Positions 1 through 64,000 of a stretch of DNA of 64,000 nt are shown piece by piece. Numbering within the stretch: the first letter of the stretch is position 1; every line of letters begins with the position of its first letter. The notes under the pieces are model-generated. The model was not told the DNA's origin, searched no databases, and saw only the letters and a program-made list of their open reading frames with translations. Source of the stretch: Maliponia aquimaris (GTDB lineage Bacteria > Pseudomonadota > Alphaproteobacteria > Rhodobacterales > Rhodobacteraceae); assembly GCF_900184945.1 (NCBI RefSeq), contig NZ_FXYF01000009.1:94174-158173 (forward strand), written 5' to 3'. The position numbers were made by a program, and so were the translations under genes.

Positions 1-693
1 GTCGAGCGTCCAGTCGCCCTTGGCGTCGCGGCCGAAGAGTTGCATCGAGACCACCTGATCGACGATGCCCGGCAACTCGCGCCCGGCCTTGGTGCCCTCC
101 ATCTGCGGCTGCCAGGTCGCCGTGCCGAACTCGTCGGTCACCTTCTCGAGCACTCCGACGAAGATCACCGTCTTGCCGCGGGCGTGCTGCAGGTGCTTCA
201 GCGCCTGGATCACCTCGCGGCCCAGGAGCCCGTAGGCGCCGCGGACATCCGGCTTGCCGGTCCGCTCTGAGAAGGCCTCGGGCTGCTGGCGGGCATAGGC
301 CATGGCCTGCCGCGTCAGGTCGGTGATCGAGTCGACGAAGACGATCCGTTTCCGGGCGAGAAAGTCCTCGATGCCGGTGCCGAGATACTGCTGCTGCAGC
401 CAGGCGTGATACTCGGCGCCGTACCAGGACTTCGGATGCTGGGCCGGATCGTGCCCGCCGATCAGTACGGCGAGGTCGCGGAAATCGGTGAAGCTGCGCA
501 CCGGGATCGAGTCCCCGCGCCAGTCCTGCACCGACTTCATGCCGGCCTCGAGGTCGAGGCAGACCGTCTCCTCGGCGGGCAGCGTCTTCAGGAGCGTCGT
601 CTTGCCGACGCCGGGCGGGCCGAAGATGGCGAGGGACGTCTTGTTCTCGGCAGCCGAGAGCCGTTCGTCGGCGGTGATGATGCGGAAGGCCAT
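1..693 (-). CDS. Phage-type P-loop ATPase (AAA_24 / Sak4-like, RecA-fold), 5' end in window, C-terminus beyond window start
   Basis: Minus-strand ORF starting ATG 693..691 (RBS GGAG upstream), runs off window. N-term MAFRIITADE..SLAIFGPPGVGKTTLLKTLP..VCLDLEAG matches the Walker A layout of prophage AAA_24/Sak4 ATPases. Continues an operon with the two upstream minus-strand genes. Confidence 0.6.
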   Translation of the reverse strand, partial: MAFRIITADERLSAAENKTSLAIFGPPGVGKTTLLKTLPAEETVCLDLEAGMKSVQDWRGDSIPVRSFTDFRDLAVLIGGHDPAQHPKSWYGAEYHAWLQQQYLGTGIEDFLARKRIVFVDSITDLTRQAMAYARQQPEAFSERTGKPDVRGAYGLLGREVIQALKHLQHARGKTVIFVGVLEKVTDEFGTATWQPQMEGTKAGRELPGIVDQVVSMQLFGRDAKGDWTLD

Positions 694-797
694 GGGGTTC
701 TCCGGAAGTTGCGTTCAGGGTGCGCGGCGGCGGGGGTGACCGGGTGCCGAAGGGGAACCTGCCCGGCGTTGCCGACCGGGCGTCCCGCCGCCGCGCG

Positions 798-1319
798 TCA
801 CCGGTCTCGAGCCTCGAGCCGGAAGACAGGTTTGCCGGTGGTCTCGCTGCGCGCGTCCGCGAAGCCCTCGCGCATCGCCGCGGGCCAGGCGCCGAAGCGC
901 CGCTCGGGCACGCGGTAGGCGACCTCGAGATACTCGGTCGGATCGTCGCCGGCGGCGCGGATGCGCTCGGCCATCGCGGCGAGGCGGTCCTGATCCCAGG
1001 AGACCTTCTTCGGCAGGTCGGCGACGATGACGACGCCCTCGTCCTCGACCCGCACGGTGCCGCTGGTCTTGCCCTGCGCGGCCCGCTCGGCCGCGGCGGC
1101 GGCCTCGTAGCGCTGCGCGATGCCGGCCTCGAGCCGGTCCCGCAGCCGCTTCACGCGGGCGGTCTCGGCGAGCGCCGTCGTCTGCAGATCCAGCAGCATC
1201 TCAGGCGGCAGCGCCGCGATGTCGCCGAGGGCGAGACCTTCGAGATCAATGAGGCGGGGGGCATTGTCGGGGTGCGGCATGGCGGGGTCTCCGTTGGAAG
1301 GGAATGGCAAAGCCATCAC
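798..1319 (-). CDS. Hypothetical phage protein (coiled-coil N-terminal region)
   Basis: 173-aa ORF, codon usage typical, in the same minus-strand early operon between the Sak4-like ATPase and upstream genes. I recognise no family. Confidence 0.45.
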   Translation of the reverse strand: MMALPFPSNGDPAMPHPDNAPRLIDLEGLALGDIAALPPEMLLDLQTTALAETARVKRLRDRLEAGIAQRYEAAAAAERAAQGKTSGTVRVEDEGVVIVADLPKKVSWDQDRLAAMAERIRAAGDDPTEYLEVAYRVPERRFGAWPAAMREGFADARSETTGKPVFRLEARDR

Positions 1320-1669
1320 GCGGCGCGCTCTTCGAGGAGCAGCGCCGAGAGCGAGGCGTTGGCGGCTCTGGGTCTGGGCCGGGCGACGGCGATGTAGGCG
1401 AAGCGGTCGGGGCCCACGCGCTCCTGCACGAGGTGGACGAGGCCCTTCTCAAAGGCGCCCAGCGCGGCCTGACCGAGGTCGGCGAGCTGGCGGCGCTCGG
1501 GCTCCGGCAGGGTCGAGATCACCGGCGTGACGTCGATCCCGAGAAAGCCGCGGTGATACTCGATCCGGGCGCCAGCCTCGGCCTGTGCGATCCAGGCGTA
1601 GAGCTCGACATCGGTGAGCTTCGGCGTCGCCACGCGGGCGACGATCGGGGTTGCGGCGACCATCAGCAT
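1316..1669 (-). CDS. Hypothetical phage protein
   Basis: Start taken at internal MLMVAATP (ATG 1669..1667), which overlaps the stop of the AlpA-like gene (ATGCTGA). ATGA overlap with the downstream gene at 1316..1319. Confidence 0.4.
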   Translation of the reverse strand: MLMVAATPIVARVATPKLTDVELYAWIAQAEAGARIEYHRGFLGIDVTPVISTLPEPERRQLADLGQAALGAFEKGLVHLVQERVGPDRFAYIAVARPRPRAANASLSALLLEERAA

Positions 1670-1929
1670 ACCCGTGCGGCCCGCGCGGGGTCCGCGGTCA
1701 GCCGACGGGGCGAATGACCGACGCGCGCGACCGCCTCGCTGATTTTCAGGGCACGCTGCAGCTGGCTCTGCTCGAAGGCTTCGATATCGGCGAGCCGGTA
1801 GAGCACGCGTCCGCCGAGCTTGAGGAAGGCCGGTCCCTGGCCGTTGTAGCGCCAGCGTTCCAGCGTCCGGTGGGAGATCCCCCAGCGCCGGGCCAGCTCC
1901 TTCTGGTTCAGGCAATGCCTCTGCAGCAT
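1663..1929 (-). CDS. AlpA/Xis-family helix-turn-helix DNA-binding protein (excisionase or phage early regulator)
   Basis: MLQRHCLNQKELARRWGISHRTLERWRYNGQGPAFLKLGGRVLYRLADIEAFEQ is a textbook AlpA/MerR-type phage HTH. Start chosen at the second Met (1929). Confidence 0.7.
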   Translation of the reverse strand: MLQRHCLNQKELARRWGISHRTLERWRYNGQGPAFLKLGGRVLYRLADIEAFEQSQLQRALKISEAVARVGHSPRRLTADPARAARVC

Positions 1930-2131
1930 CGGTGTCTCCTCTCGTGTCGTCGTCGAGGAGACAGTGCGCAATTACGGTGTGGGATGTCGTGGGGACTGGC
2001 GGGGGATGCGGAGGGGGATCAGTCGGCCCTTGCGGGACAGGGTTCTGACCGCGGGTGGGGCACCATCATCCCCCACCATCCATCACCCATCCCCCTCCCG
2101 ATCCCACACGGATGGGGCGGAAGGGGATCGG

Positions 2132-2815
2132 TCAGTCGAGATTCAGACGGTAGCCGCCTCGGCGGTCGGACCGGATCAGCTGTCGCCAGTCCTTCTGCGA
2201 CTTGAAGACGTCGGCCATTCGCAGGCTCTTGGAGCCGGCGCGCGACAGGATCGCCTTGCCGTTCTGCCAGGGCGCGCCTGCCTGCACCGCCTCGTGCAGC
2301 GCGCGCACGACTTCCGCCTGGATCGGGCCCAGCTTGAACCGGCATCCGTTGCAGCGGACCTCGAAATAGTCGGCCGAGTGGATGAAGGTGGCTTCCTCCA
2401 TCGGCTGGCCGCCGGGCGAGAACCCGGTCTCGACCTCGAAACGGTCGCGTTCATCGCGCCTTAGCAGCAGGTCGCCGATCATGACGAGGACGGGCTGCGC
2501 ATCGCCCCAGGTCTCCGCGTAGTCGGCGCTCGGCGTCCGAAAACTCGCGAGATGAACCTCACCACACCGGAAGAGCTGGAACACATCGCGGGCGTGGAGA
2601 TCGAGCAGACCGCTATGGTAGCCTTGCTCCCATGGCACCTTGTATGGCTCGCCTCGATCGTCCTCCTCGATGTCGCCGAACTCCATGGGCGCGCCGAACA
2701 CGCGCACGGACAGACGCAGCTTGTCGTTCTCCGCGAGGTAGATCAGGTCGGCCTCGGTGATCTGCCACCGCTCAAGGATCTCGGGGAGCGTGAAGTACAA
2801 TTTGTCGATGTGCAT
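2132..2815 (-). CDS. Hypothetical phage early protein, divergent from the repressor (Cro/antirepressor position)
   Basis: 227-aa ORF; first gene of the leftward operon opposite the CI-like repressor. The N-terminal segment (LPEILERWQITEADLIYLAE) is HTH-like. No family assignment. Confidence 0.5.
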   Translation of the reverse strand: MHIDKLYFTLPEILERWQITEADLIYLAENDKLRLSVRVFGAPMEFGDIEEDDRGEPYKVPWEQGYHSGLLDLHARDVFQLFRCGEVHLASFRTPSADYAETWGDAQPVLVMIGDLLLRRDERDRFEVETGFSPGGQPMEEATFIHSADYFEVRCNGCRFKLGPIQAEVVRALHEAVQAGAPWQNGKAILSRAGSKSLRMADVFKSQKDWRQLIRSDRRGGYRLNLD

Positions 2816-2931
2816 TCACTGCCCTCCGCGCCGATTCCCGTGTAAGATGTTTACCTTCTGTTCTTATTCGCTTGACCGGCTTCGATCAATCCGATTTTAT
2901 CCTATTTCATCCACAGATGGGTGGGGATGAC

Positions 2932-3609
2932 ATGACCGAGCACCACACGCTTTCCGACCGCCTCAGAGCCCGGGCCAACCAGCTCGGCATCAGTCCCGCC
3001 CACGTCGCCGAGATGGCCGGCGTGAACCGTTCGTTCGTCTACGACATCCTCCGTGGCCGTTCAGCCCGCCCTGGTATAGACCGGCTGGCCGAGGTCGCCC
3101 GCGTGCTGAAGGTGGATCGCGACTGGCTGATCCATGGCATCGGCGAGGTGGAAGGGAAGCCCCCCTTCTTGGACAATCCTGACGACGCCTTTGTGGCCAT
3201 CGCCCACGCCACCCCGCGCCCGGCAATGGGCGGCGGCGCGGTCGTGACAGAGGACGGCGACACGCCCGGCCGCGTCTATCACTTCCGCCGCTCCTGGATC
3301 CGGAACAGCCTGAAGGCCAGCCCGTCGCAGCTGCGCATCATGCACGTCGAGGGCGACAGCATGGCGCCGACGCTCCTGAGCGGTGACGCGGTGCTGGTCG
3401 ACATGACCCGCCGCGCGCCCAACCCGCCCGGCATCTTCGTGCTGGACGACGGGATGGGGCTGGTCGCCAAGCGGCTCGAGCACATCCCCAACAGCGACCC
3501 GCCCGGGGTGCGCGTCATCTCCGACAACAAGCACTACCCCGAATACGAAAGAACGGCCGACGAGATCCACATCGTCGGCCGTATCCGCTGGTTCGCACGG
3601 GAGATTTAG
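2932..3609 (+). CDS. Phage CI/LexA-type repressor (XRE HTH + S24 peptidase domain)
   Basis: HTH region (LGISPAHVAEMAGVNRSFVYDILRGR) followed by the S24 signature VEGDSMAPTL with downstream VAKRL lysine region. Start ATG 2932 with RBS GGGGA; alternative ATGs at 2872 and 2917. Confidence 0.8.
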   Translation: MTEHHTLSDRLRARANQLGISPAHVAEMAGVNRSFVYDILRGRSARPGIDRLAEVARVLKVDRDWLIHGIGEVEGKPPFLDNPDDAFVAIAHATPRPAMGGGAVVTEDGDTPGRVYHFRRSWIRNSLKASPSQLRIMHVEGDSMAPTLLSGDAVLVDMTRRAPNPPGIFVLDDGMGLVAKRLEHIPNSDPPGVRVISDNKHYPEYERTADEIHIVGRIRWFAREI

Positions 3610-3611
3610 TA

Positions 3612-4958
3612 GTGGCGGCTGAAGAGGAGTTGGACGATCTTCTCGAGCTGGCGGGCTGCTGCTTTCGGGATGCCATGAGGGCCGTCGATATCGAGGCGTT
3701 CTTCTCCAGACGCGACATCCCACTTGCAGAAGGGACCAGCAAGAAGACGGTTGCCCAGAATACGCTCGCAAGCCTTTCGCGAGCAAAGGCGCTGGATCTG
3801 GTCCTCGAGTTTGCACGAGAACGGCGGAATATCGGCCTGCAGGACAGGGTTTACCTCCTGCAAGACAAGGACCAACCGGAGATCTCTGCGATCACTCGCG
3901 ACCGAGTGGCCGATCGCCTTGGTGCCGGGATCCATGGACAAGGCATTCGTCTGGGCGTGATCGAGGGGCTTTTCGATCTGAGTTCGCCTGCCGACTTCTT
4001 CGATAGCCCCACCAAGATCGAAGAGCTCCGACAACACGCGACTGGCGCGGCCCCGTTGTGGAACGCGAAGGATGTTTTCGAAGCCATCGGGGCAATAAAA
4101 TGTCCTTCGAGGAGGTTCGCGCAGCTGATCGAGACCGCTCTGGATCCTCGGTTTCGCGATGCCGACGAACAGACCATGCTGGCAGCGGACTTGACCCGCA
4201 TCCTGCAACTCGATGGCTACGAGGTTGCTCAGACAGGAGAGGTCTCGGGCCGCGCAACGTTCTCGGTACGCCCCATTCGCCGCGGCGTGGATGGGCGGCC
4301 GAAGAATCTGATCTTCGCGTCCAACGGACCAAAGCCGAGGCTCGGGTTCTCGGATGCGATCGACAACGAAGTCGTCGTGCTAGAGCATGCCGACAGCTGC
4401 CTCGTTTACGAGCGCCCCATCGGCAATGGATTGTCATGGCTCGACCTGGTCCGTTGGTGGATGGATCAGAGAGGGATCGCCGACCTCGCCGAAGCACGCA
4501 CCAGCCTCGGGCGGCGTCTACTTGCCTCGCTTGACGACGGCCCTGAGCAGGAGTTCTTCAAGGCGTACTTCCGCAATTTCGCTGAACGACTTGGAGACCG
4601 GCTGCCGGCGCTCATCCCGCAGGTCTACCTGCACTATGATCCGGAGATCGCGAGGCGTCTCCCTGACAAACGAATTCTGTTCCGGCAGCGCATGGACTTC
4701 CTGGTGCTGTTGCCGGGCCGACAGAGGGTCGTCCTCGAGATTGACGGCAAGCACCACTATGCGAAAGGCGAGCGCGCCGATCCCGGCCTGTACGCGGAAA
4801 TGGTTGCGGCTGATCGCAACCTTCGCCTTCGCGGCTACGAGGTGTTTCGGTTCGGGGGCTCGGAATTCTCTAACCCCAAGGGTTCGATGCAGGAATCTGT
4901 CGACAAGCTTGTGAAGTCATTCTTCGAGGAGCTGTTCGTCGTCCATCGCTTAGGATAG
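3612..4958 (+). CDS. Repressor-coupled two-domain protein: unknown N-terminal domain + C-terminal DUF559/Vsr-like PD-(D/E)xK nuclease-fold domain (candidate defence/exclusion protein)
   Basis: GTG start 2 nt after the repressor stop, with GGGAG RBS. C-terminal region (FRQRMDFLVLLPGRQRVVLEIDGKHHYAKGERADPGLYAEMVAADRNLRLRGYEVFRFGGSEF) has the DUF559 layout. N-terminal ~330 aa unassignable by eye. Confidence 0.6.
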   Translation: MAAEEELDDLLELAGCCFRDAMRAVDIEAFFSRRDIPLAEGTSKKTVAQNTLASLSRAKALDLVLEFARERRNIGLQDRVYLLQDKDQPEISAITRDRVADRLGAGIHGQGIRLGVIEGLFDLSSPADFFDSPTKIEELRQHATGAAPLWNAKDVFEAIGAIKCPSRRFAQLIETALDPRFRDADEQTMLAADLTRILQLDGYEVAQTGEVSGRATFSVRPIRRGVDGRPKNLIFASNGPKPRLGFSDAIDNEVVVLEHADSCLVYERPIGNGLSWLDLVRWWMDQRGIADLAEARTSLGRRLLASLDDGPEQEFFKAYFRNFAERLGDRLPALIPQVYLHYDPEIARRLPDKRILFRQRMDFLVLLPGRQRVVLEIDGKHHYAKGERADPGLYAEMVAADRNLRLRGYEVFRFGGSEFSNPKGSMQESVDKLVKSFFEELFVVHRLG

Positions 4959-5273
4959 CGCATCCCAAGAAGACCGCAGGCTTACGCAGAAGTCCCATAA
5001 GCATCTGAAAGTAATTGTTTTCGGGGCGCGCGCGGATAGCGTTTCTCCCATGCGAAACGCGCCGACATATCCGCGGCTGGGATCGAACCCGCTGCCACCC
5101 GACCAGATGACTCCTGCCGAGCGCCGCGCAGAGTTGTGCGACCTGCTGGCGCTGGGGCTGGTCCGGATGCGACTGCGCGAGCGCGGCGAACCTGCTGACG
5201 AAACTGGAGAAATTCTCCTACACTCTCCGGCCGACCAATGCCGTCATGCAACTCCAACTCACCGGAGAACCGC

Positions 5274-5726
5274 ATGACGACCCACGATCCAATTCCCGCG
5301 CGCCTGGCCGCGCTGAAGACCGCGACGACGCCGGAGCTGAAGGCGCAATGGCGCGACCTGTTCGACAGCGACCCGCCGCCGTTCAACCGCCGCTACCTCG
5401 AGAGCCGGCTGGCCTACCGCATCCAGGAACTGGCCTACGGTGGGCTGAAGCCCGAGACGATCCGGCGGCTGGAGCGGCTGGGCGAGGAACTCGACGGCGG
5501 CGACCGGAAGAAGAGCCGGATCCGCGCGGACGCCATGCCCATCGCCGGCACGCGGCTGATCCGCGAGTGGCAGGGCGTCGAACATGTCGTCACCGTCGCC
5601 GCCGACGGCTTTGAATGGCAGGGGCGGCCCTACAAGTCGCTGTCGGCCATTGCCCGCGCCATCACCGGCACGCGCTGGAACGGATGGGTGTTCTTTGGGC
5701 TGAAGAACCGGAGGGCGCGGACATGA
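5274..5726 (+). CDS. DUF2924 family protein (recombinase-associated)
   Basis: ATG 5274 with GGAGAA RBS; stop overlaps the serine recombinase start (ATGA). The motif set (WRDLF, RRYLESRLAYRIQELAYGGL, IREWQGVEHVVTV) is typical of DUF2924 proteins encoded immediately upstream of large serine recombinases. Confidence 0.6.
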   Translation: MTTHDPIPARLAALKTATTPELKAQWRDLFDSDPPPFNRRYLESRLAYRIQELAYGGLKPETIRRLERLGEELDGGDRKKSRIRADAMPIAGTRLIREWQGVEHVVTVAADGFEWQGRPYKSLSAIARAITGTRWNGWVFFGLKNRRART

Positions 5727-7048
5727 CGAAGGCCCCCTCGAAACCAGGAATGATCCGGAAACAGCGCTGCGCGATCTACACGCGCAAGTCGTCCGAGGAA
5801 GGGCTTGAGCAGGAGTTCAACTCGCTCCACGCCCAGCGCGAGGCCTGCGAAGCATTCATCGCCAGCCAGCGCTCCGAGGGCTGGGTGCAGGTCCGCGATC
5901 AATATGACGACGGCGGGATCTCGGGTGGGACTCTGGAACGGGCCGGCCTGAAGCGACTGCTGGAGGACATCGAGGACGGGCTCGTCGACGTGGTCGTCGT
6001 CTACAAGATCGACCGCCTTAGCCGCTCGCTGGCCGACTTCGCAAAGCTGGTGGAGGTGTTCGACCGTAACGGGGTGACGTTCGTCTCCGTCACCCAGTCG
6101 TTCAACACGACCACGTCGATGGGGCGGCTGACGCTGAACATTCTGCTCTCGTTCGCCCAGTTCGAACGCGAGGTGACGGCCGAGCGCATCCGCGACAAGG
6201 TCGCCGCCAGCCGGAAGAAGGGGATGTGGATGGGAGGCGTCCCGCCCTACGGCTACCGGGTCGAGAACCGGAAGCTGTTGGTCGACGAAGACATCGCCGC
6301 GCGTGTCCGCTGGATCTTCGCCCGCTTCCTCGAGATTGGGTCCTGCACGGAGCTGGCACGAGAGGTTGGCGCACGCGGCATCCGCACGCCGCGCGGGAAC
6401 AGGATCGACAAGAAATACATCTACCGGATGCTCAGCAACCGCGCCTACATCGGCGAGGCGGTCCACAAGGGCGAGAGCTATCCCGGCGAACACGACGCCA
6501 TCATCGACCGCGAGATGTGGGACCGAGTCCACGCCATCCTGCAGGAGAGCCCGCGCAAGCGCGCGGCCCGCACACGCGCCGACACGCCCGCGCTGCTGAA
6601 GGGCCTGTTGTACGGACCCGACGGCGCGGCGTTCTCGCCGACCCATACGCGTAAGGGCGACCGGCTGTACCGCTACTACGTCAGCCAGACGGTGCTGAAA
6701 CACGGCGCCGGGTCCTGCCCGGTCGGCCGCGTACCCGCGGGCGAGATCGAGGCCGCCGTCATCGACCAGCTGCGGGCGGTGTTTCGCCAGCCCGAGATCG
6801 TGGCGGGGACGTGGAAAGCAGCACGCGTCCACGTCGACGACATCACTGAGGCCGACGCCCGCGCGGCCCTGCAGCAGCTCGACCCGTTGTGGGACGAGCT
6901 GTTCCCTGCCGAGCAGGCGCGCATCGTTGCGCTGCTGGTCGAACGCGTCGACATCGGCACGGACGGGCTCAACGTGCGCCTGCGCGTCGATGGCCTCGGC
7001 AGCCTCGCGCGCGAGATGCTGGCCGGCGGAATCGAGGCTGCCGCATGA
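5723..7048 (+). CDS. Large serine recombinase (resolvase/invertase catalytic domain + recombinase domain + C-terminal extension)
   Basis: N-term CAIYTRKSSEEG (catalytic Ser region), VVVYKIDRLSRSL, GVTFVSVTQ, then recombinase-domain motifs (GGVPPYGY, YIYRMLSNRAYIGE). ~441 aa. Confidence 0.85.
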   Translation: MTKAPSKPGMIRKQRCAIYTRKSSEEGLEQEFNSLHAQREACEAFIASQRSEGWVQVRDQYDDGGISGGTLERAGLKRLLEDIEDGLVDVVVVYKIDRLSRSLADFAKLVEVFDRNGVTFVSVTQSFNTTTSMGRLTLNILLSFAQFEREVTAERIRDKVAASRKKGMWMGGVPPYGYRVENRKLLVDEDIAARVRWIFARFLEIGSCTELAREVGARGIRTPRGNRIDKKYIYRMLSNRAYIGEAVHKGESYPGEHDAIIDREMWDRVHAILQESPRKRAARTRADTPALLKGLLYGPDGAAFSPTHTRKGDRLYRYYVSQTVLKHGAGSCPVGRVPAGEIEAAVIDQLRAVFRQPEIVAGTWKAARVHVDDITEADARAALQQLDPLWDELFPAEQARIVALLVERVDIGTDGLNVRLRVDGLGSLAREMLAGGIEAAA

Positions 7049-7434
7049 CCCGAGGGACTCCAATCCCCGAGACCGTGACGCTCCATGTCCCGTTCCGTAT
7101 CGTGAAGCGCGGCGGGCGGAAGGAGATGCAACTGCCTTCGGGAGAGTCGGCCCCCCGTGCGCGTTTCGACAACACCATGATCAAAGCCATAGCGCGTGCA
7201 TTTCGATGGCAGCGGTTGCTCGACTCGGGCGAGTTCGCCACCATTGCCGACTTGGCAGCACACGAACGCATCGCAGCCCCTTACTTGACCCGGCTCCTGC
7301 GTCTCACCCAGCTTTCACCGGAGATTGTCGAGGCCATCCTTGAGGGAAGACAGCCGCCCGACCTGACGCTTGAGTCGCTGCGGGCGCAGTTTCCCATGGA
7401 TTGGAACAGTCAGCGCGCATTGCTGCGACTTTGA
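7045..7434 (+). CDS. Small recombinase-associated DNA-binding (HTH) protein
   Basis: Start overlaps the recombinase stop (ATGA). C-terminal TIADLAAHERIAAPYLTRLLRLTQLSPEIVEAILEGRQPPDLTLESL is an HTH-like segment of the kind that accompanies DUF2924/serine-recombinase modules. Confidence 0.5.
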   Translation: MTRGTPIPETVTLHVPFRIVKRGGRKEMQLPSGESAPRARFDNTMIKAIARAFRWQRLLDSGEFATIADLAAHERIAAPYLTRLLRLTQLSPEIVEAILEGRQPPDLTLESLRAQFPMDWNSQRALLRL

Positions 7435-7531
7435 ATTCCGCAAGCACTTGGTGAACACGCCTGACTCGATGGATGGCTTGTGCTTTTTAGCCAATTTGGC
7501 CAAAGTAAGCCATGCAAGAGCGGAGAGTCAG

Positions 7532-7735
7532 ATGCAGATCCTGACCGCGAAAGACGCGAAGTACGGCTTCGGGCGGCTGATTGATCTCGCCCGAGCCGAG
7601 CCTGTCGCGGTGGCGAAGCATGGACGCCCCGTTGTCGTCGTGCTGGCAGTCGAGGAATACGAGCGGCTGAAGGCGCTGGACAAGCCTGGCATCAGTCCGG
7701 GTGAACAAAACGCAGGAAAGAAAACGAGCGAATGA
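7532..7735 (+). CDS. Phd/YefM-family antitoxin-like protein (orphan; fused into the hsdM operon)
   Basis: MQILTAKDAKYGFGRLIDLARAEPVAVAKHGRPVVVVLAVEEYERLKAL fits the Phd/YefM pattern (M..I...E.........A..GPV.I...G.P..VLLS.EEY.RL). ATG 7532 with GGAGAG RBS; stop overlaps the hsdM ATG. No Doc/YoeB-like partner nearby. Confidence 0.6.
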   Translation: MQILTAKDAKYGFGRLIDLARAEPVAVAKHGRPVVVVLAVEEYERLKALDKPGISPGEQNAGKKTSE

Positions 7736-9834
7736 TTGCAGACCACCTGACCGGAATCGAACAGTTTGGCGCGGACCTATGGAAGATGGCCGACGACCTG
7801 CGGGCCAACTCCGGTCTCGCATCGAACGAGTACTTCATGCCAATCATGGGGCTCCTTTTCCTGCGCCAAGCCACGAACCGCTACTATGCTGCTCTCGCTG
7901 CGATCGAGGCGGACAAGGCCGCCGGCAAGATGCCGGATCGACCGCTGGTCGACGCCGACTTCCGCCGCCGCCGCGCAATGCTGCTGCCCGAGGCGGCACG
8001 TTACGACGTGATCCTCGACATGCCCAAGGGCGGTCAGCTTGGCGCTGCGCTCACCGCCGCCATGGAGGAGGTGGAGAAGCATTTCCCGCCGCTCGCTGGC
8101 CAGTTGCCGAAGGACTACGAGCGCTTCGACGATGACCTGCTCGAAAGCATGATGCGCAAGTTCGACACCGAGGCCCTGCGCAATGCTTCCGGCGACGTCT
8201 TCGGCCGCATCTATGAATACTTCCTCGCCGAGTTCTCCAAGCAAGGCGCGCACGACAACGGCGAATTCTTCACGCCGCCCTCCATCGTCCAGACCATCGT
8301 CAATGTGATCGAGCCAGACCACGGCATCGTTTTCGACCCAGCGTGCGGCTCGGGCGGCATGTTCGTGCAGTCCAGCCACTTCATCGAGGACGCGGGCCAG
8401 GACACGATGAAGCGCGTCACCTTCTACGGCCACGAAAAGAACGAGACGACTGCCAAGCTCGCCCAGATCAACCTGGCTGTTCACGGCTTGCAGGGTACGA
8501 TCCGAGCCGGGAATGAAGCGATCACCTACTACAAGGACCCGCACGAACTCGTCGGCAAGTGCGACTTCGTCATGGCCAATCCGCCCTTCAACGTGGACGA
8601 GGTCGACGCCGACAAGGTCAAGGGTGACAAGCGGCTTCCCTTCGGCCTGCCGGGCGTGAACAAGGCCAAGAAGGTCTCGAACGCCAACTACCTGTGGATG
8701 TCATACTTCTACAGCTACCTGAACGAGAACGGCCGCGCCGGGGTCGTCATGTCCAGCCAGGCATCCAGCGCCGGGCGGGACGAGGCGGTGGTGCGCCAGA
8801 AGCTGGTCGAGACCGGCGCCGTCGACGTGATGATCGATATCCGCGGCAACTTCTTCTACACGCGCACCGTGCCCTGTCAGCTGTGGTTCTTCGACCGGGC
8901 GATGGAGCGTGACCCCGAGCGCGCCGATCACGTCTTGATGCTCGATGCGCGCAACATCTACCGCAAGGTGTCGCGGGCCATCTATGACTTCGCGCCCGAG
9001 CAACAGAAGAATATCGCCGCCATCGTCTGGCTCTATCGCGGCCAGACGGACCGCTTCCTGAAACTCGTCGAAAGCTACATCGCGCAGGCCATCGCCGAGG
9101 GCGAGGCGGCGGCGGAACCGTTGGCAGACTATGAACAGGCGCTCGGCAAGCTGATCGATCTGGTGCAGCCCTTCGTCACCGAAAAGCGCGATCCGGATCC
9201 GCTGGCGGAGACCTGGGGCGAACTGACCGGCGCGCGGGCAACGCTGGCGGGGGATATCGCCGGGTTTGACGCCGAGGTGGCGGCGCGGGCAGCGGGCTGG
9301 CTGGGTGCCGCCCGCGACAATGCCGGGCTGCATACGGCGCGCACCGGGCTGCACCCCATGGCGGACCGCTGTCGTGACATGACCAAGCAGATAGACCTAG
9401 CCGCCAAGCTGGCCGGGCGGGTGGTGGATACAGCCATCAAAGAACTGGACGCCCGCGACCATACCCTCTGGCCCAATGCCGAGGTGACGCGCGCCCGCAA
9501 GGCGCTAGAGGGCGCGCGGGCCGCGGCGGTCGAGGCGCTGCGGTCAGCGCGGTACTTCGTGAAACAGGCCGACTGGCTGCAGGAGCGGTTCCCCGATGCC
9601 GTGCTGCGCGATGTCGAGGGGCTGGTGAAACGAATCAGCCGCGCCGAGATCGCGGCCCAGGACCACAGCCTGACGCCCGGCCGCTATGTCGGCGTGGCAC
9701 CCGAGGAGGTGGACGAGGATTTCGATTTCGAGGAGGCGCTGCGATCGATCCACATCGACCTGAAGGGGCTGAACGAGGAGGCCGAGGCGCTGGCGGCGCG
9801 GATCGCCCGGAACTTTGAGGAGTTGGGGGTGTGA
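7732..9834 (+). CDS. hsdM: Type I restriction-modification system, DNA methyltransferase subunit M
   Basis: 700 aa. N6-adenine MTase motif VMANPPFN, SAM-binding region FDPACGSGGMFVQS, HsdM N-terminal domain. Confidence 0.9.
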   Translation: MIADHLTGIEQFGADLWKMADDLRANSGLASNEYFMPIMGLLFLRQATNRYYAALAAIEADKAAGKMPDRPLVDADFRRRRAMLLPEAARYDVILDMPKGGQLGAALTAAMEEVEKHFPPLAGQLPKDYERFDDDLLESMMRKFDTEALRNASGDVFGRIYEYFLAEFSKQGAHDNGEFFTPPSIVQTIVNVIEPDHGIVFDPACGSGGMFVQSSHFIEDAGQDTMKRVTFYGHEKNETTAKLAQINLAVHGLQGTIRAGNEAITYYKDPHELVGKCDFVMANPPFNVDEVDADKVKGDKRLPFGLPGVNKAKKVSNANYLWMSYFYSYLNENGRAGVVMSSQASSAGRDEAVVRQKLVETGAVDVMIDIRGNFFYTRTVPCQLWFFDRAMERDPERADHVLMLDARNIYRKVSRAIYDFAPEQQKNIAAIVWLYRGQTDRFLKLVESYIAQAIAEGEAAAEPLADYEQALGKLIDLVQPFVTEKRDPDPLAETWGELTGARATLAGDIAGFDAEVAARAAGWLGAARDNAGLHTARTGLHPMADRCRDMTKQIDLAAKLAGRVVDTAIKELDARDHTLWPNAEVTRARKALEGARAAAVEALRSARYFVKQADWLQERFPDAVLRDVEGLVKRISRAEIAAQDHSLTPGRYVGVAPEEVDEDFDFEEALRSIHIDLKGLNEEAEALAARIARNFEELGV

Positions 9835-11051
9835 TGGCACGCACTGCTGAAATCGGCGAGTGCGTGGAAGTCGTCAGCGGCCCCGCGTTCAAGAGCGCGC
9901 AATTCACGGACAATCCTTCCGACGTGCCCTTGATAAAGGGCGAGAACGTCGCCCAAGGCTACATTGCTTGGGACAAGTCGAAGTATTGGCCCGCAAACGA
10001 CACAGAGGGCTACGAACGGTTCGGCCTCGGCGCAGGCGACATCGTCTTAGCAATGGACCGGCCTTGGATCACGGCGGGCTTGAAGTGGGCGCGCCTCAGG
10101 CCACACGATCCGCCGAGCCTGCTAGTGCAACGGGTGGCGCGGCTTCGAGCTAAACCGGGCATGCGCCAAGATTATCTCACCTATGTGATCGCCTCTACGC
10201 AGTTCTCCGATTATGTCCGAAACATCATGGGCGGCACGAATGTCCCGCACATTAGCGGCGCGCAGATCAAGGCGTTCAAGTTCAGGCTACCCGGTGAAAA
10301 CGAGCAGGCGGCAATCGCCGACATCCTCTCCGCCTATGATGACCTGATCGAGAACAACCGGCGACGCATTGCGCTGCTGGAGGAGGCGGCGCTGCTGCTC
10401 TACCGGGAGTGGTTCGTCCACTTCCGCTTCCCCGGCCATGAACACGCCCCTCTCACCGACGGCCTCCCCGAGGGCTGGGAGCGGGTGCCAGCGGCAGAAG
10501 CCTTTGAAGTAAATCCGAAGACCAGCCGAAATGACGACGGTGTAATCCGCTATATACCGATGTCCGCGCTGTCAGAGACAGGAATGGTCATCGACCGCGG
10601 GCCAGTGGAAGACCGCGATAAATCCACGAGCGTCCGGTTCCGGAACGGCGACACTCTGCTCGCCCGCATCACCCCGTGCCTTGAGAATGGCAAAACGGGA
10701 TATGTGCAGCTCCTCGCGGAAGACGAGGTTGCCTGTGGCTCGACCGAATTCATCGTCCTGCGTGGCCGGCGCGTCAGCAACTACATCGTCTATCTGACCG
10801 CGCGACAACATGATTTCAGGGAGAACGCGATTCGAAGCATGATCGGCTCATCGGGAAGGCAGCGCGTCCAGCCGAGCTGCTTCGACCGTTATCTTGTGCC
10901 AATCCCGCCTCAAGTCCTCTCGACGCTGTTTGACGAGGCGGTGGGTGGCATGTTCGCCCAGATCGGCAACCTCGATCAGCAGAACCAGAAGCTCGCCCAA
11001 GCCCGCGACCTCCTCCTGCCGCGCTTGATGAACGGGGAGATCGCGGTGTGA
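9831..11051 (+). CDS. hsdS: Type I restriction-modification system, specificity subunit S (two target-recognition domains)
   Basis: ATGA overlap with hsdM. Two TRD repeats with conserved central and C-terminal coiled regions (LLLPRLMNGEI at C-term). Confidence 0.85.
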   Translation: MMARTAEIGECVEVVSGPAFKSAQFTDNPSDVPLIKGENVAQGYIAWDKSKYWPANDTEGYERFGLGAGDIVLAMDRPWITAGLKWARLRPHDPPSLLVQRVARLRAKPGMRQDYLTYVIASTQFSDYVRNIMGGTNVPHISGAQIKAFKFRLPGENEQAAIADILSAYDDLIENNRRRIALLEEAALLLYREWFVHFRFPGHEHAPLTDGLPEGWERVPAAEAFEVNPKTSRNDDGVIRYIPMSALSETGMVIDRGPVEDRDKSTSVRFRNGDTLLARITPCLENGKTGYVQLLAEDEVACGSTEFIVLRGRRVSNYIVYLTARQHDFRENAIRSMIGSSGRQRVQPSCFDRYLVPIPPQVLSTLFDEAVGGMFAQIGNLDQQNQKLAQARDLLLPRLMNGEIAV

Positions 11052-11839
11052 CAGGCGGCTTCTTCAAAGGTCCCCGCGATTTCGACCCTGCCGCCCTGAA
11101 GGCCGGGTTGGCGGCCATGACAACGCCCCGAGACCGCACGAAGAAGCTGCTCCGCCACACCCTGCTCGACCAGCAGCTCGACGCCATCAAGGCGGTTGTG
11201 CGCAATCACGAAGCCGAGCGGGAGGGGACAGGCCACCAGTTCGAAATTCTGGATACGGACCCGCGCTGGAGAGGGGAGTTCGACGGCGGGCTGGAGGCGC
11301 GGCGTGAGGAGGCGTTCTGGCACCTGACGTTCCAGGCGTCCGCGCACAGCATGTCGGCTGTGGGGATGCTCGCCCCATTCATCGAGTCCCTGTTCGTTGC
11401 GATCTTCGCCGGATTGAGGGACCGGGTGGCGCTTCCGGCCGGCCACCCGCGCTTGACCCTGAACGAGAAAGAGCACTGGAATCCGCGGATCTATCAAGGC
11501 AGTAAGGCTGCCCGGACCGACCTGCTGAAAGGGATCATGCAGTTGTCGGAGGCGACGGGCCTCGAGCCGCACCTGCCACCCCAAACCGAGATGACGCTGG
11601 AAGCGCTTTTCCGCTACCGCAACAACATGTTCCACAACGGCTTTGAGTGGCCTGATGGCAAGATCGAGAGCTTTGCGGCCGAGAGATCGAAATGGCCGGA
11701 AGGCTGGTTCGAGATCGCGGAGAGGAACGACAAGCCATGGCTGTTTTACATGTCGCCACAGTTCTGCACCCACTGCGTGACTACGGTCGACGGCATCATC
11801 GACGGCACTGGCCGGTATTTGAAGGAGCGTGGCGGGTGA
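11048..11839 (+). CDS. HEPN-motif (Rx4H) protein embedded between hsdS and hsdR (candidate abortive-infection RNase-like effector)
   Basis: 263-aa ORF translationally coupled to hsdS (overlap 11048..11051) and 18 nt upstream of hsdR. Contains LFRYRNNMFHNGFEWP with R191-x4-H196 (nt 11618..11635), the HEPN catalytic signature. Confidence 0.5.
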   Translation: MTGGFFKGPRDFDPAALKAGLAAMTTPRDRTKKLLRHTLLDQQLDAIKAVVRNHEAEREGTGHQFEILDTDPRWRGEFDGGLEARREEAFWHLTFQASAHSMSAVGMLAPFIESLFVAIFAGLRDRVALPAGHPRLTLNEKEHWNPRIYQGSKAARTDLLKGIMQLSEATGLEPHLPPQTEMTLEALFRYRNNMFHNGFEWPDGKIESFAAERSKWPEGWFEIAERNDKPWLFYMSPQFCTHCVTTVDGIIDGTGRYLKERGG

Positions 11840-11857
11840 TTTGATGAGGGACATTGG

Positions 11858-14800
11858 ATGGCGGTAACGGGGATAAACAGCGAGGATCGACTGGTTCAGG
11901 CCACCTTCGCCGAGCATCTCGAAACGGTGCTGGGCTGGGAAAACGTCTACGCCTACAATCAGGAGGTGCTCGGGCCGGAGGGCACGCTGGGGCGCAAGGA
12001 CACGACCGAGGCGGTCCTGACGCGCGACCTGCGCGCGGGCCTCCACCGACTCAACCCCGACTTGCCGGAACCAGCCATCGAAGACGCGATCCGCGCGCTG
12101 ACCGTCTACGACGTCAGCCGCTCCATGGTGCAGCACAACCGCGATTTCTACCGAATGCTGCGCGGCGGCGTGCCCGTCACCTATCGCGACGCGCAAGGAC
12201 GCCAGAAATCCGCCCGCGCCAGGGTGATCGACTTCGACAATGCCCCCGGGGCCAACCGCTTCCTCGCCGTGCGCGAGTTGAAGCTGACCGGGATCCGGAC
12301 GCCCAACTACAACCGCCGCGCCGATCTGGTCTGCTTCGTGAACGGCCTGCCGCTGGTCTTCATCGAGCTGAAGGCCGTCTACAAGAACATCCGGGCGGGG
12401 TTCGACGGCAACCTGCGCGACTACATGGACGAAAACGTGATCGCCCATGCGTTCCATCACAACGCCTTCCTGATCGTGTCGAACGGCGACCGCGCCCGCT
12501 ACGGCTCGATCACCAGCGCGTGGGAGCATTTCAACGAATGGAAGCGGCTCGAGGAGGCGGATGAAGGCAGCGTCGATGCGGAGCGTCTGCTGAATGGCAT
12601 GCTGGCGCATGACCGTCTGCTCGATCTGGTCGAAAACTTCATCCTGTTCGACGAAAGCAAGGCGGGCGCCGCGCGCAAGGTGGTGGCGAGGAACCATCAG
12701 GTGCTGGGCGTTAACCGTGCCGTGGCCTCGGTCGCACGGCAGGAGGCGATCAAGGCCGACATCCCGCCCGGAGAACGCCTGCGGCACCGCGTTGTCGAGT
12801 TGCCGCTGGAGCGAAAAGCGCCGACGAAGCGCAGGAAAGGCGAGCAGGCGCTTGTGACGGCGGAAACGGCGCTGCCGTCTTTCATCCCCGAAGGTCCGGT
12901 CGACATAATCGAGCGGGCGCACCCCGACCTCGGCCGGTTGGGCGTGTTCTGGCACACGCAGGGCAGCGGCAAGTCCTATTCCATGGCCTTCTTCGCCGAG
13001 AAGGTGCGGCGCAAGGTGCCGGGTAATTTCACCTTCCTGCTGATGACCGACCGGAACGATCTCGACAGCCAGATCTACAAGACCTTCGTGGGCTGCGGCA
13101 TTGCCGGGAACGATACCCCGCGCGCGGCCTCCGGCGATGATCTGGAACGGATCCTGAAGGAGAACAACCAGTACGTCTTCAGCCTGATCCACAAGTTCAA
13201 CAAGGACGTGGACCCGAAGAAGCCCTACAGCGAGCGCGACGACATCATCGTGATCTCGGACGAGGCGCACCGCACGCAGGCAGGGCGGTTGGCCCGCAAC
13301 ATGCGCCTTGCGCTGCCCAATGCCGCCTTCATCGGCTTCACCGGCACGCCGCTGTTCAAGCAGGACGAAATCACCAAGCGCATCTTCGGCGAATATGTCT
13401 CGCGCTACGACTTCAAGCGATCCGAGGAGGACGGCGCTACCGTCAAGCTGGTCTACGAGAACCGGGGCGAGAAGCTGGGTGTCGCCAAGACGGATCTGAA
13501 CGACCGGATCGCCGAGAAGATCGAGGAGGCGGAACTCGACCCGGATCAGGCGGCGCTCCTCGATAAGCTGCTCGGAAAGGATTACGAGGTCATCACCGCT
13601 GATGAGCGGCTCGACAAGATCGCAGCCGATTTCGTGGACCACTGCGCAACGAGGTGGGAATCCGGAAAATCCCTCTTCGTTTGTATCGACAAGATCACCT
13701 GCGCCCGGATGCACCAGATGATCATACCGCGATGGCAGGCGAAGGCTGCAGAAGTCAGGGCGGCAGCCGATGCCAAGCAAGCCGAGGCGGATACCACGGC
13801 CGACGAAACCATGCGCGCTGTCCTCGCGGAGGAGGCGCAAGTACTGGATGCGCAGGCAACGTGGCTCCAGGAAACCATCGTCGAGATCATCATTAGCGAA
13901 GCGCAGAACGAGGTCGCGGACTTCAAGAAATGGGGGTTCGACATCATCCCGCACCGTGCCCTGATGAAGCAGGGTTTCGATACCGGGAATGGCGAACGGA
14001 TCGATGTCGAGACGGCATTTAAGAACCCCAAGCACCCGTTCCGCGTCGCAATCGTCTGTGCGATGTGGCTGACCGGCTTCGACGTGGAATGCCTGTCGAC
14101 GCTCTATATCGACAAGCCGATGAAGGCCCACACGCTGATGCAGGCCATAGCGCGCGCGAACAGGGTGTATCCTGGAAAGGATTTCGGCCTGATTGTCGAC
14201 TACAATGGAATGCTCGCCAGCCTGCGAGCAGCGCTCGCGCAGTACGCGCTCGGTGATGATGGCACAGGCGGAGAAGAGATCATCGCCCCCATCGAGGAGA
14301 GGGTGCAGGCACTGCTCGAAGCTATCGAGGCGACCGAGGCGCATCTGAGGAGCCTCGGCTTCGACCCAAGCGTTCTGCTCGGCTCGAAGGGCTTTGTGCG
14401 CATCAGGGGTCTGAAGGACGCCGTGGAAGCCGTCTATTCGACGGATGAGTCCAAGCGGCGCTTCGAGATTCTCGCACGGCAGGTGTTCATTCGCTTCAAG
14501 GCGCTGCTGATGGAACCCAGCGCTTGGGCATACGCCGAACGACACGACAACATCGAAGCAATCTACAAGAAGCTGACCGAGCGGCGCGACACGGCTGACG
14601 TGACAGAGCTGTTGAAGGAGTTGCACCGGATCGTCAACGAAGCCATCCGGACGCAGGCGCCAGGAGACGACCAAGCCGAGGGACTGACCTTCGACCTCAG
14701 TCAGATCGATCTTGAGAAGCTGCGTGATGAATTCGCAAAGAAGGTCAGACGCAAAGCGACCGCGCTTCAGGACATTCGAGACATCGTCGAACAGAAACTC

Positions 14801-15283
14801 GCCGAGATGCTGGCGCGCAATCCCGCAAGAATGGACTATCAGGTGAAGTACGAGGCAATCATCGCCGACTACAATCGGGAGAAAGACCGAACCACCATCG
14901 AGGAGACATTCCGTCGACTGGTCGAGCTCGTGAACAGTCTGGACGAGGAACAGAAGCGCGCAACGAAGGAGGGGCTTGGCGAGGATGAACTCGCGCTCTT
15001 CGACCTGCTGCTCAAGGATAACCTGGACAAGACGTCTCGTGAGCGGGTGAAGCAGGCGAGCCGCGACCTCTTGGCATCCATAAAGGCGCGCCTGGCTGAG
15101 CTCGATCGCTTCTGGGAGAAGGAACAGACCAAGGCAGACGTCGAGGTCTTCATCTTGGACGAAGTCTTCGCAAGTTTGCCGTCACCGCCGTTCACGCCCG
15201 ATGAAAAGAAAGCGCTTGCGGCAAGCGTCTACGCCCATGTGTGGCAGCAGGCCGTGAACGGTGGCTTCGCGCAGGCGGCCTAG
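11858..15283 (+). CDS. hsdR: Type I restriction enzyme, R subunit (helicase/endonuclease)
   Basis: 1141 aa. SF2 helicase motifs (VFWHTQGSGKS Walker A, VISDEAHRTQ DEAH box), HsdR N-terminal nuclease region, long coiled-coil C-terminal extension. Confidence 0.9.
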   Translation: MAVTGINSEDRLVQATFAEHLETVLGWENVYAYNQEVLGPEGTLGRKDTTEAVLTRDLRAGLHRLNPDLPEPAIEDAIRALTVYDVSRSMVQHNRDFYRMLRGGVPVTYRDAQGRQKSARARVIDFDNAPGANRFLAVRELKLTGIRTPNYNRRADLVCFVNGLPLVFIELKAVYKNIRAGFDGNLRDYMDENVIAHAFHHNAFLIVSNGDRARYGSITSAWEHFNEWKRLEEADEGSVDAERLLNGMLAHDRLLDLVENFILFDESKAGAARKVVARNHQVLGVNRAVASVARQEAIKADIPPGERLRHRVVELPLERKAPTKRRKGEQALVTAETALPSFIPEGPVDIIERAHPDLGRLGVFWHTQGSGKSYSMAFFAEKVRRKVPGNFTFLLMTDRNDLDSQIYKTFVGCGIAGNDTPRAASGDDLERILKENNQYVFSLIHKFNKDVDPKKPYSERDDIIVISDEAHRTQAGRLARNMRLALPNAAFIGFTGTPLFKQDEITKRIFGEYVSRYDFKRSEEDGATVKLVYENRGEKLGVAKTDLNDRIAEKIEEAELDPDQAALLDKLLGKDYEVITADERLDKIAADFVDHCATRWESGKSLFVCIDKITCARMHQMIIPRWQAKAAEVRAAADAKQAEADTTADETMRAVLAEEAQVLDAQATWLQETIVEIIISEAQNEVADFKKWGFDIIPHRALMKQGFDTGNGERIDVETAFKNPKHPFRVAIVCAMWLTGFDVECLSTLYIDKPMKAHTLMQAIARANRVYPGKDFGLIVDYNGMLASLRAALAQYALGDDGTGGEEIIAPIEERVQALLEAIEATEAHLRSLGFDPSVLLGSKGFVRIRGLKDAVEAVYSTDESKRRFEILARQVFIRFKALLMEPSAWAYAERHDNIEAIYKKLTERRDTADVTELLKELHRIVNEAIRTQAPGDDQAEGLTFDLSQIDLEKLRDEFAKKVRRKATALQDIRDIVEQKLAEMLARNPARMDYQVKYEAIIADYNREKDRTTIEETFRRLVELVNSLDEEQKRATKEGLGEDELALFDLLLKDNLDKTSRERVKQASRDLLASIKARLAELDRFWEKEQTKADVEVFILDEVFASLPSPPFTPDEKKALAASVYAHVWQQAVNGGFAQAA

Positions 15284-15561
15284 GGCCGTTCGCTGATCGT
15301 TCGATCCGGGTTCCAGCGGCTTAGCGAACGGAACTGCGAACCCCGCCCAGTGAGCCCCCACTCTAAGCCTAATGATTTCAGTAGCATGGCGCTCTGAACC
15401 GAACCTCGCGCGGTTAATAGGTCCGGAGAATATTGGCCCTGAGAGACTGCTTCCGAGGCTCTTGGCACCGGGGCCGGTTAACTGCCCGTCCCGCATAACC
15501 CTCGAAAACAACGGGAAAATCTGGCCGCATCCGGATCGGGAGAACGCTTTCGCGAGGGCAA

Positions 15562-15652
15562 GTGGCGGAGACGAAGGGATTCGAACCCTCGAGACGGTTT
15601 CCCGTCTGCACCCTTAGCAGGGGTGTGCCTTCGACCACTCGGCCACGTCTCC
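15562..15652 (-). tRNA. tRNA-Ser (anticodon GCT)
   Basis: RC reads GGAGACG-TG-GCCGAGTGGTCGAAGGCA-CACCC-CTGCTAA-GGGTG-long variable arm-GAGGG-TTCGAAT-CCCTT-CGTCTCC-G-CCA. 3-bp D-stem and long extra arm typical of Ser; CCA encoded. Confidence 0.85.
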
Positions 15653-16351
15653 GCTGATCGGTATACCTGCCCGATCCTTGGAAATACAAGGCGAAAAAAC
15701 GTGGCGTTGTCCCAAGACGAGGTGCGTCCCCAAGCCATTGACGCCGCGCGGCGAACCGAGCGCATTCGCTTTCCGGATCAAGACCTTGGCCGTGCCTTCG
15801 CGCGCGTGGATCGCGCGACATATCCTATCTGCTCGCCAAGCCGACAACTGCGTCGCGTCTTGACCCGGGGGATGCAGGCATACCGGAACGGGAGAAATGC
15901 ATCGCGGTTGGAGACGCCAACCAACCTTTGGTCTGGCGTCATTTTCCTGCGGCTTTGCACCTCGGTCGCGGTTCACATCGCCCAGCCCCAAGCGGTCTCG
16001 AAATGCGCGCTTCCTACAGCACCCGGGTCTGCGCGTTGGTGACAGGACCATTCGCAGGACCCGTTGCACCACCCGTTCCGCCCCACGAAGCCTTTGTGCG
16101 CAGACCAACGCGGTTTGCCGGCGGGCCACCGGTCTGGAGGATGACGCGCCTTGATCGGTGGACATGCCATAGACCCCGCGATCGGAAAGACCCCCGGGAT
16201 CGGCGAAATTGGCCAACGAGATAACCACGGCTCACAAACCTTTCCTCGACGGTTCGTGCCAAGCGCGCGCCAGAACGGCGCAAAGGTCCGAACCATGGCA
16301 GGCAAACTCCAAGTGGACACCACCGCCGCGGCAAAGAACTAGACCGAGACC

Positions 16352-16879
16352 ATGGTCCGCAGCGGTTTCGAGGGCGTTTCGGCCAACGACTCCGGTATTG
16401 GGTCGGCTTATGCCATCCAGAGCCAAGGAGGCACCGTCGCGCCGGATCCGACGCCTTCGGACAGCGCTGTCATCCTGTCCACCGGCAAGGCGATGAGAGG
16501 CACCAGCGGCCTGGCAAAGGTCAATGCCGCCGCCGGCACGAGGACCGTGCACAAAACGTCAGGCGATGAAACTCTGACCGAGGATTCCGGGCAGCGGACC
16601 CTTGATGCTGTCGTCGGCAAGGAGACCCTCGTGCCGGAGGGTAACACGCTGGCGATGCAGGGCGTGGTCCCGTTCGAAGTGTCCCTGAACCCGGTCAGTG
16701 CCGGGTTCTCCGTCGCGCTGACGGCAGCGCTCATCCGGGGCGCGGTCAACACCGTCAAGTTCGGCATCGCGGATGGCGGCGGTGGCTCCTGCGACGGCAA
16801 CCTGCTGACCGCGGAAACAGCAGCCGGTCCGCGCCGGTTGCCGGGGACGACGGCGCCGTGTTTCGTTGCGGCACCTTGA
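16352..16879 (+). CDS. Questionable hypothetical protein (Gly/Ala/Thr-rich) in otherwise gene-poor stretch
   Basis: 175-aa ORF with host-like GC3 codon usage but low-complexity sequence, no recognisable domain, no clear RBS. May be a decayed gene fragment. Confidence 0.25.
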   Translation: MVRSGFEGVSANDSGIGSAYAIQSQGGTVAPDPTPSDSAVILSTGKAMRGTSGLAKVNAAAGTRTVHKTSGDETLTEDSGQRTLDAVVGKETLVPEGNTLAMQGVVPFEVSLNPVSAGFSVALTAALIRGAVNTVKFGIADGGGGSCDGNLLTAETAAGPRRLPGTTAPCFVAAP

Positions 16880-17281
16880 CGGCCGCACCTTCGGGTCCGC
16901 GTCCGGTCACGAGCCGGCCCCCGGCACCCCGATGAGCCCTCGGACCACGGCTCGCAACGCCTGCGTTGGGTGGGTCTCTCCGCGCGCCTTATGCCAGGCA
17001 ACGACGCTCCGGTGAAGATCGCCAGATGCGCCTTCGGAGCACGGCGCATCACCCTGGCTCGCCGCACCACAGACTGTTGCGGCGAGCCCCTCGCGCGACC
17101 CTGCTGTTTGACCGGCATCAGATCACGGCCGCCAATGGCGTCCCCTGCGAAAGCTCCCTGCCCTGTCCGGAAACCACGCAATGCTCCGAGCCGAAGGTCC
17201 GGAATGCCTTGCTGCGTCTCCTTCGGCACGAGGGACGCGGGCCTGCCGCCCACGTCCATGCGGCGCGTTGCGGCCTAAGGC

Positions 17282-18379
17282 TCAGGTGTTGAAGAGGAAG
17301 TGCAGGACGTCGCCGTCCTTGACCTCGTAGGTCTTGCCCTCGGCGCGCAGCTTGCCCGCGTCGCGCGCCCCGGCCTCGCCCTTGCAGGCCAGGTAGTCGT
17401 CGTAGGCGATGGTCTCGGCCCGGATGAAGCCACGCTCGAAGTCGCCGTGGATCACGCCCGCCGCCGCCGGCGCCAGCGTGCCCTTGCGGATCGTCCAGGC
17501 GCGGGCCTCCTTCGGCCCCACGGTGAAATAGGTCTGCAATCCCAGCAGCTCGTATCCCGCCTTGATCAAGCGGTCGAGCCCGGCCTCGCTCAGCCCCAGT
17601 TCGGTCAGGAACTCGGCGGCCTCGTCCGGCGCCAGCTGGCTGATCTCTTCCTCGATCTTGGCCGAGATCACCACATGCGCATTGCCCTGCGACGCCGCCA
17701 TCTCGCCTACCTTGGCCGACAAAGCGTTGCCCTCGGCGGCGTCGGCCTCGTCGACGTTGCAGACGTAGAGCACCGGCTTGGCGGTCAGCAGCTGCATCAT
17801 GCGCCAGGCCTTGCGGTCCTCGTCGGCCACTTCGACCACCCGCGCCGGCTTGCCCTCTTCCAGCACCGCCAGCGCGGCCTTCATCAGGCGTTCCTGCTGG
17901 ACGGCTTCCTTGTCGCCGCCGCGCACCTTGCGCACGATGTTCTGCAGGCGCTTTTCCAGCGACTCCATGTCGGCGATGATCAGCTCGGTCTCGATGGTCT
18001 CGGCGTCGGCCACCGGGTCGACACGACCGTCCACATGCGTCACGTCCGGGTCTTCGAAGCAGCGCAGCACATGGGCGATGGCGTCCACCTCGCGGATGTT
18101 GGCCAGGAACTGGTTGCCCAGCCCCTCGCCCTTGGACGCGCCCTTCACCAGGCCCGCGATGTCGACGAAGGTCATGCGCGTCGGGATCACCTGCTTGGAC
18201 TTGGCGATCGCGGCCAGCGTGTCCAGCCGCGGATCGGGCACCGCCACGTCACCGACGTTGGGTTCGATCGTGCAGAAGGGAAAGTTGGCCGCCTGCGCCG
18301 CGGCGGTGCGGGTCAGCGCGTTGAACAGCGTCGACTTGCCCACGTTGGGCAGCCCCACGATTCCCATCCGAAAGCCCAT
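17282..18379 (-). CDS. ychF: Redox-regulated ribosome-binding ATPase YchF (Obg-family GTPase)
   Basis: MGFRMGIVGLPNVGKSTLFNALT.., G-domain motifs, TGS C-terminal domain (TYEVKDGDVLHFLFN). Confidence 0.9.
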   Translation of the reverse strand: MGFRMGIVGLPNVGKSTLFNALTRTAAAQAANFPFCTIEPNVGDVAVPDPRLDTLAAIAKSKQVIPTRMTFVDIAGLVKGASKGEGLGNQFLANIREVDAIAHVLRCFEDPDVTHVDGRVDPVADAETIETELIIADMESLEKRLQNIVRKVRGGDKEAVQQERLMKAALAVLEEGKPARVVEVADEDRKAWRMMQLLTAKPVLYVCNVDEADAAEGNALSAKVGEMAASQGNAHVVISAKIEEEISQLAPDEAAEFLTELGLSEAGLDRLIKAGYELLGLQTYFTVGPKEARAWTIRKGTLAPAAAGVIHGDFERGFIRAETIAYDDYLACKGEAGARDAGKLRAEGKTYEVKDGDVLHFLFNT

Positions 18380-18518
18380 GCGCCCGTCTCCCTCTTGCGT
18401 GACGGGCCGCTTCTAGTCGGGCACCGGCATGGGCGCAAGCGGCGTGGACCCCGCACAAACGCAAAACCCCTCTTCCTTGGGGGAAGAGGGGTCAGACGTG
18501 CCTTCGGTGGATGAGGGA

Positions 18519-18860
18519 TCAGCCGAAGCGGTTGGGCCCCGGGGTCGGGGGCTGCACAAAGAAATAGATCAGCACGAGAAAGCCGACAAGCGGCACGAGG
18601 CCGATCAGCAGCCACCAGCCCGACTTGTCGATGTCATGCAGCCGGCGCACGCCGAGCGCGATGCCCGGAACCAGCGTCGCCAGCGAAAAGATCATGCCCA
18701 GGATCGGCATCCCGCCGCCGGCGGTCAGCATGCCGTCCACGACCCCCAGCACCACCGAGACGAGGATGATGGCCAGGAAGGCCCACCAGTATTCGCCGCG
18801 GTTCGACCGGCCTTCGAAGTTGATGTAGTTGCTGAAGAATAGCTTGAACGCCTCGACCAT
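18519..18860 (-). CDS. DUF805 family inner-membrane protein
   Basis: FEGRSNRGEYWWAFL ... RRLHDIDKSGWWLLIGLVPLVGFLVLIYFF is the DUF805 (YhaH-like) signature. Start uncertain (upstream in-frame Mets to 18995). Confidence 0.6.
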   Translation of the reverse strand: MVEAFKLFFSNYINFEGRSNRGEYWWAFLAIILVSVVLGVVDGMLTAGGGMPILGMIFSLATLVPGIALGVRRLHDIDKSGWWLLIGLVPLVGFLVLIYFFVQPPTPGPNRFG

Positions 18861-19060
18861 GCCGACCTTGCGGTTGTAGCCGCCGGCGGGCATCCTCGTG
18901 TCCATTGCCGTATCCATAATTCCGTCTCCTGAAATTCCGTGTGTCCCTTGAGTGGCGCGGATCGTGTTCGCCGCTCCTGGAAAACACTTAAACACCAGTC
19001 AGGTTTACCCTCAATGGGGGAATTCCACCACCGAGCCGGGGATCTGCCCGCCGAAGGCGG

Positions 19061-20434
19061 TCAGCCCGAATGCGCCGCATGGCGCGACAGGATCGCCTGG
19101 CCGCAGGTCCAGAACCGCTGCGCCAGCAATCCACCCGCCGCGGCCAGCCCCAGCACCAGGCCAAACCAGATGCCCTCACCGCCCCAGCCCTGCACGAAAC
19201 CGAAATACCAGGCCGAGGGCATGCCGACGCCCCAGTAGGCGATGGCCGCAATGACCATCGGCACCCGCGTGTCGTGCAACCCGCGCAGCAGGCCAAGGTG
19301 GATCACCTGCGCCGCGTCCACTGCCTGGAACAGCGCCGCCATCAGCAGCAGCCCCCGCCCCGCGGCGATGATCGCATCGCGGTCGGGGTCGGCGGGGTCG
19401 ATGAACAGGCCCATCAGCGTCTCGGGCAGCGCGACGAAGACCGCGATGGTCAGCGCCGCCGCCACGCCGCCCAGCACCAGCACCACCCGCGCGCCGCCCA
19501 GCAGGTGCGGCAGATCTCCCCGGCCCAGCGCCGATCCCGCGCGCACGGTGGCCACGTTCGACAGGCCCAACTGGACCGTGAAGGCGGCCGAGACGATCTG
19601 GATCGCCACGCCGTGCGCCGCCAGCGGGATGGTCCCCAGCCAGCCCATCATCACAGCCGACCCGGCGAACAATGCGACCTCGGCCAGCGTCGTCAGCCCG
19701 ATCGGCCAGCCCAGCTGGAACACCCGGCCGAACATGTCCCAGTCCGGCCGCCAGAACCGCACGAACAGGTCATGCTCGGGCAGCACCCGCAGGGCGTAGG
19801 CGATCACCAGGCCCAGCGTGACCACCTGCACCAGCACCGAGGCGATGGCCGCCCCGGCGATGCCCAGTTCCGGCGCGCCCCAGTTGCCGAAGATCAGCAC
19901 GTAGTTGCCCAGGCCATTGGCCAGCGCCGCCACCAGCGTCACCCACAGCACGACCCGCGTGTGTTCCAGCCCGGCGAGGTAGTTCTTCAGCGTGACGACG
20001 CCCAGCGCCGGCAAGAGTCCCAGCCCGGCGAACCGCAGGTAGTCCTGCGCCAGCGCCGCGACCTCTTCGGTCTGACCGATGGCGCGCAGGATCGCGCCCG
20101 AGTGCCAGAACAACGGCAAGGTCAGCGCGACGTAGATCAGCGACAGCCACAGCGCCATGCGGGTGGCCCGGCGCACCTGCACGTGGTCGTCGCGCGCCGC
20201 GTAGGTCGCCACCATCGGCATGATCGCCCAGCCGAAACCGGAGCCGAACAGGAACAAAGTGAAAAAGAACGACCCCGCCAGAGTCAGCGCCGCCAGTTCC
20301 GGCACCCCGTACCAGCCCACCATGACCGTATCGGTCAGCCCGATGGCGAATTGCGCCAGGTTGCCGCCGATCAACGGCAGGCCCAGGCGCAGAACGGCGC
20401 GGGTGTGGTCGGCGTGGCGGACGGGCTGGGTCAT
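19061..20434 (-). CDS. MATE family efflux transporter
   Basis: 457 aa, 12 predicted TM helices, MATE N-terminal motif (LPLIGGNLAQFAIGLTDTVMVG). Confidence 0.8.
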   Translation of the reverse strand: MTQPVRHADHTRAVLRLGLPLIGGNLAQFAIGLTDTVMVGWYGVPELAALTLAGSFFFTLFLFGSGFGWAIMPMVATYAARDDHVQVRRATRMALWLSLIYVALTLPLFWHSGAILRAIGQTEEVAALAQDYLRFAGLGLLPALGVVTLKNYLAGLEHTRVVLWVTLVAALANGLGNYVLIFGNWGAPELGIAGAAIASVLVQVVTLGLVIAYALRVLPEHDLFVRFWRPDWDMFGRVFQLGWPIGLTTLAEVALFAGSAVMMGWLGTIPLAAHGVAIQIVSAAFTVQLGLSNVATVRAGSALGRGDLPHLLGGARVVLVLGGVAAALTIAVFVALPETLMGLFIDPADPDRDAIIAAGRGLLLMAALFQAVDAAQVIHLGLLRGLHDTRVPMVIAAIAYWGVGMPSAWYFGFVQGWGGEGIWFGLVLGLAAAGGLLAQRFWTCGQAILSRHAAHSG

Positions 20435-20537
20435 GTTCCGGCCTTACTCAGCGCACCGCCCTGTGACAAGGCCACAGGTGCGCTCTGGAAAGGCCTGTGC
20501 TACACTAAAGTATAATACAATTCGTTGGACTCATTTC

Positions 20538-21179
20538 ATGGCAGACCCTGTCGATCCAAGCCGGCTCCTGCCGGACGCCCGGGCCTTTCTTCGGGACCTC
20601 GAACTGAACAACAACAGGGCCTGGTTCCAGGCCAACAAGGCGCATTATGACAGTGCGCTGAAACGGCCATCGGAAAAGCTGCTGGCGCAGATTGCCGCCT
20701 GGCTGGGCGAAACAGGGGGCACCGTGCCGCGGACCAAGCTGTTCCGCCCGCACCGCGATGTCCGTTTCACCGAGGACAAGACACCCTATCACGCACATCT
20801 GCACATGATGTGGTCACTGCCGGACGGGCGTGCCTGGATGCTGGGCATCTCGGGCAGTTACGCCACCGCCGGCGCCGGCCTGATGCGCCTTGAGGACGGC
20901 CAGCTGGACCGCTGGCGCGAGGCCGCAGCGTCCGAACGCGGCGAGGCGCTGGAGACCATGGTGCGCGAGGCGGGCTGGCGCGTCGATGCGCCGGCGCTGA
21001 AACGGGCGCCACCGCCCTACCCCGCCGATCACCCGCGCGAAGAACTGCTGCGCCACAAGGGGTTCGTCGCCTGGCGCGACAACCTCGAGGACGAGTTGTC
21101 CGCCGATCCGGAACAGGCCCTGAAAACGGTGTTTGCCGCATTCGCGCCGCTGATGGACTGGCTGGGCGAGATCGCCTGA
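20538..21179 (+). CDS. DUF2461 / TIGR02453 family protein
   Basis: FLRDLELNNNRAWFQANKAHYDSAL and FRPHRDVRFTEDKTPY are characteristic of TIGR02453. ATG 20538. Confidence 0.7.
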   Translation: MADPVDPSRLLPDARAFLRDLELNNNRAWFQANKAHYDSALKRPSEKLLAQIAAWLGETGGTVPRTKLFRPHRDVRFTEDKTPYHAHLHMMWSLPDGRAWMLGISGSYATAGAGLMRLEDGQLDRWREAAASERGEALETMVREAGWRVDAPALKRAPPPYPADHPREELLRHKGFVAWRDNLEDELSADPEQALKTVFAAFAPLMDWLGEIA

Positions 21180-21200
21180 CCCCGCCCGCCGGGGATGCGC

Positions 21201-22238
21201 CTAGACCCGCCGCGCTTCGGGGTGCAGCGCCTTGCCCAGGATGTGGTCGGAGCGGTGGATGACGTGATTCGCCCCGCCGACGATCAGCGGGTCGGGATGG
21301 CCCACCAGCTTGAAATCCTTGCCGGGATAATCCAGCGTCGACAGGAAATGCCGCATGCAGTTCAGCCGCGCGCGTTTCTTGTCGTCGGACTTGATCACCG
21401 TCCAGGGCGCATCGGCGGTGTCGGTATAAAAGAACATCGCCTCCTTGGCCTCGGTGTAGTCGTCCCACTTTCCCAGGCTCGCCATGTCGATCGGCGACAG
21501 CTTCCACTGTTTCAGCGGGTCGGTTTCGCGGCTGGCAAAGCGGCGGCGCTGTTCGTCCTGGGTGACCGAGAACCAGTACTTGTAGAGATGGATGCCCGAG
21601 CGCACCAGCATCTGCTCGAAGTCGGGCGTCTGGCGCATGAATTCGAGGTAGTCGTTGGGCTCGCAAAAGCCCATCACCCGCTCGACCCCGGCGCGGTTGT
21701 ACCACGACCGGTCATACAGCACGATCTCGCCCGAGGTGGGCAGGTGCTGGACGTAGCGCTGGAAATACCACTGGCCGCGCTCCTGCTCGGTCGGCTTGTT
21801 CAGCGCGACGACGCGGGCGGTCCGCGGGTTCAGGTGCTCGGTGAACCGCTTGATCGTGCCGCCCTTGCCGGCGGCATCGCGGCCTTCGAAGATCAGGACG
21901 AACTTCTGCCCGGTGTCCTGCGCCCAGAGCTGCACCTTGAGCAGTTCGGCCTGAAGCCGCGCCTTTTCACGCTCGTACGTCCGCCGCGACAGCCGGTCCA
22001 CATAGGGGTACTCGCCGCTCTCGAAGGCGCGCCGGATCTCGTCCGAGGTCGGGTGGCGGCGGGTCGAGGCCGGGCGTGCCCCAGTGGGCAGCGGCGCTTG
22101 CGGCTCTGTGGTGGCGGTCCTGGCGTCGCCGTCGGCGGGTCCCACCGCAGTCTCCGGGGCCGGAGACACATCGGCGCCGTTTGCGCGCGGCTCGGAAACG
22201 TCGGTCGTGTCGAGATTGGCAGTATCGGCTGGCGGCAT
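21201..22238 (-). CDS. ppk2: Polyphosphate kinase 2 (PPK2) with low-complexity N-terminal extension
   Basis: Walker A FEGRDAAGKGG, then YFQRY, LYDRSWYNRAGVERVMGF, lid region. N-terminal ~60 aa Pro/Ala/Thr-rich. Confidence 0.8.
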   Translation of the reverse strand: MPPADTANLDTTDVSEPRANGADVSPAPETAVGPADGDARTATTEPQAPLPTGARPASTRRHPTSDEIRRAFESGEYPYVDRLSRRTYEREKARLQAELLKVQLWAQDTGQKFVLIFEGRDAAGKGGTIKRFTEHLNPRTARVVALNKPTEQERGQWYFQRYVQHLPTSGEIVLYDRSWYNRAGVERVMGFCEPNDYLEFMRQTPDFEQMLVRSGIHLYKYWFSVTQDEQRRRFASRETDPLKQWKLSPIDMASLGKWDDYTEAKEAMFFYTDTADAPWTVIKSDDKKRARLNCMRHFLSTLDYPGKDFKLVGHPDPLIVGGANHVIHRSDHILGKALHPEARRV

Positions 22239-22400
22239 TGGAAATCCCTTCGCGTTTTTCGTTGCGCGCAGTATGGCACAAAGGGCCGAAACCGTCCTTG
22301 CGGCAGGTCAAATGAAGGCCGGGAAACGCCCTCTCGCCCAGTGGCATTGATTTTCCCTGCCCGATCCTGCAAGACGCGAAAGCCCTGATCGGAGTGAGAC

Positions 22401-23192
22401 ATGACACGCATCGAATCCACCTTCGCCCGGCTGAAATCCGAAGGCCGCAAGGCCTTTGTTTCCTACATCATGGCCGGGGACCCGGATGTCGAAACCTCGC
22501 TGGCGATCATGAAGGGCCTGCCGGCGGCCGGCGTCGACGTGATCGAGCTGGGCCTGCCCTTCACCGATCCGATGGCCGACGGCCCGACCATCCAGTTGGC
22601 TGGGCAGCGCGCGCTCGAGGCCAGGATGACGCTGGACAAGACCCTGGCGATGGTGCGCGACTTCCGCGCCGGCGATCCGGACACGCCGATCGTGCTGATG
22701 GGCTATTACAACCCGATCTATTCGCGCGGCGTCGACCGCTTCCTGGAACAGGCGCGCGAGGCCGGGATCGACGGGCTGATCATCGTCGACCTGCCGCCCG
22801 AAGAGGACGATGAGCTGTGCATTCCCGCGCAGAAGGCCGGGCTGAACTTCATCCGCCTCGCCACGCCGACAACGGACGATCGCCGCCTGCCCAAGGTGAT
22901 GCAGAACACCTCCGGCTTTGTCTATTACGTGTCGATCACCGGCATCACCGGCGCCGCCGCCGCGCAGGCGACCGATGTCGGGCCCGAAGTGGCCCGCCTC
23001 AAGGCCGCCACGGACCTGCCCATCGTGGTGGGTTTCGGCATCCGCACCCCGGAAACCAGCCGCGCCATCGCGCAGGTGGCCGATGGCTGCGTCGTCGGCT
23101 CGGCCATCGTGGCCGAGATCGCCTCGGGCAAGCCGGTGGACCAGGTGTTGTCCTTTGTCGCCAGGCTGGCCGAGGGCGCGCATTCCGCCTGA
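22401..23192 (+). CDS. trpA: Tryptophan synthase alpha subunit
   Basis: [43 protein letters not shown]: canonical TrpA motifs. No trpB adjacent (trpB is at 35150..36394 on the opposite strand). Confidence 0.9.
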
Positions 23193-23282
23193 GCCGGAGG
23201 CGGTATCTTGGCCTGAGCCGGAGGCGGTGTTCCAACCTGAGCCGGAGGCGGTGTTCCAGCCTTAGCCGGAGGCGATCAATCC
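23187..23282. repeat. ~3.5 tandem copies of a 24-bp unit (GCCTGAGCCGGAGGCGGTGTTCCA) filling the trpA/histidine-kinase convergent intergenic space
   Basis: Units at 23187..23210, 23211..23235, 23236..23259 and a degenerate copy at 23260..23282. Overlaps both stop codons (trpA TGA 23190..23192; kinase stop 23276..23278). Confidence 0.7.
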
Positions 23283-24631
23283 GTCCCGAGCGTTGCACTC
23301 AGCAGGCGGCCCATGCAGGCCGCCAGCTCCTCGCGCCGGATGGGCTTGGCCACGTGGGCGTCGATGCCCTGCGTCAGGTAGCTGGACACCTGGTGGGTCA
23401 TCGCGTTGGCGGTCAGCGCAACGATCGGAACCCGCGCCAGGTCGCGCGCGAACTCGACCTGGCGGATCATCGCCGCCGCCTCCAGCCCGTTCATGACCGG
23501 CATGTTCACGTCCATCAGGATCAGGTCGTAGGGCGCCGCGCAATGCGCCTCGACCGCGGCGGCCCCGTCGCCGACCATGTCCAGGATCATCCGGTAACGG
23601 CGCAACAGCAGGCGCAGGACCCGCTGGTTGGTATCGCTGTCCTCGGCGACCAGCACGCGCCAGCGCCGGGCGCGCAGGACCACCTCCGCCATGTCGGAGC
23701 GGTGCGGCGCAGCCGCCGTCCTTGGCCGGGCATCCGCGACCCTCAGACTGGCGACAAAACAGGCCCCGCCCCCCGGCGCCGGCGCATAGACCAGGTCGCC
23801 GCCCAGCAGCCGGCAGATGCGTCTCGAGATGGTCAGCCCCAGCCCGGTGCCGCCGAACTTGCGGGTGATCGACGCGTCGGCCTGGGTGAAGGCTTCGAAC
23901 AGGCGGCCGCGCCGTTCGGGCGGCACGCCGGGGCCGGTGTCGCGCACCTCGACGCGCAGCAGGTCGCCGTCGCGCACCAGGTCGATCTCCACATGGCCGC
24001 GCGACGTGAACTTGAGCGCATTTGACAGCAGGTTGATGACCACCTGGCGCAGCCGCGTCGGATCGCTGCACAGCCAGCCGCGCGCCCCCTCGCCCTGCCG
24101 CAGCTCCAGGCGCAGGCCCTTGCTCTCGGCGCGCGGCGCGTAGACCCGGAGGATTTCGTGGCACAGCGCGTCGAGGTCGAAATCACGCTCTTCCAGCTCC
24201 ATCTTGTCGGCTTCGATCTTGGACAGGTCGAGCAGGTCGTTCAACAGCTCCAGCAGCGACAGGCCGCAGTTCTGGATGATCTCGGCCATCTCGCGCTGTT
24301 CACGCGGCAGATCGCATTCCGCCAGCGCGGTGGCCATGCCCAGCACCCCGTTCAGCGGAGTCCGGATCTCGTGGCTGATCATGGCGAGGAAGCCGCTCTT
24401 GGCGGCGCTGGAGGATTCCGCGGCGGTCTTGGCGCGCTCCAGTTCCAGCGTGCGGTCGCGCACCGCCTGTTCCAGCGCCTGCGCCTGCACCTTCAGTTCG
24501 GCGTTGGCCTCGAACAACGCGCGGCTTTTCGCCTCCAGCAGGCGTTCGGCCTCCTTGCGCGCCTGCCGCTCCCGTTCGTAGCGGCGACGCGAGACGCTGT
24601 CATCGCCCGCGCTGCGCGGGACCGTCCCCAT
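23276..24631 (-). CDS. Hybrid sensor histidine kinase/response regulator (HisKA + HATPase_c + REC; H-NOX-associated, HnoK-like)
   Basis: H-box ISHEIRTPLNGV, N/G boxes (LLSNALKFT, GGTGLGLTI), C-terminal receiver domain (VLVAEDSDTNQ..LMDVNMP..KP). Coiled-coil N-term, no TM or periplasmic sensor. Stop-start 3 nt from the H-NOX gene. Confidence 0.85.
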   Translation of the reverse strand: MGTVPRSAGDDSVSRRRYERERQARKEAERLLEAKSRALFEANAELKVQAQALEQAVRDRTLELERAKTAAESSSAAKSGFLAMISHEIRTPLNGVLGMATALAECDLPREQREMAEIIQNCGLSLLELLNDLLDLSKIEADKMELEERDFDLDALCHEILRVYAPRAESKGLRLELRQGEGARGWLCSDPTRLRQVVINLLSNALKFTSRGHVEIDLVRDGDLLRVEVRDTGPGVPPERRGRLFEAFTQADASITRKFGGTGLGLTISRRICRLLGGDLVYAPAPGGGACFVASLRVADARPRTAAAPHRSDMAEVVLRARRWRVLVAEDSDTNQRVLRLLLRRYRMILDMVGDGAAAVEAHCAAPYDLILMDVNMPVMNGLEAAAMIRQVEFARDLARVPIVALTANAMTHQVSSYLTQGIDAHVAKPIRREELAACMGRLLSATLGTD

Positions 24632-24634
24632 GCC

Positions 24635-25171
24635 TCATCGCTCCAGCCGGACGTCAAAGACGGCCTCGCGGTCAGACGCCTGCTCCACCGTGATGCGGGC
24701 CGGTTGCCCGAAGTGGCCGACGCAGGCTTCGACCATCCCGTGGCAGAAGGCCGCCAGCGGCCGTTCGGACCGGTAGATCATCTCCAGCCGGTCAGCGCCA
24801 TGGCGGCGGGTCCGGAACACCGGCAGCTCCGCGTCCGGGTAGAGCTTGCGCACCTCCACGTGAACCTCGGTCTCGATCGCATCCAGCATGTCCAGCGCCG
24901 TCGCCTTGTCGCGAAAGAACTCCGGGTAGCTGTCGACAAAGCGCCGGTGCATCCAGACACCGAACCGGCGTTGAAGATCGGCGTCGGGCACGCCGGTCGC
25001 CTCGCCCAGCGCCGAGACGATCTGCAACAGTTCGGAGCAGGGGTAGTGCCCGACCGCCGTGTAGACCCCGCCCGAGCCAAGATCGAGCCGGTCAAGGATC
25101 GCGTCGACGGCCTCTTCGCCGACCGCCGTTTCTGCCATTTCCAGCAGTTCCGTGAACACGATGCCCTTCAT
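24635..25171 (-). CDS. hnoX: H-NOX (heme nitric oxide/oxygen binding) domain protein
   Basis: MKGIVFTELLEMAE start, proximal His in VHVEVRKLYPDAELP, Y-x-S-x-R motif (IYRSERP). Aligns by eye along its length with Shewanella H-NOX. Confidence 0.8.
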   Translation of the reverse strand: MKGIVFTELLEMAETAVGEEAVDAILDRLDLGSGGVYTAVGHYPCSELLQIVSALGEATGVPDADLQRRFGVWMHRRFVDSYPEFFRDKATALDMLDAIETEVHVEVRKLYPDAELPVFRTRRHGADRLEMIYRSERPLAAFCHGMVEACVGHFGQPARITVEQASDREAVFDVRLER

Positions 25172-25301
25172 CCCGGCGCTCCGACTGACTTCCGCACTCC
25201 GCGATAGCGCAATGCGGTGAACGCGGGCTTAAAAGTCGCATTGCGCCAACCAGGCTTCATTGGTAATCGAACCTTACCAATTTCAACAGAAGGCTGTCCC
25301 C

Positions 25302-26465
25302 ATGCCCGTCATTGCCGAAATCGAGGACCTCAAGCGCCTGTACCGCCGCCGGGTCCCGAAGATGTTCTACGACTATTGCGAGTCAGGCAGCTGGTCCGAG
25401 CAGACCTTTCGGGAAAATTCTTCGGATTTCGACAAGATCTACCTGCGCCAGCGGGTCGCCGTGGACATGGCGGGGCGCTCGACGAAAACGCAGATGATCG
25501 GCCAGGACGTGTCCATGCCGGTGGCGCTGGCGCCGGTCGGGCTGACCGGGATGCAGCACTTCGACGGCGAGATCAAGGCCGCCCGCGCGGCCGAAACCTT
25601 TGGCGTGCCCTACTGCCTGTCGACGATGTCGATCTGCTCCATCGAAGATGTCGCCGCCAACACCTCCAAGCCGTTCTGGATGCAGGTCTACACGCTGAAG
25701 GACAACGCCTTCATGCAGAACCTGTTCGACCGGGCGAAAGAGGCGAAATGCTCGGCGGCGGTCATCACCGTTGACCTGCAACTTCTGGGCCAGCGCCACA
25801 AGGACGTCAAGAACGGCCTCTCCGCCCCGCCCAAGCTGACGCCCGCCTCGGTCGCCAACATGATGACCAAGGTGCAGTGGGGCCTTGGCATGTTGCAGAC
25901 CAAGCGGCGGTTTTTCGGCAACATCGTCGGCCATGCCAAGGGGGTGACCGATCCCTCCTCGCTGTCGACCTGGACGGCGGAAAGCTTTGACCAGTCGCTG
26001 AACTGGGACCGCATCCGCGAGTTCCGCAAGATGTGGGACGGCCCGCTGATCATCAAGGGCATCATGGACCCGCGCGACGCGCGGGAGGCCTGCAACGTGG
26101 GCGCCGACGCGATCGTCGTCTCCAACCACGGCGGCCGGCAGCTGGACGGCGCGCTGTCATCCATCCGCGCGCTGGAGCCGATCGTGGATGCCGTCGGCGA
26201 CAAGATCGAGATCCACATGGACGGCGGCGTACGCTCGGGCCAGGACGTGTTGAAGGCGCGCGCGCTGGGGGCCAAGGGCGTCTGGATCGGCCGCGCCTAC
26301 GTCTACGGCCTGGGCGCGATGGGCCAGCAGGGCGTGACCCGCGCGCTGGAGGTCATCCACAAGGAGCTGGAGCTGTCCATGGCGCTGTCCGGCCGGACCG
26401 ACATCGAGAAGGTGGACCGCGATATCCTGATGGTGCCCAAGGGCTTCGCCGGCGACTGGAGCTGA
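25302..26465 (+). CDS. FMN-dependent alpha-hydroxy acid dehydrogenase (L-lactate dehydrogenase / glycolate oxidase family)
   Basis: Family motifs PVALAPVG, VSNHGGRQLDG, GVRSGQDVLKARALGA. ATG 25302. Confidence 0.85.
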   Translation: MPVIAEIEDLKRLYRRRVPKMFYDYCESGSWSEQTFRENSSDFDKIYLRQRVAVDMAGRSTKTQMIGQDVSMPVALAPVGLTGMQHFDGEIKAARAAETFGVPYCLSTMSICSIEDVAANTSKPFWMQVYTLKDNAFMQNLFDRAKEAKCSAAVITVDLQLLGQRHKDVKNGLSAPPKLTPASVANMMTKVQWGLGMLQTKRRFFGNIVGHAKGVTDPSSLSTWTAESFDQSLNWDRIREFRKMWDGPLIIKGIMDPRDAREACNVGADAIVVSNHGGRQLDGALSSIRALEPIVDAVGDKIEIHMDGGVRSGQDVLKARALGAKGVWIGRAYVYGLGAMGQQGVTRALEVIHKELELSMALSGRTDIEKVDRDILMVPKGFAGDWS

Positions 26466-26526
26466 CACCCCGGATTAACCGACTGTTAACAAAAGAAATG
26501 TTTCGCACGCGAAACACCCCGCCGGG

Positions 26527-27690
26527 TCACTTGGCGGGGATAGCGCCCCTGGTGGCGGCGCGCGCCGCCATCGGCACCAGCACCAGCGGCACCACCAGCA
26601 TCAGCCCGCCCACCACGGTAAACGACGCGGCCAGGCCAAAGGCTTCGGACAGACCGCCCATCAACGGCGGGCCGACGAAGAACCCGGCGTAGCCCATCAC
26701 CGCCACCCGGCTGATCGCCAGCGCCTTGTGTTCCGACGGCACCAGCCGCCCGCACCAGGAAAACGCCATCGGCGCCACCACCGACACGCCGAACCCCAGC
26801 ACGGCAAAGCCGATGTAGGCCACGGCCAGCCCCGGCGCCCAGGCCGCCACGACCGCGCCCACGGCGGTCATCACCGCCGCGCCGCGCAGCATGACCGCCT
26901 CGGACACCCGCTGCGCCACCATCTGCCCGCCAAAGCGGCCCGCCGCCATGGTCAGCCCCAGGATCGCCGGACCCAGCGCCCCGGCCGCCGCCCCCGCGCC
27001 CAGGCCGCGTTCGAGGTGCAGCGCCGACCAGCCCTCGGTCCCCTGCTCGGCCATGAAACCCAGCAGCACGATCAGCCCCAGCGGCGCCAGCAGCGCCCAG
27101 GACAGCGGGGCGGCGGGCAGCGCATCGGCGGCGCGCGGCGTCTCGCGCACCGGTGCGCGCGCCATCTGCACGCAGAGCGCCAGCACCGGCACCCCCAGCG
27201 CGGCAAAGACCATGAAGGGCGTCCACCCCGCCTCGCGCGCCAGCCCCGTGGCCAGCGCCGAGACCGCGTAGCCGATGGAAAACAGCCCGTGGTTGAGGTT
27301 CATCAGGGACCGCCGGCTCTGCTCTTCCAGCATCGACAGGCGGGCGTTCATGGTCACGTCCAGCGTGCCCGAGGCCATCGCAGCGCCCATCATGCACAGC
27401 GCAAAGACCACGCCATCCGGCGCCAACCCCGGCAACAGGAAGGCCGCAGCCATCGCCAGCCCCGCCAGAGGCAGGTCACGCGCGCCCAGACGGCGCTGCA
27501 CCAGCGGCGCCAGCCACATGGCCATCACCGCCCCGACCGCCGAGACCAGCATGGCCAGGCCGAATTCGCCATCGGTCAGCCCGACCTGCGGCTTGAGATC
27601 GGGCACAAGCGCGGCAAAGGCGCCCCAGTACAGCCCCACGGCAACGAAACCGGCGGCGGGGCCCCGGCTGATATAGAGATCACGCAGCAT
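26527..27690 (-). CDS. MFS transporter
   Basis: 12-TM hydrophobic profile, MFS signature region (G..MA.GRFGG). Start taken at MLRDLYISRG; upstream in-frame extension to 27747 possible. Confidence 0.75.
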   Translation of the reverse strand: MLRDLYISRGPAAGFVAVGLYWGAFAALVPDLKPQVGLTDGEFGLAMLVSAVGAVMAMWLAPLVQRRLGARDLPLAGLAMAAAFLLPGLAPDGVVFALCMMGAAMASGTLDVTMNARLSMLEEQSRRSLMNLNHGLFSIGYAVSALATGLAREAGWTPFMVFAALGVPVLALCVQMARAPVRETPRAADALPAAPLSWALLAPLGLIVLLGFMAEQGTEGWSALHLERGLGAGAAAGALGPAILGLTMAAGRFGGQMVAQRVSEAVMLRGAAVMTAVGAVVAAWAPGLAVAYIGFAVLGFGVSVVAPMAFSWCGRLVPSEHKALAISRVAVMGYAGFFVGPPLMGGLSEAFGLAASFTVVGGLMLVVPLVLVPMAARAATRGAIPAK

Positions 27691-27858
27691 GACCCCCGGG
27701 TGGCACGCCGCGCAGGCGCCGTCCAGCGGGAAACGACATCGCGGCAACGCGGGCCCAGAATCGCCTTGCCAACCTGGGCGATCCGGTTTAGGCGCTCAGG
27801 CCTCAACGCGGGGTGACAGCCTTGGAGGCACCCTGCCCTGATCATATGGAGAAACAAC

Positions 27859-28491
27859 ATGGCTGGTGAGATTCCTGATCTCAAGGCCCTGGAACGGACG
27901 GGGACAGGCAAGGGCGCCGCTCGTCAGGCCCGCCGCGCGGGCATGGTTCCGGGCATCGTTTTCGGTGGCGAGAAAGAGCCGCTGCCGATCCAGATCCCGT
28001 TCAACGTGCTGCTCAAGCGCCTCAAGCAGGGCCGCTTCAAGTCCACGCTGTTCAACCTGCAGGTCGAAGGCCAGGAGGACGTGCGCGTCATCTGCCGCGA
28101 CGTGCAGCGCGACGTGGTCAAGGACCTGCCGACGCATGTCGATTTCATGCGCCTGCGCCGCACCACCAAGGTCACGCTCTACATCCCGGTCGAGTTCATC
28201 AACGAAGACGAAGCCCCCGGCCTGCGCCGCGGCGGCGTGCTGACCGTGGTGCGCCCCGAAGTCGAGCTGCTGGTGACCGCGGGTGACATTCCCGAGAAGA
28301 TCACCGTCGACCTCACCGGCCTCAAGATCGGCGACATCGTCCACATCAACGACGTGACGCTGCCCGAAGGCACCAAGGCGACGATCGACCGGAACTTTGT
28401 CATCGCCAACATCTCGGCTCCGTCGGGCCTGCAGTCGCAGGACAACGAAGCGGCCGAAGAAGCCGCGGCCGACGAGGGCGACGAAGACTGA
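27859..28491 (+). CDS. rplY: 50S ribosomal protein L25 / general stress protein Ctc
   Basis: L25/Ctc N-terminal beta-barrel ([29 protein letters not shown]) and acidic C-terminal tail. Confidence 0.9.
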
Positions 28492-28570
28492 GTTTGCCGG
28501 ACCGTTCCGGAAATCGGACCCCCTGCCCATCGGGCGGGGGGTTTTCGTTTGTGCCGCGCGGCACGTCGCG

Positions 28571-28873
28571 TCAGGCGTTCAGCACCTGCACCGCCTCGAA
28601 GATCTCCAGCTCCGGCGGCGCCAGGTACATGTGTGCCGAGCTTTTCGCCCCGCCATGCGCGGCGCGAAACGCCTCGGAGCGGGTCCAGGCGGTGAAACTC
28701 GCCGCGTCCTTCCACAGCGTGTGCGAGGCATAGAGAACGTGGTCGTCCCCCTCCGGCCCCCGCATCAGCGCGAAACTGCGAAAGCCCGGCACCGTCTTGA
28801 GGTGACTGTCGCGGCTCTTCCACAGCTCCTCAAAGGCTTCGGCCTCGGATTTGACCACCTTGAAGCGGTTCAT
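28571..28873 (-). CDS. Antibiotic-biosynthesis-monooxygenase (ABM) family protein
   Basis: ~100-aa ferredoxin-like ORF (NRFKVVKSEAEAFEELW...). Start could be 28885 (MYLTM). Confidence 0.55.
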   Translation of the reverse strand: MNRFKVVKSEAEAFEELWKSRDSHLKTVPGFRSFALMRGPEGDDHVLYASHTLWKDAASFTAWTRSEAFRAAHGGAKSSAHMYLAPPELEIFEAVQVLNA

Positions 28874-28956
28874 GGTGAGGTACATTCCGCTCTCCCGTTG
28901 TGAATGATGCCCGCTCTGGCCTAGATAGGGCGGCAGGCAGGATCCCGGAGGACACA

Positions 28957-29649
28957 GTGCAGATATTCGTTGGTCTCGGCAATCCCGGCACGAAATACGC
29001 GGGCAACCGGCACAACATCGGCTTCATGGCGGTGGAGCGGATCGCCGAGGAACACGGCTTTGGCCCGTGGAAGGCGCGGTTCCAGGGCCAGTGCGCCGAA
29101 GGCCGGCTGGGCGACGACAAGGTGCTGCTGCTCAAGCCCGAGACCTACATGAACCTGTCCGGCCAGTCGGTGGGCGAGGCGATGCGGTTCTACAAGCTGG
29201 AACCGGGCGACGTGACGGTGTTCCACGACGAGCTGGACCTTGCCCCGGGCAAGTGCAAGGTCAAGATGGGTGGCGGGCACGCGGGGCACAACGGGCTGCG
29301 GTCGATCCACGCCCACATCGGCGAGGCGTACCGCCGCGTGCGGCTGGGCATCGGCCATCCCGGCCGCAAGGAGCTGGTGGCGGCCTATGTGCTGCACGAT
29401 TTCCACAAGGCGGACCAGGACTGGCTGGACGACCTGCTGCGCGGGATCGCGGACGGCGCGCCGCAGCTGGCCGATGGCGATGCGGGCAAGTTCATGAACG
29501 CCGTCGCGCTGCGCACCGCGCCGCCCCGGTCGTCCAGGACCCCTGCGAAGGCGCCGGAGACGCCGCCTGACGCCGCCTCGGAGCCACCAACGGAAGCCTC
29601 CCCGCCCCGCTCTCCGCTACAACGGCTGGCCGACAAGTTCCGATCATGA
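28957..29649 (+). CDS. pth: Peptidyl-tRNA hydrolase
   Basis: GTG start at 28957 gives [24 protein letters not shown]; conserved HNG ([11 protein letters not shown]). Pro/Ala-rich C-terminal extension. Conserved rplY-pth adjacency. Confidence 0.85.
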
Positions 29650-30794
29650 AACGCTGGCTCACCCTCGTGCCGCTGGTGCTGCTGGCCGGGGTGGCCGGGG
29701 TTGGCGTCAGCTACCGCGAGCCGCTGATGCGGCTGGGCGCGACGGTGACGCTGTTCGACGAGGACAGTATCGTCCAGAACTTCAGCCACATGGACCGGCT
29801 GTTCGAGTCGGTGCCGATCCCGGTCCACACCACGGCTGTCCCGCTGCCCACGGGCCCCGCGATGGCGCTGCCGGGTGACTGGCAGGACTGGCTGGTGCGG
29901 CGCGCGGTGACCGGCGTGATCGTGCTGAAACAGGGCGCGGTCGTGCACGAAAGCTATCGCCTTGGCACCGGCCCCGAGGATCTGCGCATCTCGTGGTCGA
30001 TCGCAAAATCCTACCTCTCGGCGCTGGTGGGGATCGTTCATGCGCAGGGCAAGATCGCCAGCCTCGACGATCCGGTGACGACCTACGCGCCCCGACTGAA
30101 AGGCACCGCCTATGACGGGGCGACGTTGCGCAACGTGTTGCAGATGTCCACCGGGGTCGTCTTTGACGAGGATTACCTGGATTTCTGGAGCGACATCAAC
30201 AAGATGGGGCGCGTTCTTGCGCTGGGCGGGTCGATGGACGGATTTGCCGCCGACCTGACCGAGACGGACACCCCGCCGGGCACGGCCTGGCGCTACGTCT
30301 CGATCGACACGCATGTGCTGTCGATGGTGGTGCGCGGCGCGACTGGGCAGCCCCTGCCGGACCTGCTGGCCGAAGAACTGCTGGACCCCATGGGGACAGT
30401 CGGAAAACCCTATTATCTGACAGACGGTTACGGCGTGGCCTTCGCGCTGGGTGGTCTGAACATGACGCTGCGCGACTATGCCCGGCTGGGCGAGATGTTC
30501 CGCGATGGCGGGCGGATCGAGGGCCGCCAGGTGGTGCCCGAGGCCTGGGTGATCGAAAGCACGACGCCTTCGGCCCGGACCGACCCCGGCAAGCTGAAGT
30601 ACGGTTACCAGTGGTGGATGCCCGCCGATGCCCGCGCCGGTGAATTCATGGCGCGTGGCATCTATGGGCAATATGTTTATATCGACAGGCAGAGCGGCAC
30701 GGTCGTGGCCGTGACCGCGGCAGACCTGCACTTTCGCGAGGCCGGCGCATTCGACGACGCGTTGCAGATGTTCCGCCGTCTCGCGGCGTTGTGA
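29646..30794 (+). CDS. Serine hydrolase, beta-lactamase/transpeptidase-like family (signal-anchored)
   Basis: ATGA overlap with pth. N-terminal hydrophobic anchor, SxxK motif (SWSIAKS), class-C beta-lactamase-like fold features. Confidence 0.8.
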
Positions 30795-30810
30795 CAGAGG
30801 ATCGGATAAC

Positions 30811-31191
30811 ATGAAGAAAGACCCTTCTTCCAACGTTCTGGGCGGCAAACTTGAAGTCTGCTCGCAGAAGCCTCTGACCGGGTTCTTTCGCGACGGGCAC
30901 TGCAACACCTGCGCCGAGGACCGCGGCAGCCATACCGTCTGCGCGGTCATGACGGCCGAGTTCCTGGCCTTTTCCAAGTATGTCGGCAACGACCTGTCGA
31001 CGCCGCGGCCGGAATTCCAGTTCGCCGGGCTGAAACCGGGCGACCAGTGGTGCCTCTGCGCCGCGCGCTTTCTCCAGGCGCACAACGAGGGCTGCGCGCC
31101 GAAGGTGAACCTGGCCGCAACCCACGCGCGCGCGCTGGATATCGTGCCGCTGGACGTTCTCGAAGCCAACGACATCGCGGCCGGGGACTGA
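30811..31191 (+). CDS. DUF2237 family protein
   Basis: NVLGG.L.VCS..PLTGFFRDG.C.T...D.G.H.VCA..T..FL.F....GNDL.TP...F.GLKPGD.WCLCA.R matches the DUF2237 Cys-rich pattern. Confidence 0.7.
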   Translation: MKKDPSSNVLGGKLEVCSQKPLTGFFRDGHCNTCAEDRGSHTVCAVMTAEFLAFSKYVGNDLSTPRPEFQFAGLKPGDQWCLCAARFLQAHNEGCAPKVNLAATHARALDIVPLDVLEANDIAAGD

Positions 31192-31426
31192 TCGCCGGGT
31201 CACGGTCCGGTCCAGTGACGTTCACGGCGATGTCAGCGATGTTTGGCAAGAATTTACCGATCGTTAACTCTTATCCGATTACAACATAAGGACAGGCTGG
31301 TTGCCTCTCAAACGCCCTGCCACTTAAGGCAAGGCAATCTATCCCCAGACTTTTCCTCCGGTCCGGGGCCCCACTCACGAAACTGCCGCCCCGGTTTCCC
31401 GGAGCGGCTTTTTCGTGTCTCGCAGG

Positions 31427-32575
31427 TCAGTCGCGCAGCCGCGCGATGTCCTGCAGCAGGCCCTGCGTCCCGTTGTGCACGGTCAGGTGATCCACCTTCG
31501 CGGCGATGGCCTCGAGCGCCTCCAGTTCCTTGAGCCGCAGCATTACGGGGTTGTTCTCCATCACCTTGGCGGTGTTCAGAAGCGACCGCATCGCGTTCGT
31601 TTCCTCGCGCCGCAGGATCACGTTGGCCTCGGCCGCCTTTTCGGCCTCGACCACACGGTTCAGGATCTCGCGGATCTCGCCGGGCAGGATCACGTCCTTG
31701 AGGGCGATTTCCTGCAGTTCGATCCCGATCCGGGCCATCTCGGCCCGCAGGGTTTCCCCCGCCTCGACGTCCACGGCCCCCTTTTCGGCCAGCAGCTGGT
31801 CCAGCGTCAGCGCCCCCAGGCGCCGGCGGAAGACCAGTTGCACCGCGCGGTGCAGCGCCTCCTCGAAGTCGGTCACCGTGGTCACCGCAAGCTCGGGGTC
31901 GGTCACGCGGTAGACCGCCGTCAGGTTGACCCGGATCGTCACGCGGTCCCTGGTCAGGATCTCCTGCCCGGCGACCTCGTGCGCCCGCTGGCGCAGGTCC
32001 ACCAGCTTGACCGTCGCGGCGGGGCGCTGCGCCCAGAAGGCATGCACCCCCGGCGCCAGCCGGCCCGCCAGCACCCCGTCAAGGAACAGCATCCCGACCA
32101 TCCCGTCCGGCACCCGCAGCGTGGTCAGCGCCCGCGACAGGCCCGCCTGTTCCAGACGCCGCGCCAGCGTGGGCGCCACGCGGGGCTGCTCGGCCAGGTC
32201 GAAGCGTTCGACCGTGAAGGGCCCCGCGTCGGTCCAGTAGACCACCCGCTCTTCGGGAAAGAGCACCTCGACGGGCCGTCCGTCCCGCGCGACCACGGCG
32301 ACCTCGCCGGGTGCGGTGCGCACTTCGGTCAGGTGCCCCTCGGCCAGGTCGGGCCGGGTGCGGAACAGCGCCCGGTCGTAGGTCGAGGTGAAGCGGAGAC
32401 GCTCGATGCTGTGCAGTTCGCGCGTGCTGTCGTCGCGGCGGATCAAGTGGTCCCCGGGGCCAAGCAGCGCGTCGAACCGCCCGTTGACGAGGACGAGCAT
32501 GCGCTCGTTCTCGGACAGGGTGATGCGTTCGCGCCCGGCCAGGGTCCGGGCTATTCGGATCAGCACGTTGGTCAT
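31427..32575 (-). CDS. SPFH/band-7 (stomatin-like) domain protein with N-terminal extension
   Basis: C-terminal ~200 aa have SPFH core plus coiled-coil tail (QEILTRDRVTIRVNLTAVYRV ... IELQEIALKDVILPGEIREIL ... AEKAAEANVILRREETNA). No TM segment. Confidence 0.7.
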   Translation of the reverse strand: MTNVLIRIARTLAGRERITLSENERMLVLVNGRFDALLGPGDHLIRRDDSTRELHSIERLRFTSTYDRALFRTRPDLAEGHLTEVRTAPGEVAVVARDGRPVEVLFPEERVVYWTDAGPFTVERFDLAEQPRVAPTLARRLEQAGLSRALTTLRVPDGMVGMLFLDGVLAGRLAPGVHAFWAQRPAATVKLVDLRQRAHEVAGQEILTRDRVTIRVNLTAVYRVTDPELAVTTVTDFEEALHRAVQLVFRRRLGALTLDQLLAEKGAVDVEAGETLRAEMARIGIELQEIALKDVILPGEIREILNRVVEAEKAAEANVILRREETNAMRSLLNTAKVMENNPVMLRLKELEALEAIAAKVDHLTVHNGTQGLLQDIARLRD

Positions 32576-32962
32576 CTCATGTCTCCTTCTTCGTCGCGCC
32601 TATCGTCGTCGCAATGCGATGTTCCTTTGGTTGCAGAGGGTTGGAGGCAGCAATGCCCCGCAGGTGTAAAGGGGTGAGCCCGGAACGCCCCCCTGCCGCG
32701 ACCGCGGGCGGGAGACCGGCGAGAGGGGCGCGGAGCCCCGGCGCGCCACCGCCCCGAGGGGCGCGCAGCGGACCGGAACCCGGTGGAACCGTCATCCGGC
32801 GCTCCGGACCATGGCCGGAGCAGGCGAAGCCCGTGCCGCCCCCCGCCCGTTGCCGGACAAGGGTTGGCTGGGGCCCCTCCTGCGGAGGACGCCCCGGACC
32901 CGTGAAGTTTGGACCGCTTTCGCGGACCGGCGTTTAAGGCCGGCGCCCCCATGAGGGACGTT

Positions 32963-33037
32963 TGGAGCAAAAGGCAGGAGTCGAACCTGCTACACTTCGG
33001 TTAACAGCCGAATGCTCTTCCCATGAGCTACGTTTGC
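32963..33037 (-). tRNA. tRNA-Asn (anticodon GTT)
   Basis: RC: GCAAACG-TA-GCTC-ATGGGAAGA-GAGC-A-TTCGG-CTGTTAA-CCGAA-GTGT-AGCAG-GTTCGAC-TCCTGC... anticodon loop CT-GTT-AA; T-arm GCAGG/CCTGC; one C-U mismatch in acceptor stem. Confidence 0.8.
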
Positions 33038-33041
33038 GGTG

Positions 33042-33114
33042 TGACACTGGAGGGATTCGAACCCCCGACCGGCAGGCAAAGGCCCGCTGCTCTACCAGGC
33101 TGAGCTACAACGTC
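33042..33114 (-). ncRNA. tRNA-like sequence adjacent to tRNA-Asn (possible degenerate/pseudo-tRNA)
   Basis: Clear D-arm (TA-GCTC-AGCCTGGTA-GAGC), T-arm (GGGGG-TTCGAAT-CCCTC) and a pairing acceptor stem with two G-U wobbles. The anticodon arm (GCGGG-CCTTTGC-CTGCC) does not pair in any register I tried. Confidence 0.35.
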
Positions 33115-33360
33115 GACCCGGGGTCCGGACAGGCCCTGGCATACAGGAACGGCAGTGCCGACTGCACCGGGGGAGGTTTGGAAGCTCCGCCCGCTAGGGT
33201 CCGATCCATGATGGCCGGGACTGCTGGATAGCCGGGGTTGGGTGACTCGCTCCAGTCAGGAATTCCTGCCCCTGCGGCCGCGTGTCGCGCGCGCAACAAT
33301 ATTACGCATCAAGGCAACAAATGCAAAGATACGTGGCGGATGCCCGATCTTTTGTGGCGT

Positions 33361-33966
33361 TCAAAGTGATTGCGGATTTGCGGAAATTGCCGGTTTTGAG
33401 GGCGGGTCCGGGACGCTGTCCGGCTCGGCCTCCGGCTCCGGTGGGCTCATGATCCGGAGTTCGGGGGCCGGGGTGACCCCGGGCAGGGCATCGCCCATCA
33501 GCTCGTCGATGAACAGGCTGAGCAGTTGCGGCCGCCCGCTGACCTGGGCCTTGCGGTAGATCGCGTTGGTCTGCGCCTTGACGGTGCCTTCGGAGGTGGA
33601 CCGCAGACCGGCGATCTCGGAGATCGACAGGCCCTTGATCGCGAACAGGGCGACATCCCGCTCTGCCGGGGTCAGCCGCCAGGCGGTGAACTTTTCGTCC
33701 AGCACCTGCATGAAGGCGCCGGACGCCACGCGCAGGCTGGCCTCGGCGCTGCGTTGGCGGCGCAGAGACTGGCGCAACAGGAGGCCGCTGGCCACGACGC
33801 CGAACAGCAGGCCCAGGATGGCGCCGACCTCGACCAGTTCGACCAGCGCCCAGGAGACCGGCTCAAACCGCAGCGCAAAGACCGAAGCGATGACTTCACG
33901 CAGCAGGAAGCCGCCGCACAACAGCTGCAAGGCCATGAGCAGGGCGAAGATCGCCGAAGCCTTCAC
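33361..33966 (-). CDS. Membrane-anchored LuxR/GerE-family HTH transcriptional regulator (2 N-terminal TM helices, Pro/Glu-rich C-terminal tail)
   Basis: Two hydrophobic helices (SAIFALLMALQLLCGGFLL; ALVELVEVGAILGLLFGVVASGLLL), then LuxR-type HTH (LTPAERDVALFAIKGLSISEIAGLRSTSEGTVKAQTNAIYRKAQV). Confidence 0.7.
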   Translation of the reverse strand: MKASAIFALLMALQLLCGGFLLREVIASVFALRFEPVSWALVELVEVGAILGLLFGVVASGLLLRQSLRRQRSAEASLRVASGAFMQVLDEKFTAWRLTPAERDVALFAIKGLSISEIAGLRSTSEGTVKAQTNAIYRKAQVSGRPQLLSLFIDELMGDALPGVTPAPELRIMSPPEPEAEPDSVPDPPSKPAISANPQSL

Positions 33967-33993
33967 CGGGCCGCTCCGATGCCGCGGCGACGG

Positions 33994-34395
33994 TCAGTCA
34001 TCGTCGTCATCCTTGTCATCGTCGTCCTTGTCGTCGTCCTTGTCTTCCTTGTCGTCGTCATCGTCGTCGTCGTCATCCTCGGGGTCATCCGCCTCGGGGG
34101 TGTCGTCTTTGCGGCGGTCGTCCCGGGTCCTGACCTTGTCGTCGCGGTCGTCGTCGTCGAGGTAGTCGCGCAGGATGGCCCCGGTGGAGGGGTTGAGGAT
34201 GATCTCGCGCCTGCCCCGTGACCCGCTGGCCGTGATGCGAATGCGGCCCAGGAAGGTGCGGGACACCGCGATCTGCCTGTAGCCTTCGCGCGAGAGTTGA
34301 CCGACGATCCGCTCCTCGACGGTTTCCGCACGGGCGGCAGGGACGCCTGCGACCAGGCAGGCCACCACGCCGCACAGCAGGCGTCTGCGCATCAT
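33994..34395 (-). CDS. Secreted PepSY-like protein with poly-Asp/Lys-Asp C-terminal tail
   Basis: Signal peptide (MMRRRLLCGVVACLVAGVPAARA), PepSY-like core (GYRQIAVSRTFLGRIRITASGSRGRREIILNPSTGAIL), then ~55 aa of D/E/K-rich sequence ending DDDDDDDDKEDKDDDKDDDDKDDDDD. Confidence 0.6.
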   Translation of the reverse strand: MMRRRLLCGVVACLVAGVPAARAETVEERIVGQLSREGYRQIAVSRTFLGRIRITASGSRGRREIILNPSTGAILRDYLDDDDRDDKVRTRDDRRKDDTPEADDPEDDDDDDDDDKEDKDDDKDDDDKDDDDD

Positions 34396-34446
34396 CTGCG
34401 CTGTCCTCCAAAAGGGCCGCGGACCGGGAGGTCCGCGGCGGTTGGC

Positions 34447-34881
34447 TCAGTCGTCATCGCCATCGTCGTCGTCGTCGTGATCGTCATCGTGATCGTCATC
34501 GTGATCGTCGTCGTGATCGTCGTCGTCCCGATCGTCGTGCATGTCGTCATCCTGATGATCATCGTCCCGGAGATCGTCATCGTCCAGAGAGTCTTCGGTC
34601 CGGTCGCGCGTCACCACGCCCGGTTGCGAGATGTCGCCGGGCTCGGCGGTTTCGACCTCCTGCTTGAGCAGGTCGCCATTGGTGCGGGACCAGACCTGTT
34701 CCAGTTTCTCTGTGCCGCGGATGGCCTCGACCTTGATCTGCGACGGGCCGCGCTTGATCTCGATGTGAGTATAGCCCGCGGCGGTCAGGTCCGAAACGAT
34801 CTGGTCCGTCAGAACATCGGCGGTGGCGATGGAAGCAGACAGCAGGCCCGCAAGGGCGGTGACAAGAAGAGTGGGTTTCAC
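34447..34881 (-). CDS. Secreted PepSY-like protein with poly-(Asp/His) C-terminal tail (paralogue of the preceding gene)
   Basis: Signal peptide (MKPTLLVTALAGLLSASIATA), PepSY-like core (AAGYTHIEIKRGPSQIKVEAIRGTEKLEQVWSRTNGDLL), tail DDDHQDDDMHDDRDDDDHDDDHDDDHDDDHDDDDDGDDD. Confidence 0.6.
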   Translation of the reverse strand: MKPTLLVTALAGLLSASIATADVLTDQIVSDLTAAGYTHIEIKRGPSQIKVEAIRGTEKLEQVWSRTNGDLLKQEVETAEPGDISQPGVVTRDRTEDSLDDDDLRDDDHQDDDMHDDRDDDDHDDDHDDDHDDDHDDDDDGDDD

Positions 34882-35149
34882 GGTAAATATCCTTTGGTCA
34901 GGGGTGGAACCGACGACACCGCACGAGGCTGTGTCGCCTGCCCTGTCCTTGCCGCGGGAACGGCGGCCGGGAAATGGACCCTCGGTTTATCCCGGCGCCG
35001 ATAAACCTGCGGACCACGCGCATAAACCTGGGTTTATGCGGGGTTTTGGGGGCCTTTTGCCCGGTTTCGGGGTCTCACCTGCGATGAAAAAGGCCCGGCG
35101 ATCCTATTGACCTGCCGGGCCCTGTTCGGGTCGATGCGCAGGGAACCCG

Positions 35150-36394
35150 TCAGCCGGCCTTGCGGCCCTCGGTACCGGACATGTCCACGCCGAGGTGCTT
35201 GGCCACGGTAAAGATGTCCTTGTCGCCCCGGCCGCAGAGATTCATGCAGATGATGTGATCCCTGGGCAGATCGGGCGCGATCTTGGCCACATGCGCGAGC
35301 GCATGGCTGGGCTCCAGCGCGGGGATGATGCCTTCGGTCTCGCAGCACAGCTGGAAGGCGGCCAGCGCCTCCTTGTCGGTGATCGAGACGTACTTGGCGC
35401 GGCCCACGTCGTGCAGCCAGCTGTGTTCCGGGCCGATGCCGGGATAGTCGAGCCCGGCGGAGATCGAAAAGCCCTCGAGGATCTGGCCGTCGTCGTCCTG
35501 AAGCAGGTAGGTGCGGTTGCCGTGCAGCACGCCGGGGCGGCCGCCGGTCAGCGAGGCGCAGTGTTCCATGCGGTCGTCGACACCCTTGCCGCCGGCCTCG
35601 ACGCCGATGATGTTCACCTCCTTGTCGTCGAGGAAGGGGTAGAACAGGCCCATGGCGTTGGAGCCGCCGCCGATCGCGGCGACGAGGGTGTCGGGGTTGC
35701 GGCCCTCGGCCTCCATCATCTGGACCTTGGTTTCCTTGCCGATGATCGACTGGAAGTCGCGCACCATGGCCGGGTAGGGGTGCGGGCCGGCGACGGTGCC
35801 GATGCAGTAGAAGGTGTCTCGCACGTTGGTCACCCAATCGCGCAGCGCGTCGTTCATCGCGTCCTTGAGCGTGCCGCGCCCCGACGTCACGGGGACCACC
35901 TCGGCGCCCAGCAGCTTCATCCGGAAGACGTTGGGCTGCTGCCGCTCAACATCGTGCGCGCCCATGTAAACCACGCATTTCAAACCGAATTTTGCGCAGA
36001 CGGTGGCGGTGGCGACGCCGTGCTGGCCGGCACCCGTCTCGGCGATGATGCGGGTCTTGCCCATGCGGCGGGCGAGGATGATCTGGCCGAGGACGTTGTT
36101 GATCTTGTGCGCGCCGGTGTGGTTGAGCTCGTCGCGCTTCATGTAGACCTTGGCGCCGCCGAGGCGGTCGGTCAGCCGTTCAGCAAAGTAGAGCGGGCTG
36201 GGGCGGCCGACGTAGTGCTTCCAGAGGAACTCCATCTCGTCCCAGAAGCTCTTGTCCGTCTTGGCTTTTTCGTATTCCGCCTCAAGCTCGAGGATCAGCG
36301 GCATGAGGGTTTCCGAGACGAAGCGCCCGCCGAATATGCCGAAGCGGCCCTTTTCGTCCGGGCCGGTCATGAAGCTGTTCACCAGGTCGTCCAT
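35150..36394 (-). CDS. trpB: Tryptophan synthase beta subunit
   Basis: PLP-lysine motif [17 protein letters not shown], full-length TrpB (414 aa). Confidence 0.9.
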
Positions 36395-36556
36395 ATCGCC
36401 TCTCCCTTGCGCTCTCGGGGCCTGAATATGGCATGTGCGGCGGGAAAGGCCAGAGGCAAAACCGGGCGGCGGGTTTGGTACAAAAGGTACGTCCTGTACG
36501 CGAAAAATGTCGTTTTGTACAAATTCCGGGCCGGCGCAGCGGGTGGGCTGGGGGTC

Positions 36557-36668
36557 AAGGCGCTTCGAAGCGCCTTGGGAAGCGGCCGCGCGGCCGCTTG
36601 CAAGCGCGTTGCAACGCGCTTGGCAACGCCCTTGGAAGGGCGTTGGAAAGGGCCTTCGAAGGCCCTTT
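36557..36668. repeat. Array of five consecutive ~20-22-bp perfect or near-perfect palindromes (AA-N16-18-TT units separated by G-rich 2-3-nt spacers)
   Basis: A 36557..36576 AAGGCGCTTCGAAGCGCCTT; B 36580..36599 AAGCGGCCGCGCGGCCGCTT; C 36602..36621 AAGCGCGTTGCAACGCGCTT; D 36625..36644 AACGCCCTTGGAAGGGCGTT (9-bp arms, GG centre); E 36647..36668 AAAGGGCCTTCGAAGGCCCTTT. Upstream of trpB on the minus strand. Confidence 0.8.
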
Positions 36669-36898
36669 CAGCGCACCCGACGGATCGGGGCGCCGTTGCA
36701 GAAGATGACGAAGTGCCGCCCGTTCTCGACCGCCTGGAAACCGCGGTGCGCGAGGGCCTCGACAAAGGCGCGGCGGCCGACCAGGCGTTCGACATCGCGG
36801 ACCTGGCGTTTGACCACGCCGCCGCGCCGCGCCTCGGCGGAGGAGAACAGCTGGTCGAGCCAGAGGTCGGAGGTGAGATGATCGGGTAGCTGGGCCAT
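36668..36898 (-). CDS. Small hypothetical protein (76 aa), uncertain
   Basis: ORF with host-like codon usage between the MATE gene and the palindrome array. No recognisable domain; the stop overlaps palindrome E. Confidence 0.3.
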   Translation of the reverse strand: MAQLPDHLTSDLWLDQLFSSAEARRGGVVKRQVRDVERLVGRRAFVEALAHRGFQAVENGRHFVIFCNGAPIRRVR

Positions 36899-36934
36899 CT
36901 TCGGGATATCACACCCGGTCTGGTTAATGCGCGG

Positions 36935-38257
36935 TTAAGCCGCCCGGACCGCCCGTTCCAGCGCCGGGTAGCGTGCCGCCAGGGTCACGGCGCGGACGAC
37001 GTAGGCGACCATCAGCGCCGCCCAGAGGCCATGCGCGCCCCAGAGCGGGATCAGCGCCGACACGGCGGCAAAGTAGACCAGCGTGGAAATGGCCATCATG
37101 TTGCGCATGTCGCGGGTGCGGGTGGCGCCGATGAAGATGCCGTCGAGCATCCAGGACGGCAGGCCCAGCACCGGCGTGGCGACGATCCAGGGCAGGAAGC
37201 GGCGCGCGGTGTCCTGCACCTGCGGTTCGCGCGTCATGGCGTCGATGATCGCGCTGCCGAGCAACGCGAAGCCCAGCGCGAAGACGAGGTTGGTCACGAA
37301 CCCCCAGAGGCTGGTCAGCGCCACCGCGCGGCGCAGCGCGGCGATGCGGCGCGCGCCGACCGCCTGGCCCACCAGCGCCTCGGCCGCGAAGGCAAAGCCG
37401 TCGAGCGCGTAGGCCATCACGGCGATGAACTGCATCAGCACCTGGTTGGCGGCCAGTACCACCACGCCGAAACCGGCGCTGTAGTAGACGATGAAGGACA
37501 GCATGATCGCCTGGAGCAGCAGCGAGCGCAGCAGGATGTCGGCGTTCACCATCGCCATGTGGCGCAGGCGGGCGCGGTCGGACACGCGCGGCCAGTCGCG
37601 CCAGGCGGGGGTGGCGAAGGCGGGGCGGCAGAGCCAGAGGCCCAGCGCGAGGCCGGTCCAGTCGGCGATCACGGTGGCCACGGCGACGCCTTCGACGCCC
37701 CAGCCCAGGCCCAGCACGAAGAGCGCGTTCAGCGCGACGTTCAGGCTGACCATCCAGAGTTGCAGCGCCAGCATGGCGCGGGTGTTTTCCAGCGCGCCGA
37801 GCCAGCCGTTGATGCCGTAGATCGCCACGGCGGCGGGGGCCGACAGGATGCGGATCTGCATGTAGGCCGCGGCCAGTTCCTCGACCGCCGCATCGGCGGG
37901 CGAGACGGCAAAGCCGATCCCGGCGATCAGCGGCAGCAGCGGGACCAGCAGCAGCCCCCCTGCCCCGCCGATCATCAGCGCGCGGGTCAGCAGCGCCGCC
38001 ACCTCGGCCCGGTTGCCCGCGCCCTGCGCCTGCGCCGTCAGCCCGGCGGTGCCCATGCGCAAAAAGCCGAAGATCCACAGCACGGCGGTGATCAGCGCCG
38101 CCCCCACGGCGACGGCGGCGATCGGCGTGGCGTCGGGGATCTGGCCGATCACCGCGGTATCGGCCACGCCTTGCAGCGGGATGGTCAGGTTCGACAGCAC
38201 GATCGGCAGCGCGATGCGCAGGACGCGGGCGTGGGTGATGGACGTGGCGTCTTGCAT
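36935..38257 (-). CDS. MATE family efflux transporter (DinF-like)
   Basis: Start taken at MQDATSITHARVLRIALPIVLSNL (ATG 38257). The 240-aa upstream in-frame extension in the ORF track is Pro/Arg-rich junk. 12 TM helices. Confidence 0.75.
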   Translation of the reverse strand: MQDATSITHARVLRIALPIVLSNLTIPLQGVADTAVIGQIPDATPIAAVAVGAALITAVLWIFGFLRMGTAGLTAQAQGAGNRAEVAALLTRALMIGGAGGLLLVPLLPLIAGIGFAVSPADAAVEELAAAYMQIRILSAPAAVAIYGINGWLGALENTRAMLALQLWMVSLNVALNALFVLGLGWGVEGVAVATVIADWTGLALGLWLCRPAFATPAWRDWPRVSDRARLRHMAMVNADILLRSLLLQAIMLSFIVYYSAGFGVVVLAANQVLMQFIAVMAYALDGFAFAAEALVGQAVGARRIAALRRAVALTSLWGFVTNLVFALGFALLGSAIIDAMTREPQVQDTARRFLPWIVATPVLGLPSWMLDGIFIGATRTRDMRNMMAISTLVYFAAVSALIPLWGAHGLWAALMVAYVVRAVTLAARYPALERAVRAA

Positions 38258-38391
38258 CGGCGGTGGCTCTGGCGGCGGGCGCCGGGGGGCTGTCTGCCCC
38301 CCGGACCCCCCGAGGATATTTCTGGCCAGAAGAAACGCAGCTGTGCTTCGGGCGTGTTTCGGGCGTGTTTCGGGCGGCGGGTCGGGGTGTG

Positions 38392-38901
38392 TCAGCCGTC
38401 CTTGCGCGGCATCAGGAAATGCGCGGTGGCCTGGGCGAAGGGGCGGTCGCGGTTGTCCTGCCAGGCCTCGGTGTGGACCGAGGCGTAGCGACGGCCCGAG
38501 CGGTTGACCCGGGCGCGGGCATAGGCGTCGCGCGGCAGGCCGGTGCGCAGGTAGTCCACGGTGAAGTCGATGGTTTTGGGCAGGCGCGGCAGGTTGCCCA
38601 CGGTCATGGTCTCGGGGTCGAGCGCGCCGGATTCGATGTCCTCCCACAGCCAGAACCAGTTCAGCGTGATCATGGCGGTGATCTCGAGAAACGCCGCCGT
38701 CACGCCGCCGTGGATGGCGGGCAGGAAGGGGTTGCCGATCAGCTTGTCGTCGAACGGCAGGAGGGCGGTCAGTTCGTCGCCGCGGCGGTCGAAGCGGACG
38801 CCGAGGTACTGGATGTAGGGCACGCCGGAGACCAGCGCCGAGAGCGCGGCGTCGCGGCGCTGCTTGATCACCTGGACGGGTTCGGGCGGTTTGCGGGCCA
38901 T
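38392..38901 (-). CDS. Hotdog-fold thioesterase (PaaI/DUF4442-like)
   Basis: Start at MARKPPEPVQ (ATG 38901) overlapping the upstream gene's stop (ATGA). Hotdog-like length and pattern. The ORF-track N-terminal extension is low-complexity. Confidence 0.6.
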   Translation of the reverse strand: MARKPPEPVQVIKQRRDAALSALVSGVPYIQYLGVRFDRRGDELTALLPFDDKLIGNPFLPAIHGGVTAAFLEITAMITLNWFWLWEDIESGALDPETMTVGNLPRLPKTIDFTVDYLRTGLPRDAYARARVNRSGRRYASVHTEAWQDNRDRPFAQATAHFLMPRKDG

Positions 38902-39323
38902 CACGCGCCCTCCACCGTGAAGGCGCCGGTGGCGGTGGCGACCGGGCGGGCGGTGTCCTCGTCGGTGGCGGTGGCGTGGACAAAGGCGACGGAGCGGGTG
39001 ATGTGGTAGCAGGTGGCGCGCGCGGTGATGGTCTGGCCGGGCGTGGCGGGGCGCATGTAGTCGATCCGCAGGTTGATGGTGGCGGTGCCGGCGGGCGAAT
39101 TGGGGTGGCTCATCACCGCCGCCCCGCCGCAGGTGTCCATCAGCGCCGAGACCGCGCCGCCGTGAATCACCCCGGTTTCCGGATCGCCGACAATGCGGAG
39201 GTCGTAGGGCATGCGAATCTCGGCCACGCCATCGCCGATTTCGGTGATGGCCATGCCGAGGGCGCGGGAATGCGGGATGGTTTCGATGAACTGCCGCGCG
39301 ATGCGGGCCTTGTCTGCGGTCAT
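38901..39323 (-). CDS. PaaI-family thioesterase (4HBT hotdog fold)
   Basis: GVIHGGAVSALMDTCGGAA and other motifs typical of PaaI/YbgC-type acyl-CoA thioesterases; 140 aa. Confidence 0.7.
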   Translation of the reverse strand: MTADKARIARQFIETIPHSRALGMAITEIGDGVAEIRMPYDLRIVGDPETGVIHGGAVSALMDTCGGAAVMSHPNSPAGTATINLRIDYMRPATPGQTITARATCYHITRSVAFVHATATDEDTARPVATATGAFTVEGA

Positions 39324-39441
39324 GCGGTGTCTCCTTGGCGGTCTTTATGGGCGCGGGCCGGGAGAGCTGCAAGCCGTGTTGCCGGCGGCTTGTCTCGCCC
39401 GCGGCATCGGCCTAGGTTTGAACAAGTGACCGGGGGGAGAG

Positions 39442-39825
39442 ATGGCCATGCCCGACACACGCCTGAGCTTCAAGGAGATGTGCGCCAAGTTCGATGTGAC
39501 GCCGCGCACCTTGCGGTATTACGAGTACATCGAGCTGCTCGCGCCCGAACGCGACGGCCGCAGCCGCAGCTACGGCCCGCGCGAGATTGCCCGGATGACG
39601 CTGATCCTGCGCGGCCGCAAGTTCGGCTTTCAGCTGGAGGACATCCGGCAGTGGCTGCTGATCTACGAGAACGAGGGCACCGAGGCGCAGATGCGCGCCT
39701 GGCTGGAGATGGCGGACCGGCAGCTGGCGCAGCTGGCCGAGGAGCTCGCGCAGCTGGACGCGGCCATGGACGAGCTGAAGGCGCTGCGCGACCAGACCGC
39801 CGAGTCGCTGGGCCGGGCCGGCTGA
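39442..39825 (+). CDS. MerR-family transcriptional regulator (LiuR-like, acyl-CoA dehydrogenase-associated)
   Basis: N-terminal MerR HTH (FKEMCAKFDVTPRTLRYYEYIELL), coiled-coil C-term. Divergent and upstream of the acyl-CoA dehydrogenase cluster. Confidence 0.8.
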   Translation: MAMPDTRLSFKEMCAKFDVTPRTLRYYEYIELLAPERDGRSRSYGPREIARMTLILRGRKFGFQLEDIRQWLLIYENEGTEAQMRAWLEMADRQLAQLAEELAQLDAAMDELKALRDQTAESLGRAG

Positions 39826-39926
39826 ATCGTGTGATTCCCCGAACGGCGCGACGCCCGCGTGCCGGGATTCGGCCAAAGCGCTTTGGAAAGAATGTTTCAC
39901 GACAAGACGATTGACCTTGCCTTATC

Positions 39927-39968
39927 TTACGTCAATCCTGAAATGACGTAGCGTATGAGTTACGTCAA
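39927..39968. promoter_or_regulatory. Overlapping inverted repeats TTACGTCAA-N8-TGACGTA-N10-TTACGTCAA (candidate LiuR/MerR operator set)
   Basis: TTACGTCAA at 39927..39935 and 39960..39968 with TGACGTA at 39944..39950. ACGTCA/TGACGT arms are reverse complements. Lies between the two MerR paralogues, in a lower-GC intergenic region. Confidence 0.5.
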
Positions 39969-40049
39969 CGATAATTCCCGTTGTATGGACTCCCGGAAAG
40001 CCTCACTTCCCGTTTCGTGAATGTGTGACAACACGGCAGGGAGCCGAGG

Positions 40050-40460
40050 ATGCGAGACATGACAGAAGAGCAACTGATGACGATCCGGGAAATGTGCGAC
40101 CAGTTCGAGGTGACGCCTCGGACCTTGCGCTTCTACGAGCAGAAGGAACTGCTATTCCCGATCCGCGAGGGCCAGAAGCGGCTGTTCACCCGGCGCGACC
40201 GGGCGCGGCTGAAGCTGATCCTGCGCGGCAAGCGCTTTGGCTTCAGCCTGGAGGAAATCCGCCAACTGCTGGACCTCTACCACGTCGGCGACCAGCAACG
40301 CACCCAGCTGTCGGCCGCCTACGCGGTGGCGCGGAGCAGGTTGCAGGACCTGATCCGGCAGCGCGACGAACTGAACGCCGCCATCGGCGAGCTCGAGGCA
40401 CAGATGAAATGGGGCGAGAAGATGCTCGGCTCCATGGAAAACAAACGCGCGGCCGAGTGA
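40050..40460 (+). CDS. MerR-family transcriptional regulator (paralogue; LiuR-like)
   Basis: [26 protein letters not shown] ... [19 protein letters not shown], with parallel architecture to the regulator at 39442..39825. Confidence 0.8.
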
Positions 40461-40494
40461 CCCCGGCCGCAGGCAGGACCTGAGGGAGACAGAC

Positions 40495-42276
40495 ATGCCC
40501 ACATACACGGCGCCGACACGGGACCAGATCTTTGTCCTGGACGACGTTCTGAAGCTCAGCACGGCGGATATCCCCGGCTACGAGGACCTTGACCGCGACA
40601 CGCTCGAGGCGATCCTTGGCGAGGCCGCGAAGATGGCCGAGAACGTGCTGGCGCCGCTCAACCAGGTGGGCGACACGCAGGGCTGCGTGCTGGAAAACGG
40701 CGTGGTGCGCACGCCGGAGGGCTTTCACGAGGCCTTTGACCAGATGCGCGAGGGCGGCTGGACCGCGCTGGACTGCGATCCCGAATACGGCGGCCAGGGC
40801 CTGCCCTATGTCCTGGCCACCGCGGTGGGCGAGCAGTTTTCCGCCGCGAACATGGCGTTCAACATGTACCCGGGCCTGACGCACGGCGCCTACTCGGCGA
40901 TCCATGCGCACGGGTCGGACGCGCAGAAGGCGCTGTACCTGCCGAAGATGGTCAGCTGCGAATGGACCGGCACCATGAACCTGACCGAGCCGCACTGCGG
41001 CACGGACCTGGGCCTGATGCGCACCAAGGCGGTGCCGCAGGACGACGGAAGCTACCAGATCACCGGGCAGAAGATCTTCATCTCGGCCGGCGATCACGAC
41101 ATGGCGCAGAACGTGATCCACCTGGTGCTGGCCAAGATCCCCGGCGGGCCGGAGGGCATCAAGGGCGTGTCGCTGTTCATCGTGCCGAAATTCCTGGTGA
41201 ACGAGGATGGCTCGGTCGGCGAGCGCAACGCCGTCTCGGTCGGCAAGATCGAGGAAAAGATGGGCATCCACGGCAATTCGACCTGCGTCATGAACTACGA
41301 CGCGGCCACCGGCTACCTGCTGGGCGAGGCGCACAAGGGCATGCGCGCCATGTTCACCATGATGAACGAGGCGCGGCTGGGCGTCGGCCTGCAAGGCTAT
41401 GCCCAGGCCGAGGTCGCCTACCAGAACGCGCTGGCCTACGCCAAGGACCGCCTTCAGGGCCGCGACGTGACCGGCGCCAAGAACCCCGACGGCCCGGCCG
41501 ATCCGCTGATCGTGCACCCGGACATCCGCCGCAGCCTGATGGACCAGAAAAGCTTTGTCGAAGGGGCGCGCGCCTTTGTCTACTGGGGTGCCTCGATGAT
41601 CGACCGCGGCCACCGCGCCGAGGACGCCAAGGCCGAGGGGCTGATTTCGCTGCTGACGCCGGTGATCAAGGGTTTCCTGACCGACAAGGGCTTTGACTAC
41701 GCCACCGCGGCGCAGCAGGTCTACGGCGGGCACGGCTACATCGAGGAATGGGGCATGTCGCAGTTCGCCCGCGACGCCCGCATCGCGATGATCTACGAGG
41801 GCGCGAACGGCGTGCAGGCGCTGGACCTGGTGGGCCGCAAGCTGGCGCAGGACGGCGGCAAGCACGTCATGGCCTTCTTCGACATGGTCAAGTCGTTCGC
41901 CACCGAGCACAAGGGCCAGGACGAGGAGTTCGACGCGCAGTTCCTCGAACCGCTCAAGGCAGCGTCGAAGGATCTGCAGGCGGCGGGCATGTATTTCATG
42001 CAGAACGGGGTGAAGAACCCCAATGCGGCGCTGGCGGGGTCCTATGACTTCATGCACCTGTTCGGCCATGTCTGCCTGGGGCTGATGTGGTGCCGGATGG
42101 CCTGGACCGCCAAGACGAAACTGGCCGCCGGCGAGGGTGACCACGATTTCTACGCCGCCAAGCTGGCGACCGGGCGCTACTACATGGTGCGGCAGCTGCC
42201 GATGACGGCCGTCCACCTCAAGCGGATCGAATCCGGCGCCGAGCCCGTCATGGCCCTTGAGGCGGACGCGTTCTGA
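40495..42276 (+). CDS. Long-form acyl-CoA dehydrogenase (ACAD with C-terminal domain, FadE/ACAD10-11-like)
   Basis: 593 aa, ACAD N, middle and C domains ([15 protein letters not shown]; [21 protein letters not shown]). C-terminal extra domain. Confidence 0.85.
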
Positions 42277-42336
42277 GGGAATGGTGGGGCGGCGGGCCCC
42301 CCCCCCCGCCCTGCACCAACGGCCGAAGGAGCCTTC

Positions 42337-42549
42337 ATGCCCAAGCGTTTTCGTCTGACCCGCCGGTTCCCGGTCGCCATGACCGAGGACGGCTATCGCA
42401 AGCTGAAGAAATTCGCGCACGAGGCGGGGCTGGACGAGGGCGAGGCGCTGTCGTTCCTGTTCGAGCACTTCGACAGCGTGACGGACGCCGACGCGCTGGC
42501 GCACCGGCTGCGCCTGTTCAACGCCGAGCTGGACGACAGAAAGAGATAA
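42337..42549 (+). CDS. Small ribbon-helix-helix-like protein (70 aa), uncertain
   Basis: [43 protein letters not shown] resembles a CopG/RHH beta-alpha-alpha layout. Sits between two ACAD genes. Confidence 0.4.
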
Positions 42550-42559
42550 GGGAGGGATC

Positions 42560-43699
42560 ATGCCGCGGGACTGGATGACCGAAGAGCATGAAATGCTGTC
42601 CGAGATGACCGCGAGGTTCATCGAGACGGAATGGCAGCCGCTGTACGGCAAGTGGCGCAAGCAGGGGCAGATGGACCGCGAGACCTGGGCGCAGGCGGGT
42701 GCGCTGGGCCTGCTCTGCCCCTCGGTCCCCGAGGCCTACGGCGGGCCGGGCGGCGATTTCGGCCACGAGGCGGTGATCCTGATCGAGGCGGCGCGCGCCA
42801 ACCTGGCCTCCTGGGGGCACGGCATCCATTCCGGGATCGTGGCGCATTACATCCTGGCCTATGGGACGGAAGAGCAGAAACAGCGCTGGCTGCCGAAGAT
42901 GGTCAGCGGCGAGCTGGTCGGCGCGCTGGCGATGACCGAACCGTCGGGCGGGTCGGACCTGCAACGGCTCAAGACCCGCGCACTGAAGGAAGGCAACGCC
43001 TACCGGCTGAGCGGGCAAAAGACCTTCATCACCAATGGCCAGCACGCCAACCTGATCGTGGTGGCGGCCAAGACCGACCCCAGCGAAGGCGCCAGGGGCA
43101 TGTCGCTGATGGTGGTCGAGACCGACAAGGCCGAGGGATTCACCCGCGGGCGCAACCTGGAAAAGATCGGCTGCCACGCGGCGGACACCTCCGAGCTGTT
43201 CTTCGACAATGTCGAGATCCCGCCCGAGAACCTGCTGGGCGGAGAAGAGGGCCAGGGCTTCTACCAGATGATGCAGCAGCTGCCGCAGGAACGGCTGATC
43301 ATCGGCTGCGGCGCGGTGGGCGCGATGGAGGGCGCGGTGTCCCGCACCATCGCCTACTGCAAGGAGCGCGAGGCTTTCGGCGGCCCGCTGACCCAGTTCC
43401 AGAACACCCGGTTCAAGCTGGCCGAATGCCAGACCAAGACGGTGGTGGCGCGCAGCTTTCTCGACCAGTGCATCGCCGAGCACCTGGAGGGCAAGCTGAG
43501 CGTCGAAAAGGCGGCCATGGCGAAATACTGGCTGACCGACACCCAGGGCGAGGTGCTGGACGACTGTGTCCAGCTGCACGGCGGCTACGGCTTCATGCAG
43601 GAATACGCGGTGGCCGAGATGTGGGCGGATGCAAGGGTGCAGCGCATCTACGGCGGCACCAACGAGATCATGAAGGAACTGATCGCGCGCAAATTGTGA
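42560..43699 (+). CDS. Acyl-CoA dehydrogenase (short/branched-chain type)
   Basis: 379 aa, ACAD motifs ([26 protein letters not shown], catalytic E in [17 protein letters not shown] tail). Confidence 0.85.
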
Positions 43700-44020
43700 C
43701 GGCGGTGCGGGTGGCAAGCACGGAATTGAGTATTTGAACCAAGAAGAAACAGGAAGGTCGCACATCGGACCCAAAGGCCAGGGCAGCAGTCGACCTTCCT
43801 GCGGTGCCCGCTCCTCTGGCTAGGGGCGGGGCTTCTCCTTGGGCGGTCATCGGCTCTCCAGCCTGTACCGCACCTACAAGAGTGGCGCGTTAACCTTAAC
43901 GCGCAGTTACCAAATGAGGTGCCTGCTGCTTCTTCTTGGTGAAAATACCTCCACGGGGGTGCGGGGGTGTGAAACCCCCGCTCCGACGGGGCAAACGGGA
44001 ACGACGGGAGACAAGTCGCG

Positions 44021-44659
44021 ATGACCATGACACTCTACTGCTTCGGCGAATCCGGGCATTCCTACAAGGCCGCGCTGGCGCTGGAACTGGCCGGGCTCGA
44101 CTGGGCGCCGGTCAAGGTCGACTTCTTCAACGGCGAGACTCGCGGAGAAGCCTACCGGACCACTGTCAACGAGATGGGCGAATGCCCGGTGCTGGTCGAT
44201 GGCGAGGTCAAGCTCACCCAGTCCGGCGTGATCCAGCAGTACCTGAGCGACACCTACGGCCATTTCGGCGGCAAGACCCCGGAAGAGGCGCGCGAGGTGC
44301 TGCGCTGGGTGCTGTGGGACAACCACAAGCTCAGTGCCAACGCCGGGATCGCGCGGTTCCTGATGAACTTCCTGCCAGAGGACAAGCGCCCGGCCGAGGT
44401 GATCGGCTTTCTGCAGGCGCGGCTCAAGGGCGCCTACGCGCTGCTCGACGGGCACCTGAAGGGGCGCGACTGGATCGTGGGCGACGGTCCCACCAACGCC
44501 GATCTGACCTGCTGCGGCTATCTCTTCTACCCCGAGCCCTTCGGTTTCACCCGTGCCGATTGGCCCGAGATCGACCGCTGGCTTTCCAACATCCAGGCGC
44601 TTCCCGGCTGGAAGCACCCCTATGACCTGATGCCCGGCTCCCCCGCGGACCGGGCCTGA
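44021..44659 (+). CDS. Glutathione S-transferase
   Basis: N-terminal thioredoxin-like GST domain (LYCFGESGHSYKAALALELAGLDW..ECPVLVDG) and C-terminal alpha domain. Confidence 0.8.
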   Translation: MTMTLYCFGESGHSYKAALALELAGLDWAPVKVDFFNGETRGEAYRTTVNEMGECPVLVDGEVKLTQSGVIQQYLSDTYGHFGGKTPEEAREVLRWVLWDNHKLSANAGIARFLMNFLPEDKRPAEVIGFLQARLKGAYALLDGHLKGRDWIVGDGPTNADLTCCGYLFYPEPFGFTRADWPEIDRWLSNIQALPGWKHPYDLMPGSPADRA

Positions 44660-44674
44660 CGAAAAGGACATCCC

Positions 44675-45886
44675 ATGACCGAAGCCTATATCTACGACGC
44701 CGTCCGCACCCCGCGCGGCAAGGGCCGCGCCGACGGGGCGCTGCACGAAGTGACCAGCCTGCGCCTGTCGGCACAGGTGCTGAACGCGGTCAAGGCGCGC
44801 AACGGGCTGGACGGGCACGCCGTCGAGGACGTGATCTGGGGCAATGTCACCCAGGTCGGTGAACAGGGCGGCTGCCTGGCGCGGTCCGCCGTGCTGGCCA
44901 GCGACCTTGACGAGTCGATCCCCGGCCTCGCGATCAACCGCTTTTGCGCCTCCGGCCTTGAGGCGGTGAACCTGGCCGCGAACCAGGTGCGCGGCGGTGC
45001 CGGTGAAGCCTATATCGCCGGCGGGGTCGAGATGATGGGCCGGGTGGCCATGGGCTCGGACGGGGCGGCCATCGCCGTGGACCCGAGCATCGCCATGGAG
45101 CGCTATTTCGTGCCGCAGGGCATCAGCGCCGACATCATCGCCACCGAGTACGGGTTCAGCCGCGACGACGCCGACGCGCTGGCCGTCGAGAGCCAGCGCC
45201 GCGCCGCCAAGGCCTGGGCCGAGAAGCGGTTCGAAAAATCCATACTGACGGTGCGCGACATCAACGGCCTGCCGATCCTGGAGCAGGACGAATACATGCG
45301 CCCGGGCACCGACATGCAGTCGCTGGGCGCGCTGAGGCCGTCGTTCAAGGATATGGGCGAGGTCATGCCCGGGTTCGACGCCATCGCGCTGATGAAGTAC
45401 CCGCACCTCGAGCGGATCGAGCACATCCACCATGCCGGCAACTCCTCTGGGATCGTCGACGGCTCGGCCGCGATCCTCGTCGGCAACAAGGCCTTTGGCG
45501 AAAAGTGGGGGCTGAAGCCGCGCGCGCGCATTCGCGCCACCTGCAAGATCGGCACCGACCCGACCATCATGCTGACCGGCCCCGTGCCGGCGACCGAGAA
45601 GATCCTCAAGGACAGCGGCATGTCGATCGGCGACATCGACCTCTTCGAGGTGAACGAGGCCTTTGCCTCGGTGGTGCTGCGCTTCATGCAGGCCTTTGAC
45701 GTGGATGCCGACCGGGTGAACGTGAACGGCGGGTCGATCGCCATGGGGCACCCGCTGGGCGCGACCGGGGCGATCATCTTGGGCACCCTGCTGGACGAGC
45801 TGGAGCGGACCGGCAAGGGCACCGGCCTCGCCACGCTGTGCATCGCCTCGGGCATGGGTGCTGCGACGATCATCGAACGGGTCTGA
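44675..45886 (+). CDS. Acetyl-CoA C-acyltransferase (3-ketoacyl-CoA thiolase)
   Basis: Thiolase motifs INRFCASGLEAVNLAA (active-site Cys region), NVNGGSIAMGHPLGATG, C-terminal GxG (CIASGMGAA). Confidence 0.85.
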   Translation: MTEAYIYDAVRTPRGKGRADGALHEVTSLRLSAQVLNAVKARNGLDGHAVEDVIWGNVTQVGEQGGCLARSAVLASDLDESIPGLAINRFCASGLEAVNLAANQVRGGAGEAYIAGGVEMMGRVAMGSDGAAIAVDPSIAMERYFVPQGISADIIATEYGFSRDDADALAVESQRRAAKAWAEKRFEKSILTVRDINGLPILEQDEYMRPGTDMQSLGALRPSFKDMGEVMPGFDAIALMKYPHLERIEHIHHAGNSSGIVDGSAAILVGNKAFGEKWGLKPRARIRATCKIGTDPTIMLTGPVPATEKILKDSGMSIGDIDLFEVNEAFASVVLRFMQAFDVDADRVNVNGGSIAMGHPLGATGAIILGTLLDELERTGKGTGLATLCIASGMGAATIIERV

Positions 45887-45895
45887 GGCAGGACG

Positions 45896-46813
45896 GTGAC
45901 GACCGCGCCGGACAGCGCCGCCGAGGTGGCCACGCAACTCCTGGAGATCACCGGGGAGGCGCTGCTGTCCGGCGCGTTCGACCGTTTTGCCGAGTGTTTC
46001 CGGCTGCCGCAGGTGGTGGCGACGATGGACGGCGCGCGGGTGCTGCGCACGCGCGACGACCTGCGGCGGGTGTTTGACGAGGTGCGCGGGCTCTATGCCG
46101 AGCTGGGCGTGGCGCGGCTGGACCGCTGGGTCGAGGCGGCGCTGTTCGACGGGCCCGACCGGATCCGCCAGGCGCATGTCACGCACCTGCTGTCGAAGGA
46201 AGGCGCGCTGTTGCGGCCGCCCTTTACCGATCTTGCCGAGATCGTGAGGGAGGACGGGCGCTGGCAAGTCGTCGGCAACCAGTACACGGTCGAGACGGAC
46301 ACCGACCATGGCCGCGCGCTGCTGAGCGCGGGCGTGCGGCCCGAGGCCGAAGCCGGACCGGACAGCCCGGCGGCGGCGGTCTTTCAGGGCATCCTGGACC
46401 GGGTGACACGGGCCTTTCTGACCGGCGATTTCGAGACGATGTTCGCCGCCGTGCAGCTGCCGCTGTTCGTGCAGGCCAGCCAGGGCACGCGGGTCTTTGC
46501 CACCCGGGACGAGGTGGAGGCCGACTTTCGCCGCTACGTCACGGAATTCCGCGTCCACGGGGTGACGGATGCCGTGCGCAAGGTGACCAGCGCCGAGATG
46601 GTGGGCGCACGGCGCATCACCGGCGGCTATCGCACGCATATCCTGAGCGGCGCGCAGCTGGTCGTTCCGGCCTACAAGAGCGCGATGACGGTGGAACAGG
46701 GCGACGACCTGGCCTGGCGGATGACGTCGATCATCCACCCGATGGGGCACCTGACGCTGACGGACAAGTCGGAGGCGCGGAACCTGCCGTGCCCCGGGGA
46801 CGGCAGGTCATGA
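45896..46813 (+). CDS. Hypothetical protein with internal tandem duplication of an NTF2/SnoaL-like ~130-aa module
   Basis: Halves align: FDRFAECFRLPQVVATMDGARVLRTRDDLRRVFDEV vs FETMFAAVQLPLFVQASQGTRVFATRDEVEADFRRYV, and so on. Embedded in the beta-oxidation operon. Confidence 0.55.
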   Translation: MTTAPDSAAEVATQLLEITGEALLSGAFDRFAECFRLPQVVATMDGARVLRTRDDLRRVFDEVRGLYAELGVARLDRWVEAALFDGPDRIRQAHVTHLLSKEGALLRPPFTDLAEIVREDGRWQVVGNQYTVETDTDHGRALLSAGVRPEAEAGPDSPAAAVFQGILDRVTRAFLTGDFETMFAAVQLPLFVQASQGTRVFATRDEVEADFRRYVTEFRVHGVTDAVRKVTSAEMVGARRITGGYRTHILSGAQLVVPAYKSAMTVEQGDDLAWRMTSIIHPMGHLTLTDKSEARNLPCPGDGRS

Positions 46814-46895
46814 GCGGGGTGCGGAACCGGCGTCCGGCCGTTGCCGCCGGACTGACCTGCAAGACCGGCGGCGACCGGACAAAGAGAGGAGCGGC

Positions 46896-47366
46896 GTGAT
46901 GCCCAAGATCGACCTGTCCCGCGTGCCGGTATCCACCGGGTCCTCCTACCCGCCGCCGCATGACGCGGCGATGGCCGGGCGCAGCGCGCAGCGGCTGGGC
47001 GACGCCTCGGGGCTGACCCAGTTCGGCGTCAACCTGGTGCGGTTGGCGCCGGGCGCGATGTCCTCGCTGCGGCACTGGCACGAACGGCAGGACGAATTCC
47101 TGGTGGTGACCGAGGGCGCGCTGGTGCTGGTGGATGACACCGGCGAGACGCCTCTGGTGCCCGGCGATTGCTGCGCCTTTCCGGCCGGCGACGCCAACGG
47201 GCACCACATCGTCAACCGCGCGGAGACCCCCGGCGCCTTTGTCGTGGTCGGCACAAGGACCGAGAGTGAGACGGGCTGGTATTCCGACGTCGACATGAAG
47301 GTCGAGATGGCGGACGGCAGGATGCGGTTCCTGCGGCGCGATGGAGGGGAGCTTGACCCGTCATGA
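46896..47366 (+). CDS. Cupin domain protein
   Basis: Cupin motifs (LRHWHERQDEFLVVTEGALVLVDD; PGDCCAFPAGDANGHHIVN). Confidence 0.65.
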   Translation: MMPKIDLSRVPVSTGSSYPPPHDAAMAGRSAQRLGDASGLTQFGVNLVRLAPGAMSSLRHWHERQDEFLVVTEGALVLVDDTGETPLVPGDCCAFPAGDANGHHIVNRAETPGAFVVVGTRTESETGWYSDVDMKVEMADGRMRFLRRDGGELDPS

Positions 47367-47800
47367 CCGACCCCACCTTTACCGATGCCGAATTCGAGCG
47401 GTTCCTCAAGGACATCTCGGTCGCCTTCATGCGGCCGGAGTTCACGCTATGGCGGCGCCGCCTGCTGTTGCCGTTCAGCATGGTGACGGCGGACGGCCCG
47501 GTCACGCTGCACACCGACGCCGACGTGGCGCGGAACTTTGCGCTGTACCTCAAGGCCTGCGAGGCGATGGGGCTGAACCTGGTGCACCGCGAACCGATGG
47601 GGATCGAGCAGTGCCCGGACGGCACCGTGCTGGCCACCTACCGCACCCACCTGATGCACAACGCGACGCGGCTTGCCGACCCCTATACCTCGACCGCGCT
47701 GCTGCATCCCTGCCCTGACGGCTGGCGCATGTCGGCCATCCTCAACGCCCGTGGCCACCATACCTGGACCGGGCGCCCGCCAACAAACTCTGGAGAGTGA
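47363..47800 (+). CDS. Hypothetical protein (145 aa)
   Basis: ATGA overlap with the cupin gene and with the fadB-like gene; operon member. I recognise no family. Confidence 0.5.
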   Translation: MTDPTFTDAEFERFLKDISVAFMRPEFTLWRRRLLLPFSMVTADGPVTLHTDADVARNFALYLKACEAMGLNLVHREPMGIEQCPDGTVLATYRTHLMHNATRLADPYTSTALLHPCPDGWRMSAILNARGHHTWTGRPPTNSGE

Positions 47801-50001
47801 CAATGACTGATTTCACGATGGAAAAAGGCGCCGATGGCGTCGCGGTGATCACCTGGGACGTTCCCGGCAAGTCGATGAACGTGATGACGCTGGAAGCCTG
47901 GGACGTGCTGGAAGGGCTGGTCGACGAGGCGCTGGCCGATGAGGCCGTCAAGGGCATCGTCATCACCTCGGGCAAGGACAGCTTTGCCGGCGGGATGGAC
48001 CTGAACGTGATCGCGAAGATGAAGGAGATGGCCGGCGACGACCCGGCCAGGGGGCTGTTCGACGGGATCATGAACGCCCACCGCATCCTGCGCAAGATCG
48101 AGCGCGCCGGCATGGACCCCAAGACCCTGAAGGGTGGCAAGCCGATCGCCACCGCCCTGCCCGGCACCGCGCTGGGCATCGGGCTGGAAATCCCGCTGGC
48201 GACGCACCGGATCTTTGCCGCCGACAACCCCAAGGCCAAGATCGGCCTGCCCGAGATCATGGTCGGCATCTTTCCGGGCGCGGGCGGCACCACGCGGCTG
48301 GTGCGCAAGATGGGGGCGATGGCGGCCTCGCCCTTCCTGCTGGAGGGCAAGCTGTCGGACCCGAAGAAGGCCAAGGCGGCGGGGCTGATCGACGAGGTGG
48401 TCGCGGATCCGCTGGCCGCTGCGAAAGAGTGGGTTTTGTCGGCCAAGGATGCCGATATCGTCAAGCCCTGGGACGCCAAGGGCTACAAGATGCCGGGCGG
48501 CGCGCCCTATCACCCGGCGGGCTTCATGACCTTTGTCGGGGCCTCGGCCATGGTGAATGGCAAGACCAAGGGCGTCTACCCGGCGGCCAAGGCGCTGCTG
48601 TCGGCGGTCTACGAAGGCGCCTTGGTGCCCTTTGATACCGCGCTGAAGATCGAGGCGCGGTGGTTCACCCACGTGCTGATGCACCCGTCGTCGGGGGCGA
48701 TGATCCGGTCGCTGTTCATCAACAAGGAGGCGCTGGAAAAGGGCGCGGTGCGTCCGGCGGATGTGTCCGACCAGCGGGTCAGGAAACTGGGCGTGCTGGG
48801 CGCGGGCATGATGGGCGCGGGCATCGCGCTGGTGTCCGCGCAGGCGGGCATCGAGGTGGTGCTGCTGGACCGCGAGCTGGCCGCCGCCGAGAAGGGCAAG
48901 GCCTACAGCGCGGATTATGCCGCCAAGGGGGTGAGCCGCAAGAAGATCACCCAGGACAAGGCCGACGAGATGCTGGCGCGGATCACCGCGACCGCCTCGT
49001 ATGACGATCTGAAGGGCTGCGACCTGATCGTCGAGGCGGTGTTCGAGGATCCGAAGGTCAAGGCCGAGGTGACCAAGGCCGTGGACGCGGTGACGGACGC
49101 CGACTGCATCTTTGCCACCAACACCTCGACCCTGCCGATTTCCGACCTGGCCAAGGCGTCGAAGAACCCGGAGCAGTTCATCGGCATCCACTTCTTCAGC
49201 CCGGTGGAAAAGATGCTGCTGGTCGAGATCATCAAGGGCAAGGCGACCGGCGACCGCGCGGTGGCCAAGGCGCTGGATTTCGTGCGCCAGATCCGCAAGA
49301 CGCCGATCGTGGTGAACGACGCGCGCTTCTTCTACGCCAACCGCTGCATCATTCCCTACATCAACGAGGGCATCCGCATGGTGGCCGAGGGCGTCGCCCC
49401 GGCGCTGATCGAGAATGCCGCCAAGATGGTGGGGATGCCGCTGGGTCCGCTGCAACTGGTGGACGAAACCTCGATCGACCTGGGGGCCAAGATCGCCCGC
49501 GCGACCAGGGCGGCGATGGGGGACGCCTATCCCGATGGCGCGGTGGACGAGGTCATCTTCTGGATGGAGGGCGAGGGACGGCTGGGCCGCAAGGCCAGGG
49601 CCGGCTTCTACGACTACGACGAGAAGGGCAAGCGCGCGGGCCTGAGCGCGGCCGTGTCGGCGAAGTACCCGCAGGCGGCCGAGCAGCCCGACGTGACCGA
49701 GGTGCAGCACCGGCTGCTGTTCGTGCAGTCGCTGGAGGCGGTGCGCGCGTTGGAGGACGGCGTTCTGATGGACATCCGCGAAGGCGACGTGGGGGCGATC
49801 CTGGGCTGGGGCTTTGCGCCCTGGTCGGGCGGCCCGCTGTCCTGGCTGGACATGATCGGCGCGCCCTATGCCGCCGAACGCTGCGACGAGTTGGCCGCGA
49901 CGTTCGGGCCGCGCTTTGCCTGCCCTGCCCTGCTGCGCGACCTCGCCGAAAGCGGCGAAGGGTTCTATGAGCGGTTCGGCGGCGCGAAGGCGGCGGCCTG
50001 A
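47797..50001 (+). CDS. fadB: Fatty-acid oxidation complex alpha subunit (enoyl-CoA hydratase / 3-hydroxyacyl-CoA dehydrogenase, FadB/FadJ-like)
   Basis: 734 aa. N-terminal crotonase fold, central NAD-binding (VLGAGMMGAGIA), C-terminal 3HCDH domains. Confidence 0.85.
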   Translation: MTMTDFTMEKGADGVAVITWDVPGKSMNVMTLEAWDVLEGLVDEALADEAVKGIVITSGKDSFAGGMDLNVIAKMKEMAGDDPARGLFDGIMNAHRILRKIERAGMDPKTLKGGKPIATALPGTALGIGLEIPLATHRIFAADNPKAKIGLPEIMVGIFPGAGGTTRLVRKMGAMAASPFLLEGKLSDPKKAKAAGLIDEVVADPLAAAKEWVLSAKDADIVKPWDAKGYKMPGGAPYHPAGFMTFVGASAMVNGKTKGVYPAAKALLSAVYEGALVPFDTALKIEARWFTHVLMHPSSGAMIRSLFINKEALEKGAVRPADVSDQRVRKLGVLGAGMMGAGIALVSAQAGIEVVLLDRELAAAEKGKAYSADYAAKGVSRKKITQDKADEMLARITATASYDDLKGCDLIVEAVFEDPKVKAEVTKAVDAVTDADCIFATNTSTLPISDLAKASKNPEQFIGIHFFSPVEKMLLVEIIKGKATGDRAVAKALDFVRQIRKTPIVVNDARFFYANRCIIPYINEGIRMVAEGVAPALIENAAKMVGMPLGPLQLVDETSIDLGAKIARATRAAMGDAYPDGAVDEVIFWMEGEGRLGRKARAGFYDYDEKGKRAGLSAAVSAKYPQAAEQPDVTEVQHRLLFVQSLEAVRALEDGVLMDIREGDVGAILGWGFAPWSGGPLSWLDMIGAPYAAERCDELAATFGPRFACPALLRDLAESGEGFYERFGGAKAAA

Positions 50002-50059
50002 CATTGCAGCGGGGAGGCCCCAAGGCTGGCCTCCCCTAGCGCCCCCGCAGGAGCCCATC

Positions 50060-50563
50060 ATGCCCGAACCCGTGTTCACCGCCCTGAAACCCGGACCGCC
50101 CAGGCTGGAGGAGACGGCGGCGCTGGCCGGGCATCTGCACGCGGGCCAGGTGGACAAGGCGGGACAGCCCTACATCGGTCACCTGGTGCGGGTGTCGCGG
50201 CACCTGCTGCGGCTGTTTCCCGACGCCACCCCGGACGAACGCCACGCCGCCTGGCTGCATGACGCCGTGGAGGACACCGCGACCACGCCGGAGGACCTGC
50301 GCGCGCTGGGGTATTCCGAGACGGTCATCGCCATCGTGCGGGCCGTGACCAAGACCGACGCGGCGATCAGCTATGCCGAGCGGATCGACCTGATGGCCCG
50401 CGAGGCGCCGCTGGGCGCGCTGCGGGTGAAGCTGGCCGACCTGTCGGACAATTCGGACCCGGCGCGGCTGGCCACGCTGCCGCCCGAGCGTGCCGCGAGC
50501 CTGGGCGCGCGGTATCGCGCCGCCATTGCCCGCCTGACCGAGGAACTGGCCGCGCGCGGCTGA
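50060..50563 (+). CDS. HD-domain metal-dependent phosphohydrolase
   Basis: HLVRVSRHL ... AAWLHDAVEDT fits the H...HD....ED pattern of small HD proteins. ATG 50060. Confidence 0.65.
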   Translation: MPEPVFTALKPGPPRLEETAALAGHLHAGQVDKAGQPYIGHLVRVSRHLLRLFPDATPDERHAAWLHDAVEDTATTPEDLRALGYSETVIAIVRAVTKTDAAISYAERIDLMAREAPLGALRVKLADLSDNSDPARLATLPPERAASLGARYRAAIARLTEELAARG

Positions 50564-50572
50564 ACCGTGGTG

Positions 50573-51106
50573 TCAGACGCCCGGCGGCCCCGTGTCGAGA
50601 TGGCCGGAATAGGCGATGAGGCGGGGCCCGCCCAGTGGCAGCGCGATGGAAATGTCAAAGCGGTAGCGCCCGCCCTCGGCCCATTCCCGCGCGGTGACCC
50701 GGGGCCACAACAGGCGCGGCAGCGGCAGGCCCAGCACGCGCACCCAGGCGGTCTCCAGCGCCAGCCCCTGCGGCCCGGGGCGCAGCCATGCGGCCAGGGT
50801 CAACGGCCCCAGCCGCTCGGCCAGTGTGCCATCGGGCATGGCGGTCTGATGCGAGGCCATGACATGCGCCCCGATGCGCCGGGTCCAGCGCGCGCCGCCG
50901 CCTTCGGGTGCGGTTTCGAACACCAGCGGGGCATCGGTGACCGCGCCGGGCAACCCCGCCAGCCGCGCCAGCAGGCGCAGCGGGGCCAGCGGGGCGGCCA
51001 ACACGGTGATCCGCCCCTGAAACCGGCCGAAACCGCCATGCAGCGCCCGGCACGGCCCTGGCAGATCGGCCAGCGCCGCGCCCAGCAGCTGGGCATAGGG
51101 GGTCAC
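50573..51106 (-). CDS. DUF4166 domain protein
   Basis: 177 aa. ATGA overlap with the upstream DCC-family gene, a pairing commonly seen for DUF4166. Assignment by pattern only. Confidence 0.5.
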   Translation of the reverse strand: MTPYAQLLGAALADLPGPCRALHGGFGRFQGRITVLAAPLAPLRLLARLAGLPGAVTDAPLVFETAPEGGGARWTRRIGAHVMASHQTAMPDGTLAERLGPLTLAAWLRPGPQGLALETAWVRVLGLPLPRLLWPRVTAREWAEGGRYRFDISIALPLGGPRLIAYSGHLDTGPPGV

Positions 51107-51564
51107 CCGACCAGCCTGCGGCGCACTTCGGCGTCCGGCAGGCCGCAGAGATCGCCGCCGCCGAACAGCCGGTAGCGATTGCGCGCGACGCGGGCGTAGA
51201 GCCAGTCCTGCACACGGCGCGGCAAGAGGTGCAGCAGCCGCAGGGGCACAAAGGCGCGGTGGAGAAGGGGAAACAGCGTCGCCGCCGCGTCGAGCGAGCC
51301 CTGGGCCCGGCCGTCACGGATCAGCAGCCAGGTGTCGGGGTCCTCCGGGTCGAGGCCGAAGTGCGCCAGCAGCCCCTGCCCCAGCGCCGATTGCGCGGTA
51401 CACAGGCGCACCGCGTCGCCGCGGTCCAGCCGCGCAATGCGCCGCGCCGTCGCCGAGCACAACCCGCAGGCGCCATCCAGCACCACCAGCATGCGGGTTT
51501 CGTCGAACGCCGGCACCGCGGGATCGTCGCGCCAGGAATAGGGCTGTCTGTCGATGGGGCGCAT
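51103..51564 (-). CDS. Thiol-disulfide oxidoreductase DCC (DUF393) family protein
   Basis: Start at MRPIDRQ (ATG 51564). LVVLDGACGLCSATARRIARLD carries the CxxC DCC signature. The ORF-track N-terminal extension is low-complexity. Confidence 0.6.
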   Translation of the reverse strand: MRPIDRQPYSWRDDPAVPAFDETRMLVVLDGACGLCSATARRIARLDRGDAVRLCTAQSALGQGLLAHFGLDPEDPDTWLLIRDGRAQGSLDAAATLFPLLHRAFVPLRLLHLLPRRVQDWLYARVARNRYRLFGGGDLCGLPDAEVRRRLVG

Positions 51565-51903
51565 GTGGAACCTCCGGATGGTGGTATAGCCGGGGTCGCG
51601 GCGCGCGCCAATCGAAAGGCGCGGCCCGGGGCAATGGCTAGAATTGTCGGTTTTCCGGCGCCTGCGCGCCACGGTCCGGCCCGGCCCGGGTGCATTCCGA
51701 TTTTCAGAACGAAACCATGCAGTTGACGACGCGCACAACCCCTGATGGCACCGGGCGGACATTTGCCCCCGTGGCGGTTGGGGGCGCCGGGGCGGCCGGA
51801 CCGGCTTTTGGAACGCTTTGTTAATTTCGCGTCCGTAATCCTGCGGTCCGTCAGATGTGCCGTGACGACGCACATGCCGTGCCACCGAGGATGCCATATC
51901 GCG

Positions 51904-52188
51904 ATGTCAGACATCAGTTTCCATGCCCTGGGTCCGGCCCGGGCCCGATCCGGCGAAGATCCACTGGTTTCTTTCCTGCTCGACGCCCGGCGGATGCCGG
52001 TGACCGTCTCGGCGCGCAATGTCGCGCGACTCGACTCGCACCGGCTGCAACTGCTGCTGGTGGCGCAGAGGCAATGGGCGGTCGACGGCATCGGCTTTGA
52101 GGTGACCGAGATGGCGCCCAGTTTCCGCGAGGGGCTCGAAAGGCTTGGTCTCTCCCCCGATCATTTCGACAAGGAACAGCTGCAATGA
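51904..52188 (+). CDS. STAS-like small chemotaxis-operon protein (CheS-like)
   Basis: 94 aa. ATG 51904 with GAGGA RBS; stop overlaps cheY start. LDSHRLQLLLVAQRQWAVDGIGFEV is STAS/anti-sigma-antagonist-like. Same position as cheS in the Sinorhizobium che operon. Confidence 0.5.
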   Translation: MSDISFHALGPARARSGEDPLVSFLLDARRMPVTVSARNVARLDSHRLQLLLVAQRQWAVDGIGFEVTEMAPSFREGLERLGLSPDHFDKEQLQ

Positions 52189-52559
52189 CGACAAAAGTCC
52201 TGGCAATCGACGATTCACGAACGATCCGGAACCTGCTGCGCGTGTCCCTCGAAGGCGCGGGGTTCGAATTCCACTCGGCCTGCGACGGGCAGGAAGGGGT
52301 CGATGTCTTTCCCGACGTGGACCCGGATGTCGTCATCACCGACATCAACATGCCCAAGATGGACGGCTTTGGCGTGATCGACACCCTGCGCAGCGGGCCG
52401 AACCGCACCAACGTGCCGATCCTGGTGCTGACCACCGAAAGCTCGGACGCGCTGAAGGCGCGGGCGCGGGCGGCCGGGGCGACCGGCTGGATCGTGAAAC
52501 CTTTCGACGATGCCTCGCTGGTGTCGGTGCTGCGGCGTTTGACGGGGCATATGGGCTGA
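52185..52559 (+). CDS. cheY: Chemotaxis response regulator CheY
   Basis: Receiver domain with DD (LAIDDS), phospho-acceptor D (VITDINMP), T (LVLTT), K (IVKP). Confidence 0.85.
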   Translation: MTTKVLAIDDSRTIRNLLRVSLEGAGFEFHSACDGQEGVDVFPDVDPDVVITDINMPKMDGFGVIDTLRSGPNRTNVPILVLTTESSDALKARARAAGATGWIVKPFDDASLVSVLRRLTGHMG

Positions 52560-52560
52560 A

Positions 52561-54720
52561 ATGTCAGGCAATTCCATCAAGGACACCTTCTTCGAGGAAT
52601 GCGAAGAGCTTCTCGAAGCCCTGGTCGAAGGGCTCGCCCAGATGGAGGCGAGCCCCGACGACATGGAGGTGATCAACGCGGTCTTCCGGTCGGTCCATTC
52701 GATCAAGGGCGGCGCCGGGGCCTTTGGCCTGGACCGGCTCGTGTCCTTTGCGCATTCGTTCGAAACGGTGATGGACAAGGTCCGCGACCGCGAGCTTGCC
52801 GTCGATGCCAAGCTGATGAGCCTGTTCCACAGGTCCGGCGACCAGCTGGCCGACCTTGTCGCCGCCGCGCGGGACGACAGCCCGCTTGACGACGACGCGG
52901 AAACCGCACTGCTGAAGGAGCTGGAGGCCTATCTCGGCACCGAGAGCGCCGAGGAAGAATTCAGCTTTGAAGCGGTGACGCTGGATTTCGACGGCCCCGA
53001 GGTGGCGCTGCCGCCGGCCGACGACGCCGCCGGGCTGCGGGTGTTCGACATCCGCTTTGCCCCGACACGGGCGCTGTACGAGAACGGGCACGAGCCGCTG
53101 CTGATCTTCGACGCGCTGGCCGAACTGGGCACGCTGGAGGTCGAGGCGGACCTGGGCAAGCTGCCGGAGTTCGACAGCTTTGACCCGTCGGACGCGGTGC
53201 TGTCCTGGACGCTGCGCCTGACCACCTCCGAGCCGGAAACGACGCTGCATGAGGTGTTCGAATTCGTCGAGGGGCTGTGCGCGCTCGAGGTGTCGGTGGA
53301 TGCCTCCGCCCTGCCCCTGCCGGCCGTGCCCGTGGCGGTGCCGGAAACCGATGACGACGTCGCCGAGGACGAGAGCAGCCCGGCCGCGTCGGCAGAGGCC
53401 GGGCCATCGCGCCCCGAGCCGCGCAGCGGGCCGGAGCCGGACCGCAAGGCCGCCGCCGGGTCTGCCGCCGCGGCATCCGCCTCCAAGGAGGCGCGTGGCC
53501 CCAAGCCGACGCTGCGCGTCGATCTCGACCGGGTGGACCGGCTGATCAACACCGTGGGCGAGTTGATCATCAACCAGGCGATGATCTCGCAGCGGATCGA
53601 GGAACTGGACCTGCCGACCGTCGCCCATCTGACCAACGAGCTGGAAGCCTACAAGCTGCTGGCGCGCGACATCCAGGAAGGCGTGATGGCGATCCGCGCC
53701 CAGCCGGTCAAGCCGCTGTTCCAGCGCATGTCGCGGATCGTGCGCGAGGCCTCGGACGCCACCGGCAAGAAGGCGAAGATGGTGACGGTCGGCGATTCGA
53801 CCGAGGTCGACAAGACGGTGATCGAACGGCTGGCCGATCCGCTGACGCACATGGTGCGCAACGCGGTGGACCACGGCCTGGAACAGCCCGAGGTCCGCAC
53901 CGCCGAAGGCAAGGACCCGACCGGCACGATCCGCCTCTCGGCCGCGCACCGCTCGGGCAGCGTGTTCATCGAAATCGCCGACGACGGTGCCGGGCTCAAC
54001 CGCGAACGGATCCTGCAGAAGGCGGTCGAGAAGGGGCTGGTGCCGCCGGAGGCCGAACTGTCCGATGCCGAGATCGACAACCTGCTGTTCCTGCCCGGCT
54101 TTTCCACCGCGGGCCAGGTCTCGGCCCTGTCCGGGCGCGGCGTGGGCATGGACGTGGTCAAGAACGCGGTCCACGCGCTGGGCGGGCGGGTGTCGATCAC
54201 CTCGACCCCGGGCAAGGGCACGACCTTTGCCATCGTCCTGCCGCTGACGCTAGCGGTGATGGACGGCTTCGTGATCTCCGTCGGCGACCAGACGATGGTG
54301 ATCCCGATTTCGTCGATCCTGGAGACGATCCGACCCAACCCGCGCGACATCCACGTGGTGGGGACCGACAGCGAGGTGGTCAGCGTGCGCGGGTCCTACG
54401 TGCCGATCGTCGACGTGGCCGAGAGCCTGGGCCTGCACGGCAGCGGCGACGACAAGGGCACCGGCATCCTGCTGCTGGTCAGCACCGAGATGCAGGGGCT
54501 GACCGCGCTGCGGGTGACGGCCATCCACGACCAGCGCCAGGTGGTGATCAAGAGCCTGGAAAGCAACTATGCCGCGATCCCCGGCGTCTCGGCCGCGACG
54601 ATCCTGGGCGACGGCAAGATCGCCCTGATCCTGGACCCGGAAGAGCTGATCAGGCTCGCCCACACCTCGGGCACCGACCCCTTTGCACAGCACAGCAGAA
54701 TGGAGCTTCGTCATGGCTGA
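52561..54720 (+). CDS. cheA: Chemotaxis histidine kinase CheA
   Basis: Hpt domain with phospho-His (FRSVHSIKGGAGAFGL), long Ala/Pro/Glu-rich linker, dimerisation, HATPase (HMVRNAVDHG, GRGVGMDVV), C-terminal CheW-like domain. Confidence 0.9.
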   Translation: MSGNSIKDTFFEECEELLEALVEGLAQMEASPDDMEVINAVFRSVHSIKGGAGAFGLDRLVSFAHSFETVMDKVRDRELAVDAKLMSLFHRSGDQLADLVAAARDDSPLDDDAETALLKELEAYLGTESAEEEFSFEAVTLDFDGPEVALPPADDAAGLRVFDIRFAPTRALYENGHEPLLIFDALAELGTLEVEADLGKLPEFDSFDPSDAVLSWTLRLTTSEPETTLHEVFEFVEGLCALEVSVDASALPLPAVPVAVPETDDDVAEDESSPAASAEAGPSRPEPRSGPEPDRKAAAGSAAAASASKEARGPKPTLRVDLDRVDRLINTVGELIINQAMISQRIEELDLPTVAHLTNELEAYKLLARDIQEGVMAIRAQPVKPLFQRMSRIVREASDATGKKAKMVTVGDSTEVDKTVIERLADPLTHMVRNAVDHGLEQPEVRTAEGKDPTGTIRLSAAHRSGSVFIEIADDGAGLNRERILQKAVEKGLVPPEAELSDAEIDNLLFLPGFSTAGQVSALSGRGVGMDVVKNAVHALGGRVSITSTPGKGTTFAIVLPLTLAVMDGFVISVGDQTMVIPISSILETIRPNPRDIHVVGTDSEVVSVRGSYVPIVDVAESLGLHGSGDDKGTGILLLVSTEMQGLTALRVTAIHDQRQVVIKSLESNYAAIPGVSAATILGDGKIALILDPEELIRLAHTSGTDPFAQHSRMELRHG

Positions 54721-55180
54721 GCCCGCGGAAGCGCTTGTCGATACGCAATTCGAATTCATCACCTTTTCGGCCGGCGGCCAGAGCTACTGCCTGGAGATCA
54801 CCCAGATCCGCGAGATCCGCCGCTGGACCCCGGTCACCGCCCTGCCGCACACCCCGGACGACGTGCTGGGAGTGATGAACCTGCGCGGGGCGGTGATCCC
54901 GATCTTTGACCTCTCGGCGCGCTTCGGCCTGGGCCGCACCCCGGCGAACGAACGCAACGTGGTGATCGTCGCCGCGGTGGAGGGGGCCACCATCGGGTTG
55001 CTGGTGGAGTCGGTGTCGGAAATCCTGTCGGTGGAAAAAGGCGCCATCCAGGAAACCCCGGACATCAAGTCCGAGGCGACGCGCAACAGCATCCTGGGCA
55101 TGATCTCGGTGGATGACGCCATGGTGCGCGTGGTCAACCTGGGCGCGGTGATCGACTCCGGGAAAGGCCTGCCTTCATGA
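54713..55180 (+). CDS. cheW: Chemotaxis coupling protein CheW
   Basis: CheW-like domain (FITFSAGGQSYCLEITQIREI ... VMNLRGAVIPIFDL). Overlaps the cheA stop. Confidence 0.85.
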   Translation: MAEPAEALVDTQFEFITFSAGGQSYCLEITQIREIRRWTPVTALPHTPDDVLGVMNLRGAVIPIFDLSARFGLGRTPANERNVVIVAAVEGATIGLLVESVSEILSVEKGAIQETPDIKSEATRNSILGMISVDDAMVRVVNLGAVIDSGKGLPS

Positions 55181-56058
55181 GCACGCCGCCGCCGGGCGCC
55201 TTCATGCGCGACATTCCCTTCAGCGACGCGGATTTCCGGGCCATCGCGGAACTGGCGCAGGCCCGCTTTGGCCTCAACCTCGCCGAAAGCAAGAAGCCGC
55301 TGGTCTATTCCCGCCTCTCGCGGCGGTTGAAGTCGCGGCAGGTGACCAGCTTTTCCGACTACCTTGCGCTGCTCAACCGGCGCGACGAGGAAGCCGAGCG
55401 GCTGGAGCTGATCTCGGCCCTGACGACCAATGTCACCAGCTTTTTTCGCGAAAGGCACCATTTCGACACGCTGCGCGAGGCACTGGCCGGCGACCTCGGC
55501 AAACGCGCGCGCGACGGCGGCCGGGTGCGGATCTGGTCGGCCGGGTGTTCCTCGGGCCAGGAGCCCTATTCGATCGCGATGACGGTGCTGGAGGCGGTCC
55601 CCGAGGCCGCGCGGCTGGACCTGCGGATCCTCGCCACCGACATCGACCCCAAGATCGTCGAGAAGGCCCGCGCCGGGGCGTACCCGGCCGAGGAGGTCGC
55701 CGGCATCCCGGCCGGTCCGCGGGGAAAATGGCTGTCCGCCCTGCCCGGCGACGAGACGCGCCATGCCGTGTCGGCGGACCTCAAGGCCCTGATCACCTTC
55801 AACGAGCTGAACCTGGTCAACAGCTGGCCGGTCAAGGGGCCTTTCGACGTCATCTTTTGCCGCAACGTGGCGATCTATTTCAGCCAGCAGACCCAGCAGA
55901 CGCTCTGGCAGAGGTTCATCGCGATGCTGCCACCCGGGGGCCTGCTGTTCATCGGTCATTCCGAGCGGGTCTCCGGCCCCGCCCTGCAAGACGTCCAGGG
56001 CGTCGGGATCACCAGCTACCGCAAGCTGCAAGGCGCGGCAAAGCCGCCGCTGCAATAG
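55177..56058 (+). CDS. cheR: Chemotaxis protein methyltransferase CheR
   Basis: CheR N-terminal helical domain and SAM-dependent MTase (ETSFFRE-like TTNVTSFFRERHHF; IWSAGCSSGQEPYSIA). Confidence 0.85.
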   Translation: MSTPPPGAFMRDIPFSDADFRAIAELAQARFGLNLAESKKPLVYSRLSRRLKSRQVTSFSDYLALLNRRDEEAERLELISALTTNVTSFFRERHHFDTLREALAGDLGKRARDGGRVRIWSAGCSSGQEPYSIAMTVLEAVPEAARLDLRILATDIDPKIVEKARAGAYPAEEVAGIPAGPRGKWLSALPGDETRHAVSADLKALITFNELNLVNSWPVKGPFDVIFCRNVAIYFSQQTQQTLWQRFIAMLPPGGLLFIGHSERVSGPALQDVQGVGITSYRKLQGAAKPPLQ

Positions 56059-56067
56059 GAGAGCAAG

Positions 56068-56454
56068 ATGGGATTGAAGGACCAACTCAGGGTCATGGTC
56101 GTCGACGACATGGCGACAAGCCGTGGCCTGATCACCCAGGCGCTCGATGACATCGGCGTCAAGAACTACGTCACCGAGAACGACGGCCGCGCCGCGCTGG
56201 AACGGATGGCGACGAACCCGGTGCACCTGGTGCTGTCGGATTTCAACATGCCCGGTCTCGACGGGCTGGGCCTGCTGAAGGCGGTGCGCAGCCATCAGGC
56301 GACGCAGAAGATCGGCTTTATCCTGGTGACGGGACGGCCGACACCGGAGATCGTCGCCGAGGCAAAGCGCCTGGGCCTGAACAACATGATCAAGAAGCCC
56401 TTTACCTCGGCCTCCATGAAGCAATGCATCGAAAGCGTGGTTGGGCGCCTATGA
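56068..56454 (+). CDS. cheY: Second CheY-like response regulator
   Basis: Receiver domain (VMVVDDMATSR ... LSDFNMP ... ILVTG ... IKKP). Confidence 0.85.
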   Translation: MGLKDQLRVMVVDDMATSRGLITQALDDIGVKNYVTENDGRAALERMATNPVHLVLSDFNMPGLDGLGLLKAVRSHQATQKIGFILVTGRPTPEIVAEAKRLGLNNMIKKPFTSASMKQCIESVVGRL

Positions 56455-56810
56455 GTTTCGGCACGGGGACCGTTCTGCCGCTGCGCGTCGCGACGCAGCG
56501 CGCATCGTCCGAACTGGAGGGGCTGTACATGCGCCTGGAACGGCTGGAGCGCGGGCTTGACGCGGTGCTGGTGGCGACGCCCGCGGCGCTGGACACCCAG
56601 TCCATCGGGATGTTGCAGGAGCTGGACATGCTGCGGCAGTCCATCGGCGCCCTGGCCGACTACCTTGGGCAGGTCGCGGCCGAGACCGGGTCCGACGGCC
56701 TGGTGAACACCGCCGATGCGCTCAGCGCCGTGCCCCTGCGCGACATGGCCGAGCGGCTGGGCGGCCGGCAGAAACCCGCCGCGGCGGCCGGCCATCCCGA
56801 ACTGTTCTGA
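56451..56810 (+). CDS. Hypothetical chemotaxis-operon protein (119 aa)
   Basis: ATGA overlap with cheY2. Predicted helical (LEGLYMRLERLERGLDAVL...). Sits between cheY2 and cheB. Confidence 0.45.
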   Translation: MSFGTGTVLPLRVATQRASSELEGLYMRLERLERGLDAVLVATPAALDTQSIGMLQELDMLRQSIGALADYLGQVAAETGSDGLVNTADALSAVPLRDMAERLGGRQKPAAAAGHPELF

Positions 56811-56866
56811 CACCGCGCGCGGCTGCTGTGCGCGGTGAGGTCGATTGTTGTCCAGGTGCCAGTCCC

Positions 56867-58054
56867 ATGAAGAAGACCGTCGTCATCGCCTCACCAGATG
56901 CCCGCCAGCGGACCCTGATGGAGCAGTTGGTGGACACTCTGCCGGAGTTCCGGATCGTCGCCCGGACCGCGGACCTGATGAACACCTACAACGAGGTCGA
57001 AGAGCGGCAACCGCAGGCTGTGCTGATCTCGGACGTGCTGGCGACGCTGCCCGAGTTCGAGGTCATGCGGGCGCTGTTCGCGACGCTGGACGTGCGCTGG
57101 CTGGTGATGACCTCCGCGCATCGCAGCGGCGGCGTGGCTGGCGGCAAACAGGTCTTTGGCGGCCGCGAAGCCGGGTCGGACCTGTTTTCGATCGGCGCGG
57201 ACGCCTCTGACGAGGCATTTGCCCAGCAGATGTACGCCCTGACCCGCACCGAACGGCGCGCCGTGCCGGCCGCGACGCCGGACGCGACACCGGACATGGC
57301 CCCGCCACCCCGTGCCGCCGTGTCCACGCCGCGGCCTGCCGTCGCCGACCGGCTGGCCGCCGGCCCCGTGCAGCCGCTTTCGGCGCGCCGTTCGCCGGCC
57401 TTGGCGGCGGTCCCGGCGATGACGCGGCCGCCGCCTCCGGCCCCGGTGCCGCCGGAGGGTGAGGATCGGGTGATCCTGATCGGGGCGAGCACCGGGGGGG
57501 TCGATGCGCTGCTCACGGTGCTGTCGCGCTTTCCGGCCGACTGCCCGCCGACCCTCGTCGTGCAGCACACCGGGTCCGGTTTCGGCGAAAGCCTTGCCGG
57601 GCTGCTGAACCGGCAATGCCTGCCGCAGGTGCGGCTGGCGACCGGGACCGAGAGCGTGGGGCGCGGGCAGGTCCTGATCGGCGCCGGGACCAGGGCGCAC
57701 CTGGTCCTGCAAAAGGGATCGGCCACCCGGGCCTGCCTGCTGGAGGACGGGCCGGTTTCCGGGCACGTGCCCTCGGTGGACATGCTGTTTTACTCTGCCG
57801 TGCCCGTCGCGGCCCGGGTGACGGCGGCGCTGCTGACCGGCATGGGGCGCGACGGCGCGGCCGGGATGAAGGCGCTGTTCGATGCCGGGGCCTGCACCAT
57901 CGCCCAGGACCAGGCAAGCTGCGTCGTCTACGGCATGCCGCGGGCGGCGGTGGACTGCGGCGCGGTGCAAAGAGTGCTGCCTCTCGACCGGATCGGCGAT
58001 GCGCTGCTTGCCGCCCGGGCATCCGACAGACGCCATGGCAGGGAGTTGCACTAA
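56867..58054 (+). CDS. cheB: Chemotaxis protein-glutamate methylesterase CheB (N-terminal REC-like domain appears degenerate)
   Basis: C-terminal methylesterase domain (VILIGASTGGVDAL, HTGSGFGES, TGMGRDGAAG, CVVYGMP). Long Pro/Ala linker. N-terminal domain lacks an obvious DD pair. Confidence 0.8.
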   Translation: MKKTVVIASPDARQRTLMEQLVDTLPEFRIVARTADLMNTYNEVEERQPQAVLISDVLATLPEFEVMRALFATLDVRWLVMTSAHRSGGVAGGKQVFGGREAGSDLFSIGADASDEAFAQQMYALTRTERRAVPAATPDATPDMAPPPRAAVSTPRPAVADRLAAGPVQPLSARRSPALAAVPAMTRPPPPAPVPPEGEDRVILIGASTGGVDALLTVLSRFPADCPPTLVVQHTGSGFGESLAGLLNRQCLPQVRLATGTESVGRGQVLIGAGTRAHLVLQKGSATRACLLEDGPVSGHVPSVDMLFYSAVPVAARVTAALLTGMGRDGAAGMKALFDAGACTIAQDQASCVVYGMPRAAVDCGAVQRVLPLDRIGDALLAARASDRRHGRELH

Positions 58055-58590
58055 TGACAAAAGACCAGGAACAGGTGATCAACGTCGTGCAGGGGGAATT
58101 CAGCATATCCGAGCAGGCGGAGGTCATGCTCACGACGGTGCTGGGCTCCTGCATCGCCGTCTGCATGTTTGACCCGATGCGCCGGATCGGCGGCATGAAC
58201 CACTTTCTGTTGCCCAGCCGCGAGGGTGAGCACGTTGCCAACGTGCGCTACGGCGCCTACGCGATGGAGCTGCTGATCAACGGGCTGCTGCGGCAGGGCG
58301 CGGACCGGAGCGAACTGCGGGCCAAGATGTTCGGCGGGGCCAGCATGATGGGCAACCTGCGCGACATCGGCGCCTCGAACGCCGCCTTTGCGCGGAAATT
58401 CCTGTCCGACGAGGGGATCCCCTGCGTCGCGGAAAGCGTGGGCGGCACCTCGGCCCGGCGCATCCGCTTCTGGCCGACAACCGGGCGGGTGCGGCAGCTG
58501 ATGGTCTCGGGCGACGTGGCGGCGCTGCCGGTGGAAAAGCCCGCGCCGATCCCGCGCCCGAAACGTGCGGAGGAAATCACGCTTTTCTGA
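58054..58590 (+). CDS. cheD: Chemoreceptor glutamine deamidase CheD
   Basis: TVLGSCIAVCMFDP (catalytic Cys), NHFLLP, GGASMM: CheD signature. ATG overlaps the cheB stop (TAATG). Confidence 0.8.
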   Translation: MTKDQEQVINVVQGEFSISEQAEVMLTTVLGSCIAVCMFDPMRRIGGMNHFLLPSREGEHVANVRYGAYAMELLINGLLRQGADRSELRAKMFGGASMMGNLRDIGASNAAFARKFLSDEGIPCVAESVGGTSARRIRFWPTTGRVRQLMVSGDVAALPVEKPAPIPRPKRAEEITLF

Positions 58591-58673
58591 CCGGGCGTTC
58601 GGCGCTATCCCGACCTGCGGCGGTGCGGCGTCCCAAGGCAGGACCTCGCCCGCGCCCAGTCAGGAAGGCCGGA

Positions 58674-60800
58674 ATGCAGAACAGCGCACATCCCTTCACC
58701 CGTGACCTGGTGCTGATCGGCGGCGGGCACACGCATGCGCTGGTGCTGCGGATGTGGGGCATGAACCCGCTGCCCGGCACGCGGGTCACGGTGATCAACC
58801 CGGCACCGACCGCACCCTATTCGGGCATGTTGCCGGGCCACGTGGCGGGACACTACCTGCGGGACGCGCTGGAGATCGACCTGGTGCGGCTGGCGCGGTT
58901 CGCCGGGGCGCGGGTGGTCATCGGCGCGGCCACGGGGATCGACCGCGCCGCGCGGCTGATCCATGTCCCCGGGCGCCCGCCCGTCGCGTATGACATCGCG
59001 TCGATCGACATCGGCATCACCACGGACCTGCCCGACCTGCCCGGCTTTGCAGACCATGCCGTGCCGGCCAAGCCGCTTGATGCCTTTGCCACGGCCTGGC
59101 AGGCCTACCTGTCCGGGGACGGACCGGCCGAGGTGGCGGTGATCGGCGGCGGCGTGGCGGGGGCCGAGCTGGCGCTGGCCATGGGGCACGCCTTGCGCGC
59201 AAAGGGGCGGGCGGCGGTGATCCACCTGGTCGAGAAGGGCACCGCGCTGAGCGCCTTGCGCCCGGCCGCGGCACGGCGCCTGCGGCGCGGCCTGGCGGAG
59301 GCCGGTGTCTGCTTGCGCGAACAGGCCGAGGTCACGGCTGTCACCGCCGAAGGCCTGGCGCTGTCGGACGGGACGATCCACGCGGGCTTTGTCTGCGGGG
59401 CGGCGGGCGCACGGCCGCACCCCTGGCTGGCGGAGACCGGGCTGACCCATTCGGCAGGGTTCCTGACGGTGGACCCACAGCTGCGGACCTCGGACCCGCG
59501 CGTCTTTGCCGCCGGAGACTGCGCGCACATGGCCTATGCGCCGCGCCCCAAGGCCGGGGTCTACGCCGTCCGGCAGGCCCCGGTCCTGCACCGGAACCTG
59601 TTGGCCGCGCTGCGCGAAACCGGGCCGTTCAAGACGTACCGGCCACAGAGCGACTACCTCAAGCTGATCTCGCTGGGCGAAAAATCCGCGATGGGCGACC
59701 GCTTTGGCCTGACATTCTCAGGCCCCTGGGTCTGGCGCTGGAAGGACCGCATCGACCGCAGCTTCATGGACAAGTTCAAGCGCTTGCCGAAGATGGCCGC
59801 GCCCGCCCTGCCCCGGCCGCGCGCCGCCGGCAGCGCGGAGCTGGGCGACAAGGTGCTGTGCGGTGGCTGCGGCGCCAAGCTGGGCCAGGGCGCGCTGAAC
59901 GCCGCGCTGGGCTGCGGGCTGCTGCCGGGCGACGACGCGGCGGTCATCGAGATCGGCGGCGTGAACACCGTGCTCAGCACCGACCACCTGCGCGAGATGG
60001 AGGCCGATCCGGTGGTCATGACGCGGATCGCGGCGCAACACGCGCTGAGCGACATCTGGGCCATGGGCGCGCGGCCCCGGGCGGCGGTCGCCAGCGTGAT
60101 CCTGCCGCGCATGGCGCCGACTCTCGCCGCGCGCAGCCTGACCGAGATCATGACGGCGGCACGCGAGGTCATGGCGGAGGCCGGGGCCGAGATCGTCGGC
60201 GGCCACAGCTCGCAAGGGGCGGAACTGACGATCGGCTTTACCGTGACCGGGATATGCGAGGGCGCACCGATCCGCCTGTCCGGCGCCCGGCCGGGCGACG
60301 CGCTGATCCTGACCAAGCCGATCGGATCCGGCGTGGTCATGGCCGCCGAGATGGCCGGCACGGCGCGGGGCGACGAGGTGGCGGCGGTGCTGGAGGCGAT
60401 GCAGGTGTCGCAGGGGGCGGCCGCTGCGGTGTTGCGGGGGGCCCATGCGATGACCGATGTCACCGGCTTTGGCCTGCTGGGCCACCTGCGCAACATCTGC
60501 CTGAACTCCGGCACCGGCGCCGAGATCAAGCTGGAAGCCGTGCCGGTCCTGCCCGGGGCGCTGCGGCTGGCCGCGGAAGGCGTCCGCTCCAGTCTCTACC
60601 CTGACAATCGCGCGCCCTTCCCCGACCTGGCCGACACGCCCCGGCATGACCTGCTGATCGACCCGCAGACCTCCGGCGGCCTGCTGGCGGCGGTGCCCGG
60701 CGACCCGGCGGCGCTGTTGGCAGAGTTGGCGGCGGCGGGCTACGGCGCGGTCTGCATCGGCCGGATGACCGACGCGGCGGGTCAGATCCGGATCGTGTGA
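58674..60800 (+). CDS. selD: Bifunctional FAD-dependent pyridine-nucleotide-disulfide oxidoreductase-like domain / selenide, water dikinase SelD
   Basis: N-terminal ~370 aa Rossmann FAD/NAD fold (LVLIGGGHTHALV; VAVIGGGVAGAELA; AAGDCAH). C-terminal ~330 aa SelD/PurM-like with Cys in Gly-rich loop (VLCGGCGAKLG), AIR-synthase-related domains. Confidence 0.8.
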   Translation: MQNSAHPFTRDLVLIGGGHTHALVLRMWGMNPLPGTRVTVINPAPTAPYSGMLPGHVAGHYLRDALEIDLVRLARFAGARVVIGAATGIDRAARLIHVPGRPPVAYDIASIDIGITTDLPDLPGFADHAVPAKPLDAFATAWQAYLSGDGPAEVAVIGGGVAGAELALAMGHALRAKGRAAVIHLVEKGTALSALRPAAARRLRRGLAEAGVCLREQAEVTAVTAEGLALSDGTIHAGFVCGAAGARPHPWLAETGLTHSAGFLTVDPQLRTSDPRVFAAGDCAHMAYAPRPKAGVYAVRQAPVLHRNLLAALRETGPFKTYRPQSDYLKLISLGEKSAMGDRFGLTFSGPWVWRWKDRIDRSFMDKFKRLPKMAAPALPRPRAAGSAELGDKVLCGGCGAKLGQGALNAALGCGLLPGDDAAVIEIGGVNTVLSTDHLREMEADPVVMTRIAAQHALSDIWAMGARPRAAVASVILPRMAPTLAARSLTEIMTAAREVMAEAGAEIVGGHSSQGAELTIGFTVTGICEGAPIRLSGARPGDALILTKPIGSGVVMAAEMAGTARGDEVAAVLEAMQVSQGAAAAVLRGAHAMTDVTGFGLLGHLRNICLNSGTGAEIKLEAVPVLPGALRLAAEGVRSSLYPDNRAPFPDLADTPRHDLLIDPQTSGGLLAAVPGDPAALLAELAAAGYGAVCIGRMTDAAGQIRIV

Positions 60801-61840
60801 AGACGCTCGGCAAGCCGGTCGGCGAGATCGTCCAGCGATGCGGGATCCAGCGCCGCGGTCTCCTCGCGGTGCAGCACCTGCGGCGCGGTCGCGCGCATCG
60901 AGGTGCGGTATGCCGGATCGTAGTGATCCTCGGCCAGCGAGCGGCAGAGGGCCAGGCGGTCGCCATCGGCGATCAGCGTCTCCCAGGCGTCGACCAGCGC
61001 GTGGCCACGGTGAAAGCGCAGCGGCGCGAGCTTTGCCTTCAGCCGTTCGCCGTCGGCCAGGATATCCTCGTAGGCCTCGGCCAGGTAGCGCGCGCGTGCC
61101 TTCAGCGGGGCCGCGATCTCGACCCAGGGGGCGGTTTTCATCGCGTCCCAGAGCGCGGGCGGCAGGTTGATCTGGCCGATCTTGCTGCTTTCCGCCTCGA
61201 CCACGACCGGTCGCGCCGGATCGAGATGATGCAGGGCCTGCGCCAGGTCCGATTCGAATCCCTTCTGCGCCGGCTGCCCGCCCGGCATGTCCCCCAGCAG
61301 AGATCCGCGGTGCCGCGCCAGCCCTTCGAGGTCCAACACCTGAACGCCGCGTCGGGCCAGCCGCGGCAACAGGGCCGTCTTGGCGGTGCCGGTATAGCCG
61401 CCCAGTTGCACCAGCCGGTGCGGCAGCGGCATGTCGTAGAGACAGGCGGTCACCAGCCGGCGATAGGTGCGGTAGCCGCCCTGCACCACGTCGGCGCGCC
61501 AGCCGATCTCGCGCAGCATCCAGGTGAAGGCGCCGGACCTCTGCCCGCCGCGCCAGCAGTAGACCAGCGGCCGCCAGGCGCCGTCGTGATGCGACAGACG
61601 CTGCTCGATATGGTTGGCGGCGTTGCGGAACACCAGCGCGGCGCCCAGTTTGCGCGCCTTGAACGGGCTTTCCTGCTTGTAGATCGTGCCGACCCGGGCG
61701 CGTTCGTCGTTGTCGAGGACGGGCAGGTTGATGGCCCCGGGCACCCGGTCCTCGGCGAACTCGGCCGGGCTGCGGACGTCGATGACGGCGTCGAAGCCGT
61801 GCGTGTAGAAGGTATCGAGGCTGTCGGCGGCGAGGGTCAT
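60782..61840 (-). CDS. selU: tRNA 2-selenouridine synthase (SelU/MnmH)
   Basis: Rhodanese domain with active Cys (VYCWRGGQRSG), P-loop (GGYTGTAKT). Convergent with selD; 3' ends overlap by 19 bp. Confidence 0.8.
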   Translation of the reverse strand: MTLAADSLDTFYTHGFDAVIDVRSPAEFAEDRVPGAINLPVLDNDERARVGTIYKQESPFKARKLGAALVFRNAANHIEQRLSHHDGAWRPLVYCWRGGQRSGAFTWMLREIGWRADVVQGGYRTYRRLVTACLYDMPLPHRLVQLGGYTGTAKTALLPRLARRGVQVLDLEGLARHRGSLLGDMPGGQPAQKGFESDLAQALHHLDPARPVVVEAESSKIGQINLPPALWDAMKTAPWVEIAAPLKARARYLAEAYEDILADGERLKAKLAPLRFHRGHALVDAWETLIADGDRLALCRSLAEDHYDPAYRTSMRATAPQVLHREETAALDPASLDDLADRLAERLHTIRI

Positions 61841-61975
61841 TCCGACGGTCTATCCCGCCCCGTCGGGGTTGAAAAGCGCCCTGCACGGGTGGTTCGATTT
61901 CCGCTGCAAAACCCGCTGGACACCGGCTGAGACCTCGGCTAAACCGCCCGCACCCGAAGGACTTCCTTCTCCCGT

Positions 61976-62050
61976 GCCCGGGTAGCTCAGGGGTAGAGCA
62001 GTGGATTGAAAATCCTCGTGTCGGTGGTTCGATTCCGCCCCCGGGCACCA
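61976..62050 (+). tRNA. tRNA-Phe (anticodon GAA)
   Basis: GCCCGGG-TA-GCTC-AGGGGTAGA-GAGC ... anticodon loop TT-GAA-AAT ... GGTGG-TTCGATT-CCGCC-CCCGGGC-A-CCA. Closely resembles E. coli tRNA-Phe. Confidence 0.85.
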
Positions 62051-62140
62051 CTTCCTGAGCGCATCATGTGATTTCAACGGGTTGCATGTCGGTTCTGTCC
62101 CACCCGTTCGCACCGCCCCCAAAAGTGGGACACTTTCGTT

Positions 62141-62908
62141 CTAGTTCTGTCCATCTGTAAGCCTCCTGAGAGCGGACTCCGCGCGTGTCTTCTGTCGCGC
62201 TGCGCATGTGTAGCGCGTCACTTCTTTCAAGGTCCGGTGCCCGGTGATCGCCATGATCTCGAATTCCGTGCAGCCAAGTTCGGCCAGCCGCGCAGCCGCC
62301 GCCTTCCGCAACCCATGCAGGGGGCAATCTTCAAGCCCCGCTTCACGCGCCCACTTTCGGAATCGGTTGCCAAAGCTGCCCGCCGTCCAGGGCGTGCCAC
62401 GCTCGTTCACAAGATAGGTGAGATCGCCGGTTGGGGTTGCTTCGATGATCCGTTGAAGTTCGGGAATGATCGGAATTTCCATGCGCACAGGATTGCGGTT
62501 CCGCCCCTTGTGCTGAATGAAGGTCAGGCCCCGGCTTTCAGCCTCGATCTGGCGTTGCTGTCGGATCAGCTCAGCGAGGACCAATTCATTCGCCCCCGAC
62601 TTTCCAAGGGCACGCGCCTTCCCAATGGCCTCGCGATATTCCCAAAGAGACACGGGCGGGAATTCCAGGTTGCGATACCGCGCCTCAACGTATCAGCCAT
62701 CGTCCAGTTCGACCCAGATCACCGAAAGATCGCGAGGGTCATAGCGAACGACCACCTTTCTTTCCCCGCGCCCAACACGGCCTGCAAGGGCATCGGACCA
62801 GTGCCGTATCTCGAAGAGATGGATGCCGTCACGCCAGGCCTTGCGCAGTTCGCTGGGCAGGAAGCTCACCTGAAAGGCTTCAATCTCGAAGGGGATGTCG
62901 CCCATCAT
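62141..62908 (-). pseudogene. Tyrosine recombinase (phage integrase) remnant downstream of tRNA-Phe, interrupted by an in-frame TGA and N-terminally truncated
   Basis: C-terminal catalytic region (LHGLRKAAAARL, ITGHRTLKEVTRYT with catalytic Tyr) at 62141..62653. Same-frame upstream fragment 62693..62908 (..VIWVELDDG) separated by TGA at 62693..62695. Total length too short for an intact integrase. Confidence 0.6.
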
Positions 62909-63036
62909 CTCCGATGAGAGCGCCTCCCATTTGGTGACAGGGAAAGTGCGGCACTGCGCCTCTCTTGACGGTTCCGGGCGCGACTTCGACTGTGACCTTG
63001 CACAGGAAACGGACCAGAGGCTTCAAAGGGGGCACC

Positions 63037-63459
63037 ATGTCGTATCTCGATGCTCGGATCAAGGAACTGGCAACCGACACCGAACAGCACCTGCTGCGGT
63101 CCTCGCAGCCGCATGGGTGGCTCGGGTTGGTGAGGGCCATGCGGGCCGGGCGGCTGGCCTGGATATTCTGGATCAGCTGGGTGGTCCAGTTGGCGCTCTT
63201 CGTTCTGGCCGTAATCTGGGGGCTGCGCTTTTTCGCGGCGACCGATGCACTGGCGGCGCTGAAATCCGGCTTGCCCGCGACGACGGCGCTGATCCTGGCG
63301 GTGCAGATCAAGACCAGCATGGCGCCGCATCTTCACAGCGAACGCATCCTGCGCGCCCTCAAACGTATCGAGATCCTGGTCCTGGCGCGGCACGAAATCG
63401 AAGCGCAGGCCGGGGCCGATCCGTCTGCGGCGATGCAAACCACCGAGGGCGACAGCTGA
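63037..63459 (+). CDS. Hypothetical membrane protein
   Basis: Start at MSYLDARIKEL. Two hydrophobic helices (LAWIFWISWVVQLALFVLAVIWGL; TTALILAVQI). No family assignment. Confidence 0.45.
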   Translation: MSYLDARIKELATDTEQHLLRSSQPHGWLGLVRAMRAGRLAWIFWISWVVQLALFVLAVIWGLRFFAATDALAALKSGLPATTALILAVQIKTSMAPHLHSERILRALKRIEILVLARHEIEAQAGADPSAAMQTTEGDS

Positions 63460-63487
63460 TGCAATTCGCCTCACCGAGGCGGCGCGG

Positions 63488-64000
63488 TTAGTGCTTCGCA
63501 GGCCGCGCGGGGGGTGCCTCGGCCAGCACGGCGCGGAAAAAACCGATCGTTTCCAGCAGCCCGGTTCTCAGATCGGTCACCGGTTGCCAGTCGAGAAGAT
63601 CCCGGGCCAGCCGCAGGTCGGGTTGCCTGCGGCTCGGGTCGTCGCTCGGCCGGGCGACGAAATCCAGCGGCGCGGTCGAGCCGGTCAGATCGCGGATCAG
63701 GACCGCGAGATCCTTGATCGAGGATTCCCGCGCGCTGCCCAGGTTGACCGGCCCGCAGATCCCGTCCGGGGTGTCCATCAGGCGCCGCAACCCGGTGACG
63801 AGGTCATCGACATAACAGAAGGTCCGGCTCTGCGCGCCCGTCCCGTGCACCGTGATGCGCGCGCCCGACAGCGCCTGGACGATGAAGTTCGACACGACCC
63901 GGCCATCATCGGGGGTCATCCTTGGCCCGTAGGTATTGAAGATCCGCGCGATCTTGATCTTTACCCCGTGCTGCCGGTGGTAGTCGAAGAACAGGGTTTC
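63488..64000 (-). CDS. NAD-dependent epimerase/dehydratase (UDP-glucuronate decarboxylase-like), C-terminal part; N-terminus beyond window end
   Basis: GSARESSIKDLAVLIRDLTG ... LDWQPVTDLRTGL, a C-terminal layout typical of extended SDR sugar-nucleotide epimerases/decarboxylases. Reading frame open to the window end. Confidence 0.6.
   Translation of the reverse strand, partial: ETLFFDYHRQHGVKIKIARIFNTYGPRMTPDDGRVVSNFIVQALSGARITVHGTGAQSRTFCYVDDLVTGLRRLMDTPDGICGPVNLGSARESSIKDLAVLIRDLTGSTAPLDFVARPSDDPSRRQPDLRLARDLLDWQPVTDLRTGLLETIGFFRAVLAEAPPARPAKH

Follow-up and report, generated by a model that had tools for sequence, protein, structure and literature searches.

Organization of the locus

Five palindromes of 20 to 24 bp, set 0 to 2 nt apart, occupy positions 36556 to 36669 of the 64-kb stretch of Maliponia aquimaris DNA analyzed here (the window). 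They lie between a small gene, termed X below, and trpB. The features of the locus are listed 5' to 3' along the minus strand, which is the sense strand of the genes and of the unit numbering.

36935-38260, minus strand: MatE-family efflux gene (Pfam PF01554), upstream of X and 36 nt from its start
36668-36898, minus strand: gene X; product, a basic protein of 76 aa from an uncharacterized Rhodobacterales family
36646-36669: unit 1 (E of the original prediction), GAAAGGGCCTTCGAAGGCCCTTTC; 24 bp, perfect
36624-36645: unit 2 (D), CAACGCCCTTGGAAGGGCGTTG; 22 bp, mismatched solely at the central dinucleotide (GG)
36601-36622: unit 3 (C), CAAGCGCGTTGCAACGCGCTTG; 22 bp, perfect, with a TTGCAA center variant
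36580-36599: unit 4 (B), AAGCGGCCGCGCGGCCGCTT; 20 bp, perfect, with an all-GC center variant
36556-36577: unit 5 (A), CAAGGCGCTTCGAAGCGCCTTG; 22 bp, perfect, the last before the trpB upstream region
36472-36527, minus strand: insert of higher AT content that contains four GTAC(A) motifs and separates the array from the trpB promoter block
36421-36461, minus strand: putative promoter-like conserved block (TTTTGCCTCTGGCC...CATATTCAGG)
35150-36394, minus strand: trpB, tryptophan synthase beta chain (Pfam PALP, E = 1e-40)

All five units of the original prediction are present as it described them, each being 1 base longer than written. Because of this extra base, the "G-rich spacers" that it reported consist for the most part of the outermost palindrome base pairs; the units do nearly abut, and the true spacers are GG, G, G, and none. 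The distance of about 160 nt to trpB likewise holds, at 161 nt to the ATG (36394). Unit 1 overlaps the TGA stop codon of X (36668-36670) by 2 nt and is orthologous to the first unit (AAGGGCC/AAGGGCT-TTCGAA) of most of 80 related loci. Unit 2 folds into a stem of 9 bp capped by a 4-nt loop, the all-GC center of unit 4 has counterparts in an inner unit of other genera, and the sequence of unit 5 recurs as the last unit in L028, L044, L051, and L052.

The window contains seven perfect palindromes whose arms are 8 bp or longer, four of them in the array; the other three have arms of 8 to 9 bp. First-order Markov randomizations of the window, which preserve dinucleotide frequencies, gave a mean of 3.1 per 64 kb, corresponding to about 0.006 expected per 114 bp, so that four perfect units and a near-perfect fifth are far beyond chance. 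The palindrome scan recovered no further array-type copy in the window. A palindrome that had been put forward as related does exist, at 43885-43904, 3 nt past the stop codon of a 947-aa ORF; however, it is probably unrelated, being a single hairpin with an asymmetric center that lacks both the AAG/CTT frame and TTCGAA.

Gene X was originally dismissed as a doubtful small ORF, but it is a real gene, conserved at 60 to 87% identity across >200 proteins. Its product is 100% identical to a Maliponia aquimaris protein and has 245 homologues; the family forms 382 clusters at 50% identity and comprises >1,000 members, every named one of which comes from Rhodobacterales. Searches of Pfam and NCBIfam returned no match to X, even at E ≤10, and its AlphaFold2 model (pLDDT 88) is a small alpha/beta domain with no assignable fold. 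The sequence is strongly conserved and basic (13 K/R versus 8 D/E), and the protein is plausibly a nucleic-acid binder. Its database name, N-(5'-phosphoribosyl)anthranilate isomerase (TrpF), is a misannotation that has spread through many genomes and is corrected here: TrpF is a TIM-barrel PRAI domain of about 200 aa (Pfam PF00697), whereas X has 76 aa, a small alpha/beta fold, and no Pfam or NCBIfam match. Of the larger neighbors, trpB is 83 to 96% identical to the downstream trpB of 72 related loci, and a 440-aa MatE gene is called in an identical Logan contig.

Conservation and linkage of the array

Across Rhodobacteraceae, the stop codon of X is followed by one to five palindromes (usually four) in 80 of 81 loci, with the first unit beginning 0 to 1 nt past the stop codon in 40 of the 81. 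The units are spaced 23 to 25 nt apart, and this center-to-center distance (23 to 25 bp) holds in 181 of about 207 neighboring pairs. The syntenic array and its unit order are kept across dozens of genera in flanking intergenic DNA that is otherwise not alignable; in L064, the order differs from that in other Marivita. Lack of conservation in relatives, which the original prediction had named as grounds for abandoning its idea, was looked for, and the region proved to be strongly conserved. In 72 of the 81 loci, trpB directly follows the array; the array stays with X where trpB is displaced by 0.6 to 1.3 kb (L035 and L044) and where trpB is absent (L055, L061, L066, and L072), even in the convergent gene arrangement of L072. 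Since the array abuts the stop codon of X in 80 of 81 loci and persists without trpB, it belongs to X, and trpB is its downstream neighbor, not its owner.

In the DNA scanned, units are rare elsewhere: their density is 18 per kb inside the intergenic region but 0.34 per kb across 457 kb of flanking DNA, and three other unit sites were found in 452 kb of flanks from 80 genomes. Two-unit arrays were also found at the 3' ends of genes other than X, which encode DUF2237 (L053 and L067, the latter between convergent genes) and MatE (L035). A BLAST search of 72,556 plasmids with the consensus four-unit array gave only chance-level matches, the lone one from Rhodobacterales (Thioclava) being coding DNA and not a palindrome, and no units were found in 40 kb of a Thioclava replicon. 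A metagenome scan with TTCGAA-N16-20-TTCGAA-N16-20-TTCGAA matched at least 120 loci; all of those listed are unrelated, mostly low-GC tandem repeats, none with X or trpB, and the scan says nothing about the distribution of the array. In the literature on palindromic repeats of Rhodobacteraceae and on tandem terminators, we found no earlier description of such an array.

Tandem hairpins also follow paralogues of X, which share about 35 to 50% identity and occur in contexts such as SspB-fumC-DUF4169-RHH_4, DUF808-transketolase, and others without trpB. In this small survey of 11 loci, at least one hairpin was present in 10, and 2 to 4 tandem hairpins lie within 16 nt of the stop codon in 8 (within 2 nt in seven); two of the loci may have an ordinary single terminator as the partner. 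The centers of the paralogue arrays are often odd in length or asymmetric, and central symmetry is therefore not universal.

On the trpB side, a promoter-like motif, CTTGHH-N17-YTANNN, follows the last unit by about 3 nt in 48 of the 72 loci. Its spacer is 17 nt in 46 of the 48, in 31 it starts 3 nt beyond the unit core, and the YTANNN hexamer ends 29 to 37 nt before the trpB ATG in 47 of the 48. Because this motif begins just after the last unit, the array is placed upstream of the trpB promoter, and on these sequence patterns, trpB appears to have its own promoter. The position of the array relative to both the stop codon and the promoter-like motif is thus fixed, and the array fills the whole gap between the two. 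In the group of Maliponia, Mameliella, and Antarctobacter, the promoter block lies 70 to 170 nt from the array. The block at 36421-36461 is 13 nt upstream of the stretch with the Shine-Dalgarno sequence and ATG of trpB (36392-36408) and is common to L025, L028, L032, L042, L051, and L052, in place of the CTTGHH-N17-YTANNN motif that most other genera have close to the last unit; the insert at 36472-36527 is specific to this genome, is absent from its nearest relatives (e.g., L032), and falls outside the conserved cassette. A strict sigma-70 scan gave no match at the locus, the E. coli consensus being too strict for this GC-rich lineage.

Covariation and folding of the units

The 288 units have a frame of AAG...CTT, with a TTCGAA center in 187 of them. 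The outer A-(A/C)-G triplet is at least 90% conserved, the inner four arm pairs are variable, and some arms lengthen to 13 to 18 bp and are still perfect. Compensatory change occurs in 33 of 36 stem pairs, and double-sided changes number 206 versus a shuffled mean of 49.7 (a count reached by 0 of 500 shuffles), with about 5 wobble changes. The covariation score is 0.443 for the true stem register and at most 0.07 for slid controls. Mismatches are confined to 30 in 2,304 stem pairs, just 4 of them G:T, against about 12% G:U in control hairpins. As judged from this pattern of substitution, base pairing is the property under selection.

The symmetry does not stop where a hairpin would stop pairing. 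The two innermost positions, which are unpairable in a hairpin, show 24 double-sided changes versus 5.4 expected (0 of 500 shuffles). Taken together, this innermost symmetry and the Watson-Crick purity of the stems point to a strand-symmetric constraint or origin at the DNA level and not to a constraint on the sense-strand RNA. Perfect stems can arise and be repaired through template switching during replication, with no wobble intermediate (PMC8794818), and the hairpins here may be kept perfect in this way. The ratio of 206 double-sided to about 5 wobble changes bears on the debate between G:U intermediates and template switching in compensatory evolution. There is also a weak sense-strand asymmetry, with 204 C versus 152 G in the spacers and a purine-rich excess of 25 to 11 among asymmetric loops.

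When folded as RNA, the array forms five independent hairpins (-97.6 kcal/mol; z = -6.8), and the minimum-energy fold of the Maliponia array contains no alternative pairings between them. Each unit can fold alone into a GC-rich stem of 8 to 11 bp with a 4-nt loop. Covariation between residues of X and the array centers was also considered: L030 and L076 have GTCGAC centers and alone replace the otherwise invariant Q16. We did not use this as evidence because the center differs by a stem-pair change only (T-A to G-C) that leaves the loop as it is, and both loci may represent one lineage.

Proposed function and alternative explanations

Our best explanation, which we hold tentatively and at somewhat less than even confidence, is that the array is a 3'-end hairpin cassette of X that serves as a transcript boundary or insulator and for which there is probably a dedicated reader, perhaps X itself. 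The array is most likely transcribed as the 3' UTR of the X (or MatE-X) mRNA. The stack of hairpins would set the 3' boundary of the X transcript by stopping or stalling RNA polymerase and would block 3'-to-5' exonucleases, thereby stabilizing the transcript; the same boundary would shield trpB, with its separate promoter, against read-through. The extra two-unit arrays at the 3' ends of other genes fit such a 3'-end function. That a dedicated factor reads the hairpins is suggested by the conserved UUCGAA loop/center and AAG/CUU stem base, as well as by the tandem hairpins behind the ancient paralogues of X. The most economical candidate for this factor would be the small basic protein X, for which CcaF1 provides a precedent.

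A more specific form of this proposal, possible but in our estimate rather unlikely, is that X and the array constitute a dedicated two-part system in which X binds the hairpins, either as 3'-UTR RNA or as extruded DNA, with each paralogue having its own array. If this were true, X would recognize the UUCGAA loop and the AAG/CUU stem base, and binding would control the formation or stability of the transcript 3' end, including read-through into neighbors such as trpB. It would further offer an exceptionally clear natural example of hairpins whose perfect pairing is maintained by template switching at the DNA level. An orphan small-protein family whose genes, at the loci examined, are mostly trailed by tandem, perfectly paired hairpins provides a testable unit.

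We consider it improbable that the array acts purely as DNA, with RNA irrelevant. In that case, X or some other dimeric protein of matching symmetry would bind duplex or extruded sites at about -50, -74, -98, and -122 relative to the start of trpB, or the units would form a boundary, structural or topological, of the kind proposed for BIMEs. Such an element would account for the full dyad symmetry, inclusive of the central four bases, the near absence of wobble pairs, the regular 23- to 25-bp spacing of centers, the constant interval that separates the last unit and the -35-like motif in many genera, and the conservation of the center and outer triplets at about the information content of a transcription factor site. 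Moreover, AT-rich centers in GC-rich arms favor cruciform extrusion, and partition proteins are encoded beside parS or sopC, just as the basic protein X is encoded beside the units. Operators of a dimeric regulator would be expected to keep their half-sites and to let positions outside the protein contacts drift separately; in the units, the center and outer triplets are conserved and the symmetry extends across the center, yet the variable positions co-vary as base pairs. A protein reading the duplex needs no complementarity at nonconserved arm positions; its retention through 206 double-sided changes means that a multi-operator platform, though conceivable, does not explain the data. Arrays between convergent genes (L067 and L072) have no promoter to control, the promoter block of the Maliponia/Mameliella/Antarctobacter group is 70 to 170 nt away, and the odd-length or asymmetric centers of paralogue arrays and the weak sense-strand asymmetry also speak against this reading, as does the shortness of 10-bp arms for cruciform extrusion in vivo.

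Far less probable is a selfish or neutral repeat, either REP/BIME-like or MITE-like or a by-product of template switching, without function for X or trpB. Like BIMEs, the units are tandem palindromes that sit behind genes, in co-directional as well as convergent gene pairs; they have a few extra copies elsewhere (L035, L053, and L067), their number varies from 1 to 5 and their order differs in L064, and template switching can generate perfect palindromes (PMC8794818). Against this stand the same syntenic array and unit order in dozens of genera, the concentration of units in the intergenic region over its flanks, and the lack of other copies in the 64-kb window, the 40-kb Thioclava sample, or plasmids beyond chance; in addition, only 7 of 288 units are preceded by GTAG, no transposase-like gene is adjacent, and X lacks a Y1 transposase domain.

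The idea that the original prediction favored, a trpB leader, attenuator, or operator responding to tryptophan, is largely refuted and now scarcely tenable, even though the array is directly upstream of trpB in most loci and trpB, which that prediction described as lying apart from the other trp genes, would then need its own control. A trp-type attenuator is sited between promoter and gene, encodes a leader peptide containing Trp codons, and can form mutually exclusive hairpins, whereas the array precedes the -35/-10-like motif, the YTANNN hexamer ends 29 to 37 nt before the ATG and so leaves no room for an attenuator, and neither a leader peptide with Trp codons nor alternative pairings were found at the Maliponia locus. 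Since the hairpins fold independently, follow X without trpB, and follow paralogues of X beside fumC and other genes, the suggested attenuation or RNA-stability structure for trpB is unlikely as well, and no Rfam family was matched. The array should hence not be read as a trpB regulatory leader.

Comparison with known systems

CRISPR arrays consist of near-identical direct repeats with unique spacers of about 26 to 72 bp; the present units differ from each other and lie 0 to 2 nt apart, in agreement with the original exclusion of this class. Rfam searches of positions 34500 to 38500 gave no match at E ≤1, and the arrays of seven trpB-linked loci gave no match; an antisense match to SAM-Chlorobi in the paralogue array of L212 (38.6 bits versus a threshold of 35) is marginal and was judged coincidental.

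Intrinsic (bidirectional) terminators and protective 3' stem-loops, such as the Rhodobacter puf intercistronic hairpins, resemble the array in part. As in terminators, the array presents GC-rich hairpins right after a stop codon, with an A...T frame on both sides, and it also occurs between convergent genes; ordinary single terminators after trpB in these genomes share the AAGG...CCTT frame with the units. The original view that this is not a canonical Rho-independent terminator nevertheless stands, for the GC-rich hairpins lack a T tract. In 171 of the 288 units, the nearest T run downstream is 2 nt long, and five or more T's within 8 nt occur in just 5 of the 288; genuine terminators behind trpB in these genomes, by contrast, have 4 to 6 U's. 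A terminator scan of positions 35000 to 37200 returned no terminator-like sites, its E. coli-style consensus being too strict for a GC-rich lineage. Also unlike terminators, the units form rows of four or five with a constant spacing, have palindromic and conserved loops, and contain essentially no G:U pairs or bulges.

Two other systems pair a protein gene with an adjacent tandem array. In type III toxin-antitoxin loci (ToxIN), an array of identical 36-nt direct repeats lies upstream of the gene for an endoribonuclease toxin of about 170 aa. ToxIN resembles our locus in coupling a protein gene to structured tandem repeats, and its protein binds its RNA; in contrast, our array is 3' of X and its units are nonidentical. 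Partition arrays (sopC after sopB and parS after parB) are near-identical sites read as duplex that work with a ParA ATPase. With these, the locus shares a small-protein gene followed by regularly spaced, dyad-symmetric tandem sites; it differs in that the unit arms vary and co-vary, no ParA is present, and the locus is chromosomal, beside housekeeping genes.

REP and BIME elements were among the possibilities originally raised, in the form of lineage-specific stem-loops. A lineage-specific kind of stem-loop is indeed what we found, but REP/BIME membership fails, as the units lack GTAG, are unbulged, and are low in copy number in the DNA scanned. Like REPs and BIMEs, the units are short palindromic stem-loops that are often in tandem and sit at gene 3' ends, whether the flanking genes are co-directional or convergent, and like REPtrons, in which REPs are recognized as single-strand hairpins, they are linked to a specific neighboring protein gene (PMC8266576). 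However, a REP is an imperfect palindrome preceded by a conserved GTAG, and REPs and REPtrons have conserved bulges and hundreds of copies (PMC8266576), whereas the present units are perfect, dyad symmetric, and, in the DNA scanned, few. GTAG occurs just 5' of 7 of 288 units, where it is mostly supplied by a TAG stop codon, and CTAC is 3' of 1 of 288. The protein partner differs as well, since that of REPtrons is an HUH/Y1 transposase with REPs on both sides (PMC8266576), while X has 76 aa and no transposase motif; the neighbors of the array are MatE and trpB, and a Pfam search (E ≤10) revealed no transposase-like gene adjacent to it and no Y1 domain in X.

[quoted passage not shown] Both loci come from Rhodobacterales, both have a gene for a protein of about 70 aa directly followed by about four tandem structured RNA units in the 3' UTR (a putative one for X), and both have several paralogous copies per genome or clade (PMC8034643). 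CcaF1 is known to bind and affect its RNAs (PMC8034643); for X, the likeness is one of locus architecture alone. Unlike CcaF1, a DUF1127 protein, X has neither DUF1127 nor any other Pfam domain. The CcsR ("cuckoo") RNAs are longer two-hairpin units of similar sequence with CCUCCUCCC loops (PMC8034643), whereas the array consists of perfect palindromes of about 20 bp with TTCGAA centers, the loops of which are UCGA/UUCGAA and not CCUCCUCCC. Small proteins and 3'-UTR-derived RNAs are an active and under-annotated area in Rhodobacterales, with CcaF1-CcsR as the sole worked example so far; were X and its array to form a two-part system, they would add a second module of small protein and 3'-UTR RNA, one that has no relation to CcaF1-CcsR.

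An array of palindromes behind a small gene

In Maliponia aquimaris, a small gene (X) and the array of palindromes that follows it lie between a MatE efflux gene and trpB, in the following minus-strand order:

36935-38260, minus strand, MatE efflux gene
36898-36668, minus strand, X, an ORF of 76 codons
36556-36669, directly after X, array, whose first unit contains two bases of the TGA of X
161 nt, spacer between the array and trpB
36394-35150, minus strand, trpB

The array consists of five consecutive palindromes (22, 20, 22, 22, and 24 bp from left to right, with gaps of 2, 1, 1, and 0 nt), four of which are perfect; unit D, fourth from the left, is mismatched solely at its central dinucleotide. 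The original prediction had their coordinates and sequences right, each unit being one paired base longer than written there. With 8 bp as the minimum arm length, the whole 64-kb window (66.7% G+C) contains seven perfect palindromes, and the four of these in the array have arms of 10 to 12 bp versus 8 to 9 bp for the three others. Markov randomizations of the window preserving dinucleotide frequency, which set the chance level, gave a mean of 3.1 such palindromes per 64 kb; hence, four in 114 bp is far beyond chance. Exactly the same array and X appear in an independent assembly of short reads from this organism (locus L001, Logan contig ERR2000426_97, 7292-7466), so the array is no assembly artifact of the window. 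That contig stops 60 nt beyond the array, a break that may or may not relate to the palindromes. The RNA of the array is predicted to fold into five separate stems (-97.6 kcal/mol, z = -6.8).

We found no units of this kind elsewhere in the window. The palindrome at 43885-43904 (GCGCGTTAACCTTAACGCGC), previously put forward as related, has neither the AAG/CTT frame nor the TTCGAA center; it is a single hairpin 3 nt past the stop (at 43907) of a minus-strand ORF of 947 aa, with another hairpin nearby (43961-43981), and by its sequence is probably an ordinary 3' hairpin. Two ATAAACC/GGTTTAT-based hairpins, GGTTTATCCCGGCGCCGATAAACC and CGCATAAACCTGGGTTTATGCG, lie 3' of the trpB stop on the minus strand (34984-35040). 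The second type (CGCATAAACCTGGGTTTATGCG) also occurs 3' of trpB in three relatives (loci L016, L038, and L056) and ATAAAC/GTTTAT-type hairpins in four (L017, L032, L047, and L071); the ATAAAC(C)/G(G)TTTAT hairpin makes a second hairpin motif conserved at the locus.

The protein X and its misleading name

Sequence comparisons mark the small ORF X as a real gene: its product is a 100% match to a Maliponia aquimaris protein and has 245 homologs (60 to 87% identity), all small and, where named, all from Rhodobacteraceae. In NCBI and UniRef, it is called N-(5'-phosphoribosyl)anthranilate (PRA) isomerase in many genera. We found no Pfam or NCBIfam domain in X, and its identification as TrpF fails on the missing PRAI domain and on a length one third that of TrpF. 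Given the lack of a domain match and the far too short sequence, the name is an error, a propagated misannotation that probably goes back to the trpF found 5' of trpB in other alphaproteobacteria. In a full profile search with HMMER, the family came to 382 clusters at the 50% identity level; almost all are stand-alone proteins of 60 to 130 aa, the named members are all from Rhodobacterales, and one Cys and a GG..RR motif are shared throughout. In an alignment of the divergent family (A4), the cysteine of an FCN motif (C67 of the window protein), a Gly-Gly, and one Arg are the sole residues kept. For a protein of 76 aa, one invariant Cys could point to a catalytic, redox, or metal-related function. 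X is small and basic (13 K/R versus 8 D/E), and its structure is predicted confidently (pLDDT 88); comparison with known folds gave no convincing match, so that the structure speaks neither for nor against nucleic acid binding.

Conservation of the array in Rhodobacteraceae

A pattern search with the X alignment yielded 80 further loci, in other species and in genera such as Nioella, Roseovarius, Marivita, Ruegeria, Rhodosalinus, Sedimentitalea, Mameliella, and Antarctobacter, making 81 with the window locus. One to five palindromic units directly follow X in 80 of these (four units in 46 loci, three in 16, two in 11, five in 4, one in 3, and none in 1). Counting 9-bp arms with at most one mismatch, palindrome density is 18 per kb in the intergenic region 3' of X versus 0.34 per kb across the 457 kb of flanks. 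The center hexamer is TTCGAA in 187 of 288 units, followed by TTGCAA (25), GTCGAC (9), and CGCGCG (8). The A-(A/C)-G...C-(T/G)-T frame on the outside is at least 90% conserved; the four arm pairs inside it vary freely. Neighboring units are spaced 23 to 25 nt center to center in 181 of about 207 pairs, and their order is conserved across loci, with the typical arms GGGCC, GCCGC, CGCGGT, and GGCGT. In Marivita, entire units have been gained, lost, and reordered: L021 and L023 carry an extra AAGCGGC unit relative to L015, and the GCCAAT unit, which precedes the CCGCGT unit in L015, L034, and L056, follows it in L064. The array is dynamic, changing by whole units.

Additional units of the same kind occupy only three sites in 452 kb of flanks, all at gene 3' ends: two units lie 3' of a DUF2237 gene in each of two Roseovarius loci (in L067, the genes on either side converge), and two more follow the stop of MatE in L035. 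None were found on plasmids or in 40 kb of a Thioclava replicon.

Linkage of the array to X rather than to trpB

The original prediction read the array in relation to trpB. This does not hold, as the array goes with X where trpB is displaced or absent. The 20-nt core of the first unit begins 0 to 1 nt past the X stop in 40 of 81 loci, and in about 15 loci the called X ORF extends into the array. Where an extra gene parts X from trpB (by 1.3 kb in L035 and 0.6 kb in L044), the array remains at X; it is also present where a LysR-family gene comes next instead of trpB (L055, L061, and L066; Pfam-checked in L055, with a near-identical ORF in L061) or a convergent ApbE gene does (L072). In several Roseovarius and other loci (L019, L077, L078, L079, L060, and L068; about 3225-3370), X lacks a stop before the array and reads 8 to 45 codons into it, its C-terminal extension being translated hairpin DNA.

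The motif CTTGHH-N17-YTANNN follows the last unit in 48 of 72 loci (spacer of 17 nt in 46 of the 48). It begins 3 nt past the unit core in 31 loci, and its second hexamer ends 29 to 37 nt before the trpB ATG in 47. It fits CTTGAC-N17-CTATAT, a form that housekeeping promoters take in alphaproteobacteria. Thus, trpB very probably has its own promoter 3' of the array, and with this promoter-like motif lying between array and trpB, a role of the array as trpB attenuator or leader is ruled out. An AT-richer insert of about 55 nt with four GTAC(A) motifs (36472-36527; GGAATTTGTACAAAACGACATTTTTCGCGTACAGGACGTACCTTTTGTACCAAACC on the minus strand) lies between the array and the putative trpB promoter block in the window; it is absent from the closest relatives and could be a regulator site or an insertion remnant.

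Tandem hairpins behind divergent paralogs

Divergent members of the X family (about 35 to 50% identity to X) occur in unrelated neighborhoods:

SspB-fumC-DUF4169-RHH_4-X: L203, L206, L207, L208, L210, and L212
fumC-small ORF (DUF4169-sized, no Pfam hit)-X-RHH_4: L204 and L205
DUF808-X-convergent transketolase: L213
DAO-X-convergent PhaR: L209

Two to four tandem palindromic hairpins lie 3' of the X stop in 8 of these 11 loci, beginning at most 2 nt past the stop in seven and 16 nt past it in L212; of the remaining three, two show just one palindromic hairpin and the third shows no hairpin of this kind. Four of the eight (L203 to L206) have TTCGAA, TTTGAA, TTCAAA, or TTCTAA centers, and the arms are mostly AT-richer. 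Tandem hairpins behind paralogs indicate that the pairing of X and array outlived an ancient duplication and relocation, which is hard to explain by just any terminator.

Beside fumC, three small genes are kept together as a conserved cluster (about 2060-2470 in L203, L206, L207, L208, L210, and L212; about 2270-3080 in L204 and L205): the X paralog, the DUF4169-type ORF (Pfam-assigned in L203, L206, L207, L210, and L212), and RHH_4 (ribbon-helix-helix). Their order is different in Tabrizicola and Pseudogemmobacter, with X and array before RHH_4; the three may constitute a functional trio.

Covariation and the nature of the units

We aligned, without gaps, the four centered units of 40 loci (alignment A3). 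Of the 36 stem pairs, 33 have changed on both sides, in 206 cells versus 49.7 for shuffled alignments. Covariation scores 0.443 versus 0.101 shuffled, none of 500 shuffles reaching the former; these shuffle counts, the sequences being phylogenetically related, are not probabilities; control structures slid by 1 to 3 columns score at most 0.07. Choosing units as near-palindromes inflates the percentage of paired cells by construction; the number and kind of compensatory changes are independent of this selection. One-sided (wobble) changes number about five in A3, and all units together have 30 mismatches in 2,304 stem pairs, only four of them G:T. The two innermost positions cannot pair in a hairpin; these "pairs" also covary (24 double-sided cells versus 5.4; 0 of 500 shuffles). 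As an internal control, the best hairpins 3' of trpB at the same loci have about 12% G:U, many bulges, and self-complementary loops in 1 of 65, and the obvious terminators among them have 4 to 6 U. The array units are a class distinct from these. Sense-strand asymmetry is weak (C 204 versus G 152 in spacers; asymmetric loops purine-rich 25 to 11; raw counts that include kinship of the sequences) and leans slightly towards RNA.

Alternatives and a possible mechanism

We rejected the array as a CRISPR, and Rfam searches matched it to no family. A paralog array (L212, Roseovarius salinarum, 2740-2822, minus strand) hits SAM-Chlorobi at 38.6 bits (gathering threshold, 35); the hit runs antisense to X at the 3' end of a gene, its phylum does not suit this family, and we judged it a coincidental fit of tandem hairpins and a shared CGGAAAGGUUUU stretch. 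The units differ from REP/BIME elements in lacking GTAG and bulges, in their low copy number in the DNA scanned, and in having no adjacent transposase gene. As canonical intrinsic terminators, they are unsuited by a T run of just 2 nt in 171 of 288. A sequence-pattern scan alone also surfaced long tandem arrays of GATATC-centered palindromes (AATTGTTGATATCAACAATT; period of about 25 nt) joined by TTCGAA, with two alternating symmetry centers, in low-GC metagenome contigs of unrelated organisms (L094, 2030-2240; L097, 5280-5690; L111, 2500-3090; L193; and L157, 4470-4840, with units AAGTTCGAACTT).

The selected property is each unit's capacity to form a stable independent hairpin, with extra sequence constraint on the loop and stem base and a position at the X 3' end. 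The function we can only infer; a 3'-end cassette that is transcribed together with X has the best support. Its hairpins would set the 3' boundary of the X transcript, by stalling polymerase or blocking exonucleases, and would insulate the adjacent promoter. The conserved loop and base, regular spacing, and persistence behind paralogs suggest a dedicated reader, for which X itself, being small and basic, is the obvious candidate. That wobble pairs are nearly absent and that the symmetry extends through the center speaks against a purely RNA-level view; these two features indicate that either the function, being strand-symmetric, or the mutational origin of the units is at the DNA level. Replication template switching, which creates and repairs perfect stems in single events (PMC8794818), could account for both features.

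The array is thus a local instance of a conserved gene-plus-hairpin-array module of Rhodobacterales, real and strongly nonrandom, of which the literature we searched gave no earlier description; the case is clean and widespread and can be tested directly. The nearest known kinds are 3' stem-loop arrays and small-protein/3'-UTR modules, and a precedent for X as reader of its own 3' hairpins is the 71-aa CcaF1 of R. sphaeroides, whose own 3' UTR is cut to yield the CcsR RNAs that it binds (PMC8034643).
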